Assembly: GCA_965213705.1 (NCBI GenBank)
Contig: OZ243913.1
Coordinates: 192,001 to 256,000, forward strand
Source of the DNA: Trueperaceae bacterium
Lineage (GTDB): Bacteria > Deinococcota > Deinococci > Deinococcales > Trueperaceae
Length of the DNA: 64,000 nt
Direction: 5' to 3'
Shown here: positions 1-64,000 of the stretch, piece after piece
How the letters are laid out: the number at the start of each line of letters is the position of its first letter
Numbering within the stretch: position 1 is the first letter of the stretch
The notes under the pieces: model-generated
Seen by the model: the letters and a program-made list of their open reading frames with translations, nothing else
Database searches by the model: none
Told to the model about the DNA's origin: nothing
Position numbers and translations under genes: made by a program

Positions 1-607
1 TGAGTAATCTCGAGAGTCACCTTTAAGGCATCACCTTAAAAAGTTGCTCTGGCTTGCCAGTCACCAAACCTGTCTTTGAAGTTGACACTTATTTTCCCTC
101 CCACGGTTCCACAACCTTCTTCGGCACTTTCCGGCACGACGAGGCGCCTTTACATCGAGGTGCCTTTACATCACAGTTTGCCATAAGCCTTGGTGAACCC
201 GAGATGCTGTCCCCTTCGGCAGTACGGTAGTTACAACTATAGGCGAAGCCTCATCTTACGCCTAGGTATGCTCTACCCACCTTGAACAGTATTGAGTTAC
301 CGAGTACCCGCCGGTAAAAGGTTGCGCTTTGACCTTCAGGACGGCGGGCTCGAGCTTGAGCCGGCTTGCGACATTTCGGCCTAAAGGGCTCGGCATGTGC
401 GAGGGCTTGACATCAGCAAGCCGACGCGCCCATTCTTAGTCCGGCACCGGACACCTACGGAACTCCCAGCACCTCGCGCTACACGGCGCGAGGTGGTGGC
501 ACCGCCGAACGAGGTCGTCGGCGACGATTTCAAAAGCTTTGGGTTCGCTCGTTCACGATGCAGCTGTTTTTTCCGTCAATCCAGGAGGCTGGAAGTCTTG
601 GGGCAAC

Positions 608-1504
608 CTACCTCAGCACTGCCCCGAACAACCGTGGCAGGGAAAAGTCTTGGCGGAGCAAACCTGGCAGCTCGAGCGAGAAGCCGCCGGAAAGTTCTAG
701 GTCGAGCCCGCCACCCTGAGACAGTCCCGCCAGCTCTTGCACCAACGCGGTGCCCAAGTCGGCGGGCCGCAGCTCGAACGCCAAACTGAGCGCCGCGCTC
801 GAGAAAGCGGGGAGCGGCTGCGCGGTCACGCCCACCGAGGCGACCGGGCGACCCCCGAGTTGAAGGGTGAGGGCCGGCGCGCTGAACACGTAGCCCAACG
901 GCGTGGCGTTGTCCAGTTCGACGCCGACGGCGACGACGGCCCGGTGCAAACTCAGCTCGCGCAACCCGGACGCCTCGGGCAAGAACCGAAAGGTCGGCGC
1001 GCTCAGCGTGACGGCTTGTTGCAGCGTGCCCTCGGCTATCACCGTTTCGAAACGGCGCTCCACGCCGAACGCCTGCGCCGTCGCCGCGCCCTCCAGCCGG
1101 TAGGGCGTCGGCTCGCCCGCGACCAGGCGAGCCAAGTCGACGACTAAGTCCGGCGTCTTGTTCAGGTCGACCGTCACCTTCAGCTCGAGGGTTTCCGAAG
1201 CGTGCGGCGGCAGGTTTACGCCTTCGTTCGAGCGTGCCAGCGCCGCGGGCGTGCCGCCGACGGCCAAACCCACGTCTAGGTCGGACAAGGAGAGAGCGAA
1301 GCCGTTGGGGTTGCCGACCTCGACCACGAGCCCGAACACGGCCGTGCCCGAGCCCACGCCCGGCGGGTCGAGCCGTAGCAGGGTCAGGGTTTCGGGCAGC
1401 AGCCGAAACGTCGGTCGCTCGACCGCCTCAACTCGCGGAATGCAGCCCGGCAGCAAACCGAGGCCGACCACGACGAGCGCAAGGACAAGTAAGCGTCGGC
1501 TCAT
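608..1504 (-). CDS. Lipoprotein with two LEA_2/WHy-like domains
   Basis: Start moved to ATG 1504 (GAGG upstream). Signal peptide with lipobox LLPG-C. Two repeats of the V-x-N-P/A-x-x-x-x-L motif (VGNPNGFAL, LDNATPLGY) typical of LEA_2. Confidence 0.75.
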   Translation of the reverse strand: MSRRLLVLALVVVGLGLLPGCIPRVEAVERPTFRLLPETLTLLRLDPPGVGSGTAVFGLVVEVGNPNGFALSLSDLDVGLAVGGTPAALARSNEGVNLPPHASETLELKVTVDLNKTPDLVVDLARLVAGEPTPYRLEGAATAQAFGVERRFETVIAEGTLQQAVTLSAPTFRFLPEASGLRELSLHRAVVAVGVELDNATPLGYVFSAPALTLQLGGRPVASVGVTAQPLPAFSSAALSLAFELRPADLGTALVQELAGLSQGGGLDLELSGGFSLELPGLLRQDFSLPRLFGAVLR

Positions 1505-1991
1505 AAAAACCTCTTCCCACTCACTAGAGCGAAACTCTGCAGAAACACCCGCCCCGACTTGTAGCGCGTCGACGACAGCGTGACGGGCGACAGCGTGGCG
1601 GGCAGCCGAGACACACCCACGAAACCGAGCAGTCAGCTCGCTCAGCAGACCGAGCGGTAAATTCGCTCGGCGCAGCCAAAGTCGAGGCTCACAGTTTGGG
1701 GCCGTGAGCCTCGAGGGCTCAGCAAACGCTGCTTCCCCGGTGGTCTCCACGAGTTTAGATGACTCAGCCACGTCCTGGCTAGATGCAGACGGCCCTGCCC
1801 GGCGGGTACCGGGTTACCAGGCGTAGCCGTTTGAAGAGGTCCGAGGCGTGTCGACCTGTTCTCGAGCCTATCCAAGCCCCTTCGGCACGCGGCGCGGTGT
1901 CCTGTACGAAAAGTCAGCTCTCACCGGCCGCCGTGAGAGCTTGGTCGGCTCCGAAGCCGTGCTAAACTCCTCCGAGCAGCGGAGGTTGACC

Positions 1992-5084
<3,093 letters not shown>

Positions 5085-5088
5085 AGGC

Positions 5089-6828
5089 TCAGCGGCCTCT
5101 GTTGGTTTGAAACGTCATAGCGACTTCGGTGTCCGTCTCGGTCTCGGCGGCGGCGAACCCTTCGAGAGGAGTTGACTCGTCCTCGCCGCCCTGGAACCTG
5201 GCGGTGCGGCGGCTGGGTAAGTGAACGCGCAAGGACAGCGCGTATTCGGATAGTTTAAGAAGCGCGTCCGACACCTTGAAACGCAGGCAGAACTCGCCGC
5301 TGTCCACCTTGCTGACGAGGTGAAACGGCGCTTGGCCCAGCAAGTCCAGAACCTTGAGCGCGTCTTCGCGGCCGACCTCTTCGTCTAGCACGTCGTCGAG
5401 GACGAAGACGGCGGGCGCTTTGAGGGCGGCCAAGTGCTGCAACACCGCCGAAAAAGTACCGCGTTCGCGAACACGGTCTTGGACGCCGCGCTCGAAGCGG
5501 TCAAAGCCTTTTTCAAACAAACCGTCACGCTCGAAATGGCTTTCTAGGTCGACGGGGCCGACCGGCAGGACGCCCAGCACGTTTTCCAAACGGCCCAACG
5601 CGGTCCAGGACCAGAGCGAGGTGTGCGCGACGTCTGCAGGCGCTTCGTACGAGGTGAGGTCGAGGGCGTGGCCGAACAACGCCGCGTAGGTCGAACCCAC
5701 TTCGCGGCGGCGCGCCGACAGGGCGGTAAGGTCGGGCTTGACGCGTTCGGGCAGCACGTGAACGAGCACGCTGTAGTAGCGCCTGCCTAGGTCGGCGTGA
5801 GCGAGCAGTTGACCGTGCGCCAAGCCTTCGACCCGGTAACCGAGCGCGACCAGCAGGCTTTTCGCGCGCTTTTGCTGGGACAAGTCACCCGGCTCTTGCT
5901 CGGAGTTGAGGCCGGTGTCGCCGGGAAAAATAACGACGCGCGGGTACGGCGTCACGCTGGCACGTTTGGCCTTGCCGGTTTTGGTAGCGTCGCGCAGCCG
6001 GGCGAAAGGCGCCTCGAAGAAGGGTTTTGTCGCCGGAAGGTGCGGTTTCGGCTCCGCCGAGGCCGTTGCCGACTGGGCCGGGGAAGTTTCAGCCTCGAGC
6101 CTCAGGGGTTCTTTGTTCAAATTTCGAGTGTTCAAATTGCGAGTGTTCGAACCGTGAGGGTTCGGATTCCCGACATCTGAACTCTCAGCGTTCGGATTTT
6201 CAGCGCTCGGATTTTCAGCGCTCGAGGCTTCGTTGTCCGGAGTCTGTCTGCTCAAACCCTCTTTGCTCAAACCCTCTTTGCTCAAACCCTCTTTGTTCAA
6301 ACCCCCGCCTGCGGCTTCTTTACCGGAGGCGCCGACGGTGACGCCCTTGCCGGTTCCGGCGGACGTTTCCGCGGACGCCGCGACGTGCCAGCGTCCTTTT
6401 TTAAAAGTAAAGCGGTCGTCTTTGGCGACCGCGTCGGCGAGAGTGCGCGGCTCCAGGTCCGGGTACAGCGCCTGCATCTCGGCTTCGGACAGGGCGACGC
6501 GCTGCTCGGCGAATGCCTTGAGCGCGTCCGGGGCCGCGCGGTCGTAGGGTTTGCGGGCGTTCTTAAAAGGCGTGAACGCGTAGTGGCCGTCGTCTTGCAG
6601 ACGAATCAGCACGGCGTCGTTGACCTCCAGGTCGTGCAGCTTGAAAAAGCCGTCGACCCCGCCGACGACGCGCGGCGCGTCGACGTGCAGGGTGAACTCT
6701 TCATTTTGCCGGGTGTCCAAAACCTTAAAGCTGCCCTCGCTCGGGAACAGCTCCAACATGCTTTGCGGTAACGTGAGTTGGCCGTTGCGAAGGCAGTAGC
6801 GGGTCAGCGTGTACTTGTACTCAGGCAT
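5089..6828 (-). CDS. Hypothetical multidomain protein with low-complexity linker (possible DNA-binding / nuclease-like fold)
   Basis: 579-aa ORF with normal codon usage, globular N- and C-terminal parts and a 5-aa-repeat linker (EGLSK, SAENP, NTRNL). Confidence 0.8.
   Translation of the reverse strand: MPEYKYTLTRYCLRNGQLTLPQSMLELFPSEGSFKVLDTRQNEEFTLHVDAPRVVGGVDGFFKLHDLEVNDAVLIRLQDDGHYAFTPFKNARKPYDRAAPDALKAFAEQRVALSEAEMQALYPDLEPRTLADAVAKDDRFTFKKGRWHVAASAETSAGTGKGVTVGASGKEAAGGGLNKEGLSKEGLSKEGLSRQTPDNEASSAENPSAENPNAESSDVGNPNPHGSNTRNLNTRNLNKEPLRLEAETSPAQSATASAEPKPHLPATKPFFEAPFARLRDATKTGKAKRASVTPYPRVVIFPGDTGLNSEQEPGDLSQQKRAKSLLVALGYRVEGLAHGQLLAHADLGRRYYSVLVHVLPERVKPDLTALSARRREVGSTYAALFGHALDLTSYEAPADVAHTSLWSWTALGRLENVLGVLPVGPVDLESHFERDGLFEKGFDRFERGVQDRVRERGTFSAVLQHLAALKAPAVFVLDDVLDEEVGREDALKVLDLLGQAPFHLVSKVDSGEFCLRFKVSDALLKLSEYALSLRVHLPSRRTARFQGGEDESTPLEGFAAAETETDTEVAMTFQTNRGR
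6116..6303. repeat. Three in-frame 15-bp tandem arrays inside the CDS
   Basis: TTCAAATT(T/G)CGAGTG x2, TCAGCG(T/C)TCGGATTT x2.5, GCTCAAACCCTCTTT x3.5. Confidence 0.9.
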
Positions 6829-7264
6829 GGTCTATCCCCTTCGAAACACGTCGTAAAAGGCTATGCAGTTCTTTTTAAGCTCCTCAAAGCTCAGGGTTGT
6901 CGCTAGTTAACAGCTTGCTCGGTAGCTGGGTCCGAGTCTACCAGACCTCTTTACAAGATGTGTGAACACCTCTTGTACCCAAGCGGCGCGCCAAGACAAG
7001 GTATAGCACTGAAAAACCCGAAGCGTCCTACCTCCGGGGCCTCCTGTTCTTGGCTTGGGCGAGTATAAAACGCTTTTGTCCCCAACCTCAATAGGGTGTC
7101 ACGAGCACCGGCACGCCGAACCTGTGCAAGAACCGTTTTGTACCCCGGTTCGCCTCAAACTCAGGGGGCATTGAGTAAACTTGGGCGTTGTTGATAGAGG
7201 TTTCTCAAGCTCTGTGACGAGTTGCGCTGACAAAGCGGTTAAGTCGAGAAACTGGAAAGGACTT

Positions 7265-9309
7265 ATGAACCCTTTACTTTCACGCGAATTTGTTATTCCC
7301 TTCGACAAAATAGATGCGGTATCCGTCGAGAGGGGCGTCGACACGGCGCTGGCGCAGGCTCGAGCCGATTTAGCTGCGCTGCTCACCGACGACCGCCCCC
7401 CCACCTACGCCACGACCCTGCAAGCCTTAGACGACCTCACCGAGCGTTTGGGGCGCGCCATGACCCTCGCTTATCACCTCGTCTCGGTCACCACGACGCC
7501 CCCGTTGCGCGCCGCCTTCAACGCCGCGCTGCCTGCCTACTCGGCATTTTTTGCGCAGTTGCCGCTGAACGAACAGCTGTGGCAACTCCTCAAAACCTAC
7601 GCCGACACGCCCGAGGCGAAGGCGTTGCAGGGCGTCAAAAAGCGCCACCTGGACAAAACCTTACAAGAGTTCAGGCGTGCCGGGGCCGACCTGGACCCCG
7701 ACGCCAAAGCGCGGGTCGAACAGGTTCAGGTCGAACTGAGCCGACTGCAGACGAAATTCTCCGAAAACGTCCTCGACGCGACCAACGCCTACGAACTCGT
7801 CGTCACCGACGAAACGCGCCTGAGCGGTCTGCCCGACTCGGTCAAGGCGCAGGCCAAAGCCGACGCGGCGGCCAAGAACAAAGAGGGCTGGCGCTTTACC
7901 CTGCAAGCGCCGTCCTACACGCCGTTTATGAAGTTCGCCGACGCCAGAGACCTGCGCCGCGAACTGTACGAGGCCTTTGTCAGCCGCGCCAGCACCGGCG
8001 ACCTGGACAACCGCCCGAACATCGACAAGATTTTAGCGTTGCGCAAAGAACTCGCTACCTTGCTCGGCTACCGCGACTTCGCCGACTACCGTTTGGAAAC
8101 CAACATGGTGAAGTCGGGCGACGCCGCGCTGGCTTTCGAGCGAGACCTGTTCGACAAGACTTTAGAGCACTGGCAGCAAGAAAAAGACGCGCTCACTGGT
8201 TTTGCCGCGACGCTGGGGTTGGACGACCTCCAACCCTACGACCTCGCCTACCTCACCGAAAAGCTGCGCAAGGCGCGGTACGACCTGGACGAGGAAGAGT
8301 TGCGGCCTTATTTTCCACTTCAACAAGTCCTGAGCGGCTTATTCGACATCGCTGGGCGGCTGTTCGGTGTGACCGTGAGCCGACGCGACAACGCCCAGGT
8401 GTGGCACGAGGACGTCGAGTTCTACGACCTCCACGACGAGGCGGGCACCCACCTGGGCTCGTTTTACGCCGACTGGTTCCCGCGCGAGAGCAAGCAGGGC
8501 GGCGCTTGGAAAAACGGCTTCATCATCGGCGGGCCGCTCGAGGACGGGTCCGACCCCCACGCTTTCGACCCTCACTTGGCGGTCATCGTCGCCAACTTTA
8601 CGCCGCCGCAAGAGGGTAAGCCCGCGCTGCTGACCCACCGCGAGGTGCAGACCATCTTCCACGAGTTCGGCCACCTGCTCCACCACGCGCTGTCCCGCGT
8701 CACGGTGCGCGCGCGCGGCGCGACCAACGTACCGCGCGACTGGGTCGAACTGCCCTCGCAGATTATGGAAAATTGGATTTGGGAACGCGACGCGCTGAAC
8801 CTGTTCGCGCGTCACTTTGAGACCGGCGAGCCCATCCCCGACGCGCTCTTTGCCAAGATGACCGCCGCCCAGACCTTTATGGAGGCGAGTGCGCAGGTGC
8901 GCCAACTGAGCTTGGGCACGATCGACCTGCTGCTCCACACGAGCTATAACCAAGAACGTGACGGTGACGTCGTCGCATTCGCCAACCGCACGATGGAGCC
9001 CTTTGTGCTGCGCCCCGAGTTCGCGCACAACAGCTTTTTGACCGCCTTCAGCCACGTGTTCGCGGGCGGTTACGCGGCGAGCTACTACAGCTACAAGTGG
9101 TCCGAAGTGCTGGACGCCGACGCTTTTTCACGCTTCAAGGCCGAGGGCATCTTCAACCGTGAAACGGGCCGCGACTACGCCGAGGCCGTCCTGTCGCGCG
9201 GCGACAGCGAGGACCCGGCCGAGTTGTTTCGCGAGTTCATGGGCCGCGACCCGGACGCCGCAGCCCTGATTGAACGCAACCTGGGACCGCTCGAAGGGGT
9301 GCCGAGCTG

Positions 9310-9310
<1 letters not shown>
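7265..9310 (+). CDS. prlC: Oligopeptidase A (M3A metallopeptidase)
   Basis: MNPLL start, FHEFGH zinc motif, DWVELPSQIMENW, GGYAASYYSYKWSEVLDADAF. Confidence 0.93.
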
Positions 9311-11136
<1,826 letters not shown>

Positions 11137-11160
11137 CTCGCCTGCAAAGTGGAACTGTAG

Positions 11161-11219
11161 GTAGTCAGAATTCAGTAGTCCGTCGTCAGCATCGTTCGAA
11201 CCTACTGAATTCTGGCTAC
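11161..11219. repeat. Long inverted repeat between convergent genes (possible bidirectional terminator)
   Basis: GTAGTCAGAATTCAGTAG ... CTACTGAATTCTGGCTAC, 18-bp arms with one mismatch. Confidence 0.65.
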
Positions 11220-11223
11220 TGCT

Positions 11224-11640
11224 TTATCCCTCGAGCGGCAACCTCAAGGTTTTCAAATCGGTGTGCTGGAAGTCGTCACCGACAAAAGCAAGCGTTTCAC
11301 CCGTAGCTTTGGCGAGCGCGTAGCTCATCACGTCGCCGTAGTTCAGGGCGGCGGGGTGGCCCTGGCCTTTGCCGTATAGAAGGTAAGCTTCGCGGGCTAT
11401 TCGGGCGTGTTTGACGGATAAGGGGACGACCTCTAGTTCCGCCTCGAGCACGAACTCGTCCACACGGCTCAGCGCTTCCGCCGGAGTTACGGTTTGGTCA
11501 CGCGACAGCACCGCTTGCACCTCGACAAGTGAAGCTGCTGAGATGAGCCGCGCTTTTTGTTGTTTGAGAAGGGTCAAACTCTCGAGCCAGCCCGCTTCTC
11601 GGAGCATGATTTGGATGACGACGCTGGTGTCGAAGACCAT
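11224..11640 (-). CDS. vapC: Type II TA toxin, PIN domain (VapC family)
   Basis: MVFDTS start, LNYGDVMSYALA, LAFVGDDF-HTD motifs. Confidence 0.92.
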   Translation of the reverse strand: MVFDTSVVIQIMLREAGWLESLTLLKQQKARLISAASLVEVQAVLSRDQTVTPAEALSRVDEFVLEAELEVVPLSVKHARIAREAYLLYGKGQGHPAALNYGDVMSYALAKATGETLAFVGDDFQHTDLKTLRLPLEG

Positions 11641-11892
11641 TCAGGGCATACCCAACAGATGTTCGATTTCTTCTTTGGTGGGGGCCTTACCGAGCGAGTC
11701 GGGGGGAAACATTGTGTGGATTTTGCGCTTTGTGAACTCAACCAAGCGCTCCAATTCCTTGTCTTCCTCCAAACTTCTACGGTAACTTTCCAGGGCTTCG
11801 ATGACGAGTTCGGTTTTTCCCTTGCCCGTGCGCTTGGTGAGGTCGTTTAAGAGTTCGACGGCGTGGTCATTCTTGATGCTGAACTGTTGCAT
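11641..11892 (-). CDS. vapB: Type II TA antitoxin (VapB, Rv0623-like)
   Basis: QFSIKNDHAVELLNDLTKRTGKGKTELVIEAL RHH-like N-terminus, abuts vapC, leaderless TATGCT-6nt-ATG. Confidence 0.85.
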   Translation of the reverse strand: MQQFSIKNDHAVELLNDLTKRTGKGKTELVIEALESYRRSLEEDKELERLVEFTKRKIHTMFPPDSLGKAPTKEEIEHLLGMP

Positions 11893-12102
11893 GGGGTCAG
11901 CATAGCACGGTTTGTACAAACTACAGAGATTTGTAGAAAACGGTTTGTCGACGAACGCAACCGAGAAACCTCAACCCTGTAACGGCACCCGACGGCCGCG
12001 GCGCGGTGAGATTTTTGTAAGAGGAAACTCGCTAGACTTTGAGCCGGAGGCAAAAACACTCGAGCGGGCCACGACCGCCCCCGAGTAGAAGGGCTCAGGG
12101 CT

Positions 12103-13686
12103 GTGACAACCCCCTACATCACCGACATCGTCCCACCCGACAGCGTCCCACCCGACAGCGTCGACGACGGTCGGCTTGCCGCGGCCGAAGCGCTGTTCGC
12201 AGCCTGCCGCTACGAGGCGGCGTTGGCAAGTTTGGAGGGGCTGCAAGAAATCGTCCACCGCGACCTTGACAAGTTCCGGCTTTACACACTCCTCGCCGAC
12301 TGCCACGCTCGCTTGGAACAACCTGCGGTGTCGCTCCGTTACGCCCTACAGGGCCTACGACACAGCCAGTCCTTGGACAACGCCAGCCGCGCCGAGGCGC
12401 ACTATCAGGTCGGCCGCGGCTACGGCATGATGAACGCCGAAACGAACGCCCTGGAGCACCTGCTCGCCGCGCACCGGCTCTACGCCTGCGACAACGGCAG
12501 AGTGCTCAACGGGATTGCCATTTGTCACAACCTGTTGGAGGAGTACGACCAAGCCGTAAGTTTTTACCAAAAAAGTCGCGAGGCCGCCCGCCGCGAAAAC
12601 CGTCTGGACGACGAACTGACGGCCACGGCCAACCTGAGCCGAACCTACTTTTTGCAGGACAAACTGCAAGAAGCCGCCGACGAAGCGCGTTTCGGCGTCG
12701 ACTTGGCGTTTGCAAGTCGACTAAGTCAACAGCGGTATCTTTGCTTGTGTCAGCTGTTGCAGGTTTACACGACGATGAGTCGCTTTGACGACGCGCGGGC
12801 TTGCCTCGAGCAAGCCATCGCCGCAGAAGCGTCGAAAGACGTCGTAAAAGCCCCTTTTTCGGAAGCCTACTACGGCGAGTATTGTCTCAAAATTCGAGAC
12901 CTCGAGCGCGCCGAAGCTCACCTGCTCAGGGCGCTCGAGCTGACCGTCGCCTACCCGGAAGACCTCATTCGGACCCACAAACTTTTGGCCCGGCTTTTTG
13001 AGTTGAAAGACGACTACAGCCGCGCCCTGAAACATCACAAAGAGGCGCACGGCTTAGAGGTCAAACGGCTCAAAGACGCGTTTTCAAGCCGCAGCGCCGC
13101 GCTCGTCATCGAACACGAGGTCGAACGCGTGCGCCAAGAGCAAGAACGCTACCGGCAGGTGAACTTGGCGCTGACCCGAGAAGTCGAAGGGCTTGCCGAA
13201 CTCAGCCGCCGCGACGCGTTGACCGGGCTGTACAACCGCCGTTTTTTGGACGCCTACCTCGCTCAGACCTGCACCAACGCCACCGCGCTCGGGCAGTCTT
13301 TGAGCGTGCTCGCCGTCGACATCGACAATTTCAAAACCATCAACGACACCTTCTCGCACGCGGTCGGCGACGCCGTGTTGAAACGCGTCGCCGAGCTGTT
13401 CACCGCCACTTTGCGCGCCAGCGACGTGGCGGCGCGTTACGGGGGCGAAGAGTTTATCATCGTCCTGGCCGACACAGGTGTTACCGTGGGGTTGCAAGTA
13501 GCTGAGAAAGTCCGCGCGGCGGTGAGCGAACACGTTTGGGCGCAGGTCGCGCCGGGCTTGAACGTGACCGTGAGTCTCGGGCTTGCCGGCGGCTCGGCTC
13601 ACTTAGTGCCCGAACACCTGTTGGCCCAGGCCGACGTCAAGCTCTACGAAGCGAAGCGGTCCGGCAGGAACCGCACGGTTCACTGA
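12103..13686 (+). CDS. TPR-repeat diguanylate cyclase
   Basis: TPR-like helices, coiled coil, DALTGLYNRR, DIDNFKTIND, RASD I-site, YGGEEF. Confidence 0.9.
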   Translation: MTTPYITDIVPPDSVPPDSVDDGRLAAAEALFAACRYEAALASLEGLQEIVHRDLDKFRLYTLLADCHARLEQPAVSLRYALQGLRHSQSLDNASRAEAHYQVGRGYGMMNAETNALEHLLAAHRLYACDNGRVLNGIAICHNLLEEYDQAVSFYQKSREAARRENRLDDELTATANLSRTYFLQDKLQEAADEARFGVDLAFASRLSQQRYLCLCQLLQVYTTMSRFDDARACLEQAIAAEASKDVVKAPFSEAYYGEYCLKIRDLERAEAHLLRALELTVAYPEDLIRTHKLLARLFELKDDYSRALKHHKEAHGLEVKRLKDAFSSRSAALVIEHEVERVRQEQERYRQVNLALTREVEGLAELSRRDALTGLYNRRFLDAYLAQTCTNATALGQSLSVLAVDIDNFKTINDTFSHAVGDAVLKRVAELFTATLRASDVAARYGGEEFIIVLADTGVTVGLQVAEKVRAAVSEHVWAQVAPGLNVTVSLGLAGGSAHLVPEHLLAQADVKLYEAKRSGRNRTVH

Positions 13687-13694
13687 GTTGCCGC

Positions 13695-13784
13695 GTACTG
13701 GGCAGCCACGTACCGAGCAGCCGCATACCGAACAGCCGCGTACCGGGCAGTGACGTACCGAACAGTGACGTTTTCGACAGTGGG
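13695..13784. repeat. Degenerate 15-bp tandem array (about 6 units), intergenic
   Basis: GTACTGGGCAGCCAC/GTACCGAGCAGCCGC/ATACCGAACAGCCGC/GTACCGGGCAGTGAC/GTACCGAACAGTGAC/GTTTTCGACAGTGGG. Confidence 0.85.
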
Positions 13785-13952
13785 GTTCCGAAGATTCTCG
13801 GTTTCAGGCCCTTGCGCCGTCAGATTTCTGTGACAGCTGCACATTTATACTCGGTTTATATTGAAGGTCTAGGAGAACCATGTCTAAGGCGTCTTCCCAA
13901 CCCAACTTTTGCGCCGTCCCAGGAAAAGGCTGACGTGTCGGGCGAACCCCTC

Positions 13953-16784
13953 ATGACGTTCCTGGAAGAAGGCGCGCGCCGCGCAGCTCCGCGCAGTTCC
14001 CGCGGCGAGCGCGGCTGGGTCGGCAACGTACCCCAGGGCCATGAAGGCTACCGCCGAATTTTCGAGAACGCCACCGAAGGCATTTACCGCTCGAGCCCCG
14101 ACGGCACCCAGGTGCGCGCCAACCCCGCGCTCGTCAAACTCAACGGCTACGAGACCGAAGCGGCGATGCTCGAGCAGGTCAACAGCATCGCTCGTGAGTG
14201 GTACGTCGAGCCCGAACGCCGCGCCGAGTTCCAGCGGCTGCTCATGGCGCAGGGCCGGGTCGAAAACTTCGAGTCGGAAATTTACCGCCACAAAACCCGG
14301 GAACGCATCTGGGTGTCGGAAAACGCCTGGCTCGTGCGCGACGCCTTAGGGGAAGTGCTGTACTACGAGGGCACCGTCGAGGACATCACGGTTCGCAAGC
14401 GCTTCGAAATTTTCCGGGACGTGCTGATGGAGTTCGTCGAAGACACGCTGCAGCGCGGCCTCGACCAAAGCTTTTACCAGCGGCTTTTGGAGCGCACCGT
14501 CAGCACCGTGCCCGACGCCCAGGCCGGGTCGATTCTACTCAAAGACCCCCAGGGCTGCTTTTGTTTCGTGGCGGCGGTCAACTTTGACTTGGCGGGGTTG
14601 CAAAAGCTCGTTTTCTACCCGCACGAGTTCCTTATCGACCTGGGAAACCTAGACCCGCAGCGCGTCTACGACTACAACAGCGCGCCGCTGCCCGAAGCGG
14701 AGCGCCAGCACATTTTGGAAACCGCGGGCCGCGTCAACGACCTCAAAACCTCGCTGTCGGTGCCGATTGCTTTAGACGGCGAGGTCATCGCTTTTTTGCA
14801 CCTCAACAACTTTGAAAACAAAAACGCCTTCAGCAACGACGACTTGGACCTCACCAAGCTGTTCGCCCGGCAGGTCGCGGCGCTCCTCAAGCGGCTCAAA
14901 CTGGAAACCGAACTGCGCACGCGCCAGAGTGAGCTGGAGCGCTGGGCGACCTTTCGCAGCGAACTCAACCACTTTATGGTCGAAACTTTGGAGCAAGGCT
15001 TCAGCGATACTTTTTACCAGCGCTTGCTGGACCACGCCGCGCGGGCCATTCCCGGCGCCGAGGCGGGCAGCATCCTGGTCAAAAACGCTCACGGCGACTA
15101 CGAGTTCGTCGCCACGCTGAACTACGACCTAGAGGCGCTGCGCAAGGTGACTTTCAAACCTCACGAACTCATCGAAGCAGCCTCCGACAAACCGCTCGTC
15201 GCGGACAACTTGGCCGAACACTGCGACGAGGTGTTTGCCGACGAACGCCTCGCCATCCTCATCGAGGTCGGGCGGTTGAACGACATCAAGTCGTTTTTGT
15301 CCTTGCCGGTCGTGGTCGGCGGCGAGGTGGTCGCCGCGCTCAACTTGGACGCTTTTTCGCTGCACGCCTTCAGCGAGGAAGCCACCCTCATGGCCGACAC
15401 CTTCGCCACGCAAATCGGCGTCGTGCTGCAGCGCTTGAGGCTCGAGGAAACGCTCGCCGCCACCAACCGCAAACTCGCCAAGCTCGCCAACTTCGACCCC
15501 CTGACCGGTCTGCCCAACCGCGCGCTCTTTACCGACCGGCTGGGGCAAGCGCTGCTCAAGGCCGAACGCCACAAAAGCGGCGTCGGCTTGCTGTTCCTGG
15601 ACTTGGACGGCTTCAAACTCGTCAACGACAGTTTGGGCCACAGCGTCGGCGACACGCTGCTCGGGGCGGTGGGTGACCGCCTGAAAAGCTGTATCCGCGA
15701 AGGCGACACGGTGGCGCGCTTGGGCGGCGACGAGTTCACCCTCGTCTTGAACACTTTGGCAAACGCCGAGGACGCCGCCCTGGTCGCTCAAAAAGTCCTG
15801 GACACGCTGAGCGCGCCTTTTTGTTTGAACGGGCGAGCCGTTCACGTCGGCGCGAGCATCGGCATCACCACCTATCCCCAGGACGGGGCCGACGTCGAGC
15901 ACCTGGTCAAACACGCCGACACCGCGATGTACCACGCCAAACACCTGGGCAAAAACCGTTACCACTTTTTTACGCCGGAGCTGAACAGCCGCGTTTTGGA
16001 GCAACTGCACTTGGAGGGCGACCTGCGCCGCGCGCTCGACACAGGCGACATCAGCCTGGCTTACCAGTCCCGCGTTCACCTGGCGTCGGGGCGGATGACG
16101 AGCGTCGAGGCTTTGGCGAGGTGGAACCACCCGGAGCGCGGACCCGTCTCACCGGCGGTTTTTATCCCGCTGGCCGAGCGCACCGGTTTGATTCACAAAC
16201 TCGGGCGGCTCGTGCTGGTGCAGGCGTGTCGACAAGCGCGCGCGTGGCAACAAGCGGGCAAGTCGGTGCGCGTGGCGGTAAACTTGTCGGTCAAACAGTT
16301 GCAGCAAGAAAACATCGTCGCCGACGTCGCGGCCGTTCTGGCCGAGACCGGTCTGCCGGCGGGACTGCTCGAGCTGGAAATCACCGAAAGCGCCGCCATG
16401 AACGACGTCGAGACGAACATCGACACCTTGACCCGGTTGCGAAACATGGGTGTGTACCTGTCCGTCGACGACTTTGGCACGGCGTACTCGTCCCTAAACT
16501 ACCTCAAACGCTTGCCCATCAACAGCCTCAAAATAGACCAGTCTTTCGTCCGCGACATCGGCGTCAACGCGGCCGACGCGGCTATCGTGCGGGCGGTCGT
16601 GGCGCTCGGCAAAAGCATGAACTTCACCCTCATCGCCGAAGGCGTGGAAACCGAACACCAGCTCACTTTTCTGCGCGACCTGGCTTGTGACGAGGCCCAG
16701 GGCTACTTGTTCAGCCGCCCGAAACCCGCCGAGGACTTCGCCGCCGACCGCAAAGCGCTGGGGTTGGAAACCGCCTGGCGCTGA
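13953..16784 (+). CDS. PAS-GAF-GAF-GGDEF-EAL c-di-GMP enzyme
   Basis: PAS (YRRIFENATEGIY..YYEGTVEDIT), two paralogous GAF blocks (FYQRLL..AGSIL), LGGDEF, EALARW, DDFGTAYSSL. Start uncertain. Confidence 0.9.
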   Translation: MTFLEEGARRAAPRSSRGERGWVGNVPQGHEGYRRIFENATEGIYRSSPDGTQVRANPALVKLNGYETEAAMLEQVNSIAREWYVEPERRAEFQRLLMAQGRVENFESEIYRHKTRERIWVSENAWLVRDALGEVLYYEGTVEDITVRKRFEIFRDVLMEFVEDTLQRGLDQSFYQRLLERTVSTVPDAQAGSILLKDPQGCFCFVAAVNFDLAGLQKLVFYPHEFLIDLGNLDPQRVYDYNSAPLPEAERQHILETAGRVNDLKTSLSVPIALDGEVIAFLHLNNFENKNAFSNDDLDLTKLFARQVAALLKRLKLETELRTRQSELERWATFRSELNHFMVETLEQGFSDTFYQRLLDHAARAIPGAEAGSILVKNAHGDYEFVATLNYDLEALRKVTFKPHELIEAASDKPLVADNLAEHCDEVFADERLAILIEVGRLNDIKSFLSLPVVVGGEVVAALNLDAFSLHAFSEEATLMADTFATQIGVVLQRLRLEETLAATNRKLAKLANFDPLTGLPNRALFTDRLGQALLKAERHKSGVGLLFLDLDGFKLVNDSLGHSVGDTLLGAVGDRLKSCIREGDTVARLGGDEFTLVLNTLANAEDAALVAQKVLDTLSAPFCLNGRAVHVGASIGITTYPQDGADVEHLVKHADTAMYHAKHLGKNRYHFFTPELNSRVLEQLHLEGDLRRALDTGDISLAYQSRVHLASGRMTSVEALARWNHPERGPVSPAVFIPLAERTGLIHKLGRLVLVQACRQARAWQQAGKSVRVAVNLSVKQLQQENIVADVAAVLAETGLPAGLLELEITESAAMNDVETNIDTLTRLRNMGVYLSVDDFGTAYSSLNYLKRLPINSLKIDQSFVRDIGVNAADAAIVRAVVALGKSMNFTLIAEGVETEHQLTFLRDLACDEAQGYLFSRPKPAEDFAADRKALGLETAWR

Positions 16785-16810
16785 GCTTTTTTCAAAGAGC
16801 CTCCGGGTGA

Positions 16811-16839
16811 GTAGGGGCGGGTTTTAAACCCGCCCCTAC
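16811..16839. repeat. GTAG-type REP palindrome
   Basis: GTAGGGGCGGGTTT-T-AAACCCGCCCCTAC inverted repeat just downstream of a stop codon. Confidence 0.8.
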
Positions 16840-16908
16840 GGCGCACCGAAAAAGGGCACTCAGAACCGCAATTTTCGAGCCGTGTCCAGTTTGGATTCTC
16901 GAGGCTTC

Positions 16909-17043
16909 ATACGGATTCTGATCGATTTGTTTGCAAGCGAATCAATCCGAGCGTGGCGAGGAGGAACAGAGACACGGACTCGAGCGGTACGGAATAGCGC
17001 CGAACGTTTTTCTCGGCGCTATGGAATTTAGCGGAATCCGTAT
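16909..17043. mobile_element. 135-bp MITE-like small repeat resembling Deinococcus SRE/SNR elements
   Basis: Terminal inverted repeats ATACGGATTC / GAATCCGTAT and internal hairpins (GATTTGTTTGCAAGCGAATC; ATAGCGCCGA..TCGGCGCTAT). Family resemblance is from memory. Confidence 0.7.
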
Positions 17044-18134
17044 CAATCAGCCAACAGACCCCGCCGCTGCGCCGCCGCCAACAAGGTCACGCTGCGCGAG
17101 TAGTCCCGTACGCCCGCCGCGACGCCCTGCGTTTTTAGGTAGCGGTCGTAGGTGCGGCGCTGCCAGGCGCTTAAAAACGCAGGCGGCCGGTAGCGCTGAA
17201 AGGGTGCGGACAGCGCCGCCAAGTCTTGCCGGGCAACCTCGGGCAGGGCGGCGTAAGCGGCGGTTCGCACTTCTCGGGGCACCTGCGCGGCCACGCCCTG
17301 CCACACCCGCAGCGCGACCGCGTAGCGCGCGAACGTGTCTCCCGCGCGCAGACCGGCCACCGTGGAGACAAAGTCCGCGTCCGCCTCGCCCGCGTAACCG
17401 GCGACGTGGGCGAGTTCGTGCGCGCCCACCGCGACGCGGCCCCACGCGGGCAGCGCGCCGTCCACGTGCGGTTCTAAAGTCAGCGGCGAGGCGATGCCCG
17501 ACGCGCCGCCCGACAAGATGAGCAGGCCCGGCCAGGTGCGTTTGACCCGCGCAGGTAACGTCGGGGTGACCTGGGTCGTCTCGAGCACGACTCCCTGCAA
17601 CGCTTCTCGCACCGCCCTCAGCGCCGCGGCCTCGTCCCTGGGCGCGGCGGCACCAGTTTGAACGACCCGCGTCAGCTTGGCTAAAAGAGCTTCCAAATCG
17701 GCCTGCGTTACGGCCTCGTCCTGCAACCCGAACTGCGTCTCGACCGACGCCCGGCGGTAGTTCGCGCCCCACAGGACGACAAACAGCAGAAAAACCGCCG
17801 CCAAACCGACGGCGGTGCGCCACAGCGTTTGCACAAACCAGCGCGGCGCGTTTTTCTTGCGCCGCCAGCTCACACCCAAACTCAGCAACCACACGAGCGG
17901 CAAAAAGACGACGAGCATTGCGCCCAGCGACACCGGCACGCTGTTCGTGACGGGCACGACGACGCCCGCCAGCGCCGGGTAGAGGCCGCGGCTGTACCAG
18001 CTTTCGACTCGTTCCGGGCCGGGGCTCCACACCAGCCACAACAAGGCTAAAGCGATAGCGCCGCCCCCCAGCACGAAGGGGAGAAATTGCAAGCCTCTCC
18101 CCTTTTGCGTTTTGGAACGGACTCGAGCCGACAC
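17043..18134 (-). CDS. DUF3810-like membrane protein, putative zinc peptidase
   Basis: VESWYSRGLYP, LWGANYRR, HELAH..GYAGEADADF motifs. Leaderless TAAACT-7nt-GTG. Confidence 0.75.
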   Translation of the reverse strand: MSARVRSKTQKGRGLQFLPFVLGGGAIALALLWLVWSPGPERVESWYSRGLYPALAGVVVPVTNSVPVSLGAMLVVFLPLVWLLSLGVSWRRKKNAPRWFVQTLWRTAVGLAAVFLLFVVLWGANYRRASVETQFGLQDEAVTQADLEALLAKLTRVVQTGAAAPRDEAAALRAVREALQGVVLETTQVTPTLPARVKRTWPGLLILSGGASGIASPLTLEPHVDGALPAWGRVAVGAHELAHVAGYAGEADADFVSTVAGLRAGDTFARYAVALRVWQGVAAQVPREVRTAAYAALPEVARQDLAALSAPFQRYRPPAFLSAWQRRTYDRYLKTQGVAAGVRDYSRSVTLLAAAQRRGLLAD

Positions 18135-18144
18135 GCCCTGAAGT

Positions 18145-19203
18145 TTAGCGTATCCCTTTTTGCGCCAAGTAATCTTTGAGCGCGTCCACCCCCGCCTGCC
18201 ACACCGTTTCCGACAAGTAAGGCTTGAAGCCGAGCGCGCGGTTGATTTTGAGCATCGGCACGTTCTCGTCGGCGTTGCCGGTGCGGACGAACTTTACATC
18301 GGGGCGTTCGCTCAAGACTTTCGTGAGCATGGCCGCTTTCAACCACTTGCCGAGCCCGTGGCCGCGGTACTCGGGCAACACGCCGGTATCACCCTGGTAA
18401 AGCGTCTCGGGCGTTTCGGGGTCGATGAAGAGGGCGGTGTACCCGGCCAACTTGCCCGAGGCGTGCCGCGCGTAGAGCGTCCAGCGCTCGACGCCCTGCG
18501 CCGCCTGATACGCCTCCCGTTGGCGTAAGTGCTCGGGCGTGACGGTAAAGTCCTCAATCTCCAAGTCGCCCATCGGCGCGGTGTTCATGACCGTGTGCAA
18601 GTCGGCGATGGCCGCCAGTTCGTCCTCGGGGTAGGGACCCATCCACAAGCCAACCGTGAAGTCGCGTGCACTCTCCCGCGCACTTTCCTGCCAGTCGCGG
18701 AGAAGGTCGGGCGAGAGGTCGGCCAAAACGAGCCGGTTCGTGTGCGCTGTCAGCCCCGCTTTGGCCCCGACGTCCTCGGCGAAAGGAACCCCTGCGGGGG
18801 CGTTGGCGTGCGTAAAACTTATCAACAGGCTGCGGTCATTCGCCTCAGCGAGTTGGACGGCTTTCTCCAGGAGCGCCGTGCCGAGCCCGCGCCGCCGGTA
18901 AACGGGCAAGACGTTCAAATTGACGTCCATGAGGTGCCGGTTGTCCTCGCGGTGGGCAACGGTGGCGAACAGTTCGGCCACCACCTCACCCTCTCGGACG
19001 GCCTCCCAAACTTGAATATCGACGTCTTCAAAAACTTGCCAGCCCTTAGCGTTGTTGACCGTGGCCTGGAGCGTTCGCGGCGGGTCGTCCGGGTGGGCCT
19101 CGGCGCGAATCAGGTTTAGAAACGTGTGCCGCGCGGCAAAGTCGGCCTCGGTCGCCGTTTGCGGGTCGAAGCGGGTCAGGGTGTAGGTTTTGTCGAGAAT
19201 CAC
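18145..19203 (-). CDS. Tandem-domain GNAT acetyltransferase (array gene 6)
   Basis: Two acetyl-CoA motifs VLPVYRRRGLG and VLPEYRGHGLG, plus TGNADENVPMLKINRALGF. Confidence 0.9.
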   Translation of the reverse strand: MILDKTYTLTRFDPQTATEADFAARHTFLNLIRAEAHPDDPPRTLQATVNNAKGWQVFEDVDIQVWEAVREGEVVAELFATVAHREDNRHLMDVNLNVLPVYRRRGLGTALLEKAVQLAEANDRSLLISFTHANAPAGVPFAEDVGAKAGLTAHTNRLVLADLSPDLLRDWQESARESARDFTVGLWMGPYPEDELAAIADLHTVMNTAPMGDLEIEDFTVTPEHLRQREAYQAAQGVERWTLYARHASGKLAGYTALFIDPETPETLYQGDTGVLPEYRGHGLGKWLKAAMLTKVLSERPDVKFVRTGNADENVPMLKINRALGFKPYLSETVWQAGVDALKDYLAQKGIR

Positions 19204-20276
19204 AGGGTCACTCCTTTTTCGTCATGCTCAAAAGTGCGAGAGGGGTTCGCCAGCTTCGGCCGAACGTCGGCCACGTTCACTTGCCACACCGTGTGGGCGA
19301 TGTAAGGCCTAAAGCCCAAGCGGCGGTTGATGGACAGCATCGGCGCGTTCACGTCGGCGTTGCCGGTGCGAACCAGGGTAACTTGAGGGCGTTCGGCCAG
19401 GACTTTTAAGAGCATCGCCGCCTTGAGCCACTTGCCCAAACCGTGCCCGCGAAACTTCGGCTTGACCGCCGTACCCCACTGCCGCACGAGGGTCGGCATG
19501 TCCGCTTGCCAGGCGGTGGTGCTGAACCCGGCCAGTTCACCCGTGGCGCGGTGACGCACGTAGTATTCCCAGACTTCGGTGCCGGTTTTGGCGAGGTAAG
19601 CCTCGTCCTCGCGCAAGCGTTGCGGCGTGGCCTCGAAGTCCTCGATTTCCAAACTCCCGCGCGGCTCGGTGTTCATCACGTTCATCAGCTCGGCGATGGC
19701 CGCCAACTCGTCTTCGGGATAGGTGGCCGGCCACAAGCCTATTTCGAAGTCGGCGGCGCTCAAAGCCGCTTCCTCGCACCAGGTCTGCAGCAGCGAGCGG
19801 TCCAGGTCGGCCAAAACGAGCTGGTTCGTGTGGTTGGTGATGCCCATGCGCGCGCCGAGTTTGCCGGCGAACGCCTCACCCGCGGGCACGGTCGAACTCG
19901 AGTCGAACACGAGCAAGCTGCGCGCCTCCTGTTCGGCCAGCTTCACCTGTTCGGCCAGCAAGCTCCAGGCCAAACCCCGACGCCGGTATTCGGGCAAAAC
20001 GTAGATGTCGGGCTCGAGCAGGTGCCGGTTATCCGCCAGCGGCAGCCCCGCGACGGCTCTCGCGACCGGTTCCGCGCCGTCCCACAGCAGCTAATAGTGT
20101 TGCTTAAAGTCCGTAAACTCTGCTAGGCCCTCAAACGTCCGGCGGTGGTAGGCGGGGGTGAGCGGCGGGTCGTCCGGCAGTATTTCAGCGCGCAACTTGT
20201 TGACCAAGCGCGTGTAGGCCTCTAAGTCGGCGTCGCTTATCGTCTTCGTGTCCAATTTTTGCAGTCTGAGGTTCAT
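19200..20276 (-). pseudogene. Tandem-domain GNAT acetyltransferase (array gene 5) with a single in-frame TAG
   Basis: ORFs 20091-20276 and 19200-19997 are in the same frame (1077 nt total). Reading through TAG at 20091-20093 gives QHY*LLWDGAEPVARAVAGLPLADNRHLLEPDIYVLPEY, colinear with paralog 18145-19203. Confidence 0.8.
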
Positions 20277-20518
20277 GTTCGTCCTTGTCCGGCGCGGCGT
20301 TCGTTGCCGCGCTTGAAGTTGCCCGTGAGTTTCGCCATGAGCAGTTGCGCGTCCGTTTCAGAAGCGCCCCCTACGGCGGCGGTGAAACGTTCGGCCTCTC
20401 GCCCTTTCAAAATCTTTACCTGTTTGCCTTCGTAAGAAAGAAACACTTTGCCGTCTTTGCTCGTTCGGTAAGCGAAAGGTCGAGCGTCCAACCTCTCACG
20501 CTTGTCGGTGGTGCTCAT
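20273..20518 (-). CDS. Small basic hypothetical protein (81 aa) inside the GNAT operon
   Basis: ATGA overlaps on both sides. MSTTDKRERLDARPFAYRTSKDGKVFLSYEGK..QLLMAKLTGNFKRGNER. Confidence 0.75.
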   Translation of the reverse strand: MSTTDKRERLDARPFAYRTSKDGKVFLSYEGKQVKILKGREAERFTAAVGGASETDAQLLMAKLTGNFKRGNERRAGQGRT

Positions 20519-21405
20519 GCGGGTTCTTTCGTGAGGGTGTACTCGAGTTCCTCGAACACCTCGCGAAAACCCAAAGATTTGTAGAGGCGTTCGGCAGCCG
20601 GGTTGTCCCGGTCGTGGCACACTTTGGCGAGCGTCGCGCCGTGTTTTTGCATACGCCGCAAGCCCTCAGACAACATCAGCTTGCCCAGCCCTCGTCGGTA
20701 AAAGTCTGGATGAGTGCGCACCGGTTCGAAGACGCCGATTTTGTTCACCGCGTCCAGCCAAACAATGCACTCCGCCGCGAGGCGACCGTCCGGGGCTTGG
20801 ACGACGAGGTGCAAGTCCTGGCGGTAGAGGGGCGTCTCCCTGACTTTTTTCAGGGCGGCAGCTTTTTGATGAAGGACGGGGGTGCCGCCGTCGACCAAGT
20901 CCTCGTCACGAAGGCTGCGGACGCTGTACCCGGCGGGCGGCTCGAGCAGAGCGGGAGGGGATAGCTCGAGCATCGTCTGCACCATCGCCTTACCACTCAG
21001 CGCGAAACCCGCCTGTTCCGCCAACGTGCGCAACGTGCCGTGGCTGTCCCGAACGAAAACCGAACGGGTTCCGCCGTCACTCGCCATCCGTTTCAGACCG
21101 TCCAGGCCCCACCGAAACATCTCGCCGACAACTTCATGCCCGTCGCCCAAGCTCGGCAAAAACTCATAGTCGAAGGCGCGGTAGTCCGTCGAGAGCAACC
21201 CGAAGGCCAGCACTTTTTCCTCGTCTTCCCAGAACATTTGCTTGCCAGGCTCGCGGTAATCGCCGTCGCGCCACCACCAGTTGAGGTCGCCTGCGTCGTA
21301 AAGGCCCGCGTACTTGTCGTCTTGACGAAAAGCGGTCATGGCTTCGGTTACTTTTTCCAAGTAAACGCGGTCCGCGTAGCCGCGCTTGTTTATCACGGTC
21401 GGCAT
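20515..21405 (-). CDS. GNAT acetyltransferase (array gene 4)
   Basis: GGAGG RBS. FEPVRTHPDFYRRGLGK, NPAAERLYKSLGF. Confidence 0.9.
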   Translation of the reverse strand: MPTVINKRGYADRVYLEKVTEAMTAFRQDDKYAGLYDAGDLNWWWRDGDYREPGKQMFWEDEEKVLAFGLLSTDYRAFDYEFLPSLGDGHEVVGEMFRWGLDGLKRMASDGGTRSVFVRDSHGTLRTLAEQAGFALSGKAMVQTMLELSPPALLEPPAGYSVRSLRDEDLVDGGTPVLHQKAAALKKVRETPLYRQDLHLVVQAPDGRLAAECIVWLDAVNKIGVFEPVRTHPDFYRRGLGKLMLSEGLRRMQKHGATLAKVCHDRDNPAAERLYKSLGFREVFEELEYTLTKEPA

Positions 21406-21406
21406 G

Positions 21407-22351
21407 TCAGCCTCCAAGCTTTTTCACAAAGTCGATGTTGGCGGGCTGCTTTACGAAGCCGAGCCGTTCGTTGATAGCCAGCATGGATACGTTGTTCGAC
21501 TCGTTCCAGGTGTTGATTTCGGGCGCGCCGAAAGTTTTGGCGAACGCAACGCCTTTGAGCTTCAGCGCCAGCGCGACGCCCTTGCGCCGGTACGCCCGAA
21601 GGACGCCCGTCAAACCCGTGTGCAGGTGAGCGTCGGCCTTGGACACGAACAGTTCGCTCAGGCCCACGTACTCGTTCCCCGCAACCGCGACGAGGTAACC
21701 CTCCGGCACGAAGCGCTCGTCCTCCCAATGAAACGAAGCAAAGCGTTCGAAAGTGGGTCTGGTGTACTCGCCCGTCATCGGCACGTCCTGGTCGAGGGTG
21801 GTGTGGAGACTGTAGATTTTGCGGTCGCGGCCTGGGTCGTGGGCGAGGTCGGCGTAGGTTTTCACCTCGACGCCCTTTGCTTTCAGTGCGTCCTCGAGCC
21901 CCTCGAACGGTGCCACGTCAAAGGCCGCGACGTCCAAGCGCGACTCGAACGAACGCGCTTCTTCTTCGAAACCTCGAGCCTGTAAAAAGTGATTCTTGCG
22001 CGCCCAGTCCTCGCGCGAAAAGTCCCGCAGTTCGGTGGGTCTGTAGGACGCTACCTCACTCAGTAGACGCTCGAAAAGCGCCCTGCCGTGGCCTCTCCCC
22101 TGCTGCTCGGGCGGTACGACCGCACCCAGCCAGAACTTTTGCGGGTGAAAGCTGTCTTCGCTGTGCTGAAACGAGCCGTAGCCGACAGGGTTGCCGTTTT
22201 GCTCGAGCAGCCAGCGCTTCAAAACGAGGTGTTCGGGCCGCTTGGCGTCGTTGCGGCGCAGTTCGTCGGCGGTCGTCTTGTAGGGGTAGGCCGCGTTCCA
22301 GATGTGGGCGACGGTTTCGAAATCGTCTTCGGTAAAGGGTCGGATGTTCAT
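21407..22351 (-). CDS. Tandem-domain GNAT acetyltransferase (array gene 3)
   Basis: VPPEQQGRGHG and LTGVLRAYRRKGVALALK, NVSMLAINERLGF. Confidence 0.9.
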   Translation of the reverse strand: MNIRPFTEDDFETVAHIWNAAYPYKTTADELRRNDAKRPEHLVLKRWLLEQNGNPVGYGSFQHSEDSFHPQKFWLGAVVPPEQQGRGHGRALFERLLSEVASYRPTELRDFSREDWARKNHFLQARGFEEEARSFESRLDVAAFDVAPFEGLEDALKAKGVEVKTYADLAHDPGRDRKIYSLHTTLDQDVPMTGEYTRPTFERFASFHWEDERFVPEGYLVAVAGNEYVGLSELFVSKADAHLHTGLTGVLRAYRRKGVALALKLKGVAFAKTFGAPEINTWNESNNVSMLAINERLGFVKQPANIDFVKKLGG

Positions 22352-23235
22352 GGTTTCATTTCCTCAAGCTTTGAAACGGGTTTCTCGAACCAACTCTTCG
22401 ACCATTCGGTTTGAAACCCTACGGACGCGAACGTTTGAAGCGCGGCGTGGTTGGTACTCATCGTCGTCAGCGCCGCTCGGGTGACACCACGTTCTGCCAG
22501 GGCGGCAAAGGCGGTTTGGAGGAGGGCTCGAGCCAAGCCCGAACGCTGGTACTCGGGATGGGTGCAAACGGGGTCGGTGAAACCGAGGCCGTCCTCTATC
22601 ACGGTGATGCAACTTGCCGCCAATCTGCCATCCGGCGCGACCACCACGAGGTCAAAGGCCGGGTCATAGTCGGGGCGTTGCACGATGGCGCGGCGCTCTT
22701 GAAGCGTGAAAAAGTCCGTCCCGAAGGCGGCTCGGTGGAGGGCCACAGCCGCTTCGGTTTCGTCACCGTCAAGGGGGCGAATGTTGAAACCTTCCGGCAA
22801 GCTCGGCTTCTCGAGCTGAGTCAAGTTCCGCGTCAGCCGCAACGTCTTCTCCTCTTGTTCGACAAAACCGTGACGCTTTAGCAAGCCAACGCGTGCCGCG
22901 CTGTCGCTGGGACAGGCCGTGTCTAGGGTTAATGCTTTGTCAGACTCGAGACGCGCTTCGCCCCAGGCAAAAATGTCGGCTGCAAGCGCGTCCTCGTCAC
23001 CCGCTATATCGAAGTAGATGTTCCGGTAGCGCGTGTCCACGAGCGCGTAGGCACGGAGCCGCCCGTCTGCGCTCCGCCACAGGGCGGTGTTGCGGCGAAT
23101 GTCGGTTTGTGAGAGCAGTTCGCCCAAGTCGGCGGCGCTCGGATGGTCGTGAAGATATTTTTGGGGCCTCACCTCGGCCAGAAGTGCCTGCATTTTCTGC
23201 AAATCACGCTCATCTGCGTAGGGTTGTGAATTCAC
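22348..23235 (-). CDS. GNAT acetyltransferase (array gene 2)
   Basis: DPVCTHPEYQRSGLARALL, NHAALQTFASVGF. Confidence 0.9.
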   Translation of the reverse strand: MNSQPYADERDLQKMQALLAEVRPQKYLHDHPSAADLGELLSQTDIRRNTALWRSADGRLRAYALVDTRYRNIYFDIAGDEDALAADIFAWGEARLESDKALTLDTACPSDSAARVGLLKRHGFVEQEEKTLRLTRNLTQLEKPSLPEGFNIRPLDGDETEAAVALHRAAFGTDFFTLQERRAIVQRPDYDPAFDLVVVAPDGRLAASCITVIEDGLGFTDPVCTHPEYQRSGLARALLQTAFAALAERGVTRAALTTMSTNHAALQTFASVGFQTEWSKSWFEKPVSKLEEMKP

Positions 23236-24188
23236 GGCGTTTCTCCAAAATCTTTTTTCAGGTACAGCCAGGCGGGTTGTTTGACAAAGCCCATCCGTTC
23301 GTTGATGGCGAGCATCGGGCGGTTGGTCGAGTGGTTTTGGGTATCGACGGTGGCGACGCCGTGCGCTCGAGCGTATTCAGCGGCTTTGAGCTTGAGAGCT
23401 TGGGCAACGCCCTTGCGCCGCCACCCGCGACGCACCCCGGTCAGGCCGGTGTGCAGCGTGTCCGCGGCTTCGGCCCCGCGCAACTCGCTCACGCCGATGA
23501 GTTCGTCGCCGTCGAAGGCGAGGAAGTAGCTTGCAGGGTTGAAGGTCGGGTTGCCCCACCAGCGTTCGCGCCACAGCTCGAACGGCCAAATCTCGAGCGG
23601 CTCCGCAAAGGGCACGTCGCCCAGCAGTTCGACGACGACGCTGTAAAGAAGCCGCTGCGTGGCCTCATCGTCCGGCAACTCGGCAAGAGTCTTGAAGGTG
23701 ATGCCCGCGGCCTCCGCCTTTGTGGTCGCCCAGGCAAACCGCTCCGGCTCGAGCGTGTCGAGGGCCAGCGCCGACGTCCAACGCCGCTCGTATTCCTCGA
23801 AACCGCGCTTTTTGTAAAAGTCGGGCCAGTGCGACCAGTCTTCGCGCACCTGCACGCGCAAACTTACCGGGGCGTAAGGCTCGAGCGCCCCCACAAGATG
23901 CTCGTAAAGCGCCTCGGCGAGTTCGAAGTGTTCGGGCTCGAGCAGCAGGTCGAACACAAAAGCGTTCCGGCTGAGGACGTTCATGTCCCGCACGTAAGAC
24001 ACCGCGGCGACAAGACGGTCCCCACGCTCGAGCAAAAAACGCCCGTGATACTCGTCTTCGCCCCGCCTGGCCTCGAAGTGCCGCAACTCGTCAACGCTGC
24101 GCGGGCTCTCTGGGCGCAGGCGGTTGCAAAAGGCGACGAAGCGTTCGTAGTCGGCGTCGGTAAACTCTCTGAGGTCGGTTGCGTCCAT
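23232..24188 (-). CDS. Tandem-domain GNAT acetyltransferase (array gene 1)
   Basis: LTGVRRGWRRKGVAQALK, NRPMLAINERMGF. Confidence 0.9.
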   Translation of the reverse strand: MDATDLREFTDADYERFVAFCNRLRPESPRSVDELRHFEARRGEDEYHGRFLLERGDRLVAAVSYVRDMNVLSRNAFVFDLLLEPEHFELAEALYEHLVGALEPYAPVSLRVQVREDWSHWPDFYKKRGFEEYERRWTSALALDTLEPERFAWATTKAEAAGITFKTLAELPDDEATQRLLYSVVVELLGDVPFAEPLEIWPFELWRERWWGNPTFNPASYFLAFDGDELIGVSELRGAEAADTLHTGLTGVRRGWRRKGVAQALKLKAAEYARAHGVATVDTQNHSTNRPMLAINERMGFVKQPAWLYLKKDFGETP

Positions 24189-24298
24189 CAGTCACTCTTT
24201 CTGTAGGGGGTTCAAGACTGAGCCTCGAAGGAGCGAGGGCGACAGCACGCCGCTCGACAAAACTCGTAAATCTAAACGTATGGGGTTGTAAGTAGGGT

Positions 24299-24382
24299 TT
24301 AGCGCGTGGTCGGGTTCGAAAAATCCGTTTTTACAAGGACGCACCAGCCTACGCGGGAGGAAATCAAAGACATCTGAGACAT
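24299..24382 (-). CDS. Putative 27-aa leader/small peptide MSQMSLISSRVGWCVLVKTDFSNPTTR
   Basis: AAAGGAGG RBS closely upstream of ATG 24382, TAA at 24299-24301. Below the ORF-track size cut-off. Confidence 0.45.
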   Translation of the reverse strand: MSQMSLISSRVGWCVLVKTDFSNPTTR

Positions 24383-24460
24383 TTTTCCTCCTTTCTCGCC
24401 CCGTGACAGGGCGGACGCGAACCCCGGCGGGGCTCGAGCGCGTAATGCAATGGGTGAACC

Positions 24461-24484
24461 TTAACGGCGTCGAACGTAAATCAT
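24461..24484 (-). CDS. Putative 7-aa uORF MIYVRRR (attenuator leader peptide)
   Basis: ATG ATT TAC GTT CGA CGC CGT TAA, starting 10 nt after the TACACT -10 box. Confidence 0.5.
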   Translation of the reverse strand: MIYVRRR

Positions 24485-24494
24485 GCTGCCGAGA

Positions 24495-24503
24495 AGTGTA
24501 GCA
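24495..24503 (-). promoter_or_regulatory. Extended -10 promoter of the GNAT operon leader
   Basis: TGcTACACT on the minus strand. Confidence 0.55.
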
Positions 24504-24545
24504 CGTCCTGCAATTCAGGTCTAGCCCGGAACTAGAGGCTGGAGC

Positions 24546-26696
24546 TTAAGTCGTGTAGCCCAACCGTTCTTCATAGCGGGCGCGGCTCAGCAGCCACCAC
24601 TCGCCCCCGGCGGGTTCGAAACCCGCCCCGGTCAGGTCGTCCACAGTTTGGACTTGCAGCGTTTTTACGCCCAGATGTTCAAAAGCGATGCGGGCGAGCG
24701 CGCCGAGTGCAGCGATACGCGCCCAGCTCAAGGAGCACGCGTCCTCGGCTTCCAAAACCGTTACGTGGCCGACCGCCGCGCCTGGCGGCAACAACAGCCG
24801 CAAACCGAACGAAGCGCCGGTCGCAAAGTCGGCGCGACCGTTTTCGAGGCCGTTCGTCGTCACGACGACGCCGCGCGAGGCGGCGCGGTAGCGCGGCAAG
24901 GGCGCGGGGAGCGCGGCGTCGTAGCGCTCGGACAGCTCGTGAAACAGCTCTCGCAAACGCCCCCCGAGCCGTTCCCGCTCCCGCTCGCCCAAGCGCGACG
25001 GGTCGAGGAGGCGGGTCTCGAGCAGCGTTCGTTCGTCCTCTAAACTCTCGAGGGTGGCTTCCTCCGCTACGGTCAGCGAGGTTTCCTCTTCAAAATTCAC
25101 TTCGGGCTCGAGCCGCCGCACGCCCTTGAGGTAACCCGCCAAACCGCCCCGGTACTCGACGAGTTTGCCGCCGTCCAGCGACCAGAAGCGCGTCGCCACG
25201 GCTTCGACCAGGCGCTCGTCGTGGCTGACGAGGAGGACGGCGGCGTCGGTGCTCTTTAGGGTGTCCTCGAGGGTTTCCAGCGCCGGGATGTCGAGGTCGT
25301 TGCCGGGCTCGTCGAGGAAGAGCAGGTTCGCCTCTCCGGCGACGAGGAGCGCCAGGCCCAGGCGGGCGCGCTCGCCGCCGGATAAGGTGGCGGGCGGTTT
25401 GTCCCAGGCGGCGGGCGGCAACCCCACGAGCGCGAGCAGTTGGTGCGCCCTGGCGCGGGAGACGTAGCGCTCGAGTTGAGTCAGCGGTGTCGCGTCGTCC
25501 GCCACGCCGCGCGTGACTTGGTCGAACAGCTTTGTCCGGGTCGACCTGCTCAGGTTGAGTTCGGCCCGCGGGTCGTCCGACTCGGTCTCACCTGCCAGCA
25601 GTTTCAGCAACGTCGTTTTCCCGGAGCCGTTCGGCCCGAGCAGCGCGATTTTGTCGCCCGCTTCGACGCGCAGCCCCACGTCGTCGACCAGCACCCGCTC
25701 CCCCAAGACTTTGCTGAGGTGTTTGGCGCTGAGCAACGTGCCGCGGGCCGCCGCGGGGCGCAAGCTCAGGGTCGTTACTTTTTCCGCGGTGGGTGGGGCG
25801 CCGGGCGGGTGCCGCACTTCCGAACCTCGGCGTTCCAAACTTTTGCGCCGCCGGTGCGCCGTGGGTGTGCCCCAGGCGCGCAGTCGCTGCACACTCTCTT
25901 CCAGCCGCGCGGTCTCTTTGGCGCGTTCTTTGCTTTGCCTGACGGCGCTCCGCCGCAGCACACCTTGTTGCGTGTGAAAAACGCTGTAGTTGCCACGGTG
26001 CAGCGTCAGCTCGCCGTTTTTCAGGTACGCGACGTGCGTACACACCACGTCCAGCAGTGCCCGGTCGTGCGAAGCCAGGAGCAGCGCCCCTCCGTAAGCG
26101 CCGAGTCGCCGCTGAAGCGTGCGCCGCCCCAACAGGTCTAAGTGATTCGTCGGCTCGTCCAGCAGCAGCACGTCGGGGCGGGCCGCCAGGGCCGTCGCCA
26201 AACCCAAGCGGGCCCGCTCGCCGCCGGACAGACTTGTCACGCTGCGCCCGAACTGGTCTTGGGTAAACCCGAACTCGAGCAGCGTCTTGTCCAGTTCCGC
26301 CTCGGCTTCGTAGCCGCCTGCCGCTTCGAACAGGGCGGTAAGGTGCGCGTAGCGTTCCAGGTCGCCACCCGCCGCCAAACGCATTTCTTCGCGGCGCAGT
26401 TCGCGCTCTAAGCTGTGGACGTGCTCCAAAGCCGCGGCCGCCACTTCAAAAAGCAGACCCGTCATCTTACCGCCGGCTTGAGCGAGATAGGCCAGCCGCA
26501 CGCCCGGACTCCGCACCACCCGGCCCTCGCTCGGCGCAAGCTCGCCCGCCAGGATGCGCAGCAGCGTCGTCTTGCCCGCCCCGTTGGCCCCCAACAAACC
26601 GACGCGCTCACCGCTCCGCAGCGTCACGGAAATGTCGCGCAGTAAGTCGCGCCCGCGCAGCGCAAAACTCAAACGTTCGGTGCGTAGTTGCTCCAC
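24546..26696 (-). CDS. ABC-F family ribosome-associated ATPase with C-terminal extension
   Basis: Two NBDs (GANGAGKTT/LSGGE/LLLDEPTNHLD; GPNGSGKTT/LSGGE/LFLDEP), HRGNYS linker, no TM domain. Leaderless TAGCCT-7nt-GTG. Confidence 0.9.
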   Translation of the reverse strand: MEQLRTERLSFALRGRDLLRDISVTLRSGERVGLLGANGAGKTTLLRILAGELAPSEGRVVRSPGVRLAYLAQAGGKMTGLLFEVAAAALEHVHSLERELRREEMRLAAGGDLERYAHLTALFEAAGGYEAEAELDKTLLEFGFTQDQFGRSVTSLSGGERARLGLATALAARPDVLLLDEPTNHLDLLGRRTLQRRLGAYGGALLLASHDRALLDVVCTHVAYLKNGELTLHRGNYSVFHTQQGVLRRSAVRQSKERAKETARLEESVQRLRAWGTPTAHRRRKSLERRGSEVRHPPGAPPTAEKVTTLSLRPAAARGTLLSAKHLSKVLGERVLVDDVGLRVEAGDKIALLGPNGSGKTTLLKLLAGETESDDPRAELNLSRSTRTKLFDQVTRGVADDATPLTQLERYVSRARAHQLLALVGLPPAAWDKPPATLSGGERARLGLALLVAGEANLLFLDEPGNDLDIPALETLEDTLKSTDAAVLLVSHDERLVEAVATRFWSLDGGKLVEYRGGLAGYLKGVRRLEPEVNFEEETSLTVAEEATLESLEDERTLLETRLLDPSRLGERERERLGGRLRELFHELSERYDAALPAPLPRYRAASRGVVVTTNGLENGRADFATGASFGLRLLLPPGAAVGHVTVLEAEDACSLSWARIAALGALARIAFEHLGVKTLQVQTVDDLTGAGFEPAGGEWWLLSRARYEERLGYTT

Positions 26697-26971
26697 GCCC
26701 CCCAGGCTATGCAACACAAGCTCGCTCAGCCGTAGTCCAGGACGAGAAAGCGTTTTTGGGTCGTCTCCACCGCTCGAGACCTTCTCTCTGTGGTCTACGT
26801 TGGTGAGACCGACTTGGGTGAGACCGACTTGGGCATCCCGCAGCCCGCCTTGTGCGCCGTGACCGTCTGCAAGGCGCCATCACGACCTTGTGACTCGAGG
26901 GAACGGCGCAGGTGCAACCGTTAAAGCCCACATCTTGAGCCCACCGGACCCCGACCGGGTAAGCTGTTGAC

Positions 26972-27685
26972 ATGAAAAAGTACCTGTTGCTCGGTTTGTT
27001 TTTGTTCGGGATAGCGAGTTGGGGGTTCGTCGGCGCGCAAGACGTCGGTTTGAACACCGGCATCAGCGTGACGGGCAGCGGCACCGTCTACGGCGAGCCG
27101 GACTTGGCGGTGCTCGAGCTGGGCGTCGACGTTACCGATGAAAACGTAAGCGCTGCCAGCGCCGCGGCCGACCGCACCATGCGCGCCGTCGTCGCCGCCC
27201 TCATCGCGGCCGGCGTCGACGAGAAGGACGTCCGCACCGCCTACTACAACGTCTGGCGCGAGGAGCGCTACACCGATAACAACACACCCACCGCGCCGCT
27301 CTACCGCGTGTCGAACACCTTACAAGTCACCGTGCGGGACGTTTCAAAAGTAGGCGAAGTCCTCGCCGCCAGCTTGGACGCCGGGGCCAACGCGGTCAAC
27401 AACGTCCAATACACCTTTGCCGACCCGAATACTTTGGCTGAGCAAGCCAGAGCCCTCGCCATGCAGGACGCGGCTGCCAAAGCGCAGCAACTCGCCAGCT
27501 TGGCCGGGGTCAGCCTCGGGCCGGTCGTGATGGTCAGCGACATGTCGGGGGGTGGCGGTCCGGTCATGCCGGTAGCAGCCGGGGCGAGCTACGACCTCGC
27601 CGCCCCCGTACCGGTGTCCGGCGGGCAGCTGTCGGTGAGCGCTTCGGTGGCGGTGCGCTACGGCGTCGGGGTTACTCAACCCTGA
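26972..27685 (+). CDS. SIMPL (DUF541) domain periplasmic protein
   Basis: Signal peptide, ISVTGSGTVYGEPDLAVLELGV, AMQDAAAKAQQLA. Confidence 0.88.
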   Translation: MKKYLLLGLFLFGIASWGFVGAQDVGLNTGISVTGSGTVYGEPDLAVLELGVDVTDENVSAASAAADRTMRAVVAALIAAGVDEKDVRTAYYNVWREERYTDNNTPTAPLYRVSNTLQVTVRDVSKVGEVLAASLDAGANAVNNVQYTFADPNTLAEQARALAMQDAAAKAQQLASLAGVSLGPVVMVSDMSGGGGPVMPVAAGASYDLAAPVPVSGGQLSVSASVAVRYGVGVTQP

Positions 27686-27866
27686 GATGTTGCTCTAAGT
27701 TTTTCACGCACTTCGCTGTTTCACCGTGCCGCGTCATAAATACCGAAATAATGGGTTCCTAAACCAAGCGGAAAAGAGTCACACAGAACGGACGAAAACG
27801 CCTGCGAAAGCCGCCCTAGTGACCTACCCAGCACTCCGCAGGGCCGGCGGCGGCTATCCTAGCAAC

Positions 27867-28709
27867 ATGTTACTCGCCTTCGACCTCGACAAAACCATCG
27901 TCCGCAACGACTACGAACTCCCCGCCGAAATCGTCGACGCCGTCCACAAGGTGCGCGACGCCGGCCACCTCGTCACGGTGCTGACCGGGCGGCCCAAGGC
28001 GGCCTCGACAGCTTACTTGGAGTTGTTAAAAGTCAGCGACTATTTCAGCACCAACCACGGCGCGCTCATCACCGGCAAGGCGGGCGCGGTGTTGCAGCAA
28101 AAACGTATCGGCGAAACGTACGTGGCCGGCCTGCTCAAGCCCTACCACGACCACCCGGACATCGAATTTTCCTGCATCGTCGACGACGTGCTGTACGTCA
28201 AAAACCCCGACGACGAACGTTGGGCTTGGGCGCACACCCAAAACCGCGGCGTCGAAAAGTTCGACCCCCAAGTCCTGCGGCACGCCGACAAAATCGTCTT
28301 CAGCTCGCGAGGCTCGACCGACGCGGTCCACCAACACGTGAGCGAGGCTTACCCCGACTTCGTCATGTACCCCTGGGAAGAAGGTTACCTGGAAGTGACC
28401 GGGCCAAACGCCGACAAGGGAACCGCGCTGCAACTCATCGCTCGAGAACTCGGGGTGGCGCAAAAAGACGTTATCGCCTTTGGCGACGGCCCCAACGACG
28501 TGACGATGTTGCGGTGGGCGGGCTACGGCGTCGCGGTCGGGCCGCACGCGCACAAAGACGTCATTGCCGCCGCCGACGAACACATCGGCTCGCCCGAAGA
28601 CCTCGGCGTGGCGCGGTGGTTGGAAGAGAACATTTTGAACGCGAACAAGTTCGAGCCGGACAGGACTAAGTTGGACGAACTCGCGGCGAACGAGGTCGTT
28701 TCCCACTGA
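27867..28709 (+). CDS. Cof-type HAD-IIB hydrolase
   Basis: FDLDKT, TGR, K, AFGDGPNDVTML motifs. Leaderless TATCCT-6nt-ATG. Confidence 0.9.
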   Translation: MLLAFDLDKTIVRNDYELPAEIVDAVHKVRDAGHLVTVLTGRPKAASTAYLELLKVSDYFSTNHGALITGKAGAVLQQKRIGETYVAGLLKPYHDHPDIEFSCIVDDVLYVKNPDDERWAWAHTQNRGVEKFDPQVLRHADKIVFSSRGSTDAVHQHVSEAYPDFVMYPWEEGYLEVTGPNADKGTALQLIARELGVAQKDVIAFGDGPNDVTMLRWAGYGVAVGPHAHKDVIAAADEHIGSPEDLGVARWLEENILNANKFEPDRTKLDELAANEVVSH

Positions 28710-28728
28710 GATTCTCTCAGGTTCAAAC

Positions 28729-29628
28729 TCAAACCGGTTGCCGCAACCGTGCCAACACCGCCGCAAAGTCCGCTGGGTCGGGGCTGTGCGCTTTGATAGT
28801 CCCGACCGTAAGCCTTGCCGCGTGCAACATCTGCCGCGGCACGCTAGGGACGGCCGCCCCGTAAACCTCGTCGCCCAACACCGGGTGTCCCTTGTGCGCG
28901 AACATGGCGCGGATTTGGTGGAGGAAGCCGGTTTCCAGCCCTACTTCGACCAGGGTGGCGTTTGAGAAGGTCTCGAGCGCCGTCCAACCAAGGGTGCAGA
29001 CGCGCGCCGAGGACGTTGCCTCGTCGTCCAGCACCACGCGCACCTTGGCAGGTCGGTGGCGGGCGACGACGAGGGTCATGCTTTCTCGGCCCTTGCCCTC
29101 GAGACATCCTTCAAGAAGTGCTCGGTAAGTCTTTTTTACACGCCGCTCCGTAAAAGCCGCGCGCAGCTCGAGCCACTTCTCTTGACTTGTCGCCAGCAGC
29201 AGCGCGCCCGAGGTGTCGGTGTCGAGGCGGTGAACGACGCCGCTCTTCAAACCACCTTCGCCGACGCCTTGGATTTGCGGGTAGCGGGCGACGACCGCGT
29301 TCAGCAGGGTGCCGCGCTCGAAGGGCGCACGGGGCAGCACCGGCACGCCGGGCGGCTTGTCCACCACGAGGCAATCCTCGCCTCCGAACAGCACCGTGAG
29401 CGGCGCGTCGGCGTCGGGGACGATTTTTTTCAGGGGCGCTAAAGAAGCGACACCGACGGTGGTGGCGGTGTCGAGCGAGCGCCCTTTGTCGCGCGGCGCG
29501 GCCTTTTCGCCGTCGACCGTGACCAGGCCGGCACCTAGCGCCTGCAACGCCTCGCGCCGCGATACCTGCAAAGCTCGAGCCAAAAAGGTGTCGAGCCGCG
29601 TTGGCTCGTCGACCCGGAAAGTCTTCAC
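28729..29628 (-). CDS. RluA/RluD-family pseudouridine synthase
   Basis: S4-like N-terminus, VVDKPPG, VHRLDTDTSG, TGFLHQIR, GHPVLGDEVYG. Confidence 0.9.
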   Translation of the reverse strand: MKTFRVDEPTRLDTFLARALQVSRREALQALGAGLVTVDGEKAAPRDKGRSLDTATTVGVASLAPLKKIVPDADAPLTVLFGGEDCLVVDKPPGVPVLPRAPFERGTLLNAVVARYPQIQGVGEGGLKSGVVHRLDTDTSGALLLATSQEKWLELRAAFTERRVKKTYRALLEGCLEGKGRESMTLVVARHRPAKVRVVLDDEATSSARVCTLGWTALETFSNATLVEVGLETGFLHQIRAMFAHKGHPVLGDEVYGAAVPSVPRQMLHAARLTVGTIKAHSPDPADFAAVLARLRQPV

Positions 29629-29742
29629 GGCCCAAGTAAAGCACGTCACGCGCCGGTTGAGGGTCGTGGGCCGTTCGGGGTGAAGAAAGCTGACAGTTTT
29701 ACTACTCGAACTCGGTACTTCTTCGACCCCCACGGAGCGCCT

Positions 29743-32037
29743 CTAGCCTGCACCTTCTTTGGCCTGCTCGAGCAGCGCGGTGAACGCCGCCGCGGTCAGC
29801 GGACGGCTGAACAGGTAGCCCTGAGCCTGCACGCAGCCGTGCTCTTGCAAAAAGCGCGCCTGCTCGCGCGTCTCGACGCCTTCGGCGACGACCTTGAGCC
29901 GCATGTTGTAGGCGAGCGCCAGAATCGCCCGGACGATGCCGACGTCGCGCTCGTCGTTCGGCAGCCCGTGCAAAAAGGAGCGGTCTATTTTGAGGGTGCT
30001 GATGGGCAGGGTTTTTAAGTAAGCGAGCGAGGAGTAACCCGTACCGAAGTCGTCGACGGAAATGCTGACGCCGCGCTCCCGGAGCGCGACGAGTTGGGCC
30101 AGGGTCTCAGCGAGACCCTTCATCAGCACGCTTTCGGTCAGCTCCAAGACGGCGTGACCGGGCTGCAACCCGCTCGCGGCCAAGATTTCTTCGACGCTGT
30201 CCACCAGGCCGGGGTGCTGGAGTTGGCGCGCGGACAGGTTCACAGACATGTAGAGGTGGGACGAGCCTGCTTCGTGCCACGCCCTGACCTGCCGAAACGC
30301 CTCGGCCATCACCCACGCCCCGACGGGCACGATCAAGCCCGTCGTCTCGGCGAGGGGAACAAAGCGGTTGGGCGGCACCAACCCGCGCGTGGGGTGCTGC
30401 CAGCGCAGCAGCGCCTCGGCCCCTATTACCCGGTCGCCCAGGACCCGGCCGCCTCGCGCCGAATTCAAGCCGAGCAACATGATGGGCTGGTAGTGCAGGA
30501 CGAACTCGCCCCGTTCCAGGGCGCGGCGCAGGTCGTTTTCAAGCTGCAAACGCTCACGCGCTTCGCCCAACATCGCCTGGTCGAAGACCGCGTGGCGCGC
30601 GCGCCCCGCCGCCTTGGCGCGGCCCAGCGCGGTGCCGGCGCTGCGCAACAGGTCGGCGGGGCTCTGCTCACCGTCTGTGGCGAGCGCGATGCCGATGCTG
30701 GCCGTCACGCTCGTCTCTTGGTCGGCTACGGATTGCGGCTGCTCGAGGGCGGCGCGCACGCGGTTCGACACGGCGACGGATTCGTTCAAGCCCTCGACAC
30801 GCTCCAACACCATCACGAACTCGTCACCGCCGAGCCGCGCCACGGTGTCGCCGGGCCGCACGCTGTTTTGCAGCGTCGCTGCCACACTCTTGAGGACGGC
30901 GTCGCCGAAGGCGTGGCCGAACGAGTCGTTGAAGTTTTTGAAATGGTCGACGTCGACAAACAGCAGTGCGAAAAGGTGCGTGTCCCGCCGGTTGCGCGAC
31001 AGCGCCTGTTCCAGGCGGTCGAGCAGCAGCGCCCGGTTGGGCAAACCGGTAAGCGGGTCGTGAAAAGCGTGGTGGCGCAGGCGCGCTTCCGAGCGGTTCC
31101 ACTCGGTGACGACGGCGCTGAGCAGCACGCTGACAAAAGTGAGCGTGAGCAAACCGAACTGCAGGGCGAAGCCCTCGGCCTGCCCCAGCTTCGGCAGCGA
31201 AAAAAGGGCGATGAACACGTTGACGGCTAAAACAGCCGCCGCGCTCCAGGCGAAACCGTAGCGCACGGCTATCCACAGCACCGGGATAAAGGTGACGTAG
31301 GTGTGGTCCAGCGTGAGGTCGCCCGGTACAAAATAGGCCAAAAAAGCGGCCGCGGCGAGCAAACCTACCAGAATCAGCCCCTTGAACACCGCCCCGACGG
31401 CGGGCCAGCGCCAGGTGGCCGGCTTTACTGCCAGGTCGTCGGTCCACAAAAAGGGCGCGTAGCGCATCAGCACGAGCAAAAAAGGAGCCAAAGCCGCAAC
31501 GCCGGTCGCGTCTCCGGCGGCGAACTGCAGGGTTCGGACGAGCCAGTCCGACGGGTCTATCAGGCCGAACAGCGTAAAGTTGCCGAGACTCAGTAGAGCG
31601 GTCAAAAGCGGCGCTGCACAGGCGGCGACGACCACAAACCAGACCACGTCCCGCACGCTGTAGAGGCGTGGGTTGACACGCAGCTTTTGCAAAGCAAAGA
31701 CCGCCACACCGAAAACGAGCGTGTAGGTAAAACTGTGGATGACCGAGGACCAAAAGGGCACGTCGGGGCTGTTGACAAGGCCCGCCAGCAGGACGGCGGC
31801 GTAGGTAGCGACGCCGTAGCGCAGCCCGAAAGTCCACAGCATGACGACCGTGAGCGCGCTCGGCAAGTACCACACCGAGGCGACTTTGGGGTCTGAACCG
31901 ATGCTGAAGGCAGCCGCGACGTAGTCCAGCACAAGGTACGCGCCGATGTACAACCCCGAAACGGCCGCCGCCCGTACGAAAGGCGGCAACGACTGCCACG
32001 TAGAGGGCCGCTCTAAACCCCGCTCCGCGTCGCTCAT
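29743..32037 (-). CDS. MASE1-like membrane GGDEF-EAL protein
   Basis: Multi-TM N-terminus (WYLPSAL, AGDATGV), HDPLTGLPNR, LGGDEF, EALLRW, DDFGTGYSSL. Confidence 0.88.
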   Translation of the reverse strand: MSDAERGLERPSTWQSLPPFVRAAAVSGLYIGAYLVLDYVAAAFSIGSDPKVASVWYLPSALTVVMLWTFGLRYGVATYAAVLLAGLVNSPDVPFWSSVIHSFTYTLVFGVAVFALQKLRVNPRLYSVRDVVWFVVVAACAAPLLTALLSLGNFTLFGLIDPSDWLVRTLQFAAGDATGVAALAPFLLVLMRYAPFLWTDDLAVKPATWRWPAVGAVFKGLILVGLLAAAAFLAYFVPGDLTLDHTYVTFIPVLWIAVRYGFAWSAAAVLAVNVFIALFSLPKLGQAEGFALQFGLLTLTFVSVLLSAVVTEWNRSEARLRHHAFHDPLTGLPNRALLLDRLEQALSRNRRDTHLFALLFVDVDHFKNFNDSFGHAFGDAVLKSVAATLQNSVRPGDTVARLGGDEFVMVLERVEGLNESVAVSNRVRAALEQPQSVADQETSVTASIGIALATDGEQSPADLLRSAGTALGRAKAAGRARHAVFDQAMLGEARERLQLENDLRRALERGEFVLHYQPIMLLGLNSARGGRVLGDRVIGAEALLRWQHPTRGLVPPNRFVPLAETTGLIVPVGAWVMAEAFRQVRAWHEAGSSHLYMSVNLSARQLQHPGLVDSVEEILAASGLQPGHAVLELTESVLMKGLAETLAQLVALRERGVSISVDDFGTGYSSLAYLKTLPISTLKIDRSFLHGLPNDERDVGIVRAILALAYNMRLKVVAEGVETREQARFLQEHGCVQAQGYLFSRPLTAAAFTALLEQAKEGAG

Positions 32038-32353
32038 GCGACTTTTGAGCGAGCCGCCGCGAGAGTGCGTGACGCCCGACGGGACCCAACCACCCGCGAA
32101 GCGTCGCCTGTGATGCGCCCGCGCCCTGTGGCGCACCTACAAAGCGAACCCGCTCCGAGCGCATCAGGCTCGAGCTGTTTGTGTACCCGCCGACCACCCA
32201 TGTGCCGAACCCACCCCACACCGTTTTACCACAGAACTTCCAGTGAGTATCGCCACAATTTTTGAGCCGGACGGGCACCTTTTTTCAACGACCTGAAGAC
32301 CGAGGGGAGCGCAGTCGGGTACGTTGAAGCTCTCAGACAACTTCCGGTGCGGC

Positions 32354-32959
32354 TCAGCGAACGGCGTCCAAAAACTCCTGCCGGGTCGCAGGGTCGTCTT
32401 TGAACACGCCGCGCAGGGCGCTCGTGCGGGTTGAAGAACCCTGCTTTTCGACGCCGCGCATCATCATGCAGAGGTGGCTGGCTTCGGTGACGACGGCCAC
32501 ACCGCGGGGCGCGAGTACGTCTTGAAGCGCGTCGGCGATTTGACCCGTCATGCGTTCTTGCACCTGCATCCGCCGCGCAAACACGTCGACGATGCGGGCG
32601 AACTTGCTCAGGCCCAAGACTTTTTTGTCGGGGACATAAGCGACGTGCGCGCGGCCGAAAAAGGGCAACATGTGGTGTTCGCAGAGGCTGTAAAACTCCA
32701 CGTTTTTCACCACCACCATCTCGCTGCCCTCGGCGGAAAAGAGCGCGCCGTTGACGACGTCGGCGATAGACACGCCGTAACCGCTTGTCAGAAACCGCAA
32801 AGAACGTTCGACCCGGTGGGGCGTTTTGACGAGACCTTCGCGGCTCAGGTTTTCGCCCAAAGCGGCGATGAGGCTGGCAATCAGCGGGCCGAGGGTGGTT
32901 TCGCCGACCTCGTCGAACTCGGGGTCGGCGGGATGTAGCAAGTGGGTGGCGTTTCTCAC
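32354..32959 (-). CDS. folE: GTP cyclohydrolase I
   Basis: [44 protein letters not shown]. Confidence 0.96.
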
Positions 32960-33156
32960 TTTCAAGCTCCTCCCAGCGGTCGGCGCGCGGACCCGCACCC
33001 CCGAGCCCGCCGCGTCCAAACGTTGCCCAAGCGTAAGGCGTTTCGGCGCGGGGCTTTGTATCGGGTCGAAGCTTTGCCCGACCCTGCGGACGACGTGAGG
33101 CGCAACCCCTGGGCCGCCCCCTTGGACACCCGTTCGTCAGACGCTAAACTGCGCAG

Positions 33157-34407
33157 GTGGAAACTTTGCGCCTCGAGCAGCAAGACAGCTACCGAACCCG
33201 GTTCGAAGCCGCCGTAACGAGCGTGCGCCAAGAAGACGGCGCGCTCTGGGTCGCGCTCGACCAGAGTTTGTTTTATCCCGAGTCCGGCGGTCAACCCGCC
33301 GACAGGGGTATGCTCGGCGCTGATAAAGTCACGTACAGGGTCACAGACGTACAAAAACGGAACGGGGCGGTGTGGCACCGGCTCGAGCCCCACACCGCCC
33401 CGCCTAATCCTGTCGAGTTCAACACTGCCGAGCCCGGCCCCGGTCTCGACGTCGGGCAGGGCGTCATGGGCACCCTCGACTGGCAGCGCCGCTACCGCCA
33501 CATGCAGCGCCACAGCGCCCAGCACCTGCTGTCCCAAGCTTTTTTGCGGGTTAACCCGGCTTTCGAAACCCGCTCGGTAGGTTTAGCGAGCGAGGTTTGC
33601 ACCCTCGACTTGGCGGGCGAACCCGCCGCGGCCGACTGCGCCGCGGCCGAGCGGACGGTGAGTGCGGTCTGTTACCAAAACCTGCCTGTACGCGTCTTTG
33701 AAGTGGACGAGCGCAGTTTGGGCGACTACGCGCTGCGCCGCCCGCCCAAGGTGACGGGCCGTGTTCGGCTCGTCGAAATGGGCGACTTCGAGCTTTCAGC
33801 CTGCGGCGGTACCCACCTGCGCAGCACCGCGGAGGCGTTGCCCGTCAAGGTGTTGGGCGCGGAGCGCGTCAAACGTGAACGGGTACGGGTGCGCTTTAGC
33901 GCGGGCGTAGAGGCCCTGGACGACTACCGGCTCAAACACCGCGTCGTCGCAAGTTTGGGCCGCACTTTGAGCGCGCCGTCGGCGGACTTGCCGGGGCGGG
34001 TCGCCGCGCTGCAAGAAGAATTGAGTGAGGCGCGGCGGTCTTTGCAGCAAAACCTCGAGCAGCGGGCCGAACGCGCCGCCGAAGACTTGCTGACGCGCGC
34101 TCGGGTTACGGGGGCCGGGCGCGTGGTGACGGCGCAGCTCGAGCCCGGTTTGCTGCAACCGGTCGCCGCGGCGCTGTGCCGAACACCCGACGTCATCGCC
34201 CTGCTCGGCAGCGCGGAACACGAACGGGCCACGCTGCTGTTCGTGCGAGGTGAGGTTGCGACCGCCGACATGAACTCCGCCTTGCGCGCGGTGCTGCCCC
34301 TCGTGGACGGACGCGGCGGCGGCAAACCCGACCGCGCGCAAGGCGGCGGCGCGGCGGCCGGGTTGACTGCAGCGCTTGAGCGCGCCGCGCACCTGTTGAG
34401 TGGGTGA
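33157..34407 (+). CDS. alaX: Alanyl-tRNA editing protein (AlaX) with DHHA1-like C-terminus
   Basis: FYPESGGQPADRG, HMQRHSAQH, CGGTH zinc motifs, GRGGGKPDRAQGG. Confidence 0.88.
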   Translation: METLRLEQQDSYRTRFEAAVTSVRQEDGALWVALDQSLFYPESGGQPADRGMLGADKVTYRVTDVQKRNGAVWHRLEPHTAPPNPVEFNTAEPGPGLDVGQGVMGTLDWQRRYRHMQRHSAQHLLSQAFLRVNPAFETRSVGLASEVCTLDLAGEPAAADCAAAERTVSAVCYQNLPVRVFEVDERSLGDYALRRPPKVTGRVRLVEMGDFELSACGGTHLRSTAEALPVKVLGAERVKRERVRVRFSAGVEALDDYRLKHRVVASLGRTLSAPSADLPGRVAALQEELSEARRSLQQNLEQRAERAAEDLLTRARVTGAGRVVTAQLEPGLLQPVAAALCRTPDVIALLGSAEHERATLLFVRGEVATADMNSALRAVLPLVDGRGGGKPDRAQGGGAAAGLTAALERAAHLLSG

Positions 34408-34599
34408 AAGCTTGAATGGGTGAGAGCCCAACCCGGCCTTTTTTCTTGACCACCCGTCGCCCCGGCGAGTCCGCCGGTTATACTGCGCTGTTGTGCGCCC
34501 GGCGTTGTGCGCCCGGACACGTTTGACGCGCCGGTCGGCGGGTAGCCGCGGCGACGCAGCCGTTCGGTGGGGACGGACCTGAAAGCGATGTGGAGAAAC

Positions 34600-35643
34600 A
34601 TGTTTAGATTTTGGCAGGAAATCGGCGTCGACTTGGGCACGGCGAGCGTGCTTATCTACGTCAAAGGCAAGGGCATCAAACTTCGCGAGCCCTCGGTTAT
34701 CGCGATGGTGCGCGATACCGGCGAGGTCAAGGCGGTCGGCGAGGAGGCGTACCGGATGCTCGGGCGCACACCCGGCAACATCGTGGCGGTACGGCCCATG
34801 CGTGACGGCGTCATCGCCGACTACGACCTGACCGAAAAGATGCTGAAGGCTTTTGTCGGCAAGGTGTTGGGTCGTACGAGGGGCATGTTCGGCATGTTCC
34901 GCCCCAACATCATGATTTGTGTGCCGTCGGGCGTGACCGAGGTGGAAAAGCGCGCCGTGTTGCAGGCAACGCGTGAGGTCGGGGCGCGCAAAGCCTACCT
35001 TATAGAGGAACCGCTCGCCGCGGCCATCGGTGCGGGCGTGAACATCGGCGAACCCACGGGCTCGATGATTGTCGACATCGGCGGGGGCACGACCGACGTC
35101 GCCATCATCAGTTTGGGCGGCATCGTGGTGAGCGAAAGTCTGCGCGTCGCGGGCAACGAGTTCGACGAGGCCATCATCCGCTTTGTACGCCAAAAAGAAA
35201 ACCTGCTCATCGGCGACCGCACCGCCGAAGAGGTCAAGATAAAAGTCGGCGCGGCCGTTATCAACGAGCCCGACGACGTGCGCGAACTCTCGGTGCGCGG
35301 GCGCGACCTTATCAACGGTTTGCCCAAAACGGTGACGATGACCAGCGAGGACGTGGTCGCGGCGCTTGAAGAGCCGTTGCAGCGCATCGCCGAGTCGGTG
35401 CGGCGGGTGCTCGAGCACGCTCCGCCCGAACTCGTCGCCGACGTTATCGACCGCGGTATTATCATGACCGGCGGCGGCTCGTTGTTAGCGAACTTCGACA
35501 CGCTGCTGCGCAAAACGACCGGCATCCCCGTCGTCGTCGCGGACAACGCCGTCGACAGCGTCGCCCTGGGCACGGGTCAAGCCCTGGAGATGCTCGGCGT
35601 GCTGCGCGAGGCGCTCATCTCGGACAAGTTCTTGCGGCGCTGA
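34600..35643 (+). CDS. mreB: Rod shape-determining protein MreB
   Basis: IGVDLGTA, EPSVIA, IEEPLAAAIGAG, DIGGGTTDVA, TGGGSLL. Confidence 0.96.
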   Translation: MFRFWQEIGVDLGTASVLIYVKGKGIKLREPSVIAMVRDTGEVKAVGEEAYRMLGRTPGNIVAVRPMRDGVIADYDLTEKMLKAFVGKVLGRTRGMFGMFRPNIMICVPSGVTEVEKRAVLQATREVGARKAYLIEEPLAAAIGAGVNIGEPTGSMIVDIGGGTTDVAIISLGGIVVSESLRVAGNEFDEAIIRFVRQKENLLIGDRTAEEVKIKVGAAVINEPDDVRELSVRGRDLINGLPKTVTMTSEDVVAALEEPLQRIAESVRRVLEHAPPELVADVIDRGIIMTGGGSLLANFDTLLRKTTGIPVVVADNAVDSVALGTGQALEMLGVLREALISDKFLRR

Positions 35644-35675
35644 GTTCAATCGCCGACGTGCGGTAGCATGGGCAC

Positions 35676-37406
35676 GTGAAACGTTTTTGGCGCTTTTGTC
35701 TGTTCGGAACCCTGGCGGTCGCCGCGTCGCCCGCTTTTGCAACCACTTTTCCCTTGTCGGACCTGCGACCGGGCTTGACGGGTTACGGGCTCACCGCCGG
35801 TCCCGGCAACGTCGTCGAGCGCTTCGGAATTGAGGTCTTGGGTCTGCAGGCGGACACCGGCCTGGGGTTTCCGGTGGTGCTGGTGCAGGCCTCGGGCGAC
35901 TTTATCACCGCCTCGGGCGGGGTCGCCGCCGGGATGAGCGGCAGCCCGGTGTACTTGTCCTTAAACGGTGAGGACGCGCTGCTGGGCGCTGTCGGCTACG
36001 TGTTCCCGAGCAGCGACCACAGTCTAGCGCTCGTCACACCCATCGCGACGATGCAAGAGGCGACGACCGCGGACTTTGTTCCGTTCGGCCGGGAGCGGTT
36101 CGCCGGACTCGGCGCGGCCGTCCCGGTGCGCACCCCGCTGTTGCTGTCGGGCGTGAGCGAACGGGCGAGCCGGAGGGTCGCGCCCCTGTTTCAGGCCGCC
36201 GGTCTCGAGGTAGTGCCGGTGCAAACGGGCGGTGGCGGTTTCGACGAGGGCGAGTACCGGCTCGAGCCGGGCAGCGCCGTGAGCGTCCAACTCGTCCGTG
36301 GCGACGTCACCGTGGCGGCGGTCGGCACGGTGACGAGCGTCGAACAGGACACGGTATTGGCCTTTGGACATCCGCTCTTGAACGCGGGCGCGGTCTCGTT
36401 CGCGTTCGCGCCCGCGTTTGTCTCCTACATCGTGCCGAGCGACGTCGTGCCGTTCAAGCTCGCCGACAGCGGCAAAACGGTGTTGGGTACGATTTTACAA
36501 GACCGACCCGCCGCCATTGCCGGACGCTTAAACGAAACGCCCGACCTGCTCCCGGTCACCCTCACCCTGGACGGGCCGGGGGGCACGACGGCCAAGGCGT
36601 TTGAAATCACCAGAGACGAACGCTTTTACGCGCCGCTTCTCGCCACCGCGACTTTGCAACTGCTCGACGAAGCGCGCGCGCAAGTCGGCGCGGGCACGGT
36701 CGACCTCGCCTGGGACATCACGCTGCAAGACGGCGTCAAGCTGCGCGTGCTCGAGCAAGTCAGCGACCCCGACGACGTCGCCTCGGCGGCGGCGGGGTTG
36801 GCGGCGACGCCGCTCGCCGTGCTGGCCGGCAACATCTTCGAAGCGCCCGACGTCCAAAGAGTAGCCGTCAGGCTCAGTTTCGAAGACGACCAGCGCACCG
36901 CCGAAATTATCGAGGTCATAGCCGACAGCGAAACGCTTCAACCGGGTCAACCCTTCAACGTCCACGTGCGTTTGCAACCTTACCGGTCCCCGCCCGTGGT
37001 GGAAAACCTGAGCCTTTACTTTCCTAAAGACGCTACCGGCGACCTCACCGTGACCTTTCGCGGCGGCCTCACAGCGCCGGAAAACGAAGAAGAGGTCGAA
37101 AAGGAAGACGGCAACCCCATTCTGTCCTTCGGCGAACTTTTAGTGGTGCTGCACGACCAGGTCCAGTCGAGCGAACTCGTCGTCGAAACCGAGCTGGACG
37201 GGGAGACGGTGCGTTTGGAGCGCCTGACGTTCCCGTACCTCGTCAAGGGTGAAAAAACGCTTTCTGTGACCGTCGGTGAAGAAGACTCGAGCCCCGAAGA
37301 AACCGCCCCCGACGACACCGTCCCGGCCGAACCCGTGCCCGCACCGGACGAGCTTTTGCCCGACCCCAGCCCCGATCCGGTGCCGCCGCTCGAGCCTAGC
37401 CCGTGA
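35676..37406 (+). CDS. SpoIVB/peptidase S55 domain exported protein
   Basis: Signal peptide, [27 protein letters not shown]. Acidic Pro-rich tail. Confidence 0.85.
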
Positions 37407-38404
37407 CCCCGCACGACGCTCAAGCTTTGAGCGATTTTTTGGGCGGTCGTCTTGTCGGCGAAAATCGCTCTGTGGCTACCCTGCGCCCACCTGAGAAACC
37501 CACGCCGGACGCCGTCGTCGTCCTCGGCACTCGAGCCGAGGCGGAAATCTTGAGCGACGCCGAGGTCGCCGTGCTCGTGGTGCCCGGCACGCTGCAGTTC
37601 GACTTTTTACACCCGCTCATCCGCGTGACAGACACCCGGCTCGCGCTGGCGCGACTTTCAACACTCTTCGACGAGCGCCCGAGGGTGGCCGAGGGAATTT
37701 GCTCGAGCGCTACCGTCCATGACACCGCCCTGCTCGCCGAGGACGTCCACCTGGGCGCGGGCGTGGTCGTCGGGGCGGGCGCGCGCCTGGGCCGCGGCAC
37801 GCGCGTCGGGCCGGGCTGCGTGTTAGGCGCAGGCGCGCGCGTGGGCGAAGACTGCACGCTGCACGCAAACGTCACGCTTTACGACGGCGTGACGCTGCAC
37901 AGTCGGGTAACGCTCCACAGCGGCGTGGTGGTCGGCGCGGACGGTTTCGGCTACGCGCGGGGGGAGCGCGGCGCGGTCAAGATTCACCACCTGGGCGGCG
38001 TGGTGTTGGAAGACGACGTGGAAGTCGGCGCGAACACGTGCATCGACCGGGGCACCCTGCAGAACACCCGCGTCGGCGCGCGCAGCAAAATCGACAACCT
38101 CTGCCAAATTGGGCACAACGTAACCATCGGGCCGGACTGTTTGATAGCGGGCACGGTCGGCATCGCCGGGAGCACGGTGTTGGGCGCGCGCGTTACGGTC
38201 GGCGGCTCGGCGGGCATCGGCGACCACCTCAACATCGGCGACGACGCGCGCGTGGCGGGCCGGGCGGGCGTCATCAAAGACATCCCGGCCGGGGAAACCT
38301 GGGCGGGCTTTCCGGCGCGGCCCCACAGGGCGTGGCTGCGGGGGTTGTACTTGCAGGGCAAGCTCGAGACCCTGTGGCAAGCTTTTAGAGAAAATCGTGG
38401 TTAG
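37403..38404 (+). CDS. lpxD: UDP-3-O-acyl-glucosamine N-acyltransferase
   Basis: Hexapeptide repeats, [29 protein letters not shown]. Confidence 0.93.
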
Positions 38405-39170
38405 CGGCCACGCCCTGCACAGCGGCGTGTTTTGCGAGGTGCGCTTTCACGTCGAAGAAGGGCCGGTGCGTTTTGTCCGCAACGGCACGAACGTCGAAGC
38501 GACCCTGCAAAACGTGACCAGCACAGAACGTTGCACGACTTTGAGTTACGACGGAGAAAGTGTCACGCTGGTCGAACACCTGCTGGCCGCGCTCCACGTG
38601 CGCGGCTGGTGGCGCGGCCTCGTCGTCGAGGCGAGCGCCGCCGAACTGCCGATTTTGGACGGCTCGAGCGCGCCGTGGCTGCCCGAACTCGACGCCCTCG
38701 GCCCGCCGCCCGCACCGCCGCCGCCCTTGGAAATCACTGAGGATTTGGGGCTCGAGCTGAACGGCAGCCGCTTGAGCGTGTCGCCGGGCGAGCCCTCACT
38801 TTACGTTGAGGTAGCCTACGACCACCCGGCGCTGCGGCGGCAAAGCTGGCAGGGAGACGCGGGCCGCTACAGCGAACTTTTAGGGGCGCGGACCTTCGGT
38901 TTTTTAGGCGACTTCGAAAGTTTGCGCCGCGCCGGGCTCGTTGCGCACGCGACGCTGGAAAATGCTATCGTTTACGCAGAGGGGGGACCGCTCACGCCGC
39001 TCAGAAGCGTGGACGAGCCTGTTAAACACAAAGCCTTAGACCTGTTGGGGGATATGTTCTTGCTAGGCCGACCGCTTCACGGCAGCCTTTGCGCTGTCAA
39101 AGGCTCCCACACCAGCCACGTTGCTTTCGCACGGCGGCTCCGGGCTCATCTCCAGCTCGAGACCCCATGA
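38397..39170 (+). CDS. lpxC: UDP-3-O-acyl-GlcNAc deacetylase
   Basis: [39 protein letters not shown]. Confidence 0.92.
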
Positions 39171-39180
39171 AACGAACTTC

Positions 39181-40146
39181 ATGAAACGCCTCAGGGTCGG
39201 CGTCGTCGGTGCAGGCGTGATGGGCAAACATCATGCCAACATCTACGCCGCGCTGCCCCATGTCGACCTCGTCGCCGTCGCCGACCCGGACCCCACACAA
39301 CGCCGTGAAATGAGCGACCGTTACGCCGTCGAAACCTACCCGGACGCCGAAACGCTGCTGAGCCATGCCCGCTTGGACGCGGTGAGCATCGCCGCGCCGA
39401 CGAGCCTGCATTACCGCCTCAGCAAGCGTTTTTTAGAAGCGGGTGTTCACGTTTTGGTCGAAAAGCCGGTCGCCACCGACATGTTCCAGGCCAAAGCCCT
39501 CATAGGCTTGAGCCGCGAGCGCGGGCTCGTGCTGCAAGTCGGGCACATCACCCGGTTTTACAAGGCGGTCGACCTGCTCAAAGAACAGTCACGGCGGCCC
39601 TACCTCATCGAAGCGCGGCGGCTCACCCCTTACGCCCGCATCAAAGACGCGGGCGTCATTTTGGACCTGATGATTCACGACATCGACATCGTGCTGAGTT
39701 TGGTGAGCAGCGAAGTCAAAAGCGTCAGCGTGTCGGGCCACGTCCTGAACGGCAGCCCCTTTGAAGACGTGGCGGCGGCGCAAATCGTCTTTGAAAACGG
39801 CTGTATCGCCCGCTTTTTGGCGAGCCGCGTCGCCCCCGACGCCGAGCGCACCCTCGTCGTCGCCGAGGCCGAGCAGACCCTGCGCTTGGACTTCGCCAAA
39901 GAGCCGCACACCGAGATGGCCGTCTATAAACCGCTCCACGACGAGACCGGCAACGGCCACGTGCAAGTCGACGTGCGCAGCGTGTACGAGGACAACCCGC
40001 TCCGCAAGGAACTCGAGCACTTTTTAGCCCGCATCCGCACCGGCGCGCCGCCGGTGGGCACCCCTGAGGACGACCTGCGCTCGCTCAGTTTGGCGACGCA
40101 GTTGATTGAGAAGTTGGAAGTCACGCGGACGGCGCAGTTGGTGTGA
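39181..40146 (+). CDS. Gfo/Idh/MocA oxidoreductase (GnnA-like)
   Basis: GVVGAGVMG, HVLVEKP, VILDLMIHDID. Lies inside the lpx operon. Confidence 0.85.
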   Translation: MKRLRVGVVGAGVMGKHHANIYAALPHVDLVAVADPDPTQRREMSDRYAVETYPDAETLLSHARLDAVSIAAPTSLHYRLSKRFLEAGVHVLVEKPVATDMFQAKALIGLSRERGLVLQVGHITRFYKAVDLLKEQSRRPYLIEARRLTPYARIKDAGVILDLMIHDIDIVLSLVSSEVKSVSVSGHVLNGSPFEDVAAAQIVFENGCIARFLASRVAPDAERTLVVAEAEQTLRLDFAKEPHTEMAVYKPLHDETGNGHVQVDVRSVYEDNPLRKELEHFLARIRTGAPPVGTPEDDLRSLSLATQLIEKLEVTRTAQLV

Positions 40147-40188
40147 GGGATATTCATGATTGTAGCTCACTACGATTAAGGATGATAT

Positions 40189-41106
40189 TTGTTAGCTAAA
40201 AAGCGAAAACAGCACTACGTCTGGCGGCATTATCTTAAAGCCTGGTCAGACGAAGATGGGCTTATCTGCTGCTTAAGAGAAGGTAAGATTTTCAGATCAA
40301 ACCCGATGGGGATTGCCCACAGCAGAGACTTCTACAGACTCAGAGAGTTAACCCCTCGCGAAATTGAGCTGGTGAAATTGGCCTTCGTTGATAATTCTCC
40401 TGAACATTTGAAGGATATTAATAGCGATTGGATAAAAATTTTTGGCAGCGTTTTTGAATTTCGAAAGTGTTTAGAAGTACATGAAATGTTGGATGAGGAG
40501 TGGAATGAGTTTTTAGACATTGTAGTGAACAATCTTGAGGAAGAACTTCACGCTGATGTTGAAACGAATTCAGTTAGGTACTTAGCTTCTTTAGTGGAAG
40601 AAGATACTTCTTTCGTTACTAGCCATGAATACATGAATTTTCTTGTTTTCTTGATTTTGCAGTACGTTCGGACAAACAAAGTCAAAACCAATTTTTTGTC
40701 TGCTGTACACGGTGTTATTCCAAACATAAATGTAGAAGCTGTTTGGAGCGTTTCCAAACATATTTTTGCAACGAATTTTGCATGGAACTTATATTCCAAA
40801 CGAGAAAAGATGAAACTATACTTGCTTAGAAACACGACATCCGCTGAGCTTATTACTGGTGACCAACTAGTGGTTAACACTTACGCAACTGACACAGAAA
40901 AATATCAACCTGTAGATGATCTGGAGCTGTATTACCCTATTACGCCAAGGTTGGGAATACTTATAACTGATCAGTTATCCTTGCGGAACGGTGAGATTTT
41001 AGAGCTAAATGAAGACGATGTTGCAGTGTACAATCATCATATTTTTCAGAATGCACACGACCAAATTTATAGCCTTTCACGAGTTTCGTTAGAGAAGTTA
41101 ATGTAA
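40189..41106 (+). CDS. DUF4238-family protein, low GC
   Basis: N-terminal KQHYVWRHYLKAW, LITGDQLVVN, YYPITPRLG. GC about 35-40% by eye versus about 60-65% in flanks. Confidence 0.78.
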   Translation: MLAKKRKQHYVWRHYLKAWSDEDGLICCLREGKIFRSNPMGIAHSRDFYRLRELTPREIELVKLAFVDNSPEHLKDINSDWIKIFGSVFEFRKCLEVHEMLDEEWNEFLDIVVNNLEEELHADVETNSVRYLASLVEEDTSFVTSHEYMNFLVFLILQYVRTNKVKTNFLSAVHGVIPNINVEAVWSVSKHIFATNFAWNLYSKREKMKLYLLRNTTSAELITGDQLVVNTYATDTEKYQPVDDLELYYPITPRLGILITDQLSLRNGEILELNEDDVAVYNHHIFQNAHDQIYSLSRVSLEKLM

Positions 41107-41177
41107 ATCAAAACGCAACTAGGCACTGCAAGAGTTCACCTCCCGACCCGCCCGGCCCGAATGCTAGACTGACCCCC

Positions 41178-41612
41178 ATGACCACCCGACCCCAAACCGT
41201 CGACATCCGCGCGCTGTTGCCGCACCGTTACCCGTTTTTGATGGTGGACGCCTTTGTTTCGCAGCAGGGCGACAGTTTCGAATGTGTCAAAAACGTGAGT
41301 TTCAACGAGCCCTTTTTTCAGGGCCACTTTCCCGAAGAACCGGTGATGCCGGGGGTGCTGATTCTCGAGGCCCTAGCCCAAGCCGCCGCCGTGGGTCTGG
41401 CGGTGCGTGAGGGTGCGTTCGACAAGCGCGTCGGCTACTTCGTCGGCATCGACGCCGCCAAGTTCACGCGGAAAGTCGTGCCGGGCGACCGTTTGCGCTT
41501 AACCGGCGACATTTTGCTCTATCGGCGCAGGCTTTACAAAGTGGCGACTAAGGCTCTTGTGGGTGACGAGCTGGCCGCCGAAGCGCAACTGGCGTTCGTG
41601 TTCGCGGAGTAG
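41178..41612 (+). CDS. fabZ: 3-hydroxyacyl-ACP dehydratase
   Basis: LPHRYPFLMVD, KNVSFNEPFFQGHFP, MPGVLILEALAQ. TAGACT-7nt-ATG. Confidence 0.96.
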   Translation: MTTRPQTVDIRALLPHRYPFLMVDAFVSQQGDSFECVKNVSFNEPFFQGHFPEEPVMPGVLILEALAQAAAVGLAVREGAFDKRVGYFVGIDAAKFTRKVVPGDRLRLTGDILLYRRRLYKVATKALVGDELAAEAQLAFVFAE

Positions 41613-41613
41613 C

Positions 41614-42384
41614 GTGCCGGTGCTGCCCCGCATCCACGCCAGCGCCTCGGTGAGTTCGCAAGCGCGGCTCGCCGACACGGTAACGGTCGGGCCGAACGTG
41701 GTGGTAGAAGATGACGTGGTCGTCGAGGACGGCGTCACGCTGCTGGCGGGCACGGTGCTCCACGCGGGCAGCCGGGTCGGGCCGGGGTGCCGTTTGGGAC
41801 CTTACGCAGTGGTCGGCGGCGAGCCGATGGACACTGCGTTCCGGGGTGAAACGAGTTACGCCGTGCTGGAAGCGAATACCGTGCTGCGCGAGTTCGCCAC
41901 GGTTCACCGCGCGACCGGCGAAGGCGAGGTGACGCGGGTCGGCGCGGACACGCTCGTCATGAGTTACGCGCACGTGTCGCACAACACGCGGGTCGGGCGA
42001 GGTTGTGTGCTGACCACAGGCGTGCAGCTCGGTGGACACAGCGAAATCGGCGACTTCGCGGTGCTCGGCTCAGGCGCGCTGCTGCACCAGTTTTGCCGTG
42101 TCGGAACCCACGCCATGTTCGGCGCGGGGAGCGCGACGAACCAGGACGTGCTGCCCTTCAGCTTGGCGCGCGGCAACCTGGCAGCGCACTACCGGCTCAA
42201 CCGGGTGGGGCTGGAGCGGCGCGGTATTGTTGGCGAGCGTTACAAAAACCTCGAGCACGCCGTCCGCGCCTTCCGAAAACGCGACTGGGCGACCCTCGAA
42301 GCGTTGGCCGAGACGAGCGACGACGTGCGGACGATGCTCGAGTTCAAACAAACCTCCAAACGTGGTTTATGCTCTTTCGTGTGA
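41614..42384 (+). CDS. lpxA: Acyl-ACP:UDP-GlcNAc O-acyltransferase
   Basis: Hexapeptide repeats, GGEPMD, REFATVHRAT, YAHVSHN, HQFCRVG, LNRVGLERRG. Confidence 0.92.
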   Translation: MPVLPRIHASASVSSQARLADTVTVGPNVVVEDDVVVEDGVTLLAGTVLHAGSRVGPGCRLGPYAVVGGEPMDTAFRGETSYAVLEANTVLREFATVHRATGEGEVTRVGADTLVMSYAHVSHNTRVGRGCVLTTGVQLGGHSEIGDFAVLGSGALLHQFCRVGTHAMFGAGSATNQDVLPFSLARGNLAAHYRLNRVGLERRGIVGERYKNLEHAVRAFRKRDWATLEALAETSDDVRTMLEFKQTSKRGLCSFV

Positions 42385-42446
42385 GGTCGAACGCCACGTC
42401 GCACTTTCCCCTCGGTACCCGGTACCCGGTTACTCACCCCTGACCC

Positions 42447-43640
42447 GTGCAGGCCCTCCTAGTCGCCAACGGCCCCGGCGAACTCTACGCCTGGGCGCAG
42501 CCCGTGTTGCGTACCCTCCGGCGGCTCCGGCCCGAGCTTGAAATAGCCGTCGTCATCGCCCCCGACCAGTTCTCGAGCGGGGCCGAGGCCGCCACGGCGC
42601 GCGGTTTCGGCGCGGACGTGGTGGTGCCGCCGAGCGCGTTCGTCAAGTTTTTGGCGACAGGCCGAACGCCCGCAGGTTTGGGGGGCGAACGCGGCTTCGT
42701 GCTGAGCTTGGGCGGCAACTTGAGAATGGCGCTGAGACTCGCTCGGGCCCTGAAGTATTCCGCTTACCGCTACGGCTTCGTCCCAACATGGGACAAGCGT
42801 TTGCAGCGCCTGTTCGTCCACGATGAGGCCGCAGAGCGCAAGGCGCGCCGCCGCGGTGCGCCCCCGGAACGGCTCGAGCGTGTGGGCAACCTGGTGGCGG
42901 ACGCCGTGGCGGGGGCTGAGACGGCGCAGCCCGCCGGACATCCTCACGTCGTCTTGCTCACCGGCACGCGCGACGCGATGTCGGCGCTCCTCATCCCGTT
43001 TATGCTCGGGACGGCCGACCGCTTGGGGGGGGCGTTTCCGGGGGCGAGCTTCGTGTGGCCGGTAAGTCCGCTCCTCAAACCCGAAACCGTGCGCGACGGG
43101 ATTGCCGGCGTTCAAAAAGAGGTTTTGGGCGGCGTCTCGAGCCAGCGCGACGGGAACCGCGTTATCACGCCGAGCGGCGTCAGCGTCTGCCTCGTGCCCG
43201 AACACCTGCGCTACGCACACATGCGCGCGGCCGACTTTGCCCTGACCATTCCCGGCACGAATACTTTAGAGCTGGGCATTGCCGGGGTGCCAAGCCTCGT
43301 CCTGTTGCCGATGAACAAGCCCGAAGTCATTCCCCTGGAGGGCGTCGGGCAGTGGCTCGGCATAATTCCCGTCGTGGGCAAGTACGTTAAGCGCTACTCT
43401 GTCAAGCTGTTCGTGGAGGGTTTGGACGTGCCGGTATCGCTGCCGAACCGCTTCGCAGGCGAGGAGTTGATGGTGGAAATGAAGGGCAAACTCGACCCGG
43501 GGATGGTCGCGGAGCGGGCCACCGCCCTCCTGAACGACCCCCAGGACTTGCCGCGCCGCCGCGAACGGCTCGCCGCCACCATGCCGAAGCCCGGCGCGGC
43601 GGAACGGCTGGTGACAAGTATTCTGGGAGACTTCGCGTGA
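42447..43640 (+). CDS. lpxB: Lipid-A-disaccharide synthase-like glycosyltransferase (divergent LpxB)
   Basis: ANGPGEL, VGNLVAD, PGTNTLELGIAGVP, VSLPN motifs. Follows lpxA. Confidence 0.7.
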   Translation: MQALLVANGPGELYAWAQPVLRTLRRLRPELEIAVVIAPDQFSSGAEAATARGFGADVVVPPSAFVKFLATGRTPAGLGGERGFVLSLGGNLRMALRLARALKYSAYRYGFVPTWDKRLQRLFVHDEAAERKARRRGAPPERLERVGNLVADAVAGAETAQPAGHPHVVLLTGTRDAMSALLIPFMLGTADRLGGAFPGASFVWPVSPLLKPETVRDGIAGVQKEVLGGVSSQRDGNRVITPSGVSVCLVPEHLRYAHMRAADFALTIPGTNTLELGIAGVPSLVLLPMNKPEVIPLEGVGQWLGIIPVVGKYVKRYSVKLFVEGLDVPVSLPNRFAGEELMVEMKGKLDPGMVAERATALLNDPQDLPRRRERLAATMPKPGAAERLVTSILGDFA

Positions 43641-45277
43641 ACTCCTTGCTGTTTCCGCGCAGCCCAACCGCGCTAGGGGGGATGCTGGCGGCCCTGTTCA
43701 ACGCCGCGCTGCGGGTAGCGCTCGTGCCGCTGTTCGTCACGCCGGTGTTCGACAGGGTGCTCGTAGGGCACGACCTGTCGGCCTGGCCGCGGCTGCTCGC
43801 CACGGGCGCGGGTCTGGCACTCGTTGGCGCGGGGGCGCTGTTCGCGCAAGACGCCCTCCTCGGCAGCGCCGCCGCACAGGTCACGGCAACCTGGCGGGAG
43901 CGGCTGTACACCGCGTTGTTGCAACTGCAACCCGGTAAGTTGCCCGGCACCAGCGGCGGCTTAGCGAGCCGCATCCTCACCGACCTGAAAGACGTCGAAA
44001 CGTACTACCAGTTCGGCCTCGGCACGCTTGTCGCTGAAACGCTGACCCTGGTGGGCATCTTTGCGGTGTTGTTCGTCTACAACCCTGCGGCCACGCTTGT
44101 GCTCTTGGGCCTCGGCATGCCGCTCGTGGCGGTGTTGGCGTGGCTCGGGCAAAGGCTCGAGCGCACCACCACCCATGCCCAGGAGGGCACCGAGGCGGTC
44201 GGCGCACACTTGCAAGAGGGTTTGCGTCACCACGCGGTCGTGCGCGCCTTTGCAGCGCTGCCCTTTATGACCGGGCGCTTTGAAGCGGCCAACCGGGCCA
44301 CGCGCCGGGCGAACGTGCGGCGCAGCGTGCTGGCCTCATTCCAAACGCCGCTGTCGCAGGTTTTGGTGTTCGCGGCCGTCGCGGTGCTGGTAGCGTTTTT
44401 AGCCACCAGCGCCGCGCAGGACCGGATGACGACCGGCGAGGTTGCGGCTTACCTCGTGCTCGTGCTGTTGCTCGCCACCCCGGCGCAACTCTTGCCCAAA
44501 GGCTACGCGCTTCTGGTTCAGGCGAGCGCCGCGCGGCGCAGGTTGTACGAACTCCTCGGCACGCCGCCGACGGTGGCGAAGATATCTCTAACCAAGACGG
44601 CTTCGAGGTGGAACGGGCTCGAGCTTGACCGCGTAACCTTCGCCTATCACGAGGTTCCCGTGTTGCAGGACATCACCTTGAGGCTGCCCCCCCACGGTTT
44701 AGTCGCGCTCGTGGGTGAGTCGGGCAGCGGCAAGACGACGCTGTTGCAAATTCTGCTGGGCTTTTTGGAGCCGGATGCCGGGAGCGTCTACCTAAATGGA
44801 GAGGTCCTCGCCACCCTACCCGAAGCCGAACTGCGCGCGCGCGTCGGCTATGTCCCGCAGACGACCGACCTGCTGCGCGGCAGCGTGCGCGACAACCTCT
44901 TGCTAGGCCGTGACGTTGCGGACGAGGTTTTGTGGTCGGTGCTGGAGGTAACGGGTTTAGCTGCAATGGTGCGCGGCCTCGTCGGCGAGTTGGACTATGT
45001 TTTGAAAGAAGACGGCGTCGGCCTGTCGGGCGGGCAAAAACAGCGCCTGGCGGTGGCTCGAGCGCTCCTCAGCGAACCGGACTTGTTGCTGCTGGACGAG
45101 CCGAGCGCCAACCTGGACACGGACAGCGAGCGCGCACTCGTCGCCACCTTGCAGCGCGAGGCCGAGCGGCGGCTGGTGCTGGTCGTGGCTCACCGCCCGG
45201 CCCTGGTCGCGGCGGCGAGTCGGGTGCTCGAGCTGCGCGGCGGCCGTCTGTTTGAACGCACCGGAGTCACCCTTTGA
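43637..45277 (+). CDS. MsbA-like ABC exporter (TMD+NBD)
   Basis: TM domain, GESGSGKTT, LSGGQKQR, LLLDEPSANLD. Context suggests a lipid flippase. Confidence 0.82.
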   Translation: MNSLLFPRSPTALGGMLAALFNAALRVALVPLFVTPVFDRVLVGHDLSAWPRLLATGAGLALVGAGALFAQDALLGSAAAQVTATWRERLYTALLQLQPGKLPGTSGGLASRILTDLKDVETYYQFGLGTLVAETLTLVGIFAVLFVYNPAATLVLLGLGMPLVAVLAWLGQRLERTTTHAQEGTEAVGAHLQEGLRHHAVVRAFAALPFMTGRFEAANRATRRANVRRSVLASFQTPLSQVLVFAAVAVLVAFLATSAAQDRMTTGEVAAYLVLVLLLATPAQLLPKGYALLVQASAARRRLYELLGTPPTVAKISLTKTASRWNGLELDRVTFAYHEVPVLQDITLRLPPHGLVALVGESGSGKTTLLQILLGFLEPDAGSVYLNGEVLATLPEAELRARVGYVPQTTDLLRGSVRDNLLLGRDVADEVLWSVLEVTGLAAMVRGLVGELDYVLKEDGVGLSGGQKQRLAVARALLSEPDLLLLDEPSANLDTDSERALVATLQREAERRLVLVVAHRPALVAAASRVLELRGGRLFERTGVTL

Positions 45278-46032
45278 CTTACAATCTTTCTGTTTACGAC
45301 CACCCCGACCTCTACGACGCCCAGTACGCCCACTACCGCGAGGACCTGCCGTTTTACACGCGCACGGCTGAGGACTACGGCGGTCCGGTCTTGGAACTCG
45401 GGGCCGGCACCGGGCGCGTCACCGCGGCGCTGGTGCGCGCCGGTCACGAAGTTGTCGCCGTGGACTCTTCCAGCGCGATGCTCGAGCGGGCCGCGACGCG
45501 GTTGAGAGAGGCGGACTTGCTCGAGCGTGTGACCCTCGTTCAGGCCGACATGCGGAGTTTAAAACTCGGGCAGCACTTTCCCCTCGTCCTCGCGCCGTTC
45601 AACACCCTCATGCACCTGTACACCGTGCCCGACCAAGACGCGGCGCTCTCAGCGGTGCGGCGGCACCTGGCCCCGGGTGGCGCGTTCGCCCTCGACCTTT
45701 ACAACGTTTTCGAGCCGAACCTGGGCGTTATGGGTGTCGTGCGACAGGAAGCCGAATGGCGCGGGGTCGGCGGCGCGAACGCCGAGCTGTTTTTGGTGCA
45801 GCACCACGACCGGGACGAGCAAGTTTTGGAGTCTCGCTATTACCTTGATACGGTGGGCGAGGACGGCGGCTTGACGCGGCGGACGGCCCTGTTGAAGCAG
45901 CGTTATTACACGCGCTTCGAACTCGAGCACGCCCTCTCGCGGGCCGGGTTTACACAGCTACAGGTTTACGGAGGTTTCGACAAACGCCGCTACAGCCACG
46001 ACGCGTCGCATCTCGTCGTGGTTGCAAGGTAA
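45274..46032 (+). CDS. Class I SAM-dependent methyltransferase
   Basis: VLELGAGTGRV, VDSSSAML, QADMR. Overlaps the ABC gene stop. Confidence 0.9.
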   Translation: MTYNLSVYDHPDLYDAQYAHYREDLPFYTRTAEDYGGPVLELGAGTGRVTAALVRAGHEVVAVDSSSAMLERAATRLREADLLERVTLVQADMRSLKLGQHFPLVLAPFNTLMHLYTVPDQDAALSAVRRHLAPGGAFALDLYNVFEPNLGVMGVVRQEAEWRGVGGANAELFLVQHHDRDEQVLESRYYLDTVGEDGGLTRRTALLKQRYYTRFELEHALSRAGFTQLQVYGGFDKRRYSHDASHLVVVAR

Positions 46033-46037
46033 CTCGC

Positions 46038-46238
46038 TCAGGCTTTGGCTCTACGCTTGTCTTGACGGATGTCTTGGCGGCGCGCAACGCGTTCGTCCTC
46101 GAGCGCACGCGCCTCGTGCTTGGTTATGCCGTGATTTTTTGCGTCGTAGTTGACGTAAGCCGCGTCGTCGGCGAAGTAACTGCAGCGACACACAAACTCG
46201 TCCTCGAGCAAGCGCAAAGAATTTGGTTTCAGGGCCAT
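46038..46238 (-). CDS. Small hypothetical ORF (66 aa), possibly an antitoxin remnant
   Basis: TATACT-5nt-ATG leaderless signal inside an imperfect palindrome. N-terminus MALKPNSLRL. Confidence 0.35.
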   Translation of the reverse strand: MALKPNSLRLLEDEFVCRCSYFADDAAYVNYDAKNHGITKHEARALEDERVARRQDIRQDKRRAKA

Positions 46239-46310
46239 GTAAAAGTATACAAACATTTGTGGCCGCTGTGGTGAGAGGGTCCGAAAACGAACGGCGGCTC
46301 ACCTGCGTTC

Positions 46311-46396
46311 GTCATTCCGAGCGCTAGCGAAAGAATCTCCCGGCAGTATGGTAAAAGCGAGATTCTTTCACTTCGCTTTGCTACGTTCAGAATGAC
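46311..46396. repeat. GTCATT..AATGAC palindromic REP/MITE-like element
   Basis: GTCATTCCGAGCG..GAAAGAATCTC ... GAGATTCTTTC..CGTTCAGAATGAC. Confidence 0.75.
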
Positions 46397-46530
46397 AGAA
46401 GGATGTTCAGCGCCATCTTCTCTTCAGTATCACTTCAAAAGGGGCCGGAGCACAATAGCTCGAGTCCGAAACTTGCTTTATCCGTTGCGGCGCATATATT
46501 ATCAGGCTTTGCCGCCGCGAAAGGGTAAAC

Positions 46531-47478
46531 ATGGACTTGACCGTTGTCGAAAGCCTCAAAGGAAGAGATTTTCTGTCGCTCGCCGACCTTACGCCTGACG
46601 AGTTCGGCGGGTTGTTAGAAAGCGCGCTCCAACTCAAACGAGCTTGGAAAGAAGGGGAACGGCCCGCGCCGCTGCGCCACAAAACCCTCGCCATGATTTT
46701 CGAAAAGCAGTCGTTGCGCACCCGCTCGACCTTCGACATCGCCATGTACCAGCTCGGCGGGCACTCGGTGTTGCTCAGTCAGAACTACATCGGTTGGGGC
46801 GTGCGCGAGACGATTAAAGACGTGGCGCACAATTTGGAGCGCTGGGTCGAGGGCATCATGGCGCGCACCTATGGGCACAAAACGCTGCTAGAACTCGCAG
46901 AGCACGCCGACGTGCCCGTCATCAACGGGCTGTCCGACCTGCTCCACCCGTGCCAACTCACGGCGGACTACTTAACCATGAAAGAGACGTTTGGCGAGCT
47001 GGCAGGTCTCAAGATTGTATTCGTCGGCGACGGCAACAACGTCGCCAACTCGCACGTCAACGCGGCTGCCCTGAGCGGCGCGCACCTCACCGTTGCTTGC
47101 CCGGAAGACTTCGACCCGGACGCGGGCGTGCTGGCGGCGGCTCGAGCCGCAGGCGCGCACGTCGACATCGACCGCGACCCGCGCGCGGCCGCCGCGGGCG
47201 CGGACGTTCTCTACACCGACGTGTGGATTTCGATGGGCCAGGAAGAGGACACCGAGCGCCGCCGCGAGGCGTTTGCGGGTTATACCGTCACGCCCGAGTG
47301 GTTCGAAGATTTATCCCCCCGCGGTGTCTTCATGCACGACCTGCCCGCCCACTACGGCGAGGAATGTACCGAAGCGGCCGTCTACCACGAACGCTCCCGC
47401 GTCTTCGACCAGGCCGAGAACCGGCTCCACGCGCACAAGGGCATTCTGTTTCAACTTTTGGGCGACGGGGTACATTAG
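46531..47478 (+). CDS. argF: Ornithine carbamoyltransferase
   Basis: FEKQSLRTR, INGLSDLLHPCQ, GDGNNVA, DVWISMGQE, DQAENRLH. Confidence 0.95.
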   Translation: MDLTVVESLKGRDFLSLADLTPDEFGGLLESALQLKRAWKEGERPAPLRHKTLAMIFEKQSLRTRSTFDIAMYQLGGHSVLLSQNYIGWGVRETIKDVAHNLERWVEGIMARTYGHKTLLELAEHADVPVINGLSDLLHPCQLTADYLTMKETFGELAGLKIVFVGDGNNVANSHVNAAALSGAHLTVACPEDFDPDAGVLAAARAAGAHVDIDRDPRAAAAGADVLYTDVWISMGQEEDTERRREAFAGYTVTPEWFEDLSPRGVFMHDLPAHYGEECTEAAVYHERSRVFDQAENRLHAHKGILFQLLGDGVH

Positions 47479-47482
47479 AGGC

Positions 47483-48547
47483 ATGGCGCTTCTCCGTGTC
47501 GGCATTTTGGGCGCAAGCGGCTACGGCGGGGCCGAACTCGTCCGCCGGTTGCTGAACCATCCGCAAGTGGAGGTGACGGCGCTGGGCTCGAGACAGTACC
47601 TCGGCCAGTGCGTCGAGAGCGCCTGGCCGCAACTTGTCGGGCGTTTGGAACACCTCACGTTTCAGGACAATGACGAGGTTATTGAGAACTGTGACGTGGT
47701 GTTTTGCGCTACCCCGCACGGCGCGACCGCGCCACTCGTAAAACAGGCGCTCGACGCAGGCAAAGAGGTCATCGACCTGTCGGCGGATTTTCGTTTGCCT
47801 ATGGCCGTGTACGAGGAATGGTACGGCCCGCACCCGCACCCGGAGCTGTACGAACTGGCCCGGTACGGACTCGTCGAACTGCACCGGGACGAGCTTGCAG
47901 ACGCAGCACTCGTGGCGGTGCCGGGCTGCAACTCGAGCGCCGCCATCTTAGCTCTAGCGCCTCTCGCCGCTGCCGGGCTGCTCGGGCCGGACGTCGTCGC
48001 CAACGTCATCACGGGCGTGTCGGGGGCGGGGCGCGCCCCCGCACTCGGTTTTCACTTTGCCGAAGCGAACGAAAACACCAAACCCTACAAGGTGGCAGGC
48101 ACGCACCGGCACACCGCCGAAATCGAACTTACGCTGGGGCGTTTGCAACAGCGGGGCAAACGCCTTACAACCCACCGCGAAGCTCAAACTCACACGGTCA
48201 GTTTCAACCCGCACCTCGTCCCGATGACGCGCGGTATTTTGGCGACGTGTTATACCAAACCCCAGCACGCGCCGAGCGAGGAGGCGTTGCTCGAGCTGTA
48301 CCACAGTTTCTACGAGGAGGAACCGCTAGTGAGTTTTCAAGAGGACCTGCCGCAAACCAAAGCCGTCTACGGCAGTGACCGCACCGTGGTGAGCGCGCGC
48401 GTCGACAAGCGGAGCGGACACGTCGTCGCCTTCGCGGCGCTCGACAACTTGGGCAAGGGCGCGGCGGGGGGCGCGGTTCAGGGGTTCAACGTCGTTCACG
48501 GTTTTGAAGAAACGCAAGGCCTCGTCCTGAACGGAACATGGCCGTGA
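47483..48547 (+). CDS. argC: N-acetyl-gamma-glutamyl-phosphate reductase
   Basis: GASGYGG, IDLSADFRL, PGC, GVSGAGR, DNLGKGAAG. Lies between argF and argJ. Confidence 0.92.
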   Translation: MALLRVGILGASGYGGAELVRRLLNHPQVEVTALGSRQYLGQCVESAWPQLVGRLEHLTFQDNDEVIENCDVVFCATPHGATAPLVKQALDAGKEVIDLSADFRLPMAVYEEWYGPHPHPELYELARYGLVELHRDELADAALVAVPGCNSSAAILALAPLAAAGLLGPDVVANVITGVSGAGRAPALGFHFAEANENTKPYKVAGTHRHTAEIELTLGRLQQRGKRLTTHREAQTHTVSFNPHLVPMTRGILATCYTKPQHAPSEEALLELYHSFYEEEPLVSFQEDLPQTKAVYGSDRTVVSARVDKRSGHVVAFAALDNLGKGAAGGAVQGFNVVHGFEETQGLVLNGTWP

Positions 48548-49692
48548 AGCTGCCGCAAGGCTTTCAAGCTGCGGGCGTCACGGCGGGCCTGAAAGCTTCG
48601 GGCAAGCCCGATTTGGGCGTGATTGTCTCCCAAACGCCGCTCGTGTGGGCGTTCACGTCTACCGAGAACCGGCTCAGGGCGGCGTGCGTCTCGCGCAACC
48701 GGGCGCGCTACAGCAGCGACCGGCTCGTTCACGGCGTCGTCGTCAACAGCGGCAACGCCAACTGCGCCACGGGCGAAGCGGGCATTTGGGACAACGAGGA
48801 CTTTGCCGCCATGAGCGCCGGCAGCCTCTCTCTCGGCCGGGCGCAAGACCTGCTCACGGCCAGCACCGGGGTGGTGGGTCAGCGCTTGCCGGTGGACATC
48901 CTCAAAAAAGCCCTGCCGAGCCTACGCTCGGCACTCACCGACACCTCGGACGGTTTTGCGCAGGCGATTTTGACGACCGACTTGGTGACCAAACAGGTCG
49001 AGGTCGAACTGCCCCGCGGGGGCCGCATCGTCGGCGTCGCCAAGGGGTCGGGCATGATTCACCCGAACATGGCGACGATGCTCGGGTTCGTGATGACCGA
49101 CGCGGTCGTTTCACAAGCCGACTTGCGTGCGTTTTGGCCGGACATCGTGCGGCGCAGTTTCAACCAAACTACGGTAGACGGCGACACCTCGCCCAACGAC
49201 ATGGCAGTCGTTTTTTCCAGCCGCCAAGTGACGGTGCCGCCCGAGGCGTTGTTCGAAGGCCTGGGTCAAACCGCTACCCAACTGGCCAAGATGATTGCCC
49301 GCGACGGCGAAGGCGCGACCAAACTTTTGAACGTCCGCGTTACGGGGGCGCGCAACGACGAAGAAGCCAGAAAAGCCGCTCGAGCCGTCGCGAGAAGCCC
49401 GCTGGTGAAGTCGGCCGTCCACGGCAACGACCCTAACTGGGGCCGCGTCTTGACCGCCATCGGTTATTCGGGGGCCATCATGAACGCGGCCGGGGTCCAG
49501 ATTTGCCTGCAAGGCTTCAGCGTTTACCGGGGCGAGCCTTTGGCGTTCGACAAGTGGACCATGTCGGAAGCGATGAAGTCCGAAGAGGTGTTGATAGAGG
49601 CCGACCTTGCCGCCGGCGAGGGCAGCGGCGAGGCTTACGGCTGCGACCTGTCGGCGGAGTACGTGCGCATCAACGCGGACTACACGACGTAG
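48538..49692 (+). CDS. argJ: Ornithine acetyltransferase / glutamate N-acetyltransferase
   Basis: NSGNANCATG, AKGSGMIHPNMATML, DGEGATK, GNDPNWGR, INADYTT. Confidence 0.96.
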   Translation: MAVKLPQGFQAAGVTAGLKASGKPDLGVIVSQTPLVWAFTSTENRLRAACVSRNRARYSSDRLVHGVVVNSGNANCATGEAGIWDNEDFAAMSAGSLSLGRAQDLLTASTGVVGQRLPVDILKKALPSLRSALTDTSDGFAQAILTTDLVTKQVEVELPRGGRIVGVAKGSGMIHPNMATMLGFVMTDAVVSQADLRAFWPDIVRRSFNQTTVDGDTSPNDMAVVFSSRQVTVPPEALFEGLGQTATQLAKMIARDGEGATKLLNVRVTGARNDEEARKAARAVARSPLVKSAVHGNDPNWGRVLTAIGYSGAIMNAAGVQICLQGFSVYRGEPLAFDKWTMSEAMKSEEVLIEADLAAGEGSGEAYGCDLSAEYVRINADYTT

Positions 49693-49756
49693 AAAAAACG
49701 GAGGCAAGAAACATCAGCCAAAACAGAAACACCGGTTCAGGCGGCGGTAGGCCATT

Positions 49757-50101
49757 TTAGGAAAGTTGTAAAGCTGCTCGGATGCCCGCCTCCACTACCG
49801 CCAACGCGTGAGGCGACAAGGCTCCCAGGTGCTCGGTCAGCTTGGCACGGTCAAGCGTTGTGATTTGATGGCACGCGACGCTCGCTTGGGCGAGACCGGC
49901 TTCTCCTGCGGGGACGGGCACGGCGGTGGGTCCGCGCTGTCTTTGCGCTGCGGAGGTGGATAGTGGCACCACGATGACGGAACGCCAGGTCGGTGTCTCG
50001 TTGAAGGCGTCGTGAGAGAGAACGATGACGGGACGCCGCCCACGCTGCTCCGAACCGGAACGGGGCTGCAAATCAGCCCAGTAAACGTCGCCGCGCTTCA
50101 A
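49757..50101 (-). CDS. mazF: PemK/MazF family toxin
   Basis: MKRGDVYWADL.PRSGSEQRGRRPVIVLS, VVPLST, QITTLD. Confidence 0.92.
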   Translation of the reverse strand: MKRGDVYWADLQPRSGSEQRGRRPVIVLSHDAFNETPTWRSVIVVPLSTSAAQRQRGPTAVPVPAGEAGLAQASVACHQITTLDRAKLTEHLGALSPHALAVVEAGIRAALQLS

Positions 50102-50337
50102 ACGGCGTCGTCCAGTACCTCGAGCGCGGCTGCTTCCAAGTCTTTGTCGAGGTCCAGGCTCGTTCCGGCAGTGGTCGCGGCATAGGTCATAATTTGGCGG
50201 TGCAGTTCGACCTCGCGCTCGAGCGCCGGATAGGACGCGGCGCGGCGCTCGAGCAAAAAGCTGGCAAAGTCGTACACCTGCGCTTGCAGTTCAGGTGGTA
50301 AGCGGTCGATCAGCGCGTGAAGCCCAGACGTAGTCAT
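50098..50337 (-). CDS. Putative antitoxin with DUF2281-like N-terminus
   Basis: LPPELQAQVYDFASFLL, overlaps mazF start, TACAAT-6nt-ATG. Confidence 0.75.
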   Translation of the reverse strand: MTTSGLHALIDRLPPELQAQVYDFASFLLERRAASYPALEREVELHRQIMTYAATTAGTSLDLDKDLEAAALEVLDDAV

Positions 50338-50411
50338 ACGTCTATTGTAGAGCACGCAGCAAACAAACCCAATGCGTGCTGCGCACTTTATGTCTTTCCT
50401 CTTTTCCCTTT

Positions 50412-51803
50412 TTACTTCCGCCTGTTCGCAATATGTATCGCCATCCCGTGCGCCGCCTCGGCCGCTTCCATAAAACTCTCGGCGATGGTCGGGTGGGCGT
50501 GCTGGGTCAGCGAGATGTCCTCCAGCGTCGCGCCCATCTCAATCGCGAGGGCGGCCTCGGCGACCATGTCCCCGGCGCTCGGGCCGACCATGTGGAAGCC
50601 CAAAAGCAGGTCGGTCTCCTCGTCGCCGATGACCTTGACGAGTCCTTCGTTCGTGCCGAGGGTCGTCGCACGGCCCGAGGCGCTCAGCGGGAACTTGCCG
50701 ACGCGGATTTTGTGGCCCGCTTCCTTAGCTTCTTCCTCGGTCATGCCGACCGAGGCGAGTTCGGGACTTGTATAAATCACGCTCGGGACGATGGTGTCAT
50801 AGGCCGAGGGCTTGCCCGCCGCGTGTTCGGCGGCGACGAGGCCTTCTTTCATCGCCTTGTGCGCCAGCAGCGGCGGACGCGCCACGTCGCCGATGGTGTA
50901 GATGTGGTCCAGGTTCGTCTGCATGTGGTCGTTGGCAGGCGGGACGTAACCGCGGCCGTCGACCTCGACACCGATGTCTTCTAGGCCCAAACCCTTGCCC
51001 CTCGGGCGGCGACCGACCGCGACGAGAAGTTTGTCCACGGTGACCGTTTCTTGCTTGCCGTCTTTGTCCTCCAAGACGACCTCGATGCCCTTTTTAGTTT
51101 TCTTCTGGCTCACGGCCTTGGTGCCCGTTTTGATGGTGATGCCGCGTTTTTCAAACGACTTGTGCAGCTCTCTGGCCGCGTCCGGGTCGCTGGCCGGGAC
51201 GATGCGGTCCAGCAACTCGACCACGGTCGTCTCACTGCCGAGCGCGTTGTAGATGTCGCAGAACTCCAAACCGATGGCGCTGCCGCCGATTGCCATAAAG
51301 CGCTTCGGCACCTCGCTCATGACGAGCGCGCCCGTGCTGCTGACGATTGCCTCGCCGTCGGTCTCGAAACCGGGAATTTCAATCGGCTCCGAGCCGACCG
51401 CGACGATGAACTTTTCCGCGGTGTAACTTTTGTCGCCCACCTTGATGGTGTTTTTGTCGGTGAAAACAGCTTCGCCCTCGAGCAGGTCCACCTTGTTGCC
51501 CTTGAAAAGCATCTTCACGCCGCCCGTCATCTTGGCGACGACGCCGCTTTTCCATTTTTCGACCTGTTTGATGTCCACCTTGGGCTCGCCAAAGTCAATT
51601 CCGTACTCCTTGGCGTGTTTCGCCCCGCGCAGGTCTTCGGCGACGTGGAGCAGGGCCTTGGTGGGGATGCAACCGACGTTCAGGCACACCCCGCCGACAT
51701 ACTCTCGTTCGACACAGGCCGTTTTCAACCCGAGCTGGGCGGCGCGGATGGCCGCGTGGTAGCCGCCCGGCCCCGAGCCCACGACAATCAAGTCATAGTC
51801 CAT
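50412..51803 (-). CDS. lpdA: Dihydrolipoyl dehydrogenase
   Basis: GSGPGGY, GGVCLNVGCIPTK, HAHPTIAE. GGAGG RBS. Confidence 0.96.
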   Translation of the reverse strand: MDYDLIVVGSGPGGYHAAIRAAQLGLKTACVEREYVGGVCLNVGCIPTKALLHVAEDLRGAKHAKEYGIDFGEPKVDIKQVEKWKSGVVAKMTGGVKMLFKGNKVDLLEGEAVFTDKNTIKVGDKSYTAEKFIVAVGSEPIEIPGFETDGEAIVSSTGALVMSEVPKRFMAIGGSAIGLEFCDIYNALGSETTVVELLDRIVPASDPDAARELHKSFEKRGITIKTGTKAVSQKKTKKGIEVVLEDKDGKQETVTVDKLLVAVGRRPRGKGLGLEDIGVEVDGRGYVPPANDHMQTNLDHIYTIGDVARPPLLAHKAMKEGLVAAEHAAGKPSAYDTIVPSVIYTSPELASVGMTEEEAKEAGHKIRVGKFPLSASGRATTLGTNEGLVKVIGDEETDLLLGFHMVGPSAGDMVAEAALAIEMGATLEDISLTQHAHPTIAESFMEAAEAAHGMAIHIANRRK

Positions 51804-51911
51804 GACGTTCCTCCATACCCCCAGTTTAACCCGCAGGGTCTGCGGCCGAGGAGCGCGCAACACGCAATGCCGCGGCTACCGCGAAGACGCTCAAGTCACG
51901 AAAATGGGTTC

Positions 51912-52038
51912 GTCTTTGCGAGCGCAGCGCGGCAATCCCAAGCGCCGAGACTCGTCTGGCAGCGCTTTGCGTGAGGCTGCCTCAGTGCTAGGTTTCAGTG
52001 CAAGGTTGCCTCAATGCTTTCCACTCCCTCGCAATGAC
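51912..52038. repeat. Degenerate GTC(A)TTGCGAG..CTCGCAATGAC palindromic element
   Basis: GTCTTTGCGAGCGCAGCGCGGCAATC ... GGTTGCC..CTCGCAATGAC terminal arms. Confidence 0.65.
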
Positions 52039-52187
52039 TGTACAAACTGACTTTGTGGCTGAGCGGCGCACAACACACGGACCGCGCGCCTAGTTGCTCA
52101 CACTTTTTACAAAACTGTGAAAACCCTTATCCCCCAACCGGGGGATTACATGGTCTTTTGGTTTCAAGTAGGGTGACGGGTGAGTAG

Positions 52188-52754
52188 GTGGCGAGTCTAC
52201 CGGTTTGGGGCCGAACGTTGAAAAACTCAGGGGTTACGCTGCTGGAACTGCTTATCGTCTTGGCGATGCTCGGCATTTTTTTTGCCATCGGCGCGGTCAC
52301 CCTGCCGCGGGACAAGTTCGCCGTGTCCCAGGCGGCGAAGGGGTTGGCTCGAGACTTTCAGGCCGCCCGCTTCGAAGCCATCAGCCGCAACTGGTTCGTC
52401 GGGCTGCACTTAGACCCTGCGACCAACAGCTACCTCATCTACTGCGACAATCCCGTCAATGGCACAATCGGCAACATTATCACTGACTGTCGAGACCCGG
52501 ACTTCGACCCTTTCGACAAAGCTTCCAACAAACAGTACGACGCGGGCAGCGATGTCGTTTTAAAAACCGTGACCCTGTCGAACGACTACGGCAGCCTCGT
52601 CAAGCTCGTGCCCGCCAACTATTCGGCCACGGTTTTCGACCCGCGGGGCAACGTCTACAACGCCGCCAACAAGACGATACAGCTCAGCAACGCGCGGGGC
52701 GGCTACGTCCAAAAAGTCATCCTGAGCCAACAAGGAAGGGCGCGCATCGAATGA
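52188..52754 (+). CDS. Type IV minor pilin (FimT/GspH-like)
   Basis: Class III signal KNSG|VTLLELLIV, ARFEAISRN. Start may be TTG 52218. Confidence 0.85.
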   Translation: MASLPVWGRTLKNSGVTLLELLIVLAMLGIFFAIGAVTLPRDKFAVSQAAKGLARDFQAARFEAISRNWFVGLHLDPATNSYLIYCDNPVNGTIGNIITDCRDPDFDPFDKASNKQYDAGSDVVLKTVTLSNDYGSLVKLVPANYSATVFDPRGNVYNAANKTIQLSNARGGYVQKVILSQQGRARIE

Positions 52755-53251
52755 GGCGAGACGGTCTCACGCTCACTGAGGTCTTGGTCGCGCTGGTCGT
52801 CATCGCGGTTGCGTTTATGGCGCTGGCGAGCGTGCAACTCTCGAACCTGAGTGTGACCAGAGAATCGACGCAAGTCTCGACAGCCACACAGTACGCAAAC
52901 GATTTCTTAGAGGAGAAGACGCGCGAAGTTTTCAAAAAAACAGGCGCAGGATACGCGATTTCAGACTTTTACGCGTGTCCTGACACCACGGCCGTCACCT
53001 GCAGCTTTTCGGAGACGAAGGACCCTTACACGCTTACCGTGAACTTCACAGGCTTGTACCGAGAACCCACCGGCGCAGAAACGCGGACGGTGGACGAGTA
53101 CCTGAACGAAGGCCTTGTCAGGGCGGACGTGGTCGTCACCGGGCCTGCCGAGGTGAGTTTCAGTTCTTACATCAGTTGTTACGACGTGGCTCAAACGACG
53201 CAGCTCGAGCCCATCACCGGCGACCCTTGCCAGAAACCTTACGAACCCTGA
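52751..53251 (+). CDS. Type IV minor pilin (PilV-like)
   Basis: RRDG|LTLTEVLVAL, Cys pairs. Confidence 0.85.
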   Translation: MRRDGLTLTEVLVALVVIAVAFMALASVQLSNLSVTRESTQVSTATQYANDFLEEKTREVFKKTGAGYAISDFYACPDTTAVTCSFSETKDPYTLTVNFTGLYREPTGAETRTVDEYLNEGLVRADVVVTGPAEVSFSSYISCYDVAQTTQLEPITGDPCQKPYEP

Positions 53252-53892
53252 TGCGTGGCGTACCTACCAAAAACGGTTTCACCATCGTCGAGCTGTTGGT
53301 CACGGCGTCCATCGTCGGGATTCTTTTAAGCATCGTGAGCGTCTTTTTTTCTCAACAAGCCAACGTCACCCGGCAAACACAGGCCAGCCAAGAAGCGGCC
53401 ATTAAAGCCCGCATGGTCGCCGAATTGCTGATTCAGGACCTGCAGGTGGCGGGCTCGAGCGTGGTTGTCGACGATAGCAAATCCAAAACGGTTCAGATAG
53501 GCTGTTCCGCCGGTGGCGTAAAGAAATGTATCGGCGCACCGGGTGGGGGTGCAGGAACAAAAGACAAAGTTTCGATGACTTATGCCACTTCGCTACGTGA
53601 CGAGCCGTGCCGAAACGTGAGTTACGACTTCAACGGCAGCACCTGGCGACGCGGCGAAGCTGTTTGTGGCAGCAACATAAACCATCAGCCTTTAGCAAGC
53701 AACATCCACAAGCTGAATATCGAGTACACCTGCGCCGACGATGACCCCGCTGTCGACGACCCGGCTATTTGCTACGCCAGAGATAGTTTTCCCCGACAAG
53801 CCAAAGTGACGGTGAGAGCGCGCGCAGACGACCTCGACACCGTCGAAGCAGAAGTAGAACTCACAACTACCATGCCCAACCTGAGGTACTGA
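53251..53892 (+). CDS. Type IV minor pilin (PilW-like)
   Basis: TKNG|FTIVELLV, QDLQVAG, C-terminal MPNL. Confidence 0.85.
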   Translation: MRGVPTKNGFTIVELLVTASIVGILLSIVSVFFSQQANVTRQTQASQEAAIKARMVAELLIQDLQVAGSSVVVDDSKSKTVQIGCSAGGVKKCIGAPGGGAGTKDKVSMTYATSLRDEPCRNVSYDFNGSTWRRGEAVCGSNINHQPLASNIHKLNIEYTCADDDPAVDDPAICYARDSFPRQAKVTVRARADDLDTVEAEVELTTTMPNLRY

Positions 53893-53901
53893 GGAGCCGT
53901 T

Positions 53902-55626
53902 ATGAGAAACCGTCAGGGTTTTATACTCATCACCGTTTTACTCGTTATGGTCGTGGTGGCGCTGCTGGTTGTCGGCACGGCGTTTACAACCCTTGTCAAC
54001 CGGGGCATCACCGCCAACCAGCAAGGTTCGACCGACGCTTACTACATCGCCAAAGCCGGAGCGGAAAAATATAAGACGGTAGTGTTCCAAACGTACCGGT
54101 ACTACCTAGGGCACCTTGACAAGTACAGAAGCAACAACGATTTGAAAGACAACTCCGCCTGCGGCAATTTTCTCAGAATCGGTTTGGACCTCAACCGAGA
54201 TGGGGACCTCGACGACTCAGTAGACCTTAGCGCTGAGGACCTTAGAAAAAAAGACGGTAGAACTCTGGGGCCTTTCAATGAGGGTAACGGCAGCTACACT
54301 ATAAAGTTTGAACTCGAGGATTCCGGGCGCTACGTTGTTCTGACTTCGGTAGGCCGTGTCGGCCGCTCGCGCTCCACCGTTCGGCTTGTTTTAGAGGCCA
54401 GAAACATCAGCCCAATGAGTAACGCACTGTTCGTCGGTGCTGGACAACCTGGCAACATTATTACAGGCGGAGTCAATATTTATGGCAGCGCGTACCTTAC
54501 AGGTAACGAAACCAACTTTAAAGACAGCAATCCGAATAATGACTATATATTTGACGAGAATAGCAGTTTCGCCGTTCACAACTTTTACGAGAAACCAACA
54601 CTGACTAACCTGTTCAAAGACAACACCAACGCCAAGGTTGAGGATTTTTTGAAAACCAATTTTCACGTCCAAAGAAACCTTTGTTCTACGCTGAGGGTAA
54701 AAAACGCCCGTGTAAAAGTGGGGAACAAAGTGAACCTCGGCGACGCTGACGTTCCTGGTTATACAGCCACACTTTCCGGCGTCCATGTGGGAACGGATTA
54801 TTCTGCTGACGTAAAGTTAACGGGCAGCGTCAACGTCTTCGCGGATTTGAAAACGAAGCTTGATGTTGATGAAATTAACTATCCCACTTTAGACAAGCCG
54901 TGTGAGCGTGACTCCAGTGAAACATGGCGTATTTGTCTAAACAAAGATGCTCAGAACCAGAACCCAAACGCCGACGAACCTGGTAGGCGTGGCATAGTTG
55001 TAAGTAATTCCACACCATCTGGTAGCTGGGGAAGCTGTGATTTGACTTCTATCCTCCCGCCCCCAGGTGACACTGTTTATTTTGGGACTATCAACCAAAC
55101 ATGTAAAGGTGCAGATTTATTGGGTAGACCTGTGGGGTTTGAATACAACTCAGGAGAACTCAAAGTGTTTGGACTGGTTCATTTTCAAGGACTGAACGTG
55201 GAATTTACGGAAAACACAAAGCTTAGGTTTGATGGTGGAGCAGGCTTTTTTGTTGAGAAGAAACCACCAGAGACCGGTGTCGGTGGCGACGTCACGATAT
55301 CTGGTGATTTTCTGCCTCGCAGTTCCTTTCCTTATCAAGAAGATGTATTAGGTGTTATTGCGGAAGGAAAGCTCGAGCTGACCGGCCCCACAAGTCAGGT
55401 GGTAGCAGGCGTTTTCTACGCTGGCGAAGAAGCCGACATCGCTGCCGGCGCGACCGTTTTTGGCTCGGTCATAACGAAAAAGCTCTGCGTAGCGGGCTGC
55501 ACTGCTAACGAAGAAGCGAACTTCGTCAAAATTCCCGACCTCGAGTACAACCTCCCACCGGGGTTCAGCCAACTTGCCGACACGACCGTCCCCACCTTCC
55601 GCGTCGCTTCGTTCGAGCGGCGTTAG
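53902..55626 (+). CDS. Large PilX/ComZ-like pilus tip pilin
   Basis: NRQG|FILITVLLV lacking Glu+5, AYYIAKAGAE, beta-rich body. Order matches Thermus pilA1-A2-A3-comZ. Confidence 0.75.
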   Translation: MRNRQGFILITVLLVMVVVALLVVGTAFTTLVNRGITANQQGSTDAYYIAKAGAEKYKTVVFQTYRYYLGHLDKYRSNNDLKDNSACGNFLRIGLDLNRDGDLDDSVDLSAEDLRKKDGRTLGPFNEGNGSYTIKFELEDSGRYVVLTSVGRVGRSRSTVRLVLEARNISPMSNALFVGAGQPGNIITGGVNIYGSAYLTGNETNFKDSNPNNDYIFDENSSFAVHNFYEKPTLTNLFKDNTNAKVEDFLKTNFHVQRNLCSTLRVKNARVKVGNKVNLGDADVPGYTATLSGVHVGTDYSADVKLTGSVNVFADLKTKLDVDEINYPTLDKPCERDSSETWRICLNKDAQNQNPNADEPGRRGIVVSNSTPSGSWGSCDLTSILPPPGDTVYFGTINQTCKGADLLGRPVGFEYNSGELKVFGLVHFQGLNVEFTENTKLRFDGGAGFFVEKKPPETGVGGDVTISGDFLPRSSFPYQEDVLGVIAEGKLELTGPTSQVVAGVFYAGEEADIAAGATVFGSVITKKLCVAGCTANEEANFVKIPDLEYNLPPGFSQLADTTVPTFRVASFERR

Positions 55627-55643
55627 CCAAAAAGCTTGAACCG

Positions 55644-57050
55644 TCAGCTAGTAGGCCGTCTACCAATCCGCCCCGCCGCTACCACGCTCAACAAAACCAG
55701 CCCCACACTGAAACACAGCGCGAACAGTATCCCGTAAACCTCGGTCAACCCCGAACCCAACGCGAGCGCGAACAGCGCCCCGCCGACGCCCGTGCTGATG
55801 GCGGCGGTAAACTGGTCGGCGAGCTGCAAGGACGCCGAGACCGCGCCCTCCTCCCCCGCCGGGGCCAGCGCAAAGGCGAGCACGGAACTGGACGAGTGCG
55901 CCAGACCGATGCCCAACCCCGCCAACATCCAGCCGCCTACGGTGATAAAAAGTGGATAGAAAGCCGTGAACAGGGCGAAAAGTTGCACGCCCAGTCCGAG
56001 CGACACGACAAGTGCGCCCGTAAGAATGCGCGTCGGGCGCTGTTCGCCCCCAAAGTGGGTGTCCAGTCGGTCTTGTGTCCAGGAGCCGAGCGTCCAGCTT
56101 ATCGCGCCGCTGGCAATCGCCAGCCCGGTCGTTGCCGAGGAAAAGCCGTGGACCGAAGTGAGTACGAGGGCTAAAAATGCCTCGACCCCGATAAAGCCTG
56201 CGTAGAACAGCCCCCGCGCCGCTACCACCGCGGGCAGCCCGCGGCGCAGCCGCAACGTGCCCGTGGGCAAGAGAAAGCGGAGGCTCAAAAACGCCAGCGC
56301 GGCCCCGGCGGCAACGGCGAACAGCGCGAGCGGCAAAGACTTCAAACCCAAACCGGCGAGCAGGGTGCCCGTTCCCAGTACCAAGCCAAAAGCCGGGCGC
56401 AATCGGTCCTTTTTGGTGGGTACACTGTCGGGCGCGCCGAGCCGCCGAAACACCGGGGTCGCCAGCAACGCGACCACACCCAGCAACGGCACCATCCCCC
56501 AAAACACCGCGCGCCAGCTCAGCGCCTGGGCGAGCAACCCGGCCAGCGCCGGGCCGACGAGGGCGGGCACCACCCAGGCGCTCGACATCAACGCGACGAG
56601 CCGGGGGCGCAACGTGTCCGGGTAAGCGACGTTGACGGCGGCGTAGAGCGCGGTCAGAATCGCGCCGCCCCCCAAACCCTGCACTACGCGGCCTGCGATG
56701 AGCAACGTCATGTTGGGTGCAAACCCGCTCAGCAGCAGACCCGCCGCGAACAGCGTCAAACCGCCCAAAAACGGGCGGCCGGGGCCGTGGCGGTCGGCCT
56801 GCACGCCGCCGACGACGGTGCCGAGCAGCGAACTCAGCAAAAAGCCGCTGAACAGCCAGCCGTAGAGGGCCCGCCCGGAAAGCGCCGCGGCTATCCGGGG
56901 CGCAACGGTCACGACCGCCAAACTTTCGAACGCAAAGAGGGTGACGCCCAAAACGATGCCGAGCGTCAAGGCCCAGTGTTGCGCGTCGAGCACGCCCTGC
57001 GGCTCGTCGGTGGGTAAGCTTTCGGGTAGGGTCGGCAAGGGGGCGGGCAT
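55644..57050 (-). CDS. MFS transporter (drug:H+ antiporter-like)
   Basis: Many TM helices, ADRHGPGR motif A, GRVVQGLGGG. Confidence 0.88.
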   Translation of the reverse strand: MPAPLPTLPESLPTDEPQGVLDAQHWALTLGIVLGVTLFAFESLAVVTVAPRIAAALSGRALYGWLFSGFLLSSLLGTVVGGVQADRHGPGRPFLGGLTLFAAGLLLSGFAPNMTLLIAGRVVQGLGGGAILTALYAAVNVAYPDTLRPRLVALMSSAWVVPALVGPALAGLLAQALSWRAVFWGMVPLLGVVALLATPVFRRLGAPDSVPTKKDRLRPAFGLVLGTGTLLAGLGLKSLPLALFAVAAGAALAFLSLRFLLPTGTLRLRRGLPAVVAARGLFYAGFIGVEAFLALVLTSVHGFSSATTGLAIASGAISWTLGSWTQDRLDTHFGGEQRPTRILTGALVVSLGLGVQLFALFTAFYPLFITVGGWMLAGLGIGLAHSSSSVLAFALAPAGEEGAVSASLQLADQFTAAISTGVGGALFALALGSGLTEVYGILFALCFSVGLVLLSVVAAGRIGRRPTS

Positions 57051-57156
57051 CGGTTCAGCGTTCAACCGTAGCACGCCCCGACACGTTCAATTGGAGGCGG
57101 AAGCTCGAGCCGCTACACCTCAGGTGGAACCAAAGGTTTAACTCCACCCCAAGAAA

Positions 57157-57873
57157 TTACTGAAGCGTGCGCTTAAAAAAGTCCACCATCTCGCTGAAGG
57201 CGTCGTCGGCAATAGCGTCGGTGCGCAGTTGACCGTCTTGAAGCATGAACCCGTGCGGCTCGCCCTGATACACTTTCAGTTCGAAGCGTTTACCCGCCGC
57301 GTCGAGTTCGCCCGCGTACTTGTAAATGTCGCCGATGGCGCTCGGCCGGTCGGCGGTGCCGTGCAAGATGAGGAGCGGCGCGTTTAAGTCGTTGACCAAA
57401 TTGGCCGGCTGCGTTTCGCCCGCATAAGGAAACCCGTACCAGGCGACGCCCGCTTTGAACATGTCCAACTGCGGCAACAGCAGCATGGTGTAGCGCCCGC
57501 CCGCGCAAAAACCAGTCAGGCCGATGTTCTCAGCAGCGACGTCGTCCCGCTCACGCAAAAAGGCGACGCCGTCCTGGACGAGTTGCGACACCGTCCCGTC
57601 GGTAGGCTCTTTTTCAAACGTTTGCCAACCCACCGTCAGGACGACGAAGCCCTCTTCGGCAAAGCGGTCGGTTAAGGTGCGGTAGCCCTCCTCGAGCCCG
57701 TTGAACGAGTGAACCAGGACGACGCCCGGATACGTTCCCGCCTCGCTCGGCGCGGCGAGGTAAGACGCGTAAGCCTGCCCCCCGCTCATAATGTCGACGT
57801 CTTGCCCCTGGGCCAGTCCCGTACTCACTATCCCCAACAAAAGCGTTAACAGTCCTGCAAACCAAAGTTTCAC
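57157..57873 (-). CDS. Exported dienelactone hydrolase family protein
   Basis: AAGGAG RBS, signal peptide, GFCAGG nucleophile, HGTAD, HGF. Confidence 0.88.
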   Translation of the reverse strand: MKLWFAGLLTLLLGIVSTGLAQGQDVDIMSGGQAYASYLAAPSEAGTYPGVVLVHSFNGLEEGYRTLTDRFAEEGFVVLTVGWQTFEKEPTDGTVSQLVQDGVAFLRERDDVAAENIGLTGFCAGGRYTMLLLPQLDMFKAGVAWYGFPYAGETQPANLVNDLNAPLLILHGTADRPSAIGDIYKYAGELDAAGKRFELKVYQGEPHGFMLQDGQLRTDAIADDAFSEMVDFFKRTLQ

Positions 57874-58108
57874 AAAGTTCTCCTTTCTGTGACGTCTCAG
57901 TTTAAGGGTTGAAGGCCGGGAAAACTGTAACTGTCCTCGAGGCCTGCCGTTCCGAAAAGAACGAAACGTAACGAAGAACCTCGTTTGTCTCACCGCTTGA
58001 GATTTTTTCGCCATCGCTCAGGACGACGGTCAGAGTGGCGCCGGAAAGCTGGGGGGCATCTCCCTCAACGGATTTTTTCACACGTCGCCGGTACGGTATT
58101 CTCACATC

Positions 58109-59389
58109 ATGGATGTTTCCAGTACCCCTCAACTCGCCGAGCTACAGCAGCAGTACGAGGCCTTCAAGGCGTTGGGTTTAAACCTCACCATGCAGCGCGG
58201 TCAGCCGAGCGACGCGGACTTAGACTTGTCGAACCCTCTCCTCAACGCGGTCGGGCCGGACGACACGGTGACGCCCTCGGGCTTGGACGTGCGCAACTAC
58301 GGCGGCGGCGTGGCGGGTTTGCCGGAGGCGCGTGAGTTGTTCGCCGAAGTGTTGGAAGTACAGCCGAGCGAGGTCATGGTCGGCAACAACGCCTCGCTCG
58401 AGCTGCAAGGCCACGTCCTGAGCTGGGCGCTGCTGCGCGGCCTGACTCACAGCTCCGCGCCTTGGGTCGGGCAAAAGCCCAAGATGATAGTCACCGTGCC
58501 CGGCTACGACCGGCACTTTTTGCTGCTCGAGGCGCTGGGCTTTGAACTCGTTACCGTGAGCATGACGCCGGACGGCCCCGATATGGACGCGGTCGAACGG
58601 CTGGCAGCGAGCGACCCGTCGGTCAAGGGCCTCTTGTTCGTGCCGACCTACAGCAACCCGACCGGCGACACGCTGAGCGAGGCGAACGCACACCGTTTAG
58701 CTCAAATGGCTACCGTCGCGCCCGACTTCACGATTTTCGCCGACGATGCTTACCGGATTCACCATCTTGTTGAAAACCAACCCGCGCCGCCCAACCTGCT
58801 GCAAATTTGCAAGGAGGCCGGGCATGGGGACCGGGTTTACGTCTTCGCCTCAACCTCCAAGGTCACTTTCGGCGGGGCCGGACTCGGTTTTTTGGCGACG
58901 AGCGAGGCGAATGTGGCGTACCTCAGCAGGCTGCTCGGCACGCAGACCATCGGGCCGAACAAGCTCGAGCAGTACCGCCACGTCAAGTTTTTGCGGAGCT
59001 ATCCCGGCGGCATCGCCGGACTGATGCGCGACCACGCCACCCTCATCGCGCCTAAGTTCGCAGCGGTGCAAGAGGTTCTGGAACGCGACCTCGGCGGAAG
59101 CGGCTTGGCGACTTGGACGCAGCCCAGGGGCGGGTACTTCGTCACCCTCGAGACAGCCCGACCCGTCGCCGCTCGAGTTGTCGAACTCGCCGCGGCGGCG
59201 GGTGTCTCGCTCACTCCGGCGGGGGCAACCCATCCCGGTGGGCACGACCCCAAAAACAGCACCCTCCGCCTGGCACCGACCCGCCCGCCGGCTGAGGAAG
59301 TCCGGCGGGCGATGGAGGTTATAGCGGTGTGCGTCAGGCTGGCGTCGGCGGAGTACGAAGCGGAGCAAAGAGAACCAGAGGGAAGTTGA
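58109..59389 (+). CDS. PLP-dependent class I aminotransferase (Rv3722c-like aspartate aminotransferase)
   Basis: LTMQRGQP, VPGYDRHF, VPTYSNPTG, DDAY, STSKVTF, LRLAPT. Confidence 0.85.
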   Translation: MDVSSTPQLAELQQQYEAFKALGLNLTMQRGQPSDADLDLSNPLLNAVGPDDTVTPSGLDVRNYGGGVAGLPEARELFAEVLEVQPSEVMVGNNASLELQGHVLSWALLRGLTHSSAPWVGQKPKMIVTVPGYDRHFLLLEALGFELVTVSMTPDGPDMDAVERLAASDPSVKGLLFVPTYSNPTGDTLSEANAHRLAQMATVAPDFTIFADDAYRIHHLVENQPAPPNLLQICKEAGHGDRVYVFASTSKVTFGGAGLGFLATSEANVAYLSRLLGTQTIGPNKLEQYRHVKFLRSYPGGIAGLMRDHATLIAPKFAAVQEVLERDLGGSGLATWTQPRGGYFVTLETARPVAARVVELAAAAGVSLTPAGATHPGGHDPKNSTLRLAPTRPPAEEVRRAMEVIAVCVRLASAEYEAEQREPEGS

Positions 59390-59477
59390 AAGTTGTTTCT
59401 TCTCTTTGCTCCTTACTTTCCAGTCGTTCTAAACGAAAGCTGGCCTGCGAGGTAACCCTTTAAACAAGCTGTTTTAT

Positions 59478-59575
59478 TCCCCTCTTGTCAGGAGGGGCCA
59501 GGGGAGGTTCGCTTCTGAGACTGCTTCAGCAAGTTGTTGGAAGCAAATCCCCCCAACCCCCCCTTGTTAAGGGGA
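59478..59575. repeat. C/G-tract composite palindrome between convergent genes
   Basis: CCCCTCTTGTCAGGAGGGGCCAGGGGAGG ... TCCCCCCAACCCCCCTTGTTAAGGGGA. Confidence 0.6.
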
Positions 59576-59584
59576 TAACCTTTT

Positions 59585-60928
59585 TTACTCTCCTTTGTAG
59601 AACTCGAGCCCCACCGCCGTGCGCGGCTTGAAGCCCTCCCAGTAGGTGTAGTCCTCGGTGGGCGCGCCGCTGTCGTCGACTGCGTACACGCCGTCGTTGG
59701 ACAGCGGCACGAGGTCCAAGTACGCGCCGTAGTCCTCATTTTTAAGTTTTTCGCCCAAAAACGCGGTGACGAAGTGCTGGTTGATGTTGTTGATGCGCGT
59801 CTCGTCCCAGGCGAACTCGGCGTAGCGGGAATACTCGGTCAGGTTGACCTGCGCCGCGGCGGGCGGCGGGTTTGGGGCGACGTTGTGGCGGGCGTTTTCG
59901 TAGACGAGCATGTAGCGCTCGGCGTTGACGGCGTTTTCGAACAGGTACTTGACGCCGCCCTCGTAACCGGCCACGTCGTCCTCTGAGCCGACGATGAACA
60001 GCGTCGGCACCGTGAGCCCGGCCAAACCTTCCGGGTCCCAGAACGAAGCGCCCGGCTGGCCTATGGCTTCCAGCGCGGCCGGACCGCCCCAGGGCGCGAA
60101 GGCGACGACGGCTTTCACACGGGGGTCGGCCTCAATGTTGCCCGCCTGCCGCACCGACAGCGCGCCGCCCGGTACGAAGCCCGAAGCGACCATCCCCTCG
60201 GTGTAGCCCGCCCCGGCCACGTTGAGCGCGCCGTAGCCGCCCATCGAGTAGCCGATGATGGCGGTGTTGTTCGGGTCAACCAGGCCGGACAAGAAATCAT
60301 CGCCCGCGTTCAGGCGCTCCATTTCGTCAATGGTGAAAATCTGGTCGAGCGAGCGGTTGAGCAGCGTGCTGGCGAAACCCTGCACGTTCTCAAACGTCGA
60401 TTCGGTGTGGCCGACGGCGGCGACGACGTAGCCCTTCGAGGCGAGGTTTTCGGCCAAATAGGTCATCATCAGGCGTGAGCCCGGATAACCGTGGGACAGC
60501 ACGACGAGCGGGTACGGCGCGCCGGAAGCGTCCGGCTCGGCGTCGCGGGTGGCGCGGCCCCGGAATTCAAAGGGGATATTCGGACGCTCGGCGTTGTCGG
60601 GACCGTAGCCGAGGACGTCCTGGTAAACTGTCCCCTCCTCTTCCGAGTGGGACATGGCGGTGGGATAAAAAACCTCGAGGGTCAGCGGGCGGTCATAGCG
60701 CGGGTCGGGGGTCTCCTCGGTGAGTGCCAACACGTCGAGTTGGTCGGGGTTGACGGCTTCGATAGTACGCACGCCGATGTTGTAACTTCCCGGCGCGGCG
60801 AGTTCGGGCGCGTCCGGGCGGGGGTCGCCGAAGACGAAGTCGCCCGAGCCGGGCATCTGGGCGAAGGCAGCGGACAAAGTAGCGAGCGTTATCACAAGTA
60901 GAAAAGGCAGCGGGCGGAAACGGTTCAT
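59585..60928 (-). CDS. Exported alpha/beta hydrolase (predicted dienelactone hydrolase / PAF-AH-like)
   Basis: Signal peptide, [23 protein letters not shown]. Confidence 0.85.
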
Positions 60929-61009
60929 AAAACTCCCTTTGAGATGTGGTCTCAGATGTCACTATAGCCCTTTAGGAGGTGCGGGGTTAAAGGGTATCCT
61001 GGTGGAACT

Positions 61010-62404
61010 ATGGACCAGACAAGCGTCAAACCCAGAGAGTTCGACGTCGTCGTCGTCGGCACCGGCCCCGGCGGCGAGGGCGCGGCGATGCAGGCGGTCA
61101 AGGGCGGCAAAAGCGTCGCCGTGATGGAGCGCTACCAGGCCATCGGCGGCGGTTGTACGCACTGGGGCACCATTCCCAGCAAGACGATTCGCTACGGCAT
61201 CCACCAACTCTCCGAAGCCAAACAGCAACTGCGCGACCAGGATTTGCAAGTGGACTATTCGTTTCCCGACTTGCGCGCCCAGGCCGACACAGTGATAAAC
61301 GAACAGGTCGACATGCGCCGCGGCTTTTACGACCGCAACGACGTGCCCGTCATCAAGGGCAACGCCCACTTCTTAGACGAGCACACCCTGCAGTCCGACG
61401 ACGGGCTGCACTACTGCGCCGAGACCTTTGTGATTGCTACCGGCTCACGGCCCTACCACCCTAAAGACGTGGACTTCGGCCACCCGCGCATTTTCGACAG
61501 CGACACCGTCCTGGACTTGGCGTTTACGCCGCACTCCATCACCATCTACGGCGCGGGCGTCATCGGCTGCGAGTACGCCAGCATGTTCCGCAACTTAGGG
61601 ATGAAGGTCAACCTCATCAACACTCGAGACAAGCTGCTGAGTTTTTTAGACGACGAGATTATCGACGCGCTGTCTTACCACCTGCGCGACCAGGGCTGCC
61701 TCCTCCGTCACAACGAAGAATACGAGGCCATCGAGGGCGCGCGCGACGGCGTGGTGCTGTACTTGAAAAGCGGCAAGCAGGTCAAAAGCGACATTTTGTT
61801 GTGGGCCAACGGGCGCACCGGCAACACCGACACGTTGGGCCTCGAGTGCGCGGGCTTAAGCGCCAACTCGCGCGGCCAGTTGGAAGTGAACGAAAACTTT
61901 CAAACCGCCAAACCCCACATCTACGCCGTCGGCGACGTGATTGGCCCGCCCGCGTTGGCGAGCGCCGCTTATACCCAGGGCCGCGCCGCGGTGATGCACC
62001 TGCTCGGTTTGGACGAGCACGTCAACCGGCCTCACGACATCCCCACCGGCATCTACACGAGTCCCGAAATCAGCTCCATCGGCAAGACCGAACGCGAACT
62101 CACCGAGGAGCGCGTCCCCTACGAGGTCGGCCACGCGCATTTTAAGAACATCGCTCGAGCCCAAATCCTGGGTCGCCCCGTGGGCCAGCTCAAACTCCTC
62201 TTTCACCGCGAAACTTTGGCGCTGCTGGGCATTCACTGTTTCGGCGTGAACGCCGCCGAAATCATCCACATCGGGCAGGCCATTATGTCGCAGCAGGGCG
62301 AGGCCAACAGCCTGCTCTACTTCCTCGACACGACCTTCAACTATCCGACGATGGCCGAGGCGTACCGGGTGGCGGCGCTGAACGGGTACAACAGGCTGTT
62401 CTGA
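61010..62404 (+). CDS. sthA: Soluble pyridine nucleotide transhydrogenase
   Basis: [23 protein letters not shown] (CxxxxT), [19 protein letters not shown]. Confidence 0.93.
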
Positions 62405-62417
62405 ATATAATCGACCC

Positions 62418-62624
62418 ATGAGCATCAGCGAGCTAACTACAGTTGTCGCAAAACTGCCCGACAACTTGCAGCAGGAGGTTTATGATTTCGCCAGCTTTCT
62501 GCTCGCAACCAAAGTGGAAAAAGCGCCCCTTACCCGTGTAGCTGGACTTCATAAAGGGAATATCGAGATGAGTGACGATTTCGACGAGCCGCTCGAGGAT
62601 TCTTTTTGGCTGGGCGAGGATTGA
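62418..62624 (+). CDS. DUF2281-like antitoxin
   Basis: LPDNLQQEVYDFASFLL, GLHKGNIEMSDDFDEPLED. TATAAT-6nt-ATG. Confidence 0.82.
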   Translation: MSISELTTVVAKLPDNLQQEVYDFASFLLATKVEKAPLTRVAGLHKGNIEMSDDFDEPLEDSFWLGED

Positions 62625-63007
62625 AGCTTTTACTTGATACGCACACGTTTCTTTGGTGGGACGCCTCACCAGAAAAGCTGTCTCAGGTAGCTCACGACGT
62701 CCTAGCAGATTCCAAAAACGCGCTTAATTTAAGTGTTGTGAGTGTGTGGGAAATGCAAATCAAATCTCAGCTTGGCGAGCTCACCCTGCGCACCCAGCTT
62801 GATACCGTCGTGCGGGAGCAGCGGAAACGAAACGGCGTCACCCTTTTACCTTTGCGCCTAAACCATATCTACGCCCTCAAAAACTTGCCGCAACACCACA
62901 AAGACCCCTTTGACCGCTTGCTTATCGCCCAAGCAGAAACCGAGAACATGACACTTATGAGCAAAGACGCAGCGCTCCGCGCCTACGGTGTCGAGACAAT
63001 TTGGTGA
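62621..63007 (+). CDS. vapC: PIN-domain toxin (VapC family)
   Basis: LLLDTHTFLW, SVWEMQIK, HKDPFDRLLIAQA. Confidence 0.92.
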   Translation: MKLLLDTHTFLWWDASPEKLSQVAHDVLADSKNALNLSVVSVWEMQIKSQLGELTLRTQLDTVVREQRKRNGVTLLPLRLNHIYALKNLPQHHKDPFDRLLIAQAETENMTLMSKDAALRAYGVETIW

Positions 63008-63027
63008 TAAGGATTTAGGAGAAAAAC

Positions 63028-63270
63028 TTAGTGCCGCTGTTCGCGGATATAGGCTACAGCGTCGTTCCGCGTCGCCTCTTGCAACTCGCTAAAGTCGAAC
63101 TCCGCAAGGACGCCGTCTAAAACTGCATCAATCGGCGGGCGCACCCTCGAGACTTGCAACGTTCCGTCCACGACTTCGTAAGCCACCACGTCGCCCGGCT
63201 TGACGCCCAGCGCTTTACGCACCTCGGCGGGTAGCGTGAGCTGATACTTGCTGCTGACTTTACCCTGCAT
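63028..63270 (-). CDS. AbrB/MazE/SpoVT-type antitoxin, orphan
   Basis: GAGGT RBS, KVSSKYQLTLPAEVRKALGVKPGD. Confidence 0.85.
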   Translation of the reverse strand: MQGKVSSKYQLTLPAEVRKALGVKPGDVVAYEVVDGTLQVSRVRPPIDAVLDGVLAEFDFSELQEATRNDAVAYIREQRH

Positions 63271-63496
63271 GACTTACCTCTTTCGCTTACCATTATAGTA
63301 AGCTCCTATCGACTTGAACTCTGTAGCTTGTTCAGGCTTGGCACGCCACGCCCAAATAACAAAGTGGGTGTTGACGCCTTCACGTCCCGCGTCTTTGGCA
63401 ACCTGTTAAACTCGCCTCACCCACGTGAGAGGCAGGGCATGTCGCTACAGCTCATCAACCAGTATTACAGCAAGCTCAGGCCTGCTAAACTAGCTT

Positions 63497-63739
63497 ATGC
63501 AAAGCAGCCAGGTAGAAGTCAGCATTGTCGAAACCAACCTTGATGAACTTTTGACCCGCGTCGAGCAGGGCGAAGAAATCGTCATCACGCGGCGCGGGAA
63601 ACCTGTCGCCACACTCTCGCAAGCAAAGCGAGTGTTCAAGCCCTTCACGTCCCACACCAAGCTTCTCGCCTCTCAACCTGAGGCGAAAACAAGCAGCGTT
63701 GACACCCTCACAGCCTTGCGCGACGAGGCACGCTACTGA
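63497..63739 (+). CDS. Phd/YefM family antitoxin
   Basis: LDELLTRVEQGEEIVITRRGKPVATL, LTALRDEARY. Confidence 0.88.
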   Translation: MQSSQVEVSIVETNLDELLTRVEQGEEIVITRRGKPVATLSQAKRVFKPFTSHTKLLASQPEAKTSSVDTLTALRDEARY

Positions 63740-64000
63740 TTTACCTAGACACGAGTTTTCTCGTTCCTTTTTATCTGAAAGAGGCGACGAGTGAGCGCGT
63801 CATGTCTGTATTCAGCGCCGCGGCACCGGGTGAGTTTGCTATCAGTCAGTGGGTACAGGTGGAGTTTTCGAGTTTGCTTGCCCGCAGGAGGTGGATGGGA
63901 GAACTCGCACAGAATACTCTCGAGACCGTTTTTGAAACGTTTGAAAAAGAGGTAGCAGAATCCTTCTTAGTGTTTTTTCCAACAGAATCGGATTACGACC
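63736..64000 (+). CDS. vapC: PIN-domain toxin, partial (runs off the window), apparent CTG start
   Basis: Hand translation gives (M)IYLDTSFLVPFYLKEATSERV..ISQWVQVEFSSLLARR, open to the window end. Confidence 0.8.
   Translation, partial: MIYLDTSFLVPFYLKEATSERVMSVFSAAAPGEFAISQWVQVEFSSLLARRRWMGELAQNTLETVFETFEKEVAESFLVFFPTESDYD

Follow-up and report, generated by a model that had tools for sequence, protein, structure and literature searches.

We propose that a tightly coupled operon of GNAT acetyltransferase genes in a Trueperaceae bacterium is preceded by a predicted promoter of its own and by a leader open reading frame (uORF) of 27 codons that likely acts as a ribosome-sensing attenuator, a reading of the sequence to which we assign a probability of roughly 55%. 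Normal translation of the leader would keep the operon off, and stalled ribosomes would turn it on. In leaders of the subtype found in the window (the whole analysed stretch of 64,000 nucleotides), hereafter type 2, translation up to the uORF stop codon would bare a C-rich stretch and lead to Rho-dependent termination, which a stalled ribosome would block. The signal would be a general slowing of translation, by drugs or amino-acid starvation, rather than one amino acid, as at whiB7. Since this subtype does not have the terminator of the related type-1 leaders, we infer the switch of the window, which may be Rho-dependent or translational. The leader is regarded as a regulatory element because of comparative evidence, not because of its own structure. 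The features of the locus are, in order of transcription:

24546..26696, minus strand: YheS/YbiT-like ABC-F ATPase, extended by ~180 aa at the C-terminus (Pfam: two ABC_tran and ABC_tran_Xtn)
24495..24523, minus strand: predicted promoter, with a -35-like hexamer (24518-24523), a 17-nt spacer and an extended -10, TGCTACACT (24495-24503)
24461..24484, minus strand: 7-codon mini-ORF, near-leaderless, or a conserved short motif (ORF likewise placed in L001, L126 and L127)
24387..24393, minus strand: strong Shine-Dalgarno sequence (SD) of the uORF, with a pairing partner at 24356-24363 within the uORF
24299..24382, minus strand: leader uORF of 27 codons, its frame kept in genome G151
24254..24298, minus strand: weakly folded stretch after the stop codon, rich in C and poor in G, which contains a short conserved motif; candidate Rho loading site
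23232..24188, minus strand: GNAT A (A family, tandem GNAT; from Pfam and junctions)
22348..23235, minus strand: GNAT B (C-terminal half matched by Pfam)
21407..22351, minus strand: GNAT A' (A family, tandem GNAT; from Pfam and junctions)
20515..21405, minus strand: GNAT B' (from Pfam and junctions)
20273..20518, minus strand: x, an 81-aa conserved hypothetical protein (no Pfam match)
19200..20276, minus strand: GNAT C, interrupted by an in-frame stop codon, TAG (20091-20093)
18145..19203, minus strand: GNAT C' (tandem GNAT, Orf14/CBG-like; PDB 2WPW, E 1.7e-24)
17043..18134, minus strand: DUF3810 protein, 10 nt 3' of C'

The seven co-oriented genes follow the paralog order A-B-A'-B'-x-C-C' among the open reading frames of the window, and their junctions measure -4, -4, +1, -4, -4 and -4 nt. 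Recomputing these junctions and the paralog pairs (identity of 37% for A/A', 28% for B/B' and 51% for C/C') confirmed the array of 4-nt overlaps and a 1-nt gap that the sequence-only reading had described, and a tightly coupled operon is supported. All six GNAT genes of that reading match Acetyltransf_1 (Pfam), but only five are intact: in gene C, codon 62 is an in-frame TAG, where the same-genus orthologue has Trp. In the two public runs, which come from one sample that may also underlie the assembly, no contig covering the region has another letter here, so this TAG is probably a real nonsense allele. A, A', C and C' each combine two GNAT domains with acetyl-CoA-binding motifs, and in B and B' the match is confined to the C-terminal half. 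The DUF3810 gene just past C' may be co-transcribed with the array. Protein x, with a predicted structure of three strands and two helices, has no Pfam, Atlas family, fold or PDB match; it has 213 homologues and is widespread in Bacillota and Chloroflexota. A role of x as a dedicated GNAT partner was rejected, with A- or C-family neighbours at 1/80 x loci and other GNATs making up 5 of the 58 neighbours scanned.

The leader itself spans 357 nt from the ABC-F stop codon to GNAT A and contains its own promoter-like site, SD and uORF. The predicted promoter lies at the 5' limit of the segment shared with G151, a genome of the same genus, and its extended -10 is common to most homologous leaders; a consensus scan found no promoter. 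When 128 genomes of the family were searched with the leader DNA, G151 gave the sole real match besides short chance matches, and there was none elsewhere in the own genome. The two leaders are 78% identical and both remain with the GNATs, while the uORF frame survives a 3-nt indel with 12 of 28 residues identical. The 45-nt post-stop stretch holds 12 C and 6 G (dG -1.6), and C exceeds G after the uORF stop in nine of ten type-2 leaders. Together with the Rho encoded in this genome (G000), such a weakly folded C-rich tract is what a tnaC-type mechanism calls for, which is a weak criterion. A boxA at the uORF stop was considered and rejected, as the post-stop motif is unlike the boxA-like element of this genome's rRNA leader. 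The roughly 300-nt structured leader claimed earlier is present as a leader, but its fold is no better than that of shuffled sequences (MFE -103.5 against -96.3 +/- 5.7; z -1.27; 11 of 100 shuffles as good). An Rfam scan returned one chance match, with no family at its gathering score and none matched by the leader, and the terminator scan gave 13 sites where 12.9 are expected by chance, none of them on the minus strand in the leader. Pairing of the SD with its partner in the uORF (dG -12.5; codon-shuffle p 0.14) is not significant alone, and folding the leader at equilibrium with ribosome footprints simulated on it revealed no switch at the GNAT A ribosome-binding site or at the post-stop stretch.

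The argument for attenuation comes from the relatives. In the order, 21 of 65 A-family loci are headed by an SD followed by a uORF (f1 11/30, f4 7/10, f5 3/7, f2 0/18), and the same layout is present at 20/30 and 13/20 RIO1-kinase loci (33/50), including the RIO1 gene of this genome; the loci are best matches and mutually related, so these counts are not independent. As background, 10 of the 1484 genes of this genome (0.7%) show the layout, one of them with an extended -10. Because none of the 18 f2 loci has a uORF leader, the GNATs do not need one. Promoter, SD and uORF keep their position across three families of the order, whereas the peptide sequence is not kept. The ten type-2 leaders average only 41% column identity yet retain the promoter, the SD, the frame of the uORF and the post-stop motif; the uORF peptide shares 3-9 identities with those of 19 other leaders and is similar only within the genus. 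Comparison of 21 uORFs gave no conserved peptide motif or arrest peptide and no single enriched residue; in L103 the uORF is cut to 11 codons and the RNA features persist. A strict genome scan for promoter, SD and uORF, insensitive in that it missed the RIO1 leader, yielded four matches, among them the window's and a CRISPR artefact. In the literature searched, this leader class was not found described.

Type-1 and type-2 leaders share a common architecture, yet their sequences cannot be aligned. All eight type-1 leaders carry a hairpin of -15 to -23 kcal/mol with a U-tract, 15-23 nt past the uORF stop, in which 5 of 10 pairs have changed on both sides, a covariation score reached by 0/500 shuffles. 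A model trained on these eight and run on 150 genomes gave one new strong match, a uORF and terminator directly 5' of an A-family GNAT; it does not detect the window's leader. An invariant element of the type-1 uORF is complementary to the SD (pairing in 86% of cells) and also to the 5' arm of the terminator (90%), so that it can pair with one or the other. In most cases such SD/anti-SD and antiterminator pairings do not differ significantly from codon shuffles (p 0.01-0.98; 0.14 in the window), nor do they show two-sided covariation. The earlier suggestion of an attenuator-like leader is largely supported by the uORF architecture kept in three families, but not by an intrinsic terminator, which is absent from the window's leader and from all ten type-2 leaders.

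Published dRNA-seq data of Deinococcus deserti may reflect premature termination in such a leader in unstressed cells. The RIO-like kinase gene has a transcription start at -171, with 4771 start-site reads against 334 gene reads in untreated cells (PMC4007540 supplement). This 14-fold excess, set against ratios of 0.4-1.9 at four leadered controls (PMC4007540), is one of raw counts from a 5'-biased method, for a RIO1 gene considered by start site and read counts rather than by leader sequence, and could instead reflect a stable leader RNA.

Among the closest known parallels is whiB7/wblC of Actinobacteria. The whiB7 gene is gated by a uORF attenuator, and the WblC regulon of S. coelicolor includes 16 GNATs. 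In the window, too, a short ORF preceded by a ribosome-binding site separates the promoter from the first gene, and the type-1 relatives have a promoter, a uORF, an intrinsic terminator and a possible antiterminator in the uORF; the whiB7/wblC regulon is rich in GNATs. In contrast, no transcription factor follows our leaders, which immediately precede operons for enzymes (GNATs, RIO1 kinase), and the subtype of the window is devoid of an intrinsic terminator. The A-family profile matches PDB 7Q3A (E 1.3e-9), presumably MAB_4324c, a direct WhiB7 target. Most of the WhiB7-regulated GNATs tested in M. abscessus conferred no resistance.

Another reading is a tnaC-like or Nus-dependent leader that responds to one particular metabolite, amino acid or RNA-binding protein, the GNATs then serving general detoxification or protein acetylation; it is unlikely, yet the best of the alternatives. 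E. coli tnaC combines a uORF with Rho-dependent attenuation, and the window resembles this architecture in a uORF of 25-30 codons, in the conserved motif and the C-rich tract with little folding that come after its stop codon, and in the presence of Rho. Unlike tnaC, it has no conserved arrest peptide; neither a peptide motif nor an enriched residue emerges from the 21 uORFs, and the post-stop motif does not resemble the local boxA-like element. The GNAT expansion of the Deinococcus lineage, proposed to supply cell-cleaning enzymes (PMC1978522), also has common paralog arrays, with the A family in 82 and the C family in 63 of 151 genomes, but its f2 triplets come without uORF leader and without ABC-F. 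The best solved relative of both C' and the A-family profile (E 1.3e-20) is 2WPW (Orf14/CBG), a tandem GNAT encoded in the gene cluster for clavulanic acid; the window shows no biosynthetic cluster context, and 2WPW gives no clue to the substrate.

Somewhat less probable still is the reading first suggested, in which ABC-F, leader and GNATs are regulated together as a single unit of antibiotic resistance. The ABC-F is indeed co-oriented 5' of the array, its stop codon lying those 357 nt upstream of GNAT A, and the absence of a terminator-like site between it and the leader makes read-through possible; moreover, WhiB7/WblC regulons contain both ABC-Fs and GNATs. The predicted promoter, however, is 3' of the ABC-F stop. 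Of the 36 genomes with both genes, 10 have an ABC-F no more than 6 kb upstream of an A-family gene (seven within 1 kb); in the remaining 26 the two are unlinked, some on fragmented contigs and several on long ones. A uORF precedes the ABC-F at 1/25 loci. In a same-genus genome, the leader adjoins the GNATs and is parted from the ABC-F by ~1.8 kb that contain a probable transposase and a gene on the opposite strand. Listeria lmo0919 and B. subtilis vmlR are uORF-regulated ARE-ABCF genes. Both resemble the window in leader-peptide control and a nearby ABC-F, which here lies 5' of the leader and not under it. Its best PDB match is YheS, aligned without insertion and with a linker of equal length, so that the extended interdomain linker (ARD) of resistance-type ABC-Fs is missing. 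It exceeds no cut-off of the curated ARE-ABCF models (NF000355, 350 bits against 380; Msr, Vga, Lsa, Sal and OptrA far below), and a plasmid search with it returned a single weak record. Its start codon is at 26696 or 26717. Nor does any GNAT approach the cut-off of the curated acetyltransferase models (AAC, SAT, Eis; best 27 bits against 420, STAT), and the antibiotic-resistance framing is not supported. The locus offers no evidence of a new resistance determinant; the GNATs may act on drugs, but proteins or cell metabolites are no less probable substrates. In Trueperaceae, DUF3810 is the usual downstream neighbour of the ABC-F, following it without an intervening A/B/C-family match at 8/20 ABC-F loci. 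The ABC-F is likely a separate transcription unit and, judged from this family-level synteny, is a housekeeping YheS-like neighbour outside the control of the leader.

It is improbable that the uORF encodes a precursor peptide tailored by the GNATs in a RiPP-like manner, with the hairpin keeping precursor RNA in excess. Such a system would fit the strong SD, the very abundant leader RNA in D. deserti, the within-genus similarity of the peptides and modifying-enzyme neighbours in relatives (RIO1 kinase, methyltransferase, nucleotidyltransferase, C45 peptidase), but not a peptide that is unconserved past the genus and keeps 12/28 residues even within it, the 11-codon L103 with intact RNA features, the f2 arrays without any peptide, or the lack of an exporter among the neighbours scanned and of a conserved precursor motif. 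Least probable is a relic or plain long 5' UTR before a constitutive array, which would agree with the missing structure signal, the folding without a switch and the broken gene C, but not with the elements kept in ten type-2 leaders or a layout background of just 0.7%.

Returning to the attenuator, we tentatively extend it to the Deinococcales as a translation-stress response that resembles WhiB7 but dispenses with a transcription factor; on the sequences compared, uORF leaders with or without a terminator may directly gate the RIO1 kinase and tandem-GNAT batteries, which would modify the translation apparatus or drugs upon stalling. If true, the expanded GNAT family of this lineage and its bacterial RIO1 kinase, both long noted and unexplained, would share one trigger, and both features would be directly testable in tractable laboratory organisms. 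A GNAT-rich stalling response, known in Actinobacteria through WhiB7/WblC, could then be wired by cis-acting leaders alone.

The array of GNAT acetyltransferase genes in the window does form a tandem-GNAT operon, and the uORF leader ahead of it is conserved. The operon's genes and leader elements, together with the ABC-F gene upstream and the DUF3810 gene downstream, are arranged as follows.

24546-26696 or 26717, minus strand: ABC-F gene, separated from A by a 357-nt gap
24495-24523, minus strand: predicted promoter, -35-like hexamer and extended -10
24461-24484, minus strand: mini-ORF of 7 codons in the leader
24387-24393, minus strand: strong SD in the leader
24299-24382, minus strand: uORF of 27 codons in the leader
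23232-24188, minus strand: GNAT A
22348-23235, minus strand: GNAT B
21407-22351, minus strand: GNAT A'
20515-21405, minus strand: GNAT B'
20273-20518, minus strand: x, small protein gene
19200-20276, minus strand: GNAT C, with an in-frame TAG
18145-19203, minus strand: GNAT C'
10 nt downstream of C', minus strand: DUF3810 gene

The sequence-only reading of six GNATs in a row holds for their order and for the tight junctions (-4, -4, +1, -4, -4 and -4 nt from A to C'), and Pfam Acetyltransf_1 matches 6/6, but C is interrupted by a TAG at codon 62, a Trp in the same-genus orthologue, and thus only five GNATs are intact. The region-holding contigs of both runs span the TAG site, always with the same letters; the runs stem from one sample, possibly the assembly's source. 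Identity within the paralog pairs is 37% (A/A'), 28% (B/B') and 51% (C/C'). Among the curated NCBIfam models, none scored anywhere near its cut-off against the array GNATs. The small protein x is widespread; it matches no family or fold, and at other loci it is not regularly linked to GNATs. Elsewhere in the window's own genome (G000), a stand-alone third C-family GNAT (G000:C1:157880-158905, minus strand) shares 51% identity with C', and no uORF leader was seen ahead of it; a CRISPR-like repeat array starts at about G000:C1:4137630 (plus strand).

The same reading had taken ABC-F, leader and GNATs for a candidate ribosome-stress/antibiotic-response system, to be checked by a survey of their synteny. 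ABC-F is a conserved family gene (82/128 genomes at E 1e-97, a few of them likely paralogs), and its linkage to the A family is confined to a minority of genomes: an A-family gene lies at most 6 kb downstream in 10/36 genomes having both (at most 1 kb in seven), and a uORF precedes ABC-F in only 1/25 ABC-F loci. In 8/20 loci DUF3810 follows ABC-F with no A, B or C match between. The unpublished genome G215 is counted in the leader DNA search and in the tallies of ABC-F presence and ABC-F/A-family linkage; no other claim rests on it. The best structure matches of ABC-F are YheS, YbiT, EttA and Uup, its linker has the length of that in YheS, and at 350 bits it misses the NF000355 cut-off of 380. 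Its C-terminal extension of ~180 aa (24546-25100, minus strand) has no Pfam match and is conserved in family orthologues. The intergenic region that ABC-F shares with the divergent SIMPL gene contains a short direct repeat of ~14 nt in two to three copies (26780-26840). In our reading, the ABC-F/GNAT link reflects synteny within the family; read-through is possible, but the leader is not shared.

Orf14 (2WPW) is the nearest solved structure to both C' and the A-family profile, which also matches 7Q3A, presumably MAB_4324c. According to two papers, MAB_4324c is targeted directly by WhiB7, its effect on amikacin is only modest, and of the WhiB7-regulated GNATs that were tested most confer no resistance (PMC10727445; PMC11685415); PMC7157823 lists 16 GNATs in the S. 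coelicolor WblC regulon. The reading of ABC-F, leader and GNATs as one co-regulated resistance unit is, overall, unlikely.

The leader had also been called structured; its fold energy is no better than that of shuffles (z -1.27). Rfam yielded no match for it, and one stretch of it is C-rich and folds weakly. In the same-genus genome G151 it is 78% identical, with the uORF frame preserved across a 3-nt indel, and remains before the first GNAT even though ~1.8 kb parts it from ABC-F; this DNA carries a lipoprotein-like gene on the opposite strand and a probable transposase (L001:7880-9400). As A and B are missing there, the leader adjoins A'.

Across the order, the A family occurs in 82/151 genomes and the C family in 63/151, often as arrays. 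Among 65 A-family loci picked as best matches, a pattern scan found an SD-led short ORF in 27, six of which were removed as misplaced or promoterless (L009, L013, L085, L091, L117, L121). The remaining 21/65 fall into family groups f1 (11/30), f4 (7/10), f5 (3/7) and f2 (0/18); judging from gene content, f2 appears to be Deinococcus, f4 Meiothermus-like and f1 Truepera-like. Since the genomes are related, such counts describe spread and not independent events. The background in G000 is 10/1484 genes having at least 150 nt free upstream, one of them with an extended -10, at slightly different uORF length windows (18-45 aa against 8-50 or 15-50 at the loci). The f2 A-family arrays (L105-L120, L124) carry no uORF leader, are triplets in 16/17 cases and have the motif GCTGGCGGATGC in common, immediately ahead of the -10; 16/17 are divergent from a gene that its motif suggests to be LmbE-like. 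Behind GNAT arrays or DUF3810, C45-family peptidase/acyltransferase genes turn up repeatedly (L089, L091; by resemblance L009, L021).

At several loci a RIO1 kinase or methyltransferase gene stands directly behind the leader, with GNATs after it. RIO1 loci carry an SD and uORF in 20/30 cases of one set (L168, among the 20, looks spurious) and 13/20 of another, several misses show variant SDs by eye, and 10/30 have an A-family gene within the 1.5-kb flank. Distant from the array, G000 itself encodes a RIO1-family kinase (G000:C1:1775423-1776600, minus strand). Upstream of it lie a -35/-10 promoter-like site, a strong SD and a uORF of 18 codons, and the motif after the uORF stop resembles that of the GNAT leaders. 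The uORFs of f2 RIO1 loci are ~40 codons long, genus-conserved and stop close to the kinase start; no terminator is evident in these leaders (loci within L274-L293 and L145-L174).

Two leader types can be told apart by an intrinsic terminator after the uORF. All eight type 1 leaders (seven f4 loci, one f1 locus) have a hairpin of -15 to -23 kcal/mol with a U-tract 15-23 nt past the uORF stop, and this hairpin covaries (5/10 pairs change on both sides, a score reached by 0/500 shuffles). A uORF element that does not vary can, by complementarity, pair with the SD (86% of cells) or with the terminator 5' arm (90%), which would give a four-segment switch. The SD and antiterminator pairs show no two-sided change and hence no proof by covariation; against codon shuffles the antiterminator duplex reaches p 0.01-0.46. 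In equilibrium folds of the L095 leader with ribosome footprints, the terminator persists. A sequence-only model of the eight recovered them all and, in 150 genomes, one new strong match (E 1e-14; in G129, where uORF and terminator immediately precede an A-family GNAT), as well as ten weak matches in eight genomes and none in G000.

The window leader and nine others form type 2, in which no terminator comparable to type 1 was found (n=10). Their post-stop stretch has C above G in 9/10, p for an anti-SD within the uORF ranges from 0.03 to 0.86, and a short motif after the uORF stop is common to them. Its identification as boxA was rejected, as it differs from the boxA-like element in the G000 rRNA leader. 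A Rho gene is present in G000. Equilibrium folds with ribosome footprints gave no switch in the window leader, L001 or L126. Across the leaders in general, the uORF peptides show no conservation beyond the genus and no dominant residue.

Published D. deserti dRNA-seq offers expression data (PMC4007540). For the RIO-like kinase Deide_19990, the TSS maps to -171, and the TGC-TACCGT promoter ahead of it resembles those of f2 RIO leaders. Reads at TSS and gene were 4771 and 334 untreated and 12412 and 697 irradiated (total 50270, the highest among the rows listed), compared with 754/1849, 438/232, 37/87 and 197/386 for four leadered controls. These raw counts, from a different gene and species whose leader is known from TSS and promoter, are compatible with strong premature termination that persists under irradiation. 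Deide_19920, probably syntenic with the f2 A-family arrays, is leaderless, with raw TSS reads of 60/71 untreated and 397/502 irradiated. The same source assigns 14 leader peptides to amino-acid and tRNA-synthetase genes.

In PMC1978522, the Deinococcus GNAT expansion is noted and the RIO1 kinase DR2209 listed. Neither this leader nor any uORF control of RIO1 kinase or tandem-GNAT operons in the phylum was found described in the open-access literature searched. As a class, uORF attenuation is already known, and PMC10274678 describes it for whiB7. The leader of the window is itself most likely a ribosome-sensing attenuator, with a probability of roughly 0.55.
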